DNA of 63,708 bases, counting the filler, from Jimgerdemannia flammicorona (lineage: Eukaryota), in assembly GCA_003990765.1 (NCBI GenBank). It is 2 parts of 2 records of this genome, joined end to end, with 100 filler letters (N's around TTAATTAATTAA, not from the genome) between each part and the next. Parts side by side here need not be neighbours in the genome. Positions count along the whole stretch, not along the records: positions 1 to 31,811 come from RBNJ01000378.1; 1 more part is not named here. One strand, given 5' to 3'. Of the stretch, positions 1 to 63,708 are shown in pieces. Made by a program: the position numbers and the translations under genes. The first letter of the stretch is position 1. Each line of letters opens with the position of its first letter. The notes beneath the pieces were generated by a model. That model saw nothing but the letters and a program-made list of their open reading frames with translations. It did no database searches and was not told where the DNA came from.

Positions 1-290
1 TGATGCGGCAGGAAAGAACAAAGAAAAAGAACAAAGAAAAGAGAGGGAACAAAAGGAAAGGGTGATGTCACCAAAGTGTGGCAGGAAAAAAAAACAAGAG
101 CGAAATGAACAAAAGAAAGGGTGACGTCACCAAAGATTTCAATCCGAATGGATCAATCCAGATGGGTCAATCCGGATGGGTCAATCCGGATGGATCAGAT
201 CACGAGACCAATCCGAGTTGATTCGAATCCATCACATGACGAATCTGAATCGAATCTCATCCGGATCAACTCCATTCGTTCGGAGCACTA
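1..290. mobile_element. Right end of a hAT-family element (left end outside window), inserted in Gypsy-A1
   Basis: Ends GTTCGGAGCACTA (278-290), the reverse complement of the TIR TAGTGCTCCGAAC at 3197; subterminal ATCCGG/GAATC repeats; Gypsy-A sequence resumes at 291. Confidence 0.8.
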
Positions 291-1544
291 TCAGTAGTGA
301 AGAATTTACCACAGAAGAAGAGGAAGAATCTGAAGATGGAAATAATCCCAGACTCAATCTCTGAATCAATCTGGTGGATGACCAACCAGAAGACAATGTG
401 TGGGCCAAGAACACTATCCCTATTACCATTGGAGCTATTGCAGGAGAAGCCAAAGGATGCCCTATATACCTCAAGAGATACAAGTGTCCCAAGTACTCCT
501 CCAAGATCATAGGAACAAGGAAATCACCTGGCACAGCCTGCCCAGAGTGTAGAAGGAAGAAGAAGAAATGCAGACATATTCCAGAAACACCTGCAGCTGA
601 AGCTACAGAAGTACAAGCAATTTGGGATCAAGAATCATCTGAGGAAGAAGAAACTTCTGACCAAGAAGTTCCTGAACAAGAAGCACCTGATGAAGAAGAG
701 GTCCTCAAACTCACTCCCTGGGATGACCCTCACTGGACACCACCTGAAGACAATGACCCTTAGAATACAGAAGAAGCACCCAGTATAATCACCATTATCT
801 CCAAGAAAGAAACCCACCAAGAGAAAGCTTTTCAGCTAGGAAGATGTTCACACCAAATGGTCTTCTACTCTCCCTGAGACTACTACTATCAGTGTCATCT
901 ATTAGACCAATAAGAAAGACAGAGACCCCAGAGACCAGAACCCCCAACTACTCTTGCACAGTCCACCACCTTTCAAGAAGTCACCACAAGGTTACAAAGT
1001 CAATTTAGAGGACAAGACTTCTTCACCTGAACAGAAATATACCCCTTGTCTACTCTTCCCCCAATCTATGATCAAGATGGGTACCAATTCCCAAGACAAC
1101 AAGAGATAAATAGCCAGGAATATCATTTTTGGGCAATGGGATATTGTAACCATGAGAGATACCCTGATTGCCGAGACTGCAGACATCAGAAGATTTACCT
1201 CAGTCATGATGTTGCAGTGCATACTTTGAAGAAAGGAGATAACTGAAGCCAGTTTTGAAAAAGCCAGACCAAGAAGCCTGGAAAAAGAATCCTCAAGATC
1301 TATAATTTGGGAGAAGACATCCTAGCTGTTATCAGACATGCAACTCACTAAGGATGGGCAGAAGATGCTGACCAACTTCATGGAAGCCCTTGACCCTACA
1401 GAAAGGAGGAGAATCAACTACCTCCAAGACCCCTCTACTGGAGCCAGATGGCCACACCTCAACCTTAGAGCTTGGAGGCTTTTCACTAGTGGAGCTTCAG
1501 CCTTAGGAAAGTCTGAACTCAGCAAGAATATTGCCCAGTATGCC

Positions 1545-1940
1545 CTGCTGCACCCCAAGACCAAACCCCTGACCAAAGCCTACCCAGAAGATATAGGATA
1601 TGATCTTCACAGCCTGGAGGATAAATCTATCAAGCCTGGAAAAACCTTCATGGTCAGAACTGGAATAGCCATACAGCCACCCCAAGAAGCTTATATTCAA
1701 CTGACCTCAAGGTCTGAACTTGCCAGATAAAGGATAACTGTAGAAGGAGGAACCATTGACCTTGGATATATAGGCAAAATCAAGATTATCCTATACAACA
1801 GCAGTATAGAATGGTATCAAATCATTAGAGGACAGAAGATTGCCCAAGCAGTCTTCATGAAGATCAAGACACCACAGCAACAGGAAGTCTCTGAACTAAC
1901 TGAAGGAACAAGACAAGCTAAGGGATTTGGAAGTTCAGAT
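1545..1940 (+). pseudogene. dut: dUTPase domain of Gypsy-A1, upstream of RT
   Basis: Trimeric dUTPase motifs IGYDL, SRSEL (SRSGL in A2), GTIDLGYIG, KIAQ, RQAKGFGS. Confidence 0.9.
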
Positions 1941-3196
1941 AGGAAGGAGGAACATCTCCTTCAAGTCAACCACCTCAAGAGGAATATTCTCCAGCAAGTG
2001 TACTGGCAACCAGTCAGACTGCACAAGAATCTCATTCTGGAGTCTGGAGAACAAACCACCTTCGAAATCTTTGCACCACCTGACCCCAGAAACCTTTTCT
2101 TTGAACCCAAGGAAGATATCCCACATTTGGACATAGAGGGACACACATTCTCTGACAAGATGAACCCAGTACACTCCTGAGCAACCAACCAAAGTTAGGA
2201 GACCATCATCTTGCCAAAAGGAACTATCATAGGATATCTGGTGCCTTTTCTCAACCGAACTTATAGGGAAGTTTATGAACTAAACCTATCAGAAAATGAC
2301 AAAAGGTCCTAGAAGAAAGGAAAGGCCCCTCTGTGACCCAGGAGATAGTGAAGCCTTCCACCAATATTGGAGAAGAATTGATACCCCAACAACAGCAATA
2401 ACTAGTAGAACTTCTCAACAAATATCAAGATATCTTCACTACTGATTATGGCAACCTACCATACAATCCATCATACCACCACAGCATAAATATAGAAAAT
2501 GCAACACCCATCTGGCAGAAACCCTATAGAATACCTCATTATCTAAAAACATTTGAAAAAGAGCACATCCAAGAACTCTTAGACAATAGAGTCATCTAAT
2601 CCTCTACTAGCCCCTGAGCTAGCCCTATACTTATTGTACCAAAGAAAGGAGGATGGAGACTCTGCATGGATTACAGGAAACTCAATTCAGTCACTGAAAA
2701 GGATATCTATCCTGTGCCCAGAATCAATGACCTCTTGGATCAGTTACAAGATACCAGATACTTCAGCAGTATGGACCTCTTCACAGAATTCCATGAGATC
2801 CCCATGAACCCCAAGGACATTCAAAAGACAACCTTCCTTGCTCTAGGAAAACTGTTTGAGTACCTCCAAATACCCTTTGGACTTTGCAATGTACCTCTCA
2901 CCTTCCAGAGGATGATGAATTCATAATTGTATACATGGATGATTCCAACATCTACTCAGCAAATTTCGAAGAACACCTATACCACCTAGAGGAATTCTTC
3001 AAACTCACCTGCAAGAACTACTTGAGACTGAATACAAAGAAATGCTACTTTGGAAAACAGAAACTTGAATTCCTTGGATTCATAGTTTTGAAAGAAGAAA
3101 CTCATGCAGACCCAAAGAAAACCGAAAAGATCAACAATTGGCCAGTACCCAAAACCCTGAAGGAGATATTATCATTTCTGATGCTAGTATCCTACT

Positions 3197-3832
3197 TAGT
3201 GCTCCGAACAAGTCAATCCGGATGGGATTCGGATGGATTCGAATCCCATCCAGATGGATTCGAATCGGATTCGAATCGGATTCGAATCAACCATTGTTTT
3301 GATTTCCAAATTAGACAATTAAATGTTTACATCAATAACTTGATGAATAATCATCCAAATTTGATGATCTTGGTGTCATTTGAAAGCCCTTAATAAGGCC
3401 TTTCAAATGATACAAAGAACATTAAAATCGGATTATGTGTTGCCGAGATATTAAGGAAAACGTTCCATTTGACGAAATTTCCAAAATCGGCAAATCAAAG
3501 AATTTCCAAAATCGGCGATTCAGATGTTTTCCTTCATAACTCAGCAACACTTGTTCCGATTTCAATGTTCTTGGTATCATTAGATAGGCCTTATTAAGGG
3601 CTTTCAAATGACACCAAGATCATCAAATTTGGATGATTATTCATCAAGTTATTGATATAAACATTTAATTGTTTAATTTGGAAATCAAAACAATGGTTGA
3701 TTCGAATCCGATTCGAATCCGATTCGAATCCATCCGGATGGGATTCGAATCCCATCCGAGTTGATCCGGATGGGATTCAATCCAAATCAATCCGAATCCA
3801 ATCCAGATTAAATTGACTCATTAGGAGCACTA
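3197..3832. mobile_element. hAT-type MITE/foldback element, 636 bp
   Basis: TIRs TAGTGCTCCGAA / TTAGGAGCACTA; 8-bp TSD ATCCTACT (3189-3196) / ATCCTATT (3833-3840); empty site visible in A2 near 62544; long internal inverted repeat. Confidence 0.93.
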
Positions 3833-5435
3833 ATCCTATTACAGAAGATTTATCAAGAACTTTGCTCAAATTGCTGCCCCAATCTGGATCCTTCTCAAGA
3901 AAAGAGTGCCATTCAAATGGACAGAATCACAAGGAAAAGCCTTCAAAGAACTCAAAAACCACATGACTACAGCACCAATCCTTGTATGTCCCAATCTATA
4001 GAAGCCATTCATCTTGTATACAGATGCCTCTAAAGATGGCCTCAGAGCAGTTCTAGCCCAAGAAGGACCCAATCAACAGCATCATATGATAGCTTATGCA
4101 AGCAGAGCTACCAATCAGCAGCAGATGAACTATGGTAGCACCAAACTAGAATGCCTTGTAGTCATATGGGCAGTCACCCTGTTCAAGCATTACCTCATTG
4201 GAAAAAGGTTTACCCTGATTACAGACAATGTAGCCCTCAAATGGTTATTCAACTCTAAGGAACCCACCAGAATCTTGGCCTGCTGGATTCTTATCCTTCA
4301 GGATTACAAAATCACCATTATCCACAAAGCAGGGAAAGCTCACAACAATATTGATGTACTTTTCCACCAGTCCCAATGAACCAGAAGAAGGGTGTCCTGA
4401 GGAACTACACCCTAAAGGAAGCTCCTCAGACCATTGAGGGACAAGAAGATCTCATCCATAAAGAACATCAGAAAGCCTATCAAGGATAGACAAGTACAGA
4501 AGACAAGATTTGAAAACTGTATCAACACTGGCCTCACCTCAGAACTCAAGTCCAAGACATCATTCAGAAATATGACACTTACCAGAAGTATCAAGAAAAG
4601 AACTATCAAGCCTCTTTGCAATTGATTCCCCCACCCACTCATATCTTTCAGAGATGGGGAGTAGATGTAATTGGACCTCTACCAGTTACATCAAGAAGAA
4701 ATAAATATATTCTTATATTTGTAGAACATCTGACCACGTGGCCTGAGACTTTCCCAATAGAAATCACAGATATCTTAACTATTGTAGGCCTCCTTCATGG
4801 ACTCACACTCAGATATGGACTCCTAGAAGAACTCATCTCTGACTGAGGCACAGAATTCATCAATAACATGATCACAAGTTATGCCCAAATTCACAAGATC
4901 CACCTTAAAAGAACTATATCATACTACCCCCAGACCAATGGTATAACAGAGAGAATGAATCAGACCATCAAGAAAGGACTTGCCCAAGTCAATCCTACTA
5001 ATTGGGACCTCTGCTTACCTGAGATCCTATGGGAAATTTGGAACACCTCTACTGTCTCTACCAAACAAAAGCCATTTGAAATGATGTTTGCCAAGAGAAC
5101 CAGAACTGCTGACCATAAGAATCTTGGAGACCTCCTCAAGAAGACAGAACAGTTATATAATCAAGCCTGAGAACAGATTATCAAAGTCCAAGAAAGACAA
5201 AAGAAGTATTATAATCAAAAACAGAAGGATCAGGAGATCAAGATTGGAGATCAAGTACTAGTTTGGAGAAGCATGATTGAAATGAATTTTGCTGCCAAAC
5301 TGGAACCCAAATGGGAAGGATCTTATCTTGTACACAATATCAGAGGAACTAGCATCTATTTAAGAAGCATGGATAGATGAACCCTGAGAACACCAGTCAC
5401 ATCAATTACCTCAAACTATATTTCCCCTCTACACT

Positions 5436-5951
5436 ATGAGCCAAAGAATTGATCAGTGCCACCAGACATTAGTCCTCAGCTCCTTCCAAGCCCTACCAGT
5501 CCCTCTACCCCAATTCAGCCAAGCTAATGGAAGCCCCCTTCAGAGGATCCAAGCTCATCAAGAAAATCTCACCCTGGCCAGATGCCTACTATAAGTCCAC
5601 CAACTGCAGGCCTATTATGCAATTAGTGAACAATTGCAGAACCTCCCAGCCCCAGAGCAGACCTACATCAGAAACACCACAGGTCTGACCAGAAGAGACA
5701 CTACTGCTGCAGACAGACTATATATTATTTACAAATGAAATATCACAGCCCTGATATAGACACAATTCTCCCTGAATAACATCCAAGGAATGAACCCTAT
5801 TACCTATTTGAGCATCATCAACTCTGTCAAAATCCTATTCTCTGAAGAAGAGGAAGAGCCTATAGAATAGAGTGACCCTAGTATAGATAATGAAGATGAT
5901 GGAACAGGTATAGATACAGAAGCAGCCTATGATTATTGGGATGATGACTGA
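5436..5951 (+). pseudogene. Accessory 3' ORF (ORF3) of Gypsy-A, ~171 aa, function unknown
   Basis: ATG at 5436 to TGA at 5951 in one frame with four internal TAA/TGA/TAG stops; reads MSQRIDQC...LQAYYAISEQL...AADRLYIIY...acidic tail; lies between integrase and PPT. Confidence 0.65.
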
Positions 5952-5978
5952 AGAATAGTCTGGGACAGACTACTCTTC

Positions 5979-5990
5979 AGTGGGGGCTGA
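5979..5990 (+). promoter_or_regulatory. Polypurine tract of Gypsy-A1
   Basis: AGTGGGGGCTGA directly before the LTR start TGT. Confidence 0.65.
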
Positions 5991-7220
5991 TGTGACAAAC
6001 CAAAATATACCACCTGAATTATACCTTAACCAGATGATGCAAACAATTAGCCAAGATGATATAAATATACAGTATAGTAACCAGCAACCATTGCTGTGTA
6101 AAATTGTATAAATAACCAGACATACCAGAAAGAGTCTGTTTATCTGTACAGACTCTATACACTATACAGGTCCTGTATATCATACAGACTCTGTACACTT
6201 GCCATAAGTAGCAGATCTATAGTTAGCCACATAGTAACCAGATAGCAACCAATTTATATAAATTACTCCAGAGACAAGAGTGAATAAACCTCAGTTCAAA
6301 ATTGAATCCAAAAGCAAAAGTCAAGTCTGCCTACCATACTTTAAGAGGAACTCTACAGCCACTGTTAGGAGATTGTGAGCATTGGTCCCCTTTTCTACTC
6401 CAGTCCACTTTCTGATATAAAGCCTGAAGATTTGCCACCCAAGTTCAAGGAAGAACTTTGCTGCCATTTCCAAGAAGACCACCATTTTCAAGTTATTCAC
6501 TGTATTCCCAGAGAACTCACCTTCCTTGCCACAAGCCAGTCTTTCTGATGCAACTTCGCAGTGGAGCCAGTCTATAATGTAACCCTGTGCAAATAAAGCC
6601 AGTCTTTGATGTAACTTGCCAAGAATCCAAGTAGTATTCCCAGTTGAAGCCAATTCAGGAAGAATCCATAACATCTGAGTTATCCAAATTATCTACACTA
6701 TCTGAAGTTATCCATTGTTCCCAGTGAGCCTGAGTTATTAAGATATCTACCACCAGTATAATCCCCAGTAAGAAGAATCTGCAACATTTAAGAAGCCCAC
6801 CATTTTTGGAGAACTTGTATCAAATCAAGAAGTCTGCCAAAATCATCCTGCTAGAAATTGCATACTTTTGGAAATCATCACACTATATAGAGATCGTCAT
6901 GCCGAGATCACTACCACCCAAGAAGGAGAACCACTAAAATTGTCAGATCGTCACACATAGAGATCGTTGCACTATATACAAAATTCTACCATTCCCAGTT
7001 AACCTAAGAAGGAAAGATACAAATCACTACTACACCTAGAGAACCATCCCAATAAGGAAACTACTTGCAGATATCCAGCTTGACTATTATACTACTAAAC
7101 ACCAAAGACCTCAGGAATCTTAGAACATTTTGTTGCTTTTGACAAAGTAACTAGGGGCTCAAGCAAAACTACATCAACCCCCAACCTTATAATTTGCCTC
7201 CATTGAGCTGGCACATTACA
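5991..7220 (+). repeat. 3' LTR of Gypsy-A1 (~1.23 kb)
   Basis: TGTGA...TTACA termini; homologous to 55985-57122; TATATAAA 6255-6262 and AATAAA 6283-6288. Confidence 0.88.
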
Positions 7221-9345
7221 GTAGTATAAGTTGAAATAGTCAGATTGGAATTCTAGTTGGAGTTAGTAAGAGTGAGCTGATAGATGAGAACTCTTATGAT
7301 AGTCAGCTAATGTGAGAGAGATTGCAGGGAGGAGTAGGTGATGACTAATAGTAGGATCTATTTATCTATCAGTAGTTGGCAGAGAATGAAAGCAATAAGT
7401 AGAGAAGTAGTTGATATTGGATGATTGGGAGACTGTTGGGTTGGACATTTTGGAGGTGGATTTTAATATGATATATAATAGAGCTCTGGACCAATCTGAT
7501 GTTGGAGTTGGGGTAGTAGCCTCTCAGGGCCTTTTTCAGTAGCTATAGATTGAGAAGATTATGGGGCTGATAGATAATATTCAATTGTGGGTTGGTGATA
7601 GGTCTAGATCCTTTACAAGGCGACATCTGGCTGATGGTAGGCCAGTTGGAATGAGAATTGACTGAGTGCTAGTGACTAAGTATTGGGGAATATGCTAAAT
7701 ATTACAGATATACAGTAGTATCTCTAGTCTGATCATTAGAGAGTAGAGGTATGTGAGAGGTTCCAGACTACTCATAGTGGAGGGGGAGGGAACTGATATC
7801 TCAATATGGCCTTGCTTAGAAGGCAGATAGAGAGAGAATATTTTGTAGTTTTAGCTAGATGGAAAGTATCATAATAGAAGGATAGTGGGCTGATATTAGA
7901 GAGATAGTAGAGAAAGAATAGAGAGATAAGGAGAGAAGAGTTAAGAAGGGTTTGTAGTGAAGGTTATAGTTATTGAAGGAGAAGATACTGATGAGAGAGA
8001 CACATTATTGGCTAGCTGAGGAGATGATAGAGCTGTAGTCAGATCTGAGAGCTGTAGAGGACTATATAGTAGATAGACTTCTGGCCTGGCTATGGGCCCA
8101 GTAGCTGGAGGAAGGAGAGTGACTGACTAAGTATCTATTCAGTATTTTAAGAGCCAGGAGGGTGAGATATAGCTGAGCATCTGTACTGAGAGAGAATGAC
8201 ATAGAGGTCTTTGATATTGCTGATATACTTACAGAAGTTTCTAAGTAATAGCAGGGCCTCTGACATAATGAGAGTGGGGAGGAGGACAGTGGAGTTTGAA
8301 CATTGTGAATACTCCTTTAGTGTGAGGCTGACTAGTAGTAGCTTTACCAGAGATGGGTGCTTCTATAATGAGTAGAGTATCTCTGGAAGAGATGTTGGGG
8401 GTAATGCAGAGAGTATTGGGTAGATCTTTGCCTGGGGATTATGGACTACCTTGGGAGTTCTGGAAGAAATTTCAAGCTGAGTTTGGTGTCTGGCTTGTTG
8501 AGATAGTGAATTATATACTGAATGAGAGTAGCTGGATTGAGAATGGTTCATTAGAGTTAGTATCTCTGTTATATAAAGAGAAGGGTAACAGGAAGATATG
8601 ACAGAACTAGAGACCAATTATATTGTTAGATATAGATAGGAAATTGGTCTCAAAGATCTTAGCAGAGAGGATGTAGTAGTAGATTGATAGACTGATGGGT
8701 AAGGAGCAGAGAGGTTTTGTGAAGAGAAGGCAGATCAGGGACAGTACTTCTTGGATGCAGAATGTCTTGAAAGGTTGTAGAAGCTACCAGGTTAATGAGA
8801 GGATGGTCTTTCTAGATCAAGAGAAGGTATATAATAGGGTGCAGTAGAACTATTTAGAAGCAGTACTGCAGAAGGCCAGATTTGGTATTGGGGAGTCTAA
8901 GAGGTTTATGGACTGATGCATAGATATCAAGCAGTAGTTCTGATAAATAGTTGGTATAGTCTAGAGTTTGCTTTGGATAGAGATGTTTCTTAGGGAGATC
9001 TGCTTTCTTCCCTCCTCTATATACTTTCCTTAGAGCTAGTATTAGTATAGCAGAAGGGATAGTTGACTAAACTGTAAATAAGAGATATGGTTTGGAAGTT
9101 GGGGGTCTTCACAGATGATAGTAGTGGGGTTAGGTTGTAAGAGAGATATAGATCTTGGCAGGAAGGAATTGGGCAGTATGAGAGGCTGGCTGGGGCAAAG
9201 TTAAATTGAGAAAAGTGTAAAACTCTGGAGATTGGTACTGGTTTAGAGATGGAAGACAGATTGGGGTGAGTTGTACCTACTGGTGAGACTGTTCAGTATT
9301 TAGAAATTTAGTTCTCCATATATGGGACAAAGGATTAGTGGCATG
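7221..9345 (+). mobile_element. Heavily decayed L1/Tx1-like LINE (family X), ORF2 EN-RT fragment
   Basis: GGGFN/SDH-like EN remnants, PGDYGLPWEFWK, LDQEK; colinear with ~28260-30440; starts at the A1 LTR end, suggesting A1 inserted into it. Confidence 0.88.
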
Positions 9346-11900
9346 ACTACCTTTCTCTGGTACAATTTGCATTATACAAACTTCAAGCAATAACTTTTGA
9401 TATAACTCAGAGAAAAGGTACTAGTAATATATTATTAAGCAAGAGTTCTGATGAGCATGCTAGGTCAGATAGACCTGGGGCATTTAGCTGATAGTATGTG
9501 GGGAAAAGCTATAGCCTAAAGATGGGTGCTTTTGAAAGTGTGAATAGTGAAGAAGAATCTGGAGAGAGACTGGTGTTAGGTAGAAATAAGAGAAGGTCAG
9601 GGCCTCCAAGTTTTGCTGACAAGGTAAAGAAGATTAGATGGCTAGTGAGTACTCAGACTGGTATAGCTAAAGGGAAAGACAAGGCTAACCTAGGGAGGGC
9701 AGGGGGCCCTATGCTCAGAAGAGTGAGTGTAGAGGTAGGAGAGACTGTGGCTGAGGGCAGTAGTATGACTATTAATAGAGGTATGATGGAGAATCTAAGA
9801 AAAAAAAGAGATGTGAGAGCTGATGAGAAAGCTATGCAGGGGGACCAACAGGGGTAGAGGGATCTGGCTGATACATAGTATAACAGGTCTGGTGGTGGCT
9901 TCATTACTTAAGAAATCAATCTTAGAGTTTATAGTCACATTGTACTTCTGGGGCTTAGCAGTGATAGAAAAGATAGTACTGGGGCTGATCTCAAAGCAGA
10001 TGGCTGGAGCTATCTCAGTGAAGTTCCTGAAGAGGCTTGAGGGGGTTGAGGTGGGCTTTGAGAAGACTGCCCCCTTAGAGGAGGTGTTGAAGGCTATATT
10101 GACTATGAGAGAGGTGGTGGTCTCAATGACTTACTGTCTGAGATAGGACCCCAGAGTAGTCTAGCTATTAGTGAAGAGAGTACCTATAGTGACAATAGTT
10201 GAAACAAGAAGGAGGATGGAGGAAGTTATAGCTAAATATAGTAAGATAATTGATATTGGTTTTCAGGTCTAGGAGAGGACTTTGTTCTGAATAGGAGATA
10301 TGAATATCAGGCTTCAGCTGGCTGGAAAGAAGACTACAGAGAAGATGTAGGACTGACCCTCAGTATTAATATTGGAGAGCATTTATCTGTAAGGTAATTA
10401 GAGTAAAAGAGAGTATAGAGGAGGAGGAGGATCTGGTGAAGATACTGAAAGAGCTTAGTGAGGCAGTGAAGTGGTAGGCCAAGATATGGCAGACATATAT
10501 AGACTTAATGTACCTAGAGATAGTGGATGAAAAGTGTATTCAGATAGATAAGAGGCAGTGGGAGAGGACTCAGAGATATAAGCAACAGAAGGAGAAGATA
10601 TTACCCAGTTCTGATAAGGTCTCAGGGGGTACTCAAGAGAGTATCTGGGCAGAGAATGATGTGGGGGGAGTGTGAAGACTATGGGTGAGAGTCAGGAGGT
10701 AAGGAATCAGGCTCTCTATGATGATGGTATACTAGAGATATGGAAGGAGAGCAGGGATATAAGAGAGCAGTCTGGAGTCATATAGCTGAAGATTGGTGAG
10801 GATATAGAGTTGTTGAAGACTCACTATGTTCAATTTAGAGTATCTAAGATAGCAAGTAGGGGCAGGTGATTGAGGTTAGAGAGGATGAGTTGGTAGATAT
10901 TCCTGAGAAGGAGTGGGATAAGTCTGCAAGTGTTGGGATAGATACTATAATATGTACTAGAAGACAGCAGACCAGTAACCTCTGAGAGAAAGGTGATTAT
11001 TGATCTGCAGTAAATGTACTAGGTGGTGAACAATCTGGTAGCTAAGGAGTTGGGGGATATAGACCTGCAAGTTATTAGCAAGGAGCACTGGATAAGAGTA
11101 CTATAAGGTGATGGTGTTGTGGAGGCTCTGGAGACTGAGGTGCTGGTGGTGTTTCTGGATGAGAAAGAATATAAAATAGATGAGATGAGAGAGGCTGAGT
11201 TAGTGGTGGCTACTAGGAAGTATTCAGTCTTCTGATAGAAACAGAGATATAAACTGGAGATTTAGCAAGAGGCTTGCTTGGAGTACTAGGAGGAGATGAA
11301 GGAGAAGGATGATATAGTAATGGCCAAGCTTTTGGTTGGACTGGAGGCTAAGCAGGTTGAGGGGAAGGATACTGCTACAGAATATAGATTGGACTTAACT
11401 AGAGAGGAGCTAAATATAGAACTATAAAGAGAATATATCTATTTCAATATTATTCTCTATAAATAGTACAACTAATATTTTTTCATTAAATGTGAATAGC
11501 TTGAGGGGTTCTGGGAGATGGTATAATATTTTCTTAGTTGAAGAGATTAGAAGCTGATCTCTTTCTTCTGTAAGATGTATATTATAAGAAAAATCCAGAT
11601 CAATAAGAGTGGACAAGAGAATGGAGAGGGGCTATAGTTTGAAATAGCAAGGTTGGGCTACTGATGCAGAAAGGGTGAGGTGAAATATATAAAAGTAGAA
11701 ATTGAAGGGATTGACTAGTTTGAGATAAATGGCATCAGCTAGAGTAAGAGCTAATTGTGATTAGATCTTATTACTATCCTGTAGTTAGAAGTAAGTATTT
11801 GGAGTAAATTGATGGTCTTTTGGATAATAGGGTCTTTATAAAGACAGAAGTGAATATATTTAGAAAAGACTTCAATATGGTTTATATAGTATAGTTGGAC
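9346..11900 (+). mobile_element. Heavily decayed LINE family Y: 5' UTR, ORF1 and start of endonuclease
   Basis: Colinear with the reverse complement of ~52640-55230 (LLKKSI...VKFLKRLEGVEVGFEK; NIFSLNVN). Confidence 0.85.
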
Positions 11901-11916
11901 AGAACAGCAGAGAAAG

Positions 11917-12153
11917 AAGACCTAGCAGAAGCCAGGGAAGCAAATCTAGAACTAGTATCAAAGTGAATGGAAGATATGTGGAAAGGTATGTATAAGGAGA
12001 ATGACAAAGAATATAATTGAAAATACATTTGCAAAGGAAGAAGACCCAGCAGGAGCCAGGGGAACAAACTCAGAACTAGTGTCAAAATGAACAGAAGATA
12101 TATAGAAAGACATATATAAGAGGAATGAATAAAGAATATAACTGAAAATACAT
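11917..12153. repeat. Two diverged tandem copies of a ~123-bp purine-rich unit
   Basis: GAAGACC(T/C)AGCAG(A/G)AGCCAGGG...AGAACTAGT...AAAGAATATAA(T/C)TGAAA at ~11917 and ~12040. Confidence 0.7.
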
Positions 12154-13234
12154 CAGCGGTTTATTGCCATGTAAAAGTATAGTCCTTATATATAAAATAC
12201 AAGATTCTAAAAGAGAAGATACACTACAATATGAGAGTAACCAAATTAGAAACCACATGACCACTGGAGATAAGCAGAGATAAAGAAAGAGCCAATCCCA
12301 GTTGCAGGATAAAAATGACAATCAAATACAAACAAAACAAATCCAAATCAAGATTAAAAATATCTGCAGACTCCAAAGGAGTAAGTATGAGTAAGGGGTG
12401 AGGCCAAAACAGAGTGAGCTGCAGTAAGCCTGAGTGAAGTAAGAGACCAAAGGCAGTAGAGGAGAGTAGAGTGAAGGCCAAGACCCTGGAGTGAGCATGA
12501 GACCCTAGAGAGGGTAAGGATGTTTTTAATCCTCTCTGGAAGAACTGGAGGCACTAGAAGGTAATGAAAATGCAAAGTGAGAGTGATGGATTAAAGAAGA
12601 AACAGAAGAAAGACATGATCTAGCAATCAGAGAGCACCAAGGAAGAGATGAAAGTCTATAACATGAAAGAGAAGAGCACAGAACAGTATTAGGGCATTAT
12701 GTGACCCAACAAGCATGATCAAATAGTATGATGAGAATCAGGAGTGGAAAAGAAGAGAGAGTATAGAGTGAGTAAGAAGGGAGAGAGGGAAGGAAAGGGG
12801 GGTAAAGAAGAGATAGAAGAGAAGAGTAAATAATAAACCATTCAACAGAAGCAAGTAGATCATGAATAATAGAAATAGGATAAGTATGGCAATAGACCAT
12901 GAAATTGCTGAGAACCTGAACTGCAGAAACCCAGTCAGAATGACAGAAGCAGTAAAGTATAAGATGACAAACCTCACTATGAATACATTCAAGAAGAATA
13001 TGATGAGAATGATTGGAACAAAAGTCAGAGGACTGTTGAGAATAGGGAAAGCAAGAATAAACAATAGTTCAGAAGAGAGAAAGAGAAATAGAAAGGTCCA
13101 AAAAGAGAATACTAATTGTACTACACACCTAGTGCTCCAAATAAGTCTATTTGAATTAAATCTGAATTTGATTCATCACATGATTATTTGATCTGAATCT
13201 CAAATCTAAAGTAATTCAAATCAACTCAGATTAA

Positions 13235-13520
13235 TCCAAATCACTCCATCCAAATCACTACATCCAAATCACCCATCTGAATCACCCTATCTGAATTACT
13301 CCATCTGAACTACTCAATCTAAACCACTCAATCCAAATTACTCAATCCAAATCACTCAATCCAAATTACTTAATCCAAATCACTCAATCCAAATCACTCA
13401 ATCCAAATCATCTAATTCAAATCCTTCAATTTGAATTCTCTGATTTGAATCCTTCAATCTGAATCCTCATCTAAATCCTTCAACTGAATTCTCTAATCTG
13501 AATTCTCCAATCTGAATCCT
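13235..13520. repeat. 14-bp subterminal tandem repeat (AATCACTCAATCCA-like) of the hAT left end
   Basis: About 20 diverged copies; resembles a deaminated form of the ATCCGAATC motifs in the MITEs. Confidence 0.85.
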
Positions 13521-13689
13521 CTATATAACTTATATGTCAGACACATTCATATATATAATACATACACATGCAAAATATATGCATACACACACAAACATAC
13601 AAATATACATATCAACAGATCAGACTTCAACAGTTTACAGTACTAATAATAATTCAAGTCAAATATCAATGATAGTTCCATACCTTCTA

Positions 13690-14290
13690 CACAATTCTCA
13701 CTTTAAAATCTGGCAATATTGTGCTAAGATGGAAGATGATATTGTTTGTAACTATTGTAGATAAAAAATTAAAAATAAAAAAAAATACACCTATAATATA
13801 ACTGAGACTTTATTTGATATATATATGATGCTGTTTTATTCACCCCTATAAACTGTATAGCCAGAAGTTCAAAATACTTAGTAGTTTGACTTTAAACATA
13901 TATTGATACATAAAAGACAAGTATTCTGACAAAATCAAAAAGAATATAAAGACAAATAAAATCGATATCCAAGCTATAGTAGGTATGTTTTTCTGATTAC
14001 CTGACTATTTCTATACTAATAACTCCATATAATCAAAAATATTTAGTTATACTCTTTGATAGAGTTTTGAAATAGACTCATTTACTGGATTGTGTGCACA
14101 GACCAGCCATTTACAACTATTGAAAGTGATCAATTGTATAGTATCTTTGGCCTCCACAAGCATGATTTATATTTGCTAAGTGCCAACACTATTTGCAAAG
14201 ATATCCTGAAGACCTATAGGAAGGAGTAGAATAATCTCTGCCAGACACTTCAGGTAAAATAAGAGTAGCATCATGACCTTTGCAAGCTGA
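13690..14290 (+). pseudogene. hAT transposase N-terminal fragment (BED zinc finger and dimerisation region)
   Basis: KIWQYCAKMEDDIVCNYC (BED-like); EF*NRLIYWIVCTDQPFTTIES (~14062-14127); LLSANTICKDI; SGKIRVA. Confidence 0.75.
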
Positions 14291-14655
14291 TTTAAATATA
14301 TATATTTATAAAGAGCTCAATAATTTAATCTCACATTCAATAAGCAGAATTTGGTAAGAAAAATTTCATTTATAATTGATATATAGATATTATAATAACT
14401 CTTATTTCTATCTCTCTCTGATCCTTTAAATACTTAGGGAAATAAGGTATTACTTAGGGACTTAGTACACAATGTATACTAAGAAGCCTTTAGTTTGAGG
14501 AAGTGCTTGCTTAAAAGTAGTTGTAGCAGCAGTATCTTATCTTTCAAAAGTCTTTCTGGTTTGCCCTACCTATCAAGAGTCTTATTCTTTGCTGTGTACA
14601 GACTGAATTTACTTTGGAATTCAGGTTCAATGAATTTACTTAAGTCTTTTATGAT

Positions 14656-15846
14656 CACTACCTTACCAGTCACAATGGTTTGGTAGGCCACAGGCAATAT
14701 GGGCAACATGGGCAACATGGGCAATATAGGCAACATGGGCAAGATGGTAAGACAGGCAAGATGGCAAGATGGCAAGATGGGCAATATGGGCAAGACGGGC
14801 AGATATGTAGCAAGATAGGTGAGGTGATATGGGCAAAATGGGCAACACAGGCAATATGGGCAACATGGGCAACATGGGCAATACAGGCAACATGGGCAAC
14901 ATGGGTGGGCAAGACAGGTAAGATGGGCGAGACAGGCAAGATGGCAAGATGACAAGATGGGCAATATGGGCAAAATAGGCAAGATGGGTAAGATGGGCAA
15001 GATGGGCAAGACAGGCAAGATGGCAAGATGGCAACATGGGCAATATGGGCAAGATGGGCAGATAGCAAGATAGGTGACATAGGCAAAATAGGCAACACAG
15101 GCAACATGGGCAATATGGGCAACATGGGCAATATAGGCAATATGGGTAACATGGGCGGGCAAGACAGGTAAGATGGGCAAGATAGGCAAGATGGCAAGAT
15201 GACAAGATGGGCAATATGGGCAAGATGAGCAAGATAGGCAAGATGGGTAAGATGGGCAAAATGGGCAAGATGGATAAGATGGACAAGACAGGCAAGACAG
15301 GCAAGATAGGCAAGATGAGCAAGATGGGCAAGATGGGCAAAATGGGCAAGATAGGCAAGACAGACAAGATGGGCAAGATGGGCAAGATGGGCAAGATGGG
15401 CAAGACAGGCAAGACAGGCAAGACAGGCAAGACAGGCAAGACAGGCAAGACAGGCAAGACAGGCAAGACAGGCAAGACAGGCAAGATGGGCAAGATGGGT
15501 AAGATAGCAAGACAGCAAGATGGGTGACATGGGCAAGATAGGCAGATGGCAAGATAGGCAATATGGGCAAGATGGGCAAAATGGGCAAAACAGGCAAAAC
15601 AGGCAAAACAGGCAACATGGGCAACATGGGCAATATGGGGGAGCAACACAGACAATATGAGCAATATGAGTGGGTAAGATAGGCAAGATGGACAAGATGG
15701 CAAGATGGGCAACATGGGCAAGATGGGCAGATGGTAAGATAGGCAACATGGGCAAGATGGGCAAAACAGGCAAAACAGGCAACATGGGCAACATGGGCAA
15801 TATGGGCAACATGGATAATGGGCAATACAGGCAACATGGGGGGGAG
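14656..15846. mobile_element. Unclassified TIR-less insertion filled with a 9-bp minisatellite, 15-bp TSD
   Basis: Flanked by TAAGTCTTTTATGAT (14641-14655) and TAAGTCTTTTGTGAT (15847-15861); single-copy site in the other B LTRs; left end hairpin CTACCTTACCA-GTCACAA-TGGTTTGGTAG; right end G-run then AG. Confidence 0.8.
14691..15840. repeat. Minisatellite of 9-bp (some 8-bp) units GGCAAGATG/GGCAACATG/GGCAAGACA
   Basis: More than 100 tandem units visible directly. Confidence 0.97.
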
Positions 15847-16414
15847 TAAGTCTTTTGTGATTTGTATACTGGGCTCAGTTCTGGCAGAAGTTAGCTAGGC
15901 TCCTGGAGTTTAGTCAGAAATATTAGAGTCACTTAGATATTATTACTAAGACTCAGAGAAATGTGTATATGTGTGGTGGAAACTTGATTCTTATATCAAG
16001 AACTGAACTAAAACTGCTTTATTTCAGATAGAAACTGGGGGGTATTTATACAAGTTAGTCTATGATTTCTGACTAAGTATGAGTGACTAATTTGGTAACT
16101 ATAGTGACATTTGTGATTATAACCTTTATCAGGTTGTTTGTGACAAAAAACACTTTATGATCAGGATCTTAATTACTAGACAATGATCAGCTGCTATGGT
16201 AATAGATGCTATAGTACCAATTGTCAGAAATAAGCTAGATATCATTTTTCATGTCATTTCATATTATTTGTCTATTGTTTGTAATATCATATGTCATGCT
16301 TGATCATATGATATCATCACTTACTGGATTATATGATCACTTATCACATCTTGTCTATTTACTTATTCATTCTATTACATTCTTTCCTCCTTAGAAATTA
16401 ACATCCTCATTAAT

Positions 16415-16705
16415 TTAGAAATTAAGAACTAGAGGAGAAAAAGGTAAAAAATCTTCCTCAGTATTGTTGCCTTCTTCTTCAGTAGCAGGAGGAGCAGTTG
16501 TTGATAGCTTGCTGTCTAGGATAGAGAAGTCAATAAGGTCTGCAAATAGTTCTTGTATTGGTATGGACATTGGTGTAGAGGTTCTCTATCTAATGTAATT
16601 GAGATCATCCAAGTAGAGTTCTTAATCCTCATATCTAGGGATATCCATTTGGATGAGCAGTCCTTCAAAGAGATCAGAGAGGCCTTAGAGTCATTAGTTT
16701 GGATT

Positions 16706-16754
<49 letters not shown>

Positions 16755-17387
16755 TTTTATAGTCATTTGGACTTCTTTCTTTATTAATATAGCCATCTAT
16801 CTCATAAATAATATACTAAGCCCACTCCTATCTGATCTCTCTAGGCCCCTCTCCCACTTCTCTTAGTCTGGATTATCATTTAGAAGGGGACTCTAGTGGG
16901 GCTTGATGTCAGTGGACTTGAGAGTAATCCAGGAGTTGGCTTCTTAGACAATTTTGATTTCTAGCTCATCAACCTTGGGGAAGAAGAGGTTCTGGAAATC
17001 CTTCAGTTGAACATAGTTGAGGTTAGAGATTGTAAAGAGTGTATGGTATATGATTTGATGGACCTTCTTGACTAGTCTTTGCTCATATCTGTCTAGGTGG
17101 GTCCAGTCTGAGACTTGGTCAGTGGGTAGATCCTTTGTATGCTAGAGGAGTTAATGGCTGATTTCACATTTATGCCAGATCTCTAGACAGGTGGTAGCAA
17201 GATAGGTCCTTTTGATAAGTTTATGGCAGTCAAGAACATACTGTCTTAGGTCCTGACTGGAGATATTAAGGATCTCAGAGTGGCAGTTTCTTCCTTAGAT
17301 AGCAACCTAGATATATCCAAAGAAGTGATCAATCTGGCTTGAGAGGGGCTAGCTATGGTGGGTAGTTTGGGAGCAGATAGTAGGCAT
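16415..17387 (-). pseudogene. Accessory 3' ORF3 of Gypsy-B1, interrupted by a LINE tail
   Basis: ATG at 17387; frame conserved with B3, including an 18-bp in-frame indel near the N-terminus. Confidence 0.6.
16708..16862 (-). mobile_element. 5'-truncated LINE 3' end with poly(A) tail
   Basis: Poly(T) on +; minus strand AATAAAG...AGTCCAAATGACT-poly(A); 14-bp TSD TTAGTTTGGATTGT (16694-16707) / TTAGTCTGGATTAT (16863-16876). Confidence 0.88.
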
Positions 17388-17986
17388 TCTTGTCTTGTCT
17401 TTTCTTTGTGGAGAGAGGGGAATAAGAGTTGCAGTGTATTCTTGTCTTGAGTATTTATACTTATTTGTCTATCTGGTATGACCTTAATTTGATCATGCTT
17501 TTCAGCAAAATATGTGACTTATTGCTGTAAGTGGGGTATGTACTGATCATCTGGAGAAATTCTGATTTCAAAGATATCACTATTTGCAATTGTAGTTATA
17601 CAGAGTTAACAGATCTTGCTCCTCTTTTTTTTTTATCTAGTTGGTGCATTTGTAAGGACTAGCCATCCTTGTCTAGGATGAGGGCTCTCATTGTCATGGC
17701 TGGGGGTTCAAACCTCTCAGAAATAGTATTTCTTGTAATCCAAGGTAATTCTTAGTAACAATATCTATCACATAGATGGACTTAGATTGGTTTTGACATT
17801 GTCAGCTTTCCTAAGTTTCATATGAAGCATCTGTCATCATCTAGTAGAGATGACACAGATGGTGTAAAATAGAGTAGCTCAAATGTATTTTGCTATACTA
17901 TACTAGATTATCTTTTGTCTGAGTATCTTCTTATTGATTAATTATAGTATTCCTTTTACTGCAATGTTTGCTATATACTCTAAATT

Positions 17987-20406
17987 TTAGAGCTGCAGTT
18001 CCTTTATCTGCTAGGGGGTGAGTATTTCCATGTAGTTCTAGAGAGCTTCATGTGTATTCTCCAGAGCTTCTTTCTTTTTCCAGATAGTATCATAGGTGGG
18101 ATAACTCTTCCACTTGATGGGAAAAAACTGCTTAACTGTTTTGGGATATTTGTTGACCTTGTGGTCAAGTAATTCCTCAATTTCGAATTCCTTGTAATCA
18201 TTAATCCTAATTGGGGGCAGTGGTAGAACTATATGCTCAGAGAATGGGTTCTCATAGTAGTCTACCAATTGGCTGATATAAAATACTTGGTATACTCAAA
18301 TATTGTAGGGAAGTTGCAACTTGTAGTTGACTTCACTGACTTTTTCCACAATCTTATATGGTCCAATTCTTCTAGCATGGAGTTTATTAGCTAGTTATTA
18401 TATCAGAGTATCTGGGTGGAGGTGGTCTATTCTAAGCATAACTATGTCACCAATATTATAGGGGACTTCTCTTTACTTCAAGTTTGTATACTTGGTCTAG
18501 TAGTTCTGTACTTCTATGAGAGCATCTCTTGTCATTCAGATAAGATCAGAAATAGTCTCAGCCAAATCTTGAGCTACTGGGACTACTGATTTCATAGTAG
18601 TGCTTAGAGTTCTTGAGTATTGACTATGGTTTAGGAAGAATGGTGTCTTCTTTGTAGAGGTTTTCTGGCTATTATTGTAGGCAAACTCAGTATGGGCAAG
18701 ATACTTGTCCCAATCATTCTGCTTATAATAGCAGAAGATGCTAAGTATCTGCTTGAGAGTCCTGTTGGTTTACTCAGTTTGACCATTAGTCTGGTAATAG
18801 TAGGTAGTAAAGAACTTCAGCTTAGTTCCATAGAGAGAGAAGAATGCTTTCCAGAAGTTGCTTATAAACTTCACATCTTGATCAAACATAATGGTACTAG
18901 GCATACTATATAGTCTGAATACTTAGTTAAGGAAAATCTCAGCAATTTCTGGTACTGTAGCAGTGGTCTTGGTGGATACAAAATGGGCTTGTTTGCTTAG
19001 ATAGTCTATGAATACCATAATGGCATCTCATCCTGCTTAAGTCTTGGGGAGCTGGACAATGAAATCCATTGTAATCTGATCCTAGTTATGACTCAGAATA
19101 GTCAGAGGTTGCAGAAGTCCTGCTAGTAGCTTATTACTACTTTTGAACCTTTGATATATCTCATATGAGACCACAAAGTCTTTGATATTCTTGATCATCT
19201 TTGGCCAGTAGAACTCTCTTGAGAGAATATTGTAGGTCTTCTTGAAACTAAAATATCCTACTGCAGGAGTATTATGGAGTTCCTGCATGATCTTGAGCTA
19301 TAGAGTATTATTATTTAGTATAACCACTCCATCATAGTCCCTGTAGATAAGTCCATCATGGTAAGTGAATCTCTTGGACATTTTCCTCATGGGTTCAAGG
19401 ACCTTGGCCTCTAAGTCTTGGCAGAATTGATGGAATTTCATCAGAGGGCTATCCTGCTGATAGCTATCCTTAATCATCTAGATAAGATCTCCAATTATCT
19501 CAACCATGAAGATAAGTTCATCTTCTATGTATCTGAAAAAACCATTAGCCACAAAGTTGGTTTTGTCTGGGATATACTTGATTTTCATATCAAAGTTAGT
19601 AATGATTTCTATCCAGTGGACTTATCTGTAAGTCAGCATGAGCTGTATATGAATGTACTACAGAGCATGGTAATCAGTATAGGCCACAAATAGTTATCCT
19701 AAGAGAAAATAGCACTATTCTTGGAGTGCAGTAACAAATGGCCAGAAGTTTCTTATTATAGATAGTATACTAGGTCTCAGCTGGCTTGAGCTTTTGGAAA
19801 AGATAGACCACTGGGCAATCCTCTTAACTGAGTACTGCCCCAATGACAATATCAGAGGCATCTGTAGTTAGAGTGAATGGTTTAGTAGAGTCAGGTGCAA
19901 TTAGCACTAAGGTCTCAGTAAGGAGTCTCTTGAGGTGGTCCATAGCCTGGGTGCACTTGGGGGTCCATTCAGTCTTTATATTCACTCTTTTGTAGGCCAG
20001 ACTGATTAGTGAGACTACAATTATAGAGTATTCTTGGATGAACCTTTGGGAGTAATCAGCAATACCAAAGAAGCACTAGAGAAGTTTGAGAGTAGTGGAG
20101 ATGAGAATATTCTTGAGGGCTGATACGTTTTGAGAGTCCACATTGATATCTTCAGTAGAGATAATATATCCTAAGTACTCAATCTGGTCTTGATAGAACT
20201 TATACTTACTCATTTTGGCATAGAGCTGGTATTCTTGCAGAAGGGTCAGTATCTGCCTGAGGTAGATGTAGTATAGCTCTACTGTTTTGCTGTAAATTAG
20301 TATATCATCAATATATACAAGGACATAAATATTGAGCAGTGATCCAAAGATGTCATTTATTAGATACTAGAATATTGCTGGTGTATTAGTCAAACTAAAA
20401 GGTATT
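17987..20406 (-). pseudogene. pol: Gypsy-B1 pol remnant: RT (partial)-RNase H-integrase-chromodomain
   Basis: YIDD, TTDASD, HNTPAVGYFS..KT..FYWP, FEIEELLDH...FPIKWKSYP..DTIW. Confidence 0.9.
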
Positions 20407-22260
20407 ATGTCTAGCTCTGAGTATCTGGAGAGAAGGAGGCCCAGTCTGAGTATTCCCAGGAGCTTTGCAGCTGCTACAGGAGCTGGTGTGGCTGCTGGAG
20501 GGGCAGGTGGGCAGGGGAGGACTGGAGGGATTGAGGTCTGGCATATAGTGGTTGGGAATAAGAGGGCTGTGACTAGGCCCATGGGGGTTAGACAGGGGGG
20601 ACATAATGTTGACAGGGGGAGAGGTCAGGTGATGAGTCAGGTGACAGGTCAGGTGGCTGGCAGGAGACAGGGGTCTGTTGGCATGATGCTGGGGACTGGT
20701 TCTTCTGTGGCTGAGCAGGTGGCTGGAGAGAAGACTGTGGGTGGCGCAGCTGTACCTGGTGGGATAACTACTAGTGTTTCGGAGGCCAAAGGAAAGGTAC
20801 CTCTGGTAGCTGGAACTGGCGAGCTGGTGGTGAGGCCCTTCTTTCACAAATCGGTGTCAACATTGGTGATCTTGGTGAACTTCCTGGGATTGGCAATATC
20901 AGCGAGAGAGATTCTGAGACTGGTGGGGGAGGAGGTGGCTGGAGCAGAGTCTCTGAAGTTCATCCCTTCAGCAGAGGCTATGGAGATTGAATTTGTAGAG
21001 GAGGAGGCAATGGTGAAGGTGCTGGAGAAAGGGATGACAGTCAAGGGTGTCCGGATTGGGATGGTGAGGTGTCTGAGGTGGGATCCACTTGCTGTTCAGC
21101 TGGTGGTGGAAGGACTGCCTACTCTGGGCAGGCAGGAGACTAAGGAGATGATGGTAGAGACACTGGGTGGATATGGTGAGATGGTGGACTTTGGATTCAT
21201 ATTCTTGGAGGGCACCAAGTTGAGGAATGGTAACTACAAGGTGATGCTGCATTTGGAAGGCAAGGAGGCAACTGAGCTGGACCACGATTGGCCTGAAGGG
21301 ATTTGAATTGGGGGGCAAGAGTGCAAGGTGTGGAGGAGGAAGGGAGTAGAACAGAAGGAGGAAGAGTTAGCAATCACTCTGGAGGAGAGAGAGGCTGCCA
21401 AGGAGCTGCGAAAGAGGAAGTGGGAGGAGTATGCAAAGGATTGGATCTGGATTGAGGCAGATGGCAAGTGGAAGAGGTGGAGGAAAGAGAACTGGGAGCA
21501 TCTACAGGCAGCCCTTCAGGGGGCGGCAGTGGAAGAGGAGACAAGAGTAGAGGCAACCAAGAATCAGATAGAAGGAGTGGAGGTGGCAGAGGTGTCCTTC
21601 TCCCAGATGGGTGGTGTAGAGGACTCAGCGCATGCACTGGTGAGAGGAAAGTGGGCAGATAAGGAGGAGGTTGGTGAAGGAGGCTTTGAGGTTGATGCTG
21701 AGGTGGTGCCAGAAACTCAGGTGGAGGACACCCATATGGCTGGGGCAGCGAATGTGCATTGGGAATGCCCAGAAGCTGGGGAGGTAATTTGTTTGGAGAA
21801 AGTGATAGAGGAGGATGAGCTGGTAGATGTGGCTTCTGATGTATTGGTAGACAGAGAACAACTGCAAGAGTTTAGCAGGACCCCCAGATCTTCAACTCCT
21901 GGGCCCCTGGTGATGATGGCAGAGAGTTGGTACCAGGTGGTATTGGAGGAGCTGGCTGAGGAGGATATCAAGGAAGTGGACATGTTTCATGGATCTCAGG
22001 AGGCATGGGACAGATTTCTCAAGATAGTGATACAGGGGCCTAAGCTGGTAATGGCAATGATAGCCACCCTTCTGGATGATGAAGAATATGATATTGATGA
22101 GAGCAGAATGGCTGACATCAGGAAGGTGGTGACAGAAAGAGTGGACCTGTTCTGCAACAGTGAAAATGGTAATCGAATCTGGAGGGTGATTTGTGAGGAC
22201 CAGCAAGAGATCATTAGAGGAAGGGCTGAGAAGGTGGTGGCAGTCCCGGCTGAGCTTTAA
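20407..22260 (+). pseudogene. LINE X1 ORF1 (RRM-like core, acidic C-terminus)
   Basis: ORFs 20407-21306 and 21328-22260 in one frame, split by a TGA. Confidence 0.85.
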
Positions 22261-22272
22261 ACAACTCTCTTA

Positions 22273-25200
22273 ATGATGATGAACAATCTACATATTTTAT
22301 CGATCAATGTCAATGGATTGCAGGATGGTGTTAAAAGATGGCAGCTTTTCAAATGGCTTAAAGTCAGAAGGTATGATGTTATGTTTCTTCAGGATGTTCA
22401 GGCTTATGGCAAGTCAGACTATGAGATTTGGAGTAAAGAATGGTATGGTGGAGCAGGTTGGAATATGCAGGTGGGTATCTTGATTGATATAGGCAAAGAT
22501 GAGTTGGTGGAGGTAGAGAGCTTTGGCAACAGACTGATTTGGGGAAGACTAAAAGGAGGGGCAGGTGATGGTTTGATGATTGGATTGGTTTACCTCCCTA
22601 CCATTGGCAGAGAGTGAAAGCAATGGGTTGAGGGATGGCAGGCATGGAATGGTCAGGAGGTAGTTGCTTTGAACATTTTGGGGGGGGACTTCAATATAGT
22701 GTATGATCAAGCACTGGACAGATCTGATGGTGGAGCAGGAGTTGCAGTATCATATGGACTTTCTCAATGGCTTCAGGTGGAGCGAGACATGGGCTTGGTG
22801 GACAGTGTTCATCAGTGGCAGGGGGATGCAGTGGGACCTTTCACCCAGTGGCACCCAGTTAGAACAATCTTAGTTAGGATACAAATAGACTGAGTGCTAG
22901 TGGCAAAGTACTGGAGTAATGTACTGGACACTGCTGAGGTGTGCTGGTGCCCTTGGTCAGATCACTGGGGAGTGGAGGTTTGCAGGAGATTCCAAGCAGC
23001 AGGCAGTGATAGTGGACACTGGCACCTCAATGTGGCCTTACTCAGAAGAAAGAAGGAGAGGGACAATTTTGTAATAGTTATGAAACAGGAAGTTAGGTGA
23101 TGGCAGAATGAAGGGCAGTTGATAGCAGAATGGTGGGGTAAATTCAAACACTTGGCTGGTGCTTACTGGCATGATGTTAGAGAAGTGGCTGGGAAAGAAC
23201 AGAAGGACAAAGAAAGGAGGGTGTAGAAGGGACTGAGATGGTGATTGAAGCTCTTGGAAAAGGGAAACTTGTCTGGGGAGGTGTGCCACTATTTGGCATT
23301 GGAGGTGGCTGAGTTGCAGGTAGATTTAAAGGTGTCAGAGACCAGGGTAGTGGATGGCCTGCTGGCCAGGCTACAAGCTAGACAGTTGGAAGAAGGAGAG
23401 AGGCTGATGAGATATCTGTCTGGTATCTTGAAGGCCAGGAGAGTATGATATAGCTGGGCTTCGGTTTTGTGTGAAGATGGAGTAGAGGTTTTGGGGATTA
23501 CTGACATATTAGGGGAGATATCTGGCCAATAGCAGGCTCTTTGGCAGGATGGCAGGGAGCAGTCTGAGGGCACAGAGTTTGAGGTAGATAATGGCAATAT
23601 GGTGAACAGTTGGCTGGTGGTGGCGATACCTGAGATAGGAGAAGCGGTCATGAGGGAGGTGTCCCTAGATGAAGTATTAGAAATACTGAGGAAGATGTAG
23701 ACTGGTTCATCCCCAGGGGAGGATGGGTTATCCTGAGAATTCTGGAAGGAGTTCAAGGCCAAGTTTGGTGACTGGTTGGTGGAGATGGCCAATGCTGTTC
23801 TGAAGGAGGGCTGCTAGATAGGTAATGGCTCCTTGGGGCTAGTTTCTCTTCTATACAAGGAAAAGGGGGATCGATGGGTGTGGTGTAATTGGTGGCCTAT
23901 CATGCTGCTGAATGTGGATAGAAAGTTGGTGTCAAAGATTCTAGCAGGGAGGATGCAGCAGTATGTTGGTGCACTAGTTGGGGAGGAGCAGTGTGGCTTT
24001 GTCAAGGGGAGGCAGATCAGAGATAGTACTGCCTGGGTGCAGAATATTTTAGAGAGCTGCAGGAGCTGGCAGGTGGATGGCCAGATGGTCTTTCTGGATC
24101 AAGAGAAGGCCTATGACAGAGTGTGGTGGAGTTACCTGGAGACTGTTCTGAGGAGGGCTGGGTTTGGTATAGTAGAGGCAGGGCATCTGATGGACTTAGT
24201 ATGGGAATGCCGAGCAGTGGTCATGATGAATGGATGGTGTAGACCAGAGTTTGCCTTAGGGTGAGGGGTACTGCAGGGGGATCCTCTCTCCCCCCTTCTT
24301 TATGTACTTTCTCTAGAGCCTCTGCTGGCATGGCTGAAGGGGCAGCTCTCAGGACTGAAGATGGGAGATGTGGTCTGGCAGCTGGGTACCTTTGTGGATG
24401 ATATGGTGGTAGGGTTGGGTAGTCAGGAGGATGTGGAAGCCCTGCAAGAAGGGGTTGGACAGTATGAGAGGCTGGCAGGGGTTAAGTTGAATTGGGGCAA
24501 GTGCAAGAAAATAGAACTTGGTGCTGGTCTGGGGGGTCATAGACAATTTGGACAATTGGTAGCCATGGGGAGTACGGTTCGATATCTGGGTATCTGGTTC
24601 TTGGTATATGGGACAGTTCTGCTGAAGGAGTGGTGGTGTGGTTTAATTCAGAGACTGGAAGGTGCTCTGACAGATTGGTCAGGGAGGAGCTTCTCCTTGG
24701 TTAACAGGGTAGTAGTTTTGAATGTATACTGGCTGCCCAAACTGTGGTATCTGGGTTATCATCTAGAATTCCCAGGGTGGGTGGTGCAGCAGTTGAAGAA
24801 GATTGTCAAAGGGTAGTTATAGCAGGGGGGCATCCACAGATTGGATGGGAGACTTTAGTGATGAGGACTTCAGATGGAGGCCTGGGGTTGGTGGATTTCA
24901 GATGCCAGCTGAAGGTGCTTCAGGGCTGGTGGGGGTGCCGAATGATGGAACTAGGTGAAGAAGGTTGGGGCAGACTGACCATGGACAATTGAGAGGTCCT
25001 GTTCTGCCCTCATGGTGAGGTTTGGAAGGATATGTGGGGCTTGCTTCAAGTTAGGAGTATAGGCTGACTGTGGTTTAAGGGGTTCTGATAGGGTATTGTA
25101 GAGGTTGGCAGGCCCAGAGATTGAGGTGGGTGAGAACCCTGAGCAGAGATGGTGGTGACTGGGAGATCTTCATGTTGGTGGCTACAGTCTGAAGGAGTAC

Positions 25201-25887
25201 TCTCTGATTGAGACAATGGAGTGGATCAGGTCTGGCCCTTTGGAGAGATGGCTGCCTGGGTGGCAGAGAGCTGGTATCAGTGAAGACTGAGAGTAGGCTA
25301 GAATTTGGAATTGGGGAGCCTCAGTATACAAGATGGTGCCACCCAAATACTGGGTGATTTGGTGGTGATTTTTAAGGCGTAATGTGATGCTGAGCTATCA
25401 GACTGGCTAGATGGAGGTGGATGGCTGTCGGGACTGTGAGTGGTGTAATGAGATAGATAGAGGAGTGGTTCAGATACCAGAATATGTTCTGGGGGCCTGC
25501 CCAGGTATAGAAGGATTTTGGCAGAGTTTGGAAGGTTACTGGGGCTCTGAGAGGTGTAGGGCAGAGAATCCGACCAGTCTGGTGGTCAAGTGCTGGCTGG
25601 TATGGGAAATTGGTAATATATGGGGGGGCTTTGGTCAAGTTTTAAGGGTCTGGGTCTTGATGGAAGTACATTGGTAGTGGATTTTTGAACAGGACCCATG
25701 GATGGGGATTGGTGAGATGGTAGAGTGGTGGAGGTGGCTTCTCCAGGAGGTGGTTCAGGGATGGTGGTATCAGGGAAAGCAACTTCAACCAGGGGCCTTA
25801 AAGAAGGTGCAGGATATTATACAGAGGAGTCGAGGGTATCTGGTTTTAGATGATTGAGGGGTGAGATGGAAGGAAGGAGTTGGTTGA
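22273..25887 (+). pseudogene. LINE X1 ORF2: AP endonuclease-reverse transcriptase-C-terminal Cys/His motif
   Basis: NVNGL, GGDFN, SDH; LLNVDRKLVSKILA, DQEKAYDRV, QGDPLSP, FVDD, YLG; CxxC...PE(H/Y)VLGAC. Confidence 0.92.
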
Positions 25888-26191
25888 AGTTAGTTGAAGG
25901 GTTCTACTTATATATGTTATGTGATGTTAGTAGTGATTTGTGGTTAGTTGATATTGTATTAGATAGTTTGTAATAAAGGAGTCCAAGTGACTAAAAAAAA
26001 AAAAAAAAAAAAAAAAAAACGATAACCTCACAGCAAAACCATTTGGAGTGAGCTAAGCCACATGGACATCACTTCATGAAAAGTAACACGTTTTCAAGTT
26101 TTCACTTCGTTTATACTGGTGTACAAGGTGCAGCAGAAGTCTGGCAACAGTTCACAATAAGTTTCATTGAAATCCATCAAGTTTTCATGAT

Positions 26192-28060
26192 ATAGCGACC
26201 CAAGACTCATCAAGCTCAGAGTGCTTGGAGAGGAAGAGGCCTGGCCTGGGCCTCTCCAAGAGTTTTGTGGTAGCTGCTGGTCAAGGTGGAGTGGGAGAGC
26301 AGATGGGTGGTCAAGGGCCAGCAGCAGGACTGGATGGTTGGTGCACAGTGATGGAGAGTAAGCAAGCAGCCTCTAGGCCTATGGTGGGGAGGCAGCAGGG
26401 GCATAGTGTTGACAGGGATGGACATCAGGTGACTGGTCAGCTGACTGGCCAGGGACCCAGCAGGGGTCAGGGGTCCTGGGGTGTGATGACTGGGACAGGC
26501 TTTCCTGGGGCTGGACCAGTGGCTGGGGGTGGGACTGCTGGTGGTGCAGTAGCTCCTGGCAAGGTGGTAGCAGGTGTGTCTGGCAGCAAGAATAAGGTGA
26601 CTCTGGCAGCAGGAACTGGGGAGCTGGTTGTATGACCATTCTTCCATAAGTCAGTATCGACATAGGCAGTTTCCGCCAATTTCTTGGGCCTTGGTTTGTC
26701 AGCTAAGGAAATTCTATGACTGGTGGGTGAGGAGGTTGCAGGGGTAGAGTTGCTGAGGTTTATCCCCTCAGCAGAGGCAGTGGAGGTCAGATTTGTAAAG
26801 GAGGAGGCTATGGTAAAGGCCTTGGAGAAGGGGCTGATGGTCAAGAATGTTAAGGTGGGAATGGCAAGGTGCCTGAGATAGGACCCACATATAGTGAGGT
26901 TGATGGTAGAAGGATTGCTGACATTGAGCAGCCAGGAGACTAAGATAGTGATCACCAAGGTGTTGGAAGATTTTGGGGAGATGGTGGATTTCGGATTTAT
27001 TTTCTGGGAGGGAATGAAGTTGAGAAATGGCAATTGTGAGGCAATGGTGTGGCTGGAGGGGAAGGAGACAATGGGCCTGGGGTGAGACTGGCCAGAGGTC
27101 ATTCATGTTGGGGAGCAGGACTGTTGGGTCTGGAGAAGGAAAGGCTCTGAGCAGGAAGAGGAGGAGATGCTGATAGCCCTTGAGAAGCATGATGAGGTGA
27201 AGGCTTTGTGGAAAAGAAAGTGGGAGAAATTTGCTAAAGATTGGATCTGGATTGAGACGGATGGCAAGAGAAAGTGTTGGTATAGAGCAAACTGGGAATG
27301 GCTGCAGGCAGTGTTGTGAGCATTTGCAGAGGAGGAGGTTGAAAGAGTGGCATCTGACAGGAACCAAATGGAAGAGATAGAGGTGGCCAAGGTGTCCTTC
27401 TCCCAGCTGGGGGGAGTGGAAGAATCTGCACATGCACCAGTAACTGGAAAGTGGGCAGATGGTGAGGAGGAATGAGGAGGGGGCTTCAAAGATAATGTTG
27501 AGGTGGTTCTAGAAACTCAGATAGAAGACACAGTGATGGCTAGGTTAGCGAATATATACTGGGAATCTCCAGAAGCAGGGGAGGTAGTGAGGTTGGATAA
27601 GATTTCTGAAGAGGATGAGCTGGTAGATGTTGCCTCAGATATATCTGTGGACAGGAAATTGCTTCAGGAGCTATGCAGGACTCCCAGGCCTATGACTCCA
27701 GGGCCATCAGCAATGGTGGTGGATGGCTGGTTCCAGGCAGTTCTGGAGGAACTGGCAGAGGATGACATTAAGGAAGTGGATATATTTCAGGGCTCCCCAG
27801 AGACATGGGAAGGATTTCTCAAGGTGGCATTGCAGGGACCAAAGCTGGTGACTGCAATGGTAGCAGCCCTTCTGGAGGATGAAGGGTATGAGATAGATGA
27901 TAGCCGAATGGCAGATATTCATAAGGTGGCATCTGAGTGAGTAAACCTCTTCTGTGGTAGTGATAATGGTGAGAGGATTTGGCAGGCTGTTTGTGAGGAG
28001 CATCAAGACATCATTAAGAGCTGAGCTGAGAAGGTGGCAGCAGTGGTGGTGGATATCTAA
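26192..28060 (+). pseudogene. LINE X2 ORF1
   Basis: Starts ATA GCG ACC (likely mutated M-A-T, as in family Y MATNE); fragments 26225-26635, 26894-27085, 27503-27940. Confidence 0.82.
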
Positions 28061-28077
28061 ACTTCAAATTCTCCATA

Positions 28078-31000
28078 ATGAAGTACAACCTACAAATTCT
28101 GTCAATCAACATCAATGGTTTACAAGATGGAGTAAAGTGACAGTATCTGTTTTGGTGGTTGAAAGTCCAGGGGTATAATGTGGTGTTTCTTTAAGATATT
28201 CAGGCCTATAGTGAGGAGGATTATGGATCATGGAGTAAGGAATGGTTCAGAGATACTGGGTGGAGTAAGCAAGTTGGTATTTTGGTTGGAGTTGGAAAGG
28301 GGGAGTTAGTGGATGTGAAATGTTTTGGTAATTGACTAGTGTGGGGCAGATTGAAGGGAGGAAAAGGAGATGGACTCTTGATGGGCTCAGTGTATCTGCT
28401 GGCAGTTGGCAGAGAGCGAAAGCAATGGGTGGAGGAGTGGCTAGCATGGGAGGATTGGATGACTCTAGGGTTAGACATTTTGGGGGGTGATTTTAATATG
28501 GTTAGAGACTATGTGCTAGATCGGTCTGATGGTGGGGCTGGTGTAGCAGTTTCTCCAGGGTTGTCTCAGTGGCTTCAGGTGGAAAAGGGTATAGGATTAG
28601 TAGATGGTATACAATTATGAGCAGGAGATGAGTCAGGCCCCTTTACTAGGTGGCATTCTATAGACAGTGGGATGGTTGGCACACAGATTGATTGGGTACT
28701 AGTAGCTGAACATTGGGGTAATGTTTTCAATGTAGTTGGGGTATGGTGGTGTCCTTGGTCAGACTATTGGGGAGTTGAGGTGAGTGGACAATTCCAGGTG
28801 GTTAATGGAGGAGAAGGGTGTTGGCATCTTAATGTAGCTCTGCTTCGGCATCCAGTGGAGCAAGAGCAGTTTGTGTACTTAGCTTGACAGGAAGTGGAGC
28901 AGTGGGTGGCTGGTGGTCTATCTATTGCTGATTGGTGGGGCAGATTCAAACATCTTGCTGGTGCATATTGGAGAGATGCTGGGGAGGTGGTGGGGAAGGA
29001 GCAAAAGGACAAGGAAAGGAGAGTTGAAAGTGGTCTATGGTGGTGGCTAAAGTTATTAGAGGATGGTTCTCTGTCAGAAGAAAGGAAGAGGCAACTCACT
29101 AGAGAGGTAGTCGACTTACAGGTGATCTTGAGAGAGGTGAAGGATAGAGTAGTGGATGGGCTACTGGCACACCTGAGGGCTAGATAACTGGAAGAGGGTG
29201 AACAACTGACAAAGTACTTATCTGGTGTCCTGAAGGCAAGAAATGTTTGACATAGCTGGTCATTGGTTCTGCGAGATGATGGTGTTGAGGTTACCAGTAT
29301 GATGGAGATGTTGGAGGAGATTTCAGGACATTGGCAGGCTCTCTGGGGTGATGATGAGGTGAGAGAGAGGGTTGGAGTAGGGGATATTGTAGAGGCACCT
29401 CTTGTGTGTAACTGGCCAATGGTGCCATTACCTGCCATAGGAGCTATAGTGCTAGGCAGAGTGTCTTTGGAGGAGATGTTAGAGGTTCTGCAGAAGGTGC
29501 CAAGTGGTTCATCACCAGGGGAGAATGGACTCCCTTGGGAGTTTTGGAAGGGGTTTTGGGTGAAATTTGGAGCTTAGCTGGTTGAAATGGTTAATTTTGT
29601 AGTTGAGGAGGGTCAGTGGATTGGGAATGGAAGCTTAGGTCTGATGTCCTTGTTGTATAAGGAGAAAGGTGACAGGAGGGAGTGGCGTAATTGGCAGCTG
29701 ATCATGCTGTTGAATGTCAACAGAAAGCTAGTCTCCAAAATCTTAGCAGAGAGATTGCAGCAGTGGATTGGAAGACTGGTAGGAGAGGAGCAGAGGGGCT
29801 TTGTGAAGGGTCGGCAGATTAGAGACAGTACTGCCTGGGTGCAAAATGTTTTGGAAGGCTGCAGAAGTTGGCAGGTTGATGGAAGGATGGTCTTCTTGGA
29901 TCAAGAGAAGGCATATGATAGGGTATGGTGGCGTTATCTTGAGGTGATGCTCCAGAAAGTAGAATTTGGTTTTGGAGAGGTTGGAAGGTTGATGGGGCTG
30001 ATGTGAGGCTGTCAAGGGGCAGTGCTGATGAATGGATGGAACAGTCAGGAGTTTGCCTTAGGAAGAGGGGTTCTACAAGGAGATCCTCTTTTCCCTCTTC
30101 TTTACATTCTCTTGCTAGAACCAGTGCTGGCCTGGCTAAGAGGAAGGCTGAATGGATTGTGTATAGGTAAGGTAGTATGGAAGCTGGGAGCCTTTGCAGA
30201 TAACATGGTGGTGGGGCTTGGCAGTGTGGCAGATGTGGACATTTTAAGAGACAGAATTGAACAGAATGAGGAGTTGGCAGGTGTGAAGCTGAATTGGGGG
30301 AAGTGTGAAACCTTAGAGCTAGGTGTGGGCTTAGGGGCAGCAGGGTTTGGATGAGTGGTACCTCCAGGGGAAGTAGTATGGTACTTAGGGATATGGTTCT
30401 CAGTATTCAGGACTATTTTTCCAAAGGAGTGGTGGAGTTCCATGGTTCGAAAATGGGAAGGTGTGCTGACAGGCTGGGCTGGTCGAAACTTTTCTTTGGC
30501 AGGAAGGGTGGTGGTCCTGAATGTATACTGGCTGCTGAAGCTGTGGTATCTGGGCTACCACCTAGATTTTCCTGGATGGGTAGTGCGGCATCTCAAAAAG
30601 GCTATAGAAGGGTGGCTTTGGAAGGAGAGATGGCCACAGATTGGATGGGAAACATTGGTGCTACCAATTGCTGATAGTAGTTTGGAGTTGGTAGACTTTT
30701 GGCGAAGGTTGAAGATGCTTAGGAGCTGGTGGGGTTACCAATTAGTAGAGTTAGGAGAAGAGAGCTGGGGAATTGGAAGATCAGATTCTGCCCCCGGAGT
30801 ACAGAGAGGAAGGATATGTGTGGGCTACTTCAGGTTGAATCTGTGGGGAGGATGAGGTTCAAAGGATTCTGGTGGGGCATTGTTGAGGCCTGGCTTATGA
30901 TGGGCCTAACAGGGCCAGAGGTGGAAGCTGTAGAGGAGGGGGTGGACCCTGAACAGCAGTGGTGGCAACTTGGACTTCTCAGGGTGGGAGGGAAGGAGTT

Positions 31001-31700
31001 GAAGAACTATTCTCTGATCGAGGTAATGGAAAGGGCCAGATCTGGTCCTCTTGAGTGATGGCCAGTTGGATGGCAGACAGCTGGTATTGGTGAGATGTGG
31101 GAATAGGGTAGAATTTGGAGATAGGCAGCCACTTTGAACAAGGTAGTGCCTCCTTGATATTGGGTAGTTTGGTGGAGGTTCCTGAGAAGGAATGTAATGC
31201 TGAATTATCAGACAGGCTGGATGGTGGTTGATGGGTACAAGGATTGTGAATGGTGTGTTGAGATCTTGGGAGAGGTGGCTCAGACCCCAGAGCATGTTAT
31301 AGAGGCCTGCCCAGGGGTGGAGGGTTATTGATGGATGCTGGAGGAATATTGGGGTTCTGATTGAAGGAGGCTAGGAGAGTTGGCCAGTGCTGTCATTTGG
31401 AGGAGACTGGTGGGAGATGTTGGGGATGTTTGGGGAGACATTGGATGGATTTTGGGATTGTGGGTTTTAATGGCAGTACACTGGCGATGGGTCTTTGAGG
31501 GTGAATGTTGGATGGGAATTAGGAACCTGGTGGAGAGATAGCATTGGCTAGTGTGAGAGATAGTATAGGGTTGGTGGCACCAGGGGAGGCAGCAGGATTT
31601 GGGGGTAGTTAAGAAGGTACAAGATATCACTTTGAGGAGTCAGGGTCATTTGATGCTCAGTGAAGGTGGGGTGCAGTAGAAAATTGGAGTGGGTTGATTG
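28078..31700 (+). pseudogene. LINE X2 ORF2 (EN-RT)
   Basis: NINGL, GGDFN, SPGENGLPWEFW, DQEKAYDRV, QGDPLFP, FADN. Confidence 0.92.
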
Positions 31701-31811
31701 GACCTGCTAGGTTTATTTTGCTCAGATAGTAGGGGATAGATAGTTGGTGGGGAAACTTTGTGGTATAACTCATATAGACTAGTGGAATAAAGGAGTCCAA
31801 GTGACAAAAAA

Positions 31812-31911
31812 NNNNNNNNNNNNNNNNNNNNNNNNNNNNNNNNNNNNNNNNNNNNTTAATTAATTAANNNNNNNNNNNNNNNNNNNNNNNNNNNNNNNNN
31901 NNNNNNNNNNN
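31812..31911. other. Assembly gap/linker: N44-TTAATTAATTAA-N44
   Basis: Symmetric 100-bp spacer whose 12-mer has stop codons in all six frames. Confidence 0.97.
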
Positions 31912-32090
31912 ATATTAAAGCTAGTGGACTTTAATCTCAGTACTAAAGTAGAGTGCCAGTGAGGAATGAGTCAGGATTTATAGCCAGTAAGGTGGCAGAT
32001 AGCTGGGATTAGTGAGGAGTGAGACAGGGTAAGCATCTGGTCCTAGAGTACAGAGATATAGAGATAGTGAGACATTCATGCCTCTTTCTC

Positions 32091-32577
32091 TGCTACCTTA
32101 TCAGTCACAATAGTTTGGTAGGCAATCATCCAAGTCCACTTTCCACAATTATTATCCCCTCTACCTCAGGTTGGTTTGCTGTACCTGTTGCAGAGCAGTG
32201 AGAGGGAGGCAATGGTGATGAGTTGTCTCTTTATCAGTATCAGATTGGTGTCTTCTCCACTTTTTTGCAGTTCTGGTACCTTCAGCTACATCTGAAGTAT
32301 ATCTGTTTTGGTGTAGTGCCTTCTTCCTTTTGCTGTTACCAATAAGGTATTGTCTCAGTATATCACAGACTACATAGAGAGTCAGCCAATCTTGGGCATC
32401 AAGTGCTCAGTGTAGGTTACCTGCAGGTTCTCAGTACCTGTAGTGGGGCCCTCTGGCTTTGGTGAGCTTTCCAGTGAGTGCAGTTCTGGTATATGTGACT
32501 GTTTTTCAGATATTATTGGATGGAAGGAGAGATGGCCATCACAGATAGGAGGAAGGGCAATAATGGTGAACCAGTAG
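32091..32577. mobile_element. Probable second member of the hairpin-ended element family, different interior, truncated at the B LTR
   Basis: TGCTACCTTATCAGTCACAATAGTTTGGTAGGC (32091-32123) matches 14656-14688. Confidence 0.55.
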
Positions 32578-33364
32578 TATAATAACTCTCACTTCTACCC
32601 CTCTCTTATCCTTTGGATAATTAGAGAAGTGGACTATTACTTAGTGACTTAGTATACAATGTGTACCAAGAAGCCTTCAGTTTGAGGAAGCACTCACTTG
32701 TAAGTAATTGTAGCAGCAGTGCCTTCTGTTTCAAAGGTCTTTCTCTTGTACTCTATTTTGAGGGTCTTGTTCTTTGCTGTGTACAGACTGAATTTGCCTT
32801 GGAATTCAGGTTCAATGGGTTTACTTAAGTCTTTGGAGATTTATATACCAGTCTCAGTTCTGGCAGAAGTTAGCTAGGCTTCTGGAGTTTAGTCAGAAAC
32901 ACTAGAGTCACTTATATATTATTACTAAGACTCAGGGGAATGTGTGTGTATAGGGGGGGACTTGATTCTTATATTAAGGACTGAACTAAAACTGCTTTAT
33001 TTTGGATGAAAACTGGGGGGTATTTATACAAGTTGGTCTGTAATTTCTGACTAAGTATGAGTAACTAATTTGGTAACTATAATGAGGTTTGTGATCATGA
33101 TCTTTATCAGGTAGTTTTTGGCAAAAAACACTTTATAATCAGGACCTCAATTACTAGGCAATAATCAGCTACTGTGATAACTATTGCTGCAGTGCCAATT
33201 GTTGGGGATAAGCTGAATATTATTTTTTGTATTGTTTCACATTATTCATCATTTGTAATTCATATATTACACTTCATTCATATGATGACGTCATCATCAC
33301 CAGGTCACATGATCACTTGTCTCATCATGTCCCATCTGTTCACTTACTTGTTCATTCTATTATA
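32578..33364 (-). repeat. 3' LTR of Gypsy-B2 (787 bp)
   Basis: TATAATAACTCTC...CTATTATA; PPT AAGGAGGGGAAGGA (minus, 33365-33378). Confidence 0.93.
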
Positions 33365-33400
33365 TCCTTCCCCTCCTTAGAAATCAACATTCTCATTGAT

Positions 33401-34218
33401 TCAGAAATTAAGAACCAGGAGAGAGAAAGATGGGGAATCCTCCTCTGGGTTGTTGCCATCTTCTTCAGTGACAGGGGGGGTAGTTGCTGATGTCTTGCTG
33501 TCTAGGATGGAGAAGTCAATGAGGTCTGCAAATGGTTCTTACATGGGGATGAGTGCTGGTATAGGGGTTCTTCATCTGATGCAATTGGGACCATCCAGGT
33601 AAGGTTCTTGGTCCTTATACCTGGGAATATCCATTCAGATGGGCAGTCCTTCAAAGAGGTCAGAGAGGCCTTAGAGCCATTGGTCTGGGTTATTATTCAG
33701 GAGTGGGCTCTAGTAGGGTTCACAGTCAGTAGACTTGAGGGTGATCCAGGAGTTGGCTTCTTGGGCTACCTTGATCTTTAGTTCATCAACCTCAAAAAAA
33801 GAGAGGTTCTGGAAGTCCTTTAGTTGGACATAGTTGAGGTTAGAGATTGCAAAGAGTGCATGGCACATGATTTGATGGACCTTCTTGGTAAGTCTTTACT
33901 TGTTCCTATCCAGGTGAGTCCAATCAGAGACTTGGTCCATGGGCAGGTCCTTTGCCCATTGGAGGAGTTGATGGCCAATCTCATATTCATGCCAGATCTC
34001 TAGGTAGCTGGTGGCAAGGTAGGCTCTTTCAATGACTTCATGGCAGTTGAGGACATAATGTCCTAGGTTCTGGCTAGAGAGGTTAAGGGTCTCTGAGTGG
34101 TGGTTCCTTCCTTGGATAACAACCTGGATGTGTCCAAAGAGGTGGTCAACCTGGCTTGGGAGGGGCCAACTACAGTGGGCAATTTGGTGGTGGTAGCTTA
34201 GTTGTAGGTAGCAGGTAT
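33401..34218 (-). pseudogene. Accessory 3' ORF3 of Gypsy-B2
   Basis: Reads HCSWPLPSQVDHLFGHIQ...IWHEYEIGHQLLQWAKD...; deamination-type stops, mutated start (ATA) and a 1-bp deletion near the start. Confidence 0.68.
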
Positions 34219-34864
34219 TCTTATCTTATCTTTTCTTTGTGAGGAGAGGGGGATGAGAGTTGTGGGGTATTCTTGCCTTGGGTATTTATACTTATTCACC
34301 CATCTAGTGTGACCTTCCTTTGGTCACACTTTCCAGCAAAATGTGTGACCTGTTGCTATAAGCAGGGTATGTACTGATTACATGAGAAAAATCCTGATTT
34401 TAAAGATATTGTTACTTATAGTTGTGGTTACACAGGGTTAACAGGTCTTGGTCCTCTTTTTTTTTATCTGGTTGGCACATTTGCGAGGACTGGCCATCCT
34501 TGTCTAGGGTGAGAGCTCCCATTGTTATAGCTGGGGGTTCAAACCTCTTGAAAATAGACTTTTCTTATAATCTAAGACAATTCCTAGTAACAATATCTGT
34601 CACATAGATGGGCTTAGACTGGTTTCGACATCATTGGCTTTCCTAAGTTCCATATGAAGCATCCATAATCATTCAGTGGAGATGATACAGATGGTATGAA
34701 ATAGAGTTGTTCAAATACATTTTGCTATAATATGCTAGACTGTCCTTTACTCAGGCTTCTTCTTGTTGGTTATCTATAGTGTTCCTTTTTTTTCACAATG
34801 TTTGGTATTATATGTTTCCAGATAAAATATATGGTATCCTTCTACTTACTGTATACTCCAATAC

Positions 34865-37800
34865 TTAGAGCTGTAGTTCTTTCCTTTGCTGGGGAGTGAG
34901 TGTTTCCATGTAGTCCTGGAGGGCTTCGCATGCATTCTTCAGGGCTTCTTCTTTTTCCCAGATGGCATCATGGGTGGGGTAACCCTTCCACTTGATCAGG
35001 AAAAACCACTTGACTGTTTTGGGATATTTGCGGATCTTGTGGTTAAGTACTTCCTCAATTTCGAATTCCTCATGATCATTGATCCTAATTAGGGGTAGTG
35101 GTGGAACTGTATGCTTAGGGAATGGATTCTCAAGGTAGTCCACCAATTGGCTGATATGGAATACTGGGTGTACTCAGATATTGTAGGGAAGTTGCAACTT
35201 GTAGTTGACTTCACTAATTTTTTCTATTATCTTGTATGGTCCAATTCTTCTAGTGTGGAGTTTTTTAGCTGATTGTTGTACTAGAGTGTCCAGGTAGAGG
35301 TGGTCTGTTCTAAGCATGACCATGTCACCAATGTTATAGGAGACTTCTCTTCACTTCAAGTTTGTATACTTGATCTGATAGTCTTATACTTCTATGAGGG
35401 CATCTCTTGTCATTTGTGTAAGATCAGAAATGGTCTTGGCCAGATCTTGGACTGCTGGGACTACTGATTTTACTGTAGTACTTGGGGTCCTTAGGTGTTG
35501 ACCATGGTTCAGGAAGAATGGAGTCTTCTTTGTAGAGGTTTGCTGACTGTTATAGTAGATAAACTCAGCATGGGCTAGGTACTTGTCCCAATCATTTTGC
35601 TTATAACAGCAGAAGATACTAAGCATCTGTTTGAGAGTCCTGTTGGTTCACTTGGTTTGACCATCAGTCTGAGGGTGGTAGGCAGTAGAGAACTTCAGCT
35701 TGGTTCCATAGAGAGAGAAGAATGCCTTCCAGAAGTTGCTTGTGAACTTGGGATCTCAGTCAGATACAATAGTACTAGGTATACCATGTAGCCTGAATAC
35801 TTGATTGAGGAAAATCTTGGCAATCTCTGGTGCTGTAGTGGTGGTCTTAGTTGATGTAAAATGGACTTGCTTACTTAGGTGGTCCATGAATACCATAATG
35901 GTATCTCATCTTGTCTTAGTCATGGGGAGTTGGACAATGAAGTCCATTGCAATCTGATCCCAGTTATGGCTTGGAATAGACAAGGGTTGCAGAAGTCCTG
36001 CTGGTAGCTTGTTATCACTTTTGAATCTTTGGCATATCTCACATGAGGCCACAAAGTCTTTAATATCCTTTGTTATCTTTGGCCAATAGAACTCTCTTGA
36101 GAGGAGGTTGTAGGTTTTTTTGAAACCAAAGTGTCCTGCTGCAGGAGTATCATGGAGTTCCTGCATGATCTTGAGTCGCAGAATATCATTGTTGGGTACA
36201 ACTACTCTATCATGGTCTCTGTAGATAAGTCCATCATGGTAAGTGAATCTCTTGGCCATTTGCCTCATGGGTTCTGGGACCTCGGCCTCTGGGTCTTGGC
36301 AGTATTGAAGGAATTTCATCAGGGGGCTATCTTGCTAGTAGCCATCCTTGATCATTTGGGTAAGGTCTCCAATTACCTCAACCATGAAGATAAGTCCATC
36401 TTCCATATACCTGGAGAAACCATCAGCCACACAGTTGGTTTTGTCAGAGATATACTTAATTTCTATATCAAAGTTGGCAATGATTTCCATCTAGCAGGCT
36501 TGTCTGTAAGACAGCATGAGCTGTATGTTAATATACTACAGAGTATAGTGATCAGTGTAGGCCACAAATGGTTGTCCTAGAAGGAAATGGCACCATTCCT
36601 GGAGTGCAGTAACAATGGCCAGGAGTTCCTTCTCATGGGTGGTGTACCAGGTCTCAGCTGGCTTGAGCTTTTGGGAAAGGTAGGTCACTGAGCAGTCCTC
36701 TTGGGTGAGCACTGCTCCAATAGCAATGTCAGAGGCATCTGTGGTCAGAGTGAATGGTCTGGTAGGGTCAGGTGCAATTAGCACTGGGGCCTCAGTAAGG
36801 AGTCTCTTGAGATGGTCCATAGTCTGGGTGTATTCTGGGGTCTATTCAGGTTTGATGTTTATGCCTTTGCAGGCCAGGCTGGTCAGTGGGACTGCAATAG
36901 CAGAGTATTCTTAGATAAACCTTCAGTAATAACTGGCAATACCCAGAAAGTGCTGGAGTAGCTTGAGGGTAGTAGGGATAGAAATATTCTTGAGGGCTGA
37001 TACCTTTTGAGGGTCTACATTGATTCCTTCAGTAGAGATGATATGTCCTAAGTACTCAATCTGATGTTGATAGAACTTGCACTTGCTCATCTTGGCATAG
37101 AGCTGGTGTTCTCACAGAAGGGTCAGTACCTGTCTGAGGTGGGTGTAATGTAGCTATACTGTCTCACTGTAGATTAGTATATTATCAATATACACAAGGA
37201 CACAGATGTTGAGGAGTGGTCCAAAGATGTCATTCATCAGATACTGGAATGTTGCTGGTGCATTGGTCAATCCAAAGGGCATGACTCAGAACTGGTAGTG
37301 TCCAAACCATGTTCGGAAAGCTGTCTTCTCAATGTCCTTTTCATCAATGAGAATCTGGTGGTAGCCATTTCACAAGTCTAGTAGGGAAAAGGTCTTGGCC
37401 TTGAAGATTTGGTGTAGCAACTCATCAATCCTAGGTAAGGCATACTGGTTCTTAATGGTGATCTTGTTGAGGGCTCCATAGTCAATACATATTTGCAGAG
37501 GGCCATCCTTCTTCTTAACAAATAGAATGGGGGCTCTAAATGGAGAATGGCTGGGTTCAATGTATCCTTGGGCCAGTAATTTGATCAACTCATCCTTGAG
37601 GGTCTTGAGTTCAGGTTGGGCCAGTTGGTAGATACTCTTATATGGGGGTTCAGATCCTGGAATAAGATCAATTCTATGTTGGATTTGGCACTTGGGTGGG
37701 AGTCCTTGGGAGTCTTGGAATACATCTTGGAATTATTCAAACAGTTCTTGAGCTTCTATTGGGATTGGGCTACTTGTAGCTCCAGTGACTTCTTATACTG

Positions 37801-40800
37801 TACAGATGAAGTAGGTGTTTCCCTTTTTTCAAGAGAGTCTCTTCATTTGAATGACAGAGATGATTTCAATTCCTTAGTGGTTGGTACCTTCCTGGGGTGT
37901 CAGGGTGATCTTTCTGCCTTCATGGGTCAGGTTAACCTCATTGGTTCTCCAGTTGATGTCTGGGTTATGCTGGGTCAACCAGGCTTTTCCTAAGATAATA
38001 TCTTGTCCTGGGAGGTCTATAATGCTAAAGTCCAACTTCTCTTAATATTTACCAATCTTGAGCAAGAGGTCCTCATAGATCTTGGTCAATGGTGCAGTTT
38101 TTCCATCACTAAAGGTAACACTTCTTTTCTCAGTGGCTGGCCTGCTTCAGGCTCCAATCCTCTTGGTGGTCTTGGTGCTGATGTAGTTTCCAGTAGCACT
38201 GCTATCAAGCAAAACATTGACATTCTGTCTGTGGACTTGGCCTGTGAACTTGATGCAACTGTCCTCCTTCTTGATGGTATTGAGCTCTTCATCTTCATTG
38301 TTGTCCCAATTGCTGTCAGTCTCCTCAAAGTTAGTTTCTCCCCATCCTTCACAAGGAGGGTTGTCTTGTTTGGGTTCCTCAGTCTGTTGAGCATGGTATT
38401 TCTCAGATTGAATTTTGAAAACTTTGGAGAGGCATGCATGGCATTCACCAATATATTCCATACAGTATATTTGAATAGAATGAGAGCATTGTCCACATAG
38501 TGCATAACCATCTGCAATTCTCTTATACCAGTTTTCATCATCTTCCTTTATGGTAGTGATCTTTTGACTGAGAGGTTTGTTGGTAGATCCAAACTCTTTC
38601 TTGCCACAGTCTGTCTGGGAGAGTTTGGGGACTTCTTCAATGGTGAGATCTTGATGGATTTCTTCAATGATTGCTTGGGCAATTCTCTGGCCTGTTTTGA
38701 CTTCAAATGATGTATCTCCAAAATTTTACAAGATGACATAGATTTTGCTAGTAAATTCTTGATCAATTACTCCTCCTCCTAGCCAAATGTTGAACTCTTT
38801 GGCTAAGCTGCTTCACTTAGCAAGGCAAATGTATGTACTTTTGAGAGCTTGCATTGCAATTTCTATTCACACTGTAGCATTGGTACTTGGTAGAATGGTG
38901 AGGTCTTGACTGCTGTAGAGGTCATATCCAGCATCAGTTGGGTGGGTCTTAGTGGGGATGGTAGACTTGTACCATATCTTCTATACTTTGATGACATTCT
39001 CAGAGTTCTTCTTTTCTGGACCTTCTCCAATAACAGTAATGTTCTGGTTACTGGGTTCACCTGATCTGTTTCTCTTCTCAGGGCATTTCACTGAGATGTG
39101 TCCTGCCTTCTTGTAGATGAAGCACAATCCTTTTTCATGAAGCTGCTTCTTTTCATCCTTGGTGGAAGGTCTGGGTCCTCTGGGGTTTTGCTGGTTCCTT
39201 TGATCATTCCTTTGATCATATCTTTGGTTATTCCTTCTGGTAGGATTCCTCCTATCTTGGTTATCCTTCTTGTGTTCTTGATTTCATGGGGCTTGTGTAG
39301 CAAGAATTTCATGGGCTCTTCTTTGTACTTGGGCAAAGCACTATGAGTAGTGGGGGCATCCTTGGAGAAGACCTTGTTCCTTGATCTTCTGGGTGAGCCA
39401 GTCTGGTAGGGCTGCAAAAAGATATTTGGCTCTGGTATCATTGATGGCCAAATTGTTTTCCTGGTAGGTAAGTCCAATGGATTTGAGGTAGGCATCCATT
39501 CTGGTAGCAAAGGTCTCTAGATCCTCTTCACCATTCTTGTGGAACTTCATCTGGGAAAGCTTGTTCCAAGTTTCTTATATGTAGGCCACATTTCAGAATT
39601 TAGTCAGTAGCAAGGCCTTGAGTCCTGGGCCTGCTTCATAGTCATCCCAACATGGTCTATTGTTGGCAGGTACTTGTCCATTGACTTGAGGGTGGGCTTC
39701 TCAGGTTACTGGATGTTGTTCCAAGATTTGCCAGAATTTGGCTGCTATTCCAGTGAAGAATGTAGCTACTGTTTCTACTTGTGCTGCTGATGTGATAAAT
39801 AGTTGTTGAAGGGTGCTGTTCTGATTGTTGGTGAGCATTTCTATAGGCACTTAGTTATCATTCCATTGGTTTGCTTGGTAGTCTGTATCAACTGCATTGA
39901 TGAAGTTTTTGATGTCACTGTTTTTTCTACTGAATATTGGGATTCACAAGGTCTTGATTGGCTTGTTCTGTTCAGCAATCTGTCCTACTATCTCTGCTAG
40001 TGCTGCTAGCTGGGTAGTCAGTACTGCAATGTTGACATCTACCATTGTGTTGACTATTGGTGGTGGGCTTGTTGGGGTAGATTCTCCTGAAGATTGTTCT
40101 GCTTGGTGGAGTTGTAGTGCTATATGACCTGGGGTTACTTGGTTTCTGGAGATCAAGTCAAAGAGTCCTGTGATAGAGGGTAAACCAAATCTCTGTATAG
40201 GTGGCTGGGTTGGTTCTGGGGTCTGATCTTCTTGACCTGTGGTTCCTTGATAAATTCCTAGGCTTGCTGTTTCTAGTTGGCTATCATTAGACTGGTAACC
40301 TGTAGAGTCTTCATCTGACTCCCTTCCCTGATGAGATAGTGCATCCTCATACTGACTAGGTCCTTCAAAGAGGATATCAGTCTCTGGCTGAGTAGATGGG
40401 CCTGCTCCTTGTTCAGCAGTAGGGGATGGTTGGCCTGCTTGCTCATTCTCGTACCTAGTTATGGCAGAGGTGTAGTATACAACTAGCCTGTAGTAGAGGG
40501 AGGTCTTGGTAGGGGTATGATGATATCTGTCAGAGGCAATCTACTTGGCAGCTACTTCTCTTGCAGCAGGGGGTGTGATATAATCTAGAAAATCCTGAGT
40601 AGCTACAGCAGTAGATTCTGGGGTCCTAGTGGTTCCAATATATTCTCAGAGGAGTTCATAGAATCTACAGTGGCTGACAATATTCCTAAGTCCTGGGTGG
40701 TATGTCCTAAAGGCCTGGTATAGATCCTTGTAAGCCTGGTCAATTACAAACTAGTGGGTTCTTGGGTCTGTGGTTTCCTGGTACTACCTGGTCCTAATGG

Positions 40801-40900
40801 TAAGGGCTTCTCTGGCTCTGGTTTAAGGATCCACAGTTGATTCTGGGAGTTACTCCTGTCCAAGGTTGGTCTTGTTCCAACTTCAGAAGTATATTCTTTA
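34865..40900 (-). pseudogene. gag-pol: Gypsy-B2 gag-pol: gag (zinc knuckle)-dUTPase-protease-RT-RNase H-integrase-chromodomain
   Basis: GLCFIYKKAGHISVKC; DAGYDL; LLDSSAT; DYGALNK, YIDN; TTDASD; HDTPAAGHFG..CEICQ, MDFI; EFEIEEVL..FLIKWKGY..DAIWE. Confidence 0.95.
38583..38995 (-). pseudogene. dut: dUTPase domain of Gypsy-B2, between zinc knuckle and protease
   Basis: DAGYDL, *SSLAK, GGVIDQEFTS, RIAQ, CGKKEFGST. Confidence 0.88.
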
Positions 40901-40920
40901 GTACCTTCTTGGCTGGTAAT

Positions 40921-40932
40921 CTGCTGCTACCA
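40921..40932 (-). promoter_or_regulatory. Primer-binding site of B2, tRNA-iMet-like
   Basis: TGGTAGCAGCAG, 3 nt after the LTR end on the minus strand; mutated copy near 49277-49287. Confidence 0.75.
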
Positions 40933-40935
40933 AGT

Positions 40936-41714
40936 TGTAATAACTCTCACTTCTACCCCTCTCTTATCCTTTGGATAATTAGGGAAGTAGACTATTACTT
41001 AGAGACTTAGTACACAATGTGTACTAAGAAGCCTTCAGTTTGAGGAAGTGCTTGCTTGTAAGTAGTTATAGCAGCAGTGCCTTCTGTTTCAAAGGTCTTT
41101 CTCTTTTGCCCTATTTTGAGGGTCTTGTTCTTTGCTATGCACAGACTGAATTTGCCTTGGAATTCAGGTTCAATGGGTTTACTTAAGTCTTTGGGGATTT
41201 ATATACCAATCTCAGTTCTGGTAGAAGTTAGCTAGGCTTCTGGAGTTTAATCAGAAATACTAGAGTCACTTAGATGTCATTACTAAGACTTAGGGGAATG
41301 TGTATGTATGGGGGGGACTTGATTTTTGTATCAAGGACTGAACTAAAACTGCTTTATTTTAGATGGAAACTGAGGGGTATTCATACAAGTTGGTCTGCAA
41401 TTTCTGACTAAGTATGAGTGACTAATTTGGTAACTATAATGAGGTTTGTAATTGTGACCTTTGTCAGGTAGTTTTTGGCAAAAAACAACTTTGTGATCAG
41501 GACCTCAATTATTAGGCAATAATTAGTAGCTATGGTAACTGTTGCTATAGTGCCAATTGTTGGGGATAAGCTGGATATTGTTTTCTATATCATTTCACAT
41601 CATTTGTAATATCATATGCTGTGCTTCATTTGTATGATGACATTATTCGCTGGGTCACATAATCACTCATCTCGTTGCATCCCATCTATTTGCTTGCTCA
41701 TTCATTCTATTACA
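40936..41714 (-). repeat. Shared middle LTR of the B2/B3 tandem (779 bp)
   Basis: TGTAATAA...CTATTACA; PBS on one side, PPT on the other. Confidence 0.95.
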
Positions 41715-41749
41715 TCCTTCTCTCCTTAGAAATCAACATCCTTGTTGAT

Positions 41750-42568
41750 TTAGAAATTGAGAACCAGGAGAGAGAAAGGTGGGGAATCCTCCTCAGGGTT
41801 GTCACCATCTCCTTCAGTGGCAGGGGGGGTGGTTGCTGATGGCTTGCTGTCCAGAATGGAGAAGTCAATGAGGTCTACAAATGGTTCTTATATGGGAATG
41901 GGTACTGGTGTAGGGGTTCTCCATCTGATGTGGTTGGGGCTATCCAAGTAGGGTTCTTGATCTTCATGTCTGGGAATATCCATTTGGATAGGTGGTCCTT
42001 CAAAAAGGTCAGAGAGGCCTTGGAGCCATTGGTTAGAGTTGTCATTCAGGAGGGGGCTCCAGTAGGGTTTACAGTCAGTAGACTTGAGGGTGATCCAGAA
42101 GTTGGCTTCTTGGGCTACCTTGATCTTTAGTTCATCAACCTCAAAGAAAGAGAGGTTCTGGAAATCCTTCAGTTAGACATAGTTGAGGTTAGAGATTGCA
42201 AAGGGTGCATGATATATGATTCAATAGACCTTCTTGGCAAGTCTTTGCTCACTCCTGTCCAGGTGGATCCAATCAGAAATTTGGTCCATAGATAGGTCCT
42301 TTGCCCATTAGAAGAGTTGGTGGCCAATCTTGTATTCATGCCAGATCTCTAGGTAGCTGGTGGCAAGGTAGGCTCTTTTGATGACTTCATGGCAGTTGAG
42401 GACATAGTGTCCTAGGTCTTGGCTGGAGAGGTTAAGGGCCTCTGAGTGGCAGTTCCTTCCTTAGATAGCAACCTGGATGTGTCCAAAGAGGCGGTCAACC
42501 TGGCTTGAGAGGGGCCAACTACAGTGGACAGTTTGGTGGCAGGTAGCTTGGCTGTGGGTAGCAGGCAT
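41750..42568 (-). pseudogene. Accessory 3' ORF3 of Gypsy-B3 (273 codons)
   Basis: ATG at 42568 (MPATHSQATCHQTVHCSWP...) to TAA at 41750; length is a multiple of 3; internal stops of the TAA/TAG/TGA type. Confidence 0.7.
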
Positions 42569-43205
42569 TCTTGTCTTTTTCTTTGTGAGGAGAGAGGGAT
42601 GAGAGTTGCAAGGTATTCTTGCCTTGGATATTTATACTTATTCACCTCTCTGGTGTGACCTTTCTTTGGTCATGCTTTCTAGTAAAGTGTGTGACTATGC
42701 TATAAGCAGGGCATGTGCTGGTCACATGAGAAAATCCTGATTTCAAAGATATCATCACTCATAGCTATGGTTACACAGAGTTAACAGGTCTTGGTCCTTT
42801 TTTTTTTTGTCTGGTTAGTGCATTTGCAAGGACTGGCCATCCTTGTCTAGGGTGAGGGCTCTCATTATCACAGCTGGGGGTTCGAACCTCTCAGAAATAG
42901 ACTTTTCTTATAATCCAATGCAATTTCTAGTAACAATATCTATCACATGGATGAACTTAGACTGGTTTCAACATTGTCAGCTTTCCTAAGTTTCACATGA
43001 AGTATCTGTCATCATCCAGCAGAGATGATACAGATGATGTGAAATGGGGTTGTTCAAATACATTTTGCTGTACTATGTTAGATTATCCTTTGCTTGAGAA
43101 TCTTCTTGTTAGTTATTCATAGTATTCCTTTTTCTGCAATATTCGGTATTATATGTTTCTGGATAAAATATGTAGTATTCTTCTGCTCACGATGTGCTTC
43201 AGTAC

Positions 43206-46200
43206 TTAGAGCTGCAGTTCCTTTCTTTGCTGGGGAGTGAGTGTTTCCATGTAGTCCTGGAGGGCTTTGCATACATTCTTCAGGACTTCTTCTTTTTCCC
43301 AGGTGGCATCATGGGTGGGGTAACCCTTCCACTTGATCAGGAAAAACCACTTGACTGTTTTGGGGTATTTGCAGACCTTGTGGTCAAGTACTTTCTCAAT
43401 TTCAAATTCCTCATGATCATTGATCCTAATTGGGGGTGGTGGTGGAACTGTATGCTTGGAGAATGGGTTCTCATAGTAGTCCACCAATTGGCTGATATGG
43501 AATACTGGGTATACTCAGACATTGTGGGGAAGTTGTAACTTATAGTTGACTTTACTGATTTTTTCCACAATCTTGTATGGTCCAATTCTTCTAGCATAGA
43601 GTTTCTTGGCTGGTTATTGTGCTAGGGTGTCTGAGTGGAGGTGGTCTGTTCTAAGCATGACCATGTCACCAATATTGTAGGAGGCTTCTCTTTGCTTTAG
43701 ATTTGTATACTTGGTCTAGTAGTCTTGTACTTCTATGAGAACATCTCTTGTCATTCAGGTAAGGTCAGAAATAGTCTTGGCCAGATCTTGGGCTGCTGAG
43801 ACTGCTGATTTCACAGTAGTGCTTGGAGTTCTTGGGTATTGACCATGGTTCAGGAAGAATGGAGTCTTCTTCATGGAGGTTTGCTAGCTGTTGTTGTAGG
43901 CAAACTTGGTATAGGCTAGGTACTTGTCTCAATCATTCTGCTTGTAACAGTAGAAGATGCTAAGCATCTGTTTGAGAGTCCTGATAGTTTACTCAGTTTG
44001 ACCATCAGTCTGAGGGTGATAGGCAGTAGAGAACTTCAGCTTGGTTCCATGGAGAGAGAAGAATGTCTTCCAGAAGTTGCTTGTGAACTTGGCATCTCAG
44101 TCAGACATAATGGTGCTAGGTATGCCATGTAGCCTGAATACTTGATTGAGGAAAATCTCAGCAATCTCTGGTGCTGTAGCAGTGGTCTTGGTGGGTACAA
44201 AATGGGCTTGTTTACTTAGGCAGTCCACAAATACCACAATAGCATTCCATCCTGCCTTGGTCTTGGAGAGTTGGACAATGAAGTCTATTGTAATCTGATC
44301 TCAGTTGTGACTTGGGATAGGCAAGGGTTGCAGGAGTCCTGCTGATAGCTTGTTACTACTTTTGAACTTTTGGCATATCTCACATGAGGCCAAAAAGTCC
44401 TTGATGTCCTTGGTCATTTTTGGCCAGTAGAATTCTCTTGAGAGGAGGTTGTAGGTCTTTTCAAAACCAAAGTGTCTTGCTACAGGAGTATCATGGAGTT
44501 CCTACATGATCTTGAGTCATAGAGTATCATTATTAGATACAACTACTCTGTCATGGTCCCTGTAGATAAGTCCAGTACAGTAAGTGAATCTCTTGGCCAT
44601 TTGCCTCATGGGTTCTGGGACCTTGGCCTCTGGGTCTTGGCAGAATTAAAGGAATTTCATCAGGGGGCTGTCTTGCTGGTAGCTGTCCTTGATCATTTGG
44701 ATAAGATCTTCAATTACTTTGACCATGAAGACAAGTTCATCTTCCATATATCTGGAGAAACTATCAGCCACACAATTGGTTTTGCCTGGGATATACTTGA
44801 TTTCCATATCAAAGTTGGTAATGATTTCTATCCAGCGGGCTTGTCTGTGGGTCAGTATGGGCTGTGTATGAATATACTACAGGGCATGGTGATCAGTATA
44901 GACCACAAATAGTTATCCTAGGAGGAAATAGTGCCATTCTTGGAGTGTAGTAACAATGGCCAGAAGTTCCTTCTCATGGGTGGTATACTGGGTCTCAGCT
45001 AGCTTGAGCTTTTGAGAAAGGTAGGTCACTGGGCAGTCTTCTTGCCTGAGCACTACTCCAATAGCAATATCAGAGGCATCTGTGGTCAGAGTGAATAGTC
45101 TGGTAGAGTCAGGTGCAATTAGCACTGGGGTCTCGATAAGGAGTCTCTTGAGATAGTTTATAGCCAAGGTGCATTTGGAGATCTATTCAGCTTTGATGTT
45201 TATGCCTTTGTGGGCCAGGCTGATCAGTGGGGCTACAATAGCAGAGTATCCTTGAATAAACCTTCAGTAATAACCAGCAATACCCAGAAAGTACTGGAGT
45301 AGCTTGAGGGTAGTAGGGATAGGAATATCCTTGAGGACTGATACCTTTTGGGGGTCTACATTGATACCTTTAGCAGAGATGATGTATCCTAGGTACTCAA
45401 TCTGGTCTTGATAGAACTTATACTTGCTTATCTTGGCATAGAGCTGGTGTTCTCACAGAAGAGTCAGTACCTGTCTGAGGTGGGTGTAGTATAGCTCTAC
45501 TGTCTCACTGTAGATTAGTATATCATCAATATATACAAGGACACAGATGTTGAGGAGTGGTTCAAAGATGTCATTCATCAGATACTGGAAAGTTGCTGGT
45601 GCATTGGTCAATCCAAAAGACATAACTTGGAACTGGTAGTATCCAAACTGTGTTCAGAAAGCTATCTTCTCAATGTCCTTCTCATCAATGAGAATCTGGT
45701 GGTAGCCATTTCACAAATCTAATAGGGAAAAGGTCTTAGCCTTGAAGATTTGGTATAGCAACTCATCAATCTTAGGCAAGGCATACTGGTTCTTGATAGT
45801 GATCTTGTTGAGGGCTCTGTAGTCAATACATATTTGCAGAGAGCCATCCTTCTTCTTGACAAATAGAATGGAGGCTCCAAATGGAGAGCAGCTGGGTTCA
45901 ATGTATCCTTGGACCAGTAGTTTGGTCAATTCATCCTTGAGGGTCTTGAGTTCAGATTGGGCCAGTTGGTAGATACTCTTGTATGGAGGTTCAGATCCTG
46001 GAATAAGATCAATTCCATGTTGGATTTGGTACTTGGGTAGAAGTCCTTGGGGGTCTTGGAATACATCTTGAAATTCTTTGAACAGTTCTTAGGCTTCTGT
46101 TGGAATTGGGCTACTTGTAGCTTCAGTGACTTCTTGTACTATATAGATGAAGTAGGTGTTTCCCTTTTTTCGAGAGAGTCTCTTCATTTGAATGATAGAG

Positions 46201-49200
46201 ATAATTTCGATTCCTTGGTGGTTGGTACCTTCCTGGAGTGTTAGGGTGATCTTTCTGCCTTCATGGATCAGGTTAACCTCGTTGGTTCTCTAGTTGATGT
46301 CTGGGTTGTGCTGGGTCAACCAGGCTTTTCCTAGGATGATGTCCTGTCCTGGAAGATCTATAATACTGAAGTCCAACTTCTCTTGATATTTGCTAATCTT
46401 GAGCAAGAGATCTTTGCAGATCTTGGTCAATGGTGCAGTCTTGCCATCATCAAAGGTAACACTTCTTTTCTCAGTGGCTGGTCTGCTTTGGGCTCTAATC
46501 CTCTTTGCAGTCTTGGTGCTGATATAGTTTCCAGTAGTACTGCTATTAAGCAAGACATTGATATTCTATCTGTAGACTTGGCCTGTAAACTTGATGCAAC
46601 TGTCCTCCTTCTTGATGGTGTTGAGCTCTTCATCCTCATTATTGTCCCAATTGCTGTCAGTCTCCTCGAAGTCAGTTTCTCTCCATCCTTCACAAGGAGG
46701 GTTGTCTTGTTTGGGTTCCTCAGTCTGTTAGGCTTGATGCTTCTCAGATTGAATTTTGAAAACTTTGGAGAGGCATGCATGGCATTCACTAACATGTTCT
46801 ATACAGTACATTCGAATAGAATGAGGGCATCATCCACATAGTGCATAACTATCTGCAATTCTCTTATACCAGTTTTCATCATCTTCCTTCATGGTAGTGA
46901 CCTTTTGACTGAGAGATTTATTGGTTGATCCAAACTCTTTCTTGCCACAGTCTGTCTGAGAGAGTTTGGGGACTTCTTCAATAGTGAGATCTTGATGGAT
47001 TTCTTCAATAATTGCTTGGGCAATCCTTTGGCCTGTTTTGACTTCAAATGATATATCTCCAAAATTTCGCAAGATGACATGGATTTTGCCAGTAAATCCT
47101 TGATTAACTACTCCTCCTCCTAGCCTAATGTTGAACTCTTTGGCTAGGCTACTTCACTCAGTAAGGCAGATGTATATATCTTTGGGGGCTTACATTACAA
47201 TCTCTATTCACACTGTAGCATTGGTACTTAGTGAAATAGTGAGGTCTTAACTGCTGTAGAGATCATATCTAGCATCGGTTGAATGGGCCTTAGTGGGGAT
47301 GGTAGCCTTGTACCATATCTTCTATACTTTGATGACATTCTTGAGGTTCTTCTTTCCTGGACCTTCTCCAATGACAGTAATGTTCTGGTTACTGGGTTCG
47401 CCTGTTCTGTTCTTCTTCTTAGGGCATCTGAATGAGATATGTTCTGCCTTCTTACAGATGAAGTACAATCCCTTTTCATGGAGCTACTTCTTTTTATCCT
47501 CAGTGGGAGGTCTGGGTTCTCTGGGATTTCGCTGGTTCCTTTGATCATTCTGTTGATCATATCTTTGATCATTCCTTTGATCATTTCTCCTGATAGGATT
47601 CCTCCTATCCTGGTTATCCTTCTTGTGTTCTTGATTTCATAGAGCTTGTGCAGCAAGGATTTTGTGAGCTCTTCTTTGTACTTGGGCAAAACACCATGAG
47701 TAGTGGGGACATCCTTGAGGAAGACCTTGTTCCTTGATCTTCTGGGTGAGCCAGTCTGGTAGGGCTGCAAAGAGATGGTTGGCTCTGGTACCATTAATGG
47801 CCAAATTGTTCTCCTAATAGATAAGTCTAACAGTTTTGAGATAGACATCTATTCTGGTGGTAAAGGTCTCTAGATCCTCTTCACCATTCTTGTAGAACTT
47901 CATCTGAGACAGTTTGTTCCAAGTTTCTTGTATGTAGACTGCATTTTGGAATTTGGTCAGTAGTAAGGCCTTGAGTCCTGGGCCTGCTTCATAGTCATCC
48001 CAATCTGATCTATTGTTGGCAGGTGCTTGTCCATTGACTTGAGGACAGGCTTCCCAGATTACTGAGTGTTGTTCCAAAGTTTGCCAGAATTCGGCTGCTG
48101 TTCCTGTGAAGAATGTGACTACTGTTTCTACTTGTGCTGTTGATATGATAAACAGCTGTTGAAGGGTGCTATTCTGGTTGTTGGTAAGCATTCCTATAGG
48201 TACTCAGTTATCATTCCATTGGTTTACTTGGTAGCCTGTGTCAACTGCATTGATGAAGTTTTCAATGTCACTGTTTTTTCCACTGAATATTGGGATTTGC
48301 AAGGTCTTGGTTAGTTTGTTCTGTTCTGCAATCTGTCTTACTATCCCTGCTAGTACTGCTAGCTGAGTAGTCAGTGCTGCAATGTTGACATCTACCATTG
48401 TGTTGACTATTGGTGGTGGGTCTATTAGGGTAAATTCTCCTGAAGATTGTTCTGTTTGGTGGGGTTGTGGTGCTGTATGACTTGGGGTTACTTGATTCCT
48501 GGATATCAAGTTAAAGGGTCCTATGAGAGAGGGTAAACCAAACCTTTGTATAGGTGGCTGGGTTGGTTCTGGGGTCTGTTCTTCTTGACCTGTAGTTCCT
48601 TGGTAAATTTCTAGGCCTGCTGTTCCTCATTGGCTATCATCAGACTGGTACCCTGTAGAGTCTTTGTCTGACTCCCTTTCCTGATAAGATAGTACATCCT
48701 CATACTGACTAGGTCCTTCAAAGAGAATATCAGTCTCTGGCTGGGTAGATGGGCCTACTTCTTGTTCAGCAGTAGGGGATGGTTGGCCTGCTTGCTTGTT
48801 CTCATACCTGGTTATGGCAGAGGCATAGTATACAACTAGCCTGTAATAAAGGGAGGTCTTGGTAGGGGTATGATGATATCTATCAGAAGCAATCCACTTG
48901 ACAGCTACTTCTCTTGTAGCAGGGGGTGTGATATAATCTAGAAAATCCTGGGTGGCTGCAGCAGTAGATTCTGGGGTCCTAGTGGTTCTAATGTGTCCTC
49001 AGAGGAGTTTGTAGAACCTACAGCAGCTAACAATATTCCTAAGTCCTGGGTGGTATGTCCTAAAGGCCTGGTATAGATCCTTGTAAGCCTGGTCAATTAC
49101 AAGCTGGTGGGTCCTTGGGTCTGTGGTTTCCTGGTACCACCTAGTCCTAATGGCAAGGGCTTCTCTGGCTCTGGTTTGAGGATCTACAGTTGTTTCTGGG

Positions 49201-49260
49201 GATTACTTCTGTCCAAGATTGGTCTTGTTCCAACTTCTCAGGAGTGTGTTCTTTGGTACC
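43206..49260 (-). pseudogene. gag-pol: Gypsy-B3 gag-pol (same architecture as B2; dUTPase ~46925-47335; chromodomain 43206-43420)
   Basis: Colinear with B2 with the same motifs. Confidence 0.95.
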
Positions 49261-49441
49261 TTCTTGGCTGGTAATCTGCTGCTACTAAGTTGTAATAACT
49301 CTCACTTCTACCCCTCTCTTATCCTTTAGATAATTAGGGAAGTGGACTATTTTTTTTTGTTTTTTATAGTCTCTTGGACTCCATCTTTATTACCAGTCTA
49401 TGAATAAGTATACAATAGCACCACCCTCTACCCTATCCCCC

Positions 49442-52400
49442 TCAGGGGACCCCTCCCCACCTTTTCATGTGTAAAGACCACCCTCTCACCAACAACTCCA
49501 ACTCTTCCACCACTCTGACCACAGATTTTCACCACCAAGCAGTACCTCTGACCCCCCTGCAGCCCCCAACCAAGCCACCAGCCTGTCAAGGTATCCTCCA
49601 TAAGGCACTACCACCATGATAACTGGCTCCCCAAGCTCTGTCACCTCTCCTCCTCAAATACAAATAGCCAGTGACTGGCCAGCCCAACCCAAATAGTCAA
49701 TGCCTAGCCGAGAGTAATCCACTCCTCCCCTACCCCTCCTATCAATCAATCCCTCAGGTCTTCCCACCTCCCCCATACATCATCACCCCTACGCCTTACC
49801 CCCAAGCGGTTCCCAATAGTCTGCCAAAAATCGCCCAACACCTCACACTCCCCAAGCCAATGTTCTGGCATCTGTACAAATCCCCCTTCCTGCCCTACAT
49901 TATGGCACTCCTTGCAGTCAAAGCAGCCCCCTACAATGAGGTGTCCCGAGCAGAAGTTAAGCATCACATTCCTCCTCAGCACATACCACCAGACTACCCA
50001 GTACTTTGGTGGCATCCAATTTTTCACTGTGGCACTCCAGGTCCAAACCTCCGGCCAGTCCCACTCCTCACCAATTCCAACTCCTTGCTAACCACTAGGC
50101 CACAGATCCTGGCCTGGTCCCCTTTGGCATTTAATTCCATCACCAATGTTGAACTTCAGTAAAGGCATGCCTCCCAGAAGAATACTGTCCCATCTCCACA
50201 TTGCCGGGCCCCAAGCCCTCTCCCCCTCATCCCCTTGCCAGCAAATATCAATGTGGTGTGCCCCCTTGGCTATCCCCCACCAGAAGCCTTTATATCGCAG
50301 TTGCCCAGTGTTCTGAAGCCCAACTAATGAAAGAAGATCACCAGTCAAGCCTCTTGGTGATGTCCACCTCTCTCATACCTTCTGCAGCAAGGGAACCCAG
50401 CCCCCTCCAAACAACTCCACCGCCCTCCTAAGCCACCATGCCCTCAAGTAGTGTAGTCTTTTGGGGAAGTCCACCAGCCCAAGACCACCTCTCGCCACCA
50501 GTAGGGACAGTGTTTCCCAACAAATCTGACTCCGTCTGCCAGCCCAAATCCATCCCTTGGCCACCTTCACCAATCGCTTCACCACCCAGGCTGGGAAGTC
50601 CAGATGATAAGCCAAATACCACAGTTTTGGCAGCCAGTATACATTCAAAATCGAGATCCTTCCTTCCAGAGAGAAGTGTCTTCCCCCCCAACCCTGCAGG
50701 ACCTCCTCCAAAATTCCAATCCTCTGCTCCCACCACAGCCTAGGCAGAACAGACCCATAGACCGACAAATATATACCCAAGTACTGCACTGCCTCTCCAG
50801 TGGGGACAATTGTTCCAATAACCTCTCCGCCCACCAGTCTGTTGCCCAGCACCATCGTTTCACACTTGTGCCAATTCAGCTTCACCCCAGAGTTCTCCTC
50901 ATACCACTCCACTGTCTTCTTGAGCTCCTCAACATCCACAGTTACTCCCAAACCAACCACCATGTCATCAGCAAAGGCTCCAACTTTCCAGCCAATTCCA
51001 TAGATAGAAAGCCCCACAATCCTCTGCTGAATTCGGTCCATTAGAGGCTCCAAGGAAAGTGCATACAAAATGGGGGACAGTGGGTCCCCCTGGGGCACTC
51101 CCCTACCTAGAGGGAATGCTACCCCTCTATGCCCATTATACACAAGCGCAGCCCTACTCCTTTCCAGTAGGCTGACCATCGCCACCCGAAATGGGACCAG
51201 AACCCCAATCCTATCCAACACTTTTGCCAGCCAGACTCGCTGCACCCAGTCATAAGCCTTCTCCTGGTCCAAGAAGACAAGATGCCCATCCAGTCCACAG
51301 GCTCGAGCACCTTCAATAACTCCATATACCCAGGCCATGCTATCTCGAATAAGCTGACCCCCTATGAAGCCCCTCTGCTCAACACCCACAATTTGCTGGG
51401 CCACCTTCTGCAGCCTTGCGACCACCACCTTAGTCACCAACTTTCTGTCCATATCTAGCAACATTATCGGCCACCAGTTCTTCCAATCCTCTCACCTTCC
51501 CTTGTTCTTATAAAGCAGTATCACCAGCCCAAGATCCTGCTCCCCCACCCATCTCCCTGACTGCAATATGGAGTCACACAGTGCCGTCAACTCTCCCAAT
51601 ATGCCCAGGACTCCAACCATTCACTTCCAGAAGTCCCAGGGGAGGCCATCCTCCCCAGGTGCCATACCCAAGGCTGTCGTGGCAAGAACCTGGTGGATCT
51701 CATCCTCCTTTACAGGCATCACCAGGTCACCTAATCCCTCAGCTCATGGAGGGTGCCAATCTTCTAATGTTTGGTCAATGTCTGTAGCATCCACCCCACC
51801 CTCCTCCTTACTCCACAATCTACTCCATCATGCCTTCAGCATTCCAAGGATATCCTGTATACCATGCACTAGTCTACTATCTGAGTCAAGTACCCCTTCC
51901 CACTGCTGCTGTACCCTTCTCACTCAAAGTGTCCTCATAAGAAACTTGGAAGGCCTCTCCCCTTCCTCTAGCCCCTGCCAATGAAGCCATGCCACCAGGC
52001 CTTGCACCCTTGACTCTTCCTCTTCCCTCAGCACCTGTTGTAGTTCCCCAACCTCCATCTTCACCCTTGTTATTCTCCAATCCTCTTCTCCCTCCACTAT
52101 TGCTAGACTCGCCCACTCCTCCAGAAGCCTAGCCAATCTAGTAGAAGCCCAATGCACTCTCTGCCTTCACTGCCTCCCAGCCACTCTGCCAGCCTCGCTC
52201 CAATACATCCTGGCCATCTCTTTCATCCTCCTCCACCGAACCCCAATTGTAGCCCCTTCCTGCCACCAATTCACCACCTTCATCTGAATGTCCTTTACCC
52301 ACTCCTCCCACTGGGACTCATCATCCAATAAGGAGGAATTCAGGTGCCAATGTCCAGGCCCATCACCACTTCCCCCAAAACACCCCTGTCTCAAAAGGCC

Positions 52401-53084
52401 CCAGTGGTCTGACCATGGACACTAGTCTACCTCTAGCACCTTCCAAACATCGCGGCTCCAATAGTCTGCCATCAGAATCCAGTCAACCCTTGTCCCCAGA
52501 CCTCCAGCCCAATGCGTATATACCCTCCAATCCCCCCAGTACTTCCTATCAGCATCTACCATCACTCCTAGCCTTTCGACCTCCTCCCACATCACCAGCC
52601 CCCCACTCCTGCTCTCAGCACCCCATCCTCCATCAGTTCTATCCAGCCGTACATCCCGAACCATATTTAAATCTCCTCCAAGTATATCCAACCCAGCTTC
52701 AGCAAGGATCCCACTCTCCAGAAGACCTTTCACCCAATCCACATGCTCCCCCCACACAGCAGGGCAGTAACAGGAGCCAACTGTAACTGGCTCCCAATCT
52801 GCACAAATCCACTCACCCCAGACCAGTCTCTCCCCCCAGCTCCTCACATCCTATATCTCTCCTCTGCCTTTCCGAACCAGAATCCCGACCTTGCTGTTCC
52901 AAATCGCTATGCCACCCCATTCCTTAGTCCATTCCATCCTATTAGAATCATCCTCGCACCTGACATCCTGCAAGAGGAAGAGATCAGCCTCCAATCCCTT
53001 CAACCAAATAAAAATGTTCCTGCATCTAACTACACCCCTAAGCCCATTCACGTTCAAAGAAAAAATGTTGGTTGTACTATTCAT
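49442..53084 (-). pseudogene. LINE Y ORF2 (EN-RT-Cys/His motif)
   Basis: NVNGL, GGDLN, RVDW; DQEKAYD, QGDPLSP, FADD, YLG; CFDCKEC...PEHWLGEC. Confidence 0.93.
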
Positions 53085-53114
53085 AATGAAATATAGTTTG
53101 TTTGCAATCAATTC

Positions 53115-55145
53115 CTACTGCTCCATGTCCATCTCCTCCTGTGCCATGTCCAGATTATGTTCAGCCATCACCTCCTCCTCTTCAGCCCTCTGAGCCTCCA
53201 GTCCAGCCAACAGTTCATTCATCTCCTCATCAGCCTTCTCCTCAAACTCCTCTCTGTACTCGATGCAAGCCTCCTGCCAAAGCTGCAACCCATGATGCCT
53301 GTTCCAACAGTACTCAGCCTTCTCCCCAGTGACAACTGCCAACTCTACCTCCCTCTCCTTGTCCACCTCATACCCTTCCTCCTCCAGATACACCATGAGA
53401 ATTTCCACCTTCAGTGCCATTGCCACTCCTTCCCCCTGCAAAATTCTTGCTCAGTACTCATCACCCATCCCACACAAGTCCACCTCTCCCAGCTCTTCTG
53501 CTGCCAGGTTGTTCATCATCTGGCACATCCAAAGCAGGTTCCCCACCTTCTTCCCACTAGGGGTCACCGGCCTCCCTCCGTCCAGCATCGTGGTGTCAGC
53601 TCCAGCACTCACATCCTCATCCCACACCTCCGGGACATCCACCAGTTCCTCCTCTCCGGCCGCCACTACCTGGTCCCCATCGATTACCTCTGGAACACTG
53701 AATTTTACCTGCTGGGTCCCCAGCATCATCATGTCCTCCCCAGATTTGTTCCTGGAAGCCGGGCCATGCCTGATAAGAGGAGAAGGGGAGGGGGAGTTCT
53801 CCCAGACCTCCTCCCAAACCTCCAAGGTGTCATCCACATATGGGTTGCTAATCGTCACCTCTTTCGCCTTCCCTGTCTTTACCCCATCCTTCCCACTCCT
53901 CTCACCAGCCCAGACACTCACTCCAGCCCCTTCTGCACCCATCTTCATGCTCGCATCCTTCTGTGGTCTACCCCCCAGTTTAGCCAGCAGATCCTTCTGC
54001 CTCTTCCGCCCCTGAGCCCTTTCCCACTGCACCCTGTCCACTCGAATCCTCCTTCCATCCACTACCTCCAGGTGTGTTGACTCCTCAAAAGTCTTCCAGA
54101 CCTTGGCATGCTATTCCACAGCTCCATCCAGCTCCTCCAGCACTTCTAGTAAATTCTCCTCCTCTTCTTCACTTCCTTTCACCTGCATCACCTTGCACAG
54201 GAATGCACCCCAAACCATTGCCGAAGGCCAGTCCCTCATCTTCCCAGTAGCCTCTTTTCCGGCCAGCTGAATTCTCACATCTACGTCCCCAGTCCTGAGT
54301 GTGGTCCCTTCTCAGACCCTGAATCTGATATCCACCACCTCACTGTACTCCGCCATGATATCCTCCACTCTCTTCCTTGCCTCCATCACCGTTACTGTGG
54401 GGACTCCTTTCACCAGCAGTTGGACCACCCTCAGATCCCATTTCAAATACCTCGCCATTGGAACACGCACCTCCCCAACCACCAACCCAACCCTCAGTGC
54501 CTCCTCCAGCAGTTCGACCTTCTCAAAACCCACCTCCACCCCCTCCAGTCTCTTCAGGAACTTTACCGAAGCCGCTCCAGCCACCTGCTTAGCGATAAGC
54601 CCCAATACCATTTTTGCCGTCACTGTTAAGCTCCGGAAACACAGCGTGACTGCAAATGCCGAGATCGACTTCTTGAGTAACAGAGCCACTGCCAGTCCCG
54701 TTACACCATCCGCCAGGTCCCCGGGCCTCATGCCCTTCTCACCACTCAGCTCACCATCAGCAGTCCTATCTAGATTTTTTTCCAGATCACCCGTCACACC
54801 CCCATCAGCAGTCTCCGCCCCAGCTGCTACCCTCCCAGCTCCACCCCTATGGCCCTCCAGAGAGGTACCCCCAAGAGGTTGCTGCCTGGTAGCCTTCACT
54901 GGTACCTTCCCCCCTCACAGCCAGCTCTCTAGTCCAGCCCCTTGCTGACCCCCCTTCACCTTCTCTGCAAAGCTCACCCTGCCAGACCCTTGACCTCCAG
55001 CTCTGCCCCCTCCTCCACTGTGGCCTCCTGCCAGCAGGCCCCTCATACTTCCCCCCAAGCCAGGGCCTCTCCCCACTTGCTGCCATTCAAATGCTCCAGG
55101 GCCACCCTGCCCAGTACGCACCTCTGGATGCTCGTTGGTTGCCAT
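53115..55145 (-). pseudogene. LINE Y ORF1
   Basis: Fragments 54915-55145 (MATNEHPE), 54312-54899, 53451-54062, 53115-53441. Confidence 0.87.
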
Positions 55146-55613
55146 AATACTAGTAGCTTTTCTCCAGAAACTGTATCAAAAGTGTTGCCAAAGATTGTGT
55201 AACCTGAATGTTACCAGAGAAAGATGAATATTTCATGTGTGAGGGAAGTGGACTATTACTTAGGGACTTAGTACACAATGTGTACCAAGAAGCCTTCAGT
55301 TTGAGAAAGTGCTTGCTTATAAGTAGTTATAGCAGCAGTGCCTTCTGTTTTAAAAGTCTTTCTCTTTTGCCGTATTTCAAGGGTCTTGTTCTTTGCTGTA
55401 CACAGACTGAATTCACCTTGGAATTCAGGTTCAATGGGTTTACTTAAGTTTTTGGGGATTTATATACCAGTCTCAGTTCTGGCAGAAGTTAGCTAGGCTT
55501 CTGGAGTTTAGTCAGAAATACTAGAGTCACTTAGATGTCATTACTAAGACTCAGGGGAATGTGTGTGTGTGTGGGGGACTTGATTCTTGTATCAAGGACT
55601 GTACTAAAACTGC

Positions 55614-55646
55614 TTTATTTTGGATGGAAACTGGGGGGTATTTATA
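55614..55646 (-). promoter_or_regulatory. Candidate TATA box (TATAAATA, 55639-55646) and AATAAA (55614-55619) in LTR-B
   Basis: Motif pair present at the same position in the other B LTRs (TATA mutated in the middle LTR). Confidence 0.5.
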
Positions 55647-55895
55647 CAAGTTGGTCCGCGATTTCTGACTAAGTATGAGTAACTAATTTGGTAACTATAA
55701 TGAGGTTTGTGATTGCAACCTTTGTCAGGTAGTTTTTGGCAAAAAATAACTTTGTGATCAGGACCTCAATTACTAGGCAATGATCAGCAGCTGTGGCAAC
55801 TGTTGCTGTGGTGCCGATTGTTGGGGATAAGCTGGATATCGTTTTCCGCGTCGTTTCGCATCGTTCGTAATATCGTATGCCGCGCTTCGTTCGTA

Positions 55896-55909
55896 TGATG
55901 ACGTCATCA
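55896..55909. promoter_or_regulatory. CRE/ATF-like palindrome TGATGACGTCATCA in LTR-B U3
   Basis: Perfect 14-bp palindrome; also intact near 33283. Confidence 0.45.
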
Positions 55910-55978
55910 CTCGCCGGGTCATGTGATCGCTCGTCTCGTCGCGTCCCATCTGTTCGCTTGCTCGTTCGTTCTATTACA

Positions 55979-57122
55979 CTTGTGCGGGATCTGCACAACT
56001 TGCCATAAGTAGCAAATCTATAGTTAGCTACATAGCAACCAGATAGCAACCATAATATATAAAATACTCTAGAGATAAGAGTGAATAAACCTTAGTCCAA
56101 ATTGAAGTACAAACTAAAGAAGCTTCTAAAGATTGAGCATTGGTCCCCTTATTCTCACTCTGGTCCACTTTCTAATACAAAGATTGATTGGTTTGCTTGC
56201 CAGATAAGTCTGAAGATTTACTACTAAAGTTCAAGAAAGAACTTTACTACTTTTTGAAGAGAAATCTGCTGTTTAAGAAATAAGTCACTATATTTGAGTT
56301 TACTTGCCAGATAAGTCTGAAGATTTGCCACTCAAGTTTGAGTAAAGAACTTTGTCACCTTTTGAGTAATCCACTGCTTAAGGAATAAGCTACCATTTCT
56401 GAGTTATCCACATTCCCAGAGAGCCCACTTAAGGAACCTTACTACAAGCCAGTCTCTTGATGTAACTTTGTAGTAGAGTCAGTCTCTTGATGTAACTTTA
56501 CAGTAGAGTCAGTCTATGATGTAACCCCATACAAATAAAGCCAGTCTTTGACATAACTTGCCAAGAATCTACTACCAGTTATTATTCTCAGAAGAACTCT
56601 GTCAATTTAGGAAGAATTCAAGTCATCTAAGTTATTAGTTTGTTCCTAGTGAGTCTAATTCAGAGAATCTGCTACCAGTATTATTCTCAGTAAGCTGATT
56701 CAGAAGAATCTGCACCACCCTCTATTTCTAGTAAACCCACACCTAAATCAAGTTATCCAGAAATTGTATACTTTTGGAGATCATTGTACTATATAAGAGA
56801 TCAATACTTAAAAATCACATACTTTTGGAGATTGTCATACTACATAGAGATTATTACACTATATAGATATTATCATAGAAAATTGCATAAAGAGAACTAC
56901 TAAATTGCCAGACTGTGCTATATCCAAATTGCTGCTACATTTAGAGAACTGTCCTAATTAGGAAATCAATATATAAATTGCTCACAGATATCTAGCTTTG
57001 ACTATTATACTACTAAATACCAAGAATATTTTGTTACTTTTAACAAAGTAACTAAGAGCTCAAGCCAAACTATATCAACATCCAATCTTGTAATTTTTCT
57101 CCATTAAGCCAGACATATTACA
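55979..57122 (+). repeat. 5' LTR of Gypsy-A2 (first ~190 bp missing)
   Basis: Homologous to ~6185-7220; ends ATTACA; small internal duplications. Confidence 0.85.
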
Positions 57123-57124
57123 TT

Positions 57125-57140
57125 TGGGGGCTTAACTGGA
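57125..57140 (+). promoter_or_regulatory. Primer-binding site of A2, tRNA-Pro-like
   Basis: TGGGGGCTTAACTGGA, 2 nt after the LTR; resembles the tRNA-Pro PBS TGGGGGCTCGTCCGGG. Confidence 0.65.
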
Positions 57141-57691
57141 AAAATTTCAAAATTAATATAACTTTTCAGCTCATAAGAACCTACAGTCAAACTGGATATA
57201 TTTGATACAACATCAATCTCTGCCACTACAGAAGAACCAGTCATCACCAATATTTAGACAGAAAGAGAAGTAATAACTTCAAAACTTGCTAACTATATAG
57301 TATCAGAAGGATCTCAACCAGAACCAGAAGCCAGTACAGCCCAAAATCTCTAATCAGATCAACCAGACAACACAGGTGGTCCTGTTAGAGACTTTGGAGA
57401 ACTTGTCCAAGAACTAAAAGATCTTATTACACAATTCAAAATTATGCAGCCAGATACCCTACAGTAGTTCCACCAATCTCACCCATAGAATCTTTACCAC
57501 CAGCCCTTGCAGAACTGGAAGCAGCTCCTTCAAGAATACCCAGACTCATTCTACTTCAACCAAGATCTACAACACCCTCCTCAAGATACTCAATTACTTC
57601 CACTCCCAGCAATAGTTTGAAAAGTGAATCAGAGTTAGAATCTGAATCAGAATCTGGACCAGAACCAGAATCAGAAGAAAGTGATAATAAA

Positions 57692-60600
57692 ATGACCACT
57701 TTATTGCCAACCTTTGCAGGATATCTAGAGGAAGACCCTAGGGAATTTCTTAATGGAATTGAAGGAATCACAGCTCTGAGAAATCTCTCAGATGAAAGAA
57801 AAATTGCCATCTACAAAACCCAGCTTAGAGAACTAGCCAGAGGAATTTTCCACCAAACAGCAAATGATCTAAATTCAGAACTTATAGTAGAAATATAAGC
57901 AGCAGCATTTTTTCAGCTAGAATACATAGCTATGATTCACTGGCTCATTGAAAAGTATGCAGGAAATGAAACCTGCTATAAGGCTCAAGAATCCATCATA
58001 GAGATAAAGATGAATCTTAGAGAATTGTCCAGAGCCTTCTTCACAAGAATCTAGAAGAGAATACATACTGTTAGATTCAATGTTACTAACTAAGACATCA
58101 TAGGTCCAATGACCTTTATGAATGGAATTATCCTGAACATTGCTCAGTATGTCTGCATTCTAGGTATCAGAAGGTCTGAAGAGCAAGTAGATACAGCCCA
58201 AGGATTCTTTGATATCAGACAAGAAACTACCTAGAGTGATCATGATAAGAAGGATGATAAAGAAGACATCCTGGTTAAAGCCCTATAAGAACTCTCCCAA
58301 GGATAAGAAAGATCTGAAGAAAGAAGACCAGTCAAAGAAGAAAAGAAGGACAGGAGTGAAATTCAAGACCTTAGCTCTAAGTTGGACCAATTGGTTGGAC
58401 AAATTGAAAAACTCACTATATATGAAAATCAGAGTTATCAAGACAACAGAGAATACCCACCCCAGAGGAGCCAAGGTTATTTACCAAGAGATAGCAGAAG
58501 CTACCAGTAAGAAGAAAGAAGATACTCTATCCAAGACAGAGCCCAAGTCCAATGCTTTCACTGTGGACAATTTGGATACTATGCCACTGAATGTGTCAAT
58601 AAAAGAAGTGACTAAAGGAACTCAGAACAACCAAATCGAAGAAATGATACTCAGTACAAAAAGACGAAGCCCATCCTGTTGAAGACTTTGAAGAAGTAAG
58701 CAACAGTGAAGATTACAGTAATCTAGACCTATATCCTACTAAGGTTACTACCCAGAAAACAGTTTACCCAGCAGAAAAAAGGAAGAGATCTGTAGGAAGG
58801 CCATTCAGGAATATCAGCAGAAGAATTATTCAAGAAGAAGATGAAGAATATGAGGAAGAGCAGATAGAAACACTCCCCCAGACCTCCTCACCTTTTATTC
58901 TCAAAACAAATGAGCTGTTACCAGAAGATAAAGAAATGGAATAAAAAGAATAGGAGCCTGCTGCCCCAAAGCCTAAGAAGAAGTACACCCTGAAGACCAT
59001 GTCTAGGGACATTTATAATGAAGCCTGGCAGAAGATTCAAGAAGCCAAGATAGAGGTTCCCCTTCTGCAGTTCCTATAACTGATACCAGCTAGAGTCCAA
59101 AACAAATTACTAAGAACTACCAGGTCTAGCACTGGTTGAGTTCCAATTCCACAACAAGAGCCAGCTCCCATTCCTATCCAAGCTGTAGAAAGACATGTCA
59201 GCACTTATCTACATAGAGATATTGAAGGACAAAAGACAAAAATCCTCATAGATACAGGAGCAGCTATCTGTATAATTGTCAAATAGTTCTTGGATACCCT
59301 CCAATGGCTCATTGATGGACCATCCAACCTCAGTGTCATAGTAGCAGATGGAGCCTGAACTCAACCCCTTGGAGAAGTATGAAACATCACTATCTTTCTT
59401 GGACACATTTAGTTCTCTATCCCAAAAGCTATTATTACTAAAGCTATCACCTATAATATGATCCTTATCACTAACTAGATGAAGAAAATGAATGCAGTTG
59501 TTGATATCAGTCAATAAGTACTTAAGTTTAACTACTGAGACAAAAAGTACAGAGTCAAGGTGACTAGCTATTAGCAATCAAAGAAGAAGAAGAAGGTTAC
59601 TATTTAGGAAGAATATGCCAGTATGAAGAATCTACTATAGAAAAGAAAGAAGAATCCAAAGATAGAAATGATCTCAGACTCAATCTCCAAATTAACCTAG
59701 TAGATGATAGACCAGAAGACAATGTATAGGCCAAAAACACTATCTCTATTACCATCAGGCCATTGCAGGAGAAATCAAAGGATGCCCTACCTGCCTCAAG
59801 AAACACAAGTGCCCCAAGCACTCCTCCAAGATCATTGGGACAAGGAATTCACCTGGCACAGCCTGCCCAGCATGCAGAAAGAAGAAGAAGAAATGCAGAC
59901 ATGTTCCAGAAATACCTGCAGCTGAAGCTGCAGAAGTACAAGCAATTTGGGGCCAAGAATTATCTGAGGAAGAAGAAGCTTCTGACCAAGAAGTTCCTGA
60001 ACAAGAAGTACCTAAAGAAAGAGAAGTTCCCAAACTCATTCCCTGGGATTACTCTCACTAAACACTACCTGAAGATAATGACCCTTGGAATATGGAAAAA
60101 GGATCCAACACAATCCCCATTATTTTCAAAAAAAAAAAAACTCACCAAGAAAGGGCCTTTAGGCTAGGAAGATGTCTACATCAAATAGTCTTCCACTCTC
60201 CTCAAGACTATTACTATCAGTGCCATTTACTAGACCAGCAAGAGAGACAGAGACCCCAAAGACCAGAACTCCCAACTATAGTTGCACAGTCAACTACCTT
60301 CCAAGAAGTTACTACTAGGTTGTAAAGCTAATTTAGAGGATAAGACCTTTTCACCCAAACAGAAGTATACCCCTTATCCACTCTTTCTCCAACTTATGAC
60401 CAAGATGAGTACTGATTCCCAAGACAATAAGAGATCAATAACTGGGAACAGCATTTTCAAGCAATGGGATATTGCAATCATAGAAGATACTCAGACTGCT
60501 GAGACTACAGATATTAGAAGATTCACCTCAGTTATGATGTTGCAATCCACACCTTGAAGAGAGGAGATAACAGAGGCCAGATCTGAAAAAGCCAGACCAA

Positions 60601-63483
60601 GAAGCCAGAAAGAAGGACCCTCAAGATCTATGATTTAGAAGAAGACATCCTAGCTCTCATCAGACATACAACCTACTAAGAATGAGTAGAGAATGCCACA
60701 AACTTTATGGAAGCTCTAGACCCTACAGAAAGAAGAGGAATCAACTATCTCCAAGACCCCTCCACTGGAGCCAGATGGCCACACCTCAACCTCAGAGTCT
60801 GAAGGCTCTCTGCTAGTAGAGCCTCAGCCCAAGGATAGGCCAAACTTAGTAAGAATGTTGTCCAGTATACCCTGCTATATCCAAAGGCCAAACCCCCAAC
60901 CAAAGCTCACCCAGAAGATATAGGATATGATTTTCACAGTCTGGAGGATGAATCTATCAAGCCTGGAAAAACATTCATAATCAGAATCAGATTAGCCATG
61001 TAGCCACCCTGAGGAGCTTACATTCAACTGACCTCAAGATCTGGACTTGCTAGACAAGGAATAACTGTAGAAGGAGGAACTATTGACCCAGGATATATAG
61101 GCAAAATCAAGGTCATTCTATACAATAGCAGTACAGAATAGTACTAAATTATTAGAGAACAGAATATTGCCGAAGCAGTCTTCATGAAGGTCAAGACCCC
61201 ACAACTACAAGAAGTCTCTGAACTAACTGAAGGAATAAGACAAGCCAAAGGATTTGAAAGTTTAGATAAGAAGAAAGTACATCTCCTTCAAGTCAACCAC
61301 CTCAAGAGGAATATTCCTCAGCAAGTATACTACCAATTAGTCAAACTATACAAGAATCTCATCCTAGAGTCTGGAGAACAAACCACCTTTGAAATCTTTG
61401 CACCACCCAACCCCAGAAACCTTTTCTTTGAACCCAATAAAGATATCCCATACCTGGATATAGAAGGATACACATTCCCTAACAAGATGAACCCAGTGCA
61501 TTCCCAAGCAACCAACCAAAGTTAGGAAACTATCATTTTGCCAAAAGGAACTATCATAGGACATCTGGTGCCTTTTCTCAACCAAACTCATAGAGAAGTT
61601 TATGAACTAAACTTATCAGGAAACATCAAAAGGTCACAGAAGAAAGGAAAGGCCCCTCTGCGACCCAGGAGACAGTGAAGCCTTCCACAAACATTGGAGA
61701 AGAATTAACATCCTAACAATAGCAATAACTAGTAGAACTCCTCAATAAATATCAAGATATCTTCACTACTGATTATGGCAACCTACCATATAATCCATTA
61801 TACCACTACAGCATAAATACAGAAAATGCAACACCCATTTGATAGAAACTCTATAGAATACTCTATTACTTAAAAACATTTGAAAGGAGCACATTCAAGA
61901 ACTCTTAGACAATGGAGTTGTCTGACCCTCTACTAGCCCCTGGGCCAGCCCTATACTTATTGTACCAAAGAAAGGAGGATGGAGACTCTGTGTAAATTAC
62001 AGGAAACTCAATACAGTCACTGAAAAGGATACCTATCCTTTGCCCAGAATTGATGACCTTTTGGATCAGTTACAAGATACCAGATACTTCAATAGTATGA
62101 ACCTTTTCACAGAATTCTATGAGATCTCTATGAACCCTAAAGACATTCAAAAGATGGCCTTCTTTGCTTTAGAAAAACTGTTTGAATACCTCTGAATGCT
62201 CTTTGGACTTTGCAATATATCCCCCCACCTTTCAGAGGATGATAAATTCAGTCTATACCCCCTTAATCCACCACTGTCTGATTGTATACATGGATGATTT
62301 CAATATCTATTCAGTAAATTTCGAAGAATACTTGTACTATCTAGAGGAATTCTTCAAGCTCACTCACAAGAACCACTTGAGACTGAATATAAAGAAATAC
62401 TACTTTGGGAAACAGAAACTTAAATTTCTTGGATTTATAGTTTTAAAAGAAGAAATCCATACAGATCTAAAGAAAACTGAGAAGATCAATAGTTGGCCAG
62501 TACCCAAGACCTTAAAGGAAACACTATCATTCCTGATGCTAGTATCCTACTATAGAAGGTTTATCAAGAAATTTGCCCAAATCACTGCTCCAATCCAAGT
62601 CCTTCTCAAGAAAGAAGTATCTTATAAATAGACAGAAATATATGAGAAAGCCTTCAAAGAACTCAAGAACTGTATGACCACAGCACTAATTCTTGTGCAC
62701 TCCAATCTACAAAAGCCATTCATCTTATATACAGATACTTCTAAAGATAGTCTAGGAGTAGTTCTAGCCCAAGAAGGACCTGATCAACAACACCATATGA
62801 TAGCTTATGCAAGTCAAGCTACCAATTGGCAATATATGAACTCTGGTAGCACCAAACTAGAATATCTTGCAGTCATATAAACAGTCACTCTGTTCAAGCA
62901 TTACCTTATTGGAAAAAGGTTTACTCTGAACACAGACCATATAGTCCTCAAATGGCTATTCAACTACAAGAAACTCACTAGAATTCTAGTCCACTGGATT
63001 CTTATCCTTCAGAATTACAAAATCACCATCATCTACAAAGCAGAAAAAGCTCACAACAATGTTGATGTACTTTTTCATCAGCCCCAATAAATCAGAAAGA
63101 GGGTGTCCCAAGAAACTACACTAAAGGAAGCTCCTCAGACCATCAAGGTACAAGAAGATTTCATCTGAAAGGAATATCAGAGGGCTCACCAAGGACAAGC
63201 AAACATAGAAAAACAGTTGCAAATAATACACCAACATTGGCCCAATCTCAGAATATAAGTCCAGAATATACTCAAGAAATATAACACCTGCCAGAAGTAC
63301 CAAGGAAGGAAGAACTACTAAGTACCACTACAACCAATCATACTACCAGACAATATCTTTCAGAGATGGAGAGTAGACATAATTAGACTCCTACTAGTTA
63401 TACTAAGAAGAAACAAATATATTCTTGTATTTGTGAAATGTCTGACTAAATGGCCTGAGGCTTTTCCAATGAAAATCATAGAT
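57692..63483 (+). pseudogene. gag-pol: Gypsy-A2 gag-pol: gag, zinc knuckle, protease, Cys/His spacer, dUTPase (~60870-61270), RT, RNase H, integrase (truncated)
   Basis: PTFAGYLEEDPREFL; CFHCGQFGYYATEC (~58553-58594); ILIDTGAA (~59242); IGYDF/SRSGL/GTIDPGYIG; YMDD; YTDTSK. Confidence 0.92.
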
Positions 63484-63545
63484 CATTATCTTCAGATAGT
63501 GTCCAGCAAGGATCATCCCAGAGAATAAGTTTAGAGACCTCTTCT

Positions 63546-63547
<2 letters not shown>

Positions 63548-63633
<86 letters not shown>

Positions 63634-63708
63634 GACTCATGTCCCGCGGATTTTTTTTGGTAGGGAATCTAGACTATATAGGTCAAACCCCTTCTCCACT
63701 TCTTTCCT
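63548..63708 (-). mobile_element. 3' end of another poly(A)-tailed retroelement, continuing beyond the window
   Basis: ~80-nt T-run on + followed by unique sequence unlike the X/Y 3' ends. Confidence 0.55.

Follow-up and report, generated by a model that had tools for sequence, protein, structure and literature searches.

A minisatellite-bearing retroposon family with interchangeable 5' heads in the fungus Jimgerdemannia flammicorona

Non-coding retroposons organized around a VNTR have been described as the SVA, LAVA, PVA, and FVA elements. The passages cited here treat these VNTR composites as hominoid-specific, with repeat units of 30-50 bp (PMC4432496), and report that they gained new 5' ends through splicing (PMC6139936). 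A second relevant phenomenon is the production by therian L1 of tailless retropseudogenes that carry target-site duplications (TSDs) and are 3'-truncated, which the consulted part of one study ascribes to internal priming, and which includes doubly 5'- and 3'-truncated examples (PMC5322556). Bipartite non-autonomous LINEs are described, in the sections cited, for the RTE, Ingi, Vingi, and R2 clades (PMC5786205), and the TSD-flanked MINE chimeras of Magnaporthe are ascribed, in the text cited, to template switching during LINE reverse transcription (PMC2104539). Other non-autonomous retroposons of non-animal hosts, according to the portions of the reports cited, are thought to rely on LINEs, including Sadhu of Arabidopsis (PMC2848041) and Eg-R1 of Blumeria (PMC6022647); part of a further paper provides context alongside these (PMC13174262). 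Literature searches over the main texts of a limited collection of papers listed no fungal VNTR-composite retroposon.

The DNA analysed here, termed "the window," is a stretch of 63,708 nucleotides from J. flammicorona. The fungal nature of the genome is borne out by 88 Zn2Cys6 matches above the Pfam cut-off, compared with none in 14 control genomes. It contains an insert that combines a short unique segment with a G-rich array and that ends without a tail. With considerable confidence, we interpret this insert as one copy, truncated at both its 5' and its 3' end, of a non-coding poly(A) retroposon of several hundred copies, likely copied in trans by the proteins of an L1-type LINE and likely primed within its VNTR.

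An insertion in a host LTR and the family behind it

The insert occupies positions 14656-15846 (1191 bp) and is bounded by a 15-bp direct repeat with one mismatch (Table 1). Because the homologous site is present only once in three more host-LTR copies of the window (at 32826, 41184, and 55445), the segment represents an insertion. A preliminary description of this DNA had proposed that the segment arrived as one unit and that the site is single in the other three LTRs. Both proposals hold, although the empty sites differ from the TSD at two or three positions.

The insert consists of a 33-bp unique piece followed by an array of 9-bp repeats, which TRF places at 14693-15814 with 127 copies, in agreement with the repeat body noted previously. 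The array carries the ordered 8-, 9-, and 13-bp unit types of its family, and one internal block (~232 bp) is duplicated. CpG depletion is strong in the repeats of the window in general. The stem-loop once given as 33 bp does exist, but it spans 29 bp (14658-14686), and 33 bp is the length of the whole head remnant. Compared with shuffles, its folding yields z values of -1.75 to -2.5, with 4-13 of 200 shuffles folding equally well; the hairpin is weakly supported. Terminal inverted repeats (TIRs) and poly(A) are absent from the window copy, and no inverted repeat of at least 40 nt was found linking the insert ends.

Table 1 Positions of the insert, its host LTR, and related elements in the window
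Feature	Position	Strand	Remarks
Left target-site duplication	14641..14655	+	15 bp, or 14 bp with its initial T assigned to the element side
Head A remnant, positions 12-44 of the 44-nt head	14656..14688	+	First 11 nt absent
G-rich 9-bp VNTR of the window copy	14689..15846	+	Without tail, without poly(A)
Right target-site duplication	15847..15861	+	Its opening AAG is also how the repeat unit would have continued (microhomology of 3 nt)
Host LTR	14388..16379	.	~800 bp minus insert; LTR-retrotransposon family
Family S, 5' part	32080..32577	+	Starts with head A; interrupted by LTR; on the other contig, past 31812-31911
Full-length L1-type LINE	49356..55227	-	16-bp TSD; 5' end 78% to head B, remotely head A
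Decayed LINE 5' UTR	9347..9430	+	86% identity to head B
5' UTR of another LINE	26020..26110	+	~85% identity over 33 nt to head D

Several other features of the window were recorded. Fragments of dUTPase lie within LTR-retrotransposon sequence (1731-2177 and 38150-38725). A 14-bp minisatellite occupies 13217-13523, with the host LTR starting ~900 bp downstream of it. Units of 11-14 bp related to this minisatellite occur at 139-197 and within a 227-bp inverted repeat located at 3235-3752. Positions 31812-31911 are a short AT-only spacer flanked by two N runs, beyond which lies the other contig (C379).

The 81-bp left junction of the insert, used as a genome query (138 candidates, 40 scored), produced 49 matches including itself, most of which start at the insert edge. 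The 48 further matches to the 5' end bear out the suggestion that the unit is mobile and non-autonomous. Searching from the insert edge, as had been recommended, recovers other copies; a search with the fully CpG-restored head, in the form of a 26-mer, gave no exact match.

Neither the hairpin nor the "G-run then AG" at the opposite side, previously taken as the two ends of the element, is a terminus. Among the 30 loci read, most relatives have a pyrimidine-rich start that lies 11 nt upstream of the insert edge, and in several the 5' truncation falls elsewhere. Past the array, most continue through a ~250-bp unique tail to AATAAA and poly(A). Hence, the reported lack of TIRs and poly(A) is correct for the window copy, but the lack of poly(A) does not extend to its complete relatives. 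A complete copy comprises a head (44 nt in the head A form), the 9-bp VNTR, the tail, AATAAA, and poly(A). VNTR length is about 0.3-1.6 kb across the family (319-1543 bp measured).

The terminal 18-mer of the tail has 204 exact matches in the genome (control, 0), and 29 of 30 sampled matches are located downstream of a VNTR. A younger subfamily with a variant tail end (144 head candidates) escapes this 18-mer. Together, these counts suggest a family of several hundred copies. From 391 fetched loci, a sample biased by the use of heads and tail as search seeds, 173 unique arrays were parsed; the tail is present in 149 and absent from 14, and 10 reach a contig edge. Tail pieces adjacent to VNTR sequence are also present in low-depth contigs of four public sequencing runs, and a 39-nt tail pattern matched no metagenome contigs.

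Tail-bearing copies in which both flanks are readable (n = 96) could be tested for TSDs. These were found in 55 copies, versus 0 of 192 mismatched (shuffled) flank pairs, and 41 copies have no TSD at the threshold used. The TSDs are 11-20 bp with a mode of 16 bp and mostly open at a pyrimidine-purine step, a pattern of the type produced by target-primed reverse transcription (TPRT), which the preliminary description had suspected from the window TSD. Additional bases lie between TSD and head in 22 of 27 full-head copies. Of 132 tail-bearing arrays, 116 have a called A-run, which in a few cases is as short as 3-6 nt.

The family therefore has the features by which non-LTR retroposons are recognized: dispersed copies, variable TSDs of ~10-20 bp, poly(A) after a signal, and variable 5' truncation. 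Although it was earlier regarded as a mobile satellite belonging to no family that could be named, it can be placed as a non-autonomous poly(A) non-LTR retroposon, whose heads stem partly from the 5' ends of L1-type LINEs and partly from further retroposons without coding capacity.

Other classes of element were considered and rejected. MITEs and other DDE transposons have terminal inverted repeats and short TSDs of fixed length; the window copy has no TIR, full copies of the family terminate in poly(A), and the TSDs are 11-20 bp. Helitrons insert without a TSD and carry a 3' subterminal hairpin, whereas a TSD exists here and, read on the sense strand, the hairpin lies close to the 5' end. A Pol III SINE with a tRNA-, 5S-, or 7SL-derived head was not supported by ARAGORN, which found no genes in eight loci, or by Rfam, which gave no matches at E<=1 in four. 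The repeat was judged non-coding because of its frame-breaking units and stops (22 of 107 unit spacings are not multiples of 3, and each sense frame has 11-15 stops), which also rules out a collagen-like coding reading. Three antisense open frames have no Pfam match.

L1-type LINEs are abundant in this genome, in which an RT query produced 16,094 candidates. Their ORF2 includes APE and RT domains and matches entries for LINE-1 ORF2 in the PDB (best E 4e-18), and their TSDs of 15-16 bp match the size of those of the family. The full-length LINE in the window is a candidate for the kind of element that mobilizes it. Non-LTR elements are often nested in or located beside the 5' ends or poly(A) tails of other elements, both in the window (49356-55227, 25972-26019, and 9347) and in many fetched loci.

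The missing tail of the window copy

The array of the window copy halts about 220-230 bp short of the usual array end (224 bp is the median for the 15 best matches); therefore, ~470 bp plus the poly(A) are missing. Its terminal G-run and AG are a mutated internal repeat unit. The AAG due next in the repeat unit coincides with the AAG that opens the right TSD, and the two preceding bases are unaccounted for. Thus, the odd ends of this copy are the result of 5' and 3' truncation.

Similar 3' ends recur in the family. Five of the 14 tail-absent arrays end within the VNTR right on the TSD (the window copy, L030, L353, L381, and L390). One further copy stops within the tail, and four stop just past AATAAA without poly(A). 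The remaining tail-absent arrays were cut by a later insertion, have a premature poly(A) (L003) or a different tail (L008), or could not be assigned. In L003, the poly(A) lies inside the VNTR, and the copy has a perfect 14-bp TSD and one additional G at its 5' junction. L008 (G000:C11392), a single copy, consists of head A and VNTR followed by a LINE-like 3' end in place of the family tail, and so represents a tail swap.

According to the origin that we propose, Pol II would transcribe a master copy, starting at a promoter located within the LINE-derived head, and the transcript would be polyadenylated after AATAAA. A LINE ORF2 protein would then nick the target at a pyrimidine-purine step and reverse-transcribe the RNA in place, an event expected to leave a TSD of ~16 bp, frequent 5' truncation, and a few additional 5' bases, as the hallmarks observed in the family suggest. 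In the case of the window copy, the 3' end of the target would have paired with the AAG of a repeat unit, so that ~470 nt and the poly(A) remained uncopied, and synthesis would have halted 11 nt before the 5' end. The window copy was likely primed inside the VNTR instead of on poly(A): the 3' truncation and TSD that mark internal priming are both seen, although the complementarity consists of just AAG and a deletion would give the same junction.

Such a deletion is the best-surviving alternative. A normal full-tail copy could have been inserted by poly(A)-primed TPRT, after which a deletion between the AAG in the VNTR and the AAG that opens the right TSD would have removed the 3'-terminal ~470 bp together with the poly(A). 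This event would yield an identical junction, and VNTRs have clearly been remodeled at the DNA level, given array lengths of 319-1543 bp and the duplicated block in the window copy. However, one endpoint of the deletion would have to coincide precisely with the border of the TSD, and such a geometry is also seen in four more VNTR-ending copies, in the tail-internal copy, and in the four copies that end just after AATAAA. Priming is the simpler explanation of these ends, and we regard later deletion as improbable.

Interchangeable heads and a constant body

The module formed by VNTR and tail is joined to at least eight heads, with junctions fixed within each subfamily. Among the 173 arrays, head A is found in 46, B in 40, E in 36, D in 12, and F in three, and heads C, G, and H in two each; 27 arrays have no head or another one, and three reach an edge. 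Three heads are derived from LINEs. Head B corresponds to the initial ~65 nt of LINE 5' UTRs (89-94% identity), with RT downstream in five of five fetched. Head D is the initial ~47 nt of a second LINE group, and of 30 matches to its motif, 24 run on into LINE sequence and six into VNTR. Head F matches the 5' end of a third LINE. Head G is the start of family U, a 1.16-kb non-coding poly(A) retroposon, and head C corresponds to an antisense segment of the 1.17-kb non-coding poly(A) retroposon termed family S. No parent was found for head H or for head E, for which 20 of 20 matches are VNTR-linked.

Head A is shared with the start of family S (4047 candidates). A 19-mer of head A has 615 exact matches, of which 27 of 30 sampled belong to family S, and none of these 30 is a LINE that itself begins with head A. 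Three matches that might have placed head A before a third body are one VNTR copy, one family S copy, and one that is unexplained. Alignments of head A to the family U head and to the 5'-terminal sequence of the LINE at position 55225 were equaled by 0 of 1000 shuffles each, and alignment to the 5' end of LINE B by 1 of 1000. Two other LINE ends did not match head A (419 and 267 of 1000 shuffles), nor did head E. The likeness is therefore significant in two of the four LINE ends compared, and head A is a putative homologue of a LINE 5' end, remote and diverged.

Further observations concern the elements that share these heads. The head E subfamily (L358, L377, L385, and L391) is the least CpG-decayed and has its own tail variant and a ~200-nt head, in which an intron-like GT...AG stretch of ~55 nt was recognized by eye. 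This subfamily could be either the most recent form or the founding one. Family S (in the window and at L061-L080 and L189-L218) has TSDs and forms two subfamilies that differ in the head loop. In family U (L334-L351 and L315; 147 candidates), approximately the first 40 nt resemble head A and the 5' end of LINE D.

The parents of heads A, B, and D show no GT donor where the junctions lie. This absence, coupled with the fixed junctions, favors template switching or recombination over splicing as the way in which heads were gained, and each fusion would then have been amplified as a subfamily. On a tail tree, heads group together, with 25 changes versus a shuffled mean of 50.8 (0 of 200 shuffles); the tree itself is weak, with 6 of 100 branches starred and just eight CpG columns masked. 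A small tail insertion is common to all seven F, G, and H copies, and a 10-nt tail deletion is present in 32 of 33 scored B copies and 28 of 34 scored A copies. Because head A accounts for 15 changes on the tree and six of its 34 scored copies have the other tail form, the subfamilies are not clean clades.

The LINE origin of heads B, D, and F could also point to a bipartite LINE with an internal deletion as the nature of the family, in which a 5' UTR and a 3' end were retained, the repeat expanded between them, and the LINE-derived tail is what is recognized. The last ~40 nt of the tail do resemble LINE 3' ends by eye, and L008 ends like a LINE. However, none of 30 sampled tail-end matches lies in a LINE, none of 30 LINE RT loci matches the tail, and the best tail-versus-LINE-end score among 15 comparisons was reached by 9 of 400 shuffles. 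A LINE 3' end is thus unsupported as the source of the tail by all three comparisons. The heads, moreover, are many and interchangeable, and we consider a bipartite LINE very unlikely. Because the tail has no recognizable LINE 3' end, the RNA of the family, read as a retroposon with acquired heads, is likely recognized through its poly(A).

Unit arrays are ordered and vary in length between copies, with units of 8-13 bp. Canonical G-quadruplex motifs are predicted at 5-17 per least-decayed array, and one is predicted in the window copy.

Family S heads likewise have a predicted stem-loop, equaled by 8-22 of 300 shuffles in four of five copies, and it is insignificant in LINE heads (90 and 300 of 300 shuffles) and in family U (165 of 300). 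With no compensatory change evident by eye, the hairpin was rejected as a conserved functional element. Another reading is a mobile satellite of an unplaced class that lacks poly(A), has a hairpin as its working end, and depends on an HUH enzyme, a recombinase, or a transposase instead of a LINE. This reading would account for the missing poly(A) of the window copy and for the family S stem-loops, but it is scarcely credible given that the hairpin is internal in complete copies and lacking from other heads, and that AATAAA, poly(A), 5' truncation at variable points, and TSDs of ~16 bp are all present in the family.

Relation to known retroposons

Taken alone, the window copy adds just a fungal case of a tailless retrocopy, and the interest of the locus rests in the family. 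We tentatively suggest that this family is an independent, SVA-like fungal parasite, in which a core of G-quadruplex-capable minisatellite and tail has serially stolen the 5' promoters of active LINEs and retroposons, with at least eight heads that founded subfamilies. If so, this family would be the first of the VNTR composites to lie outside hominoids, and it would preserve a natural record of how promoters hop. The same design reached without shared parts would mark a G-rich tandem-repeat core as a repeatable way onto L1-type machinery. Natural head swaps on one constant body also offer a test of whether the 45-80-nt 5' ends of LINEs are portable promoters, and they make the contribution of the VNTR to mobilization testable.

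In its 3' end, the window copy resembles the tailless retropseudogenes of therian L1 as the cited text presents them: oligo(A) is absent, TSDs flank the copy, and the complementarity between target and RNA end is short. It differs in that the template is a VNTR retroposon, the host is a fungus, and the microhomology is just about 1-4 nt.

As in bipartite non-autonomous LINEs and, reportedly, in NARTc/Pr77, a non-coding element here starts with the outermost 5' sequence of a LINE, closely in heads B, D, and F and remotely in head A. This LINE sequence probably serves as a Pol II promoter. The fungal family is unlike them in that its 3' part is no LINE 3' end, its body is a minisatellite, and several LINE families are donors. 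These donors are APE-RT L1-type LINEs, a clade outside the list given in the cited sections of PMC5786205.

The MINE elements are likewise fungal, TSD-flanked chimeras, and the text cited describes them as a non-coding 5' part joined at varied junctions to a truncated LINE 3' part. In the present family, in contrast, it is the 3' part that stays constant, this part is not LINE sequence, and the junctions are fixed and have been amplified as subfamilies. The cited portions of the Sadhu and Eg-R1 reports mention neither a VNTR core nor head exchange, unlike what is found in the present family.

The closest resemblance is to SVA, LAVA, PVA, and FVA. Like these, the fungal elements are non-coding and non-autonomous, have an ordered central VNTR of variable length, poly(A), and TSDs, and form subfamilies bearing newly gained 5' ends. 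Exon splicing is reported for SVA_F1 and the STK40 subfamily, whereas the parents of heads A, B, and D have no GT donor at the junction. L1 mobilization is proven for SVA; for the fungal family, we infer LINE mobilization, promoter activity, and template switching. Because unit size (8-13 bp versus 30-50 bp), heads (from LINE and retroposon 5' ends), and host (a fungus) differ, the family is set apart from the hominoid VNTR composites. The likeness is noted without a claim of homology, and it is apparently a result of convergence.
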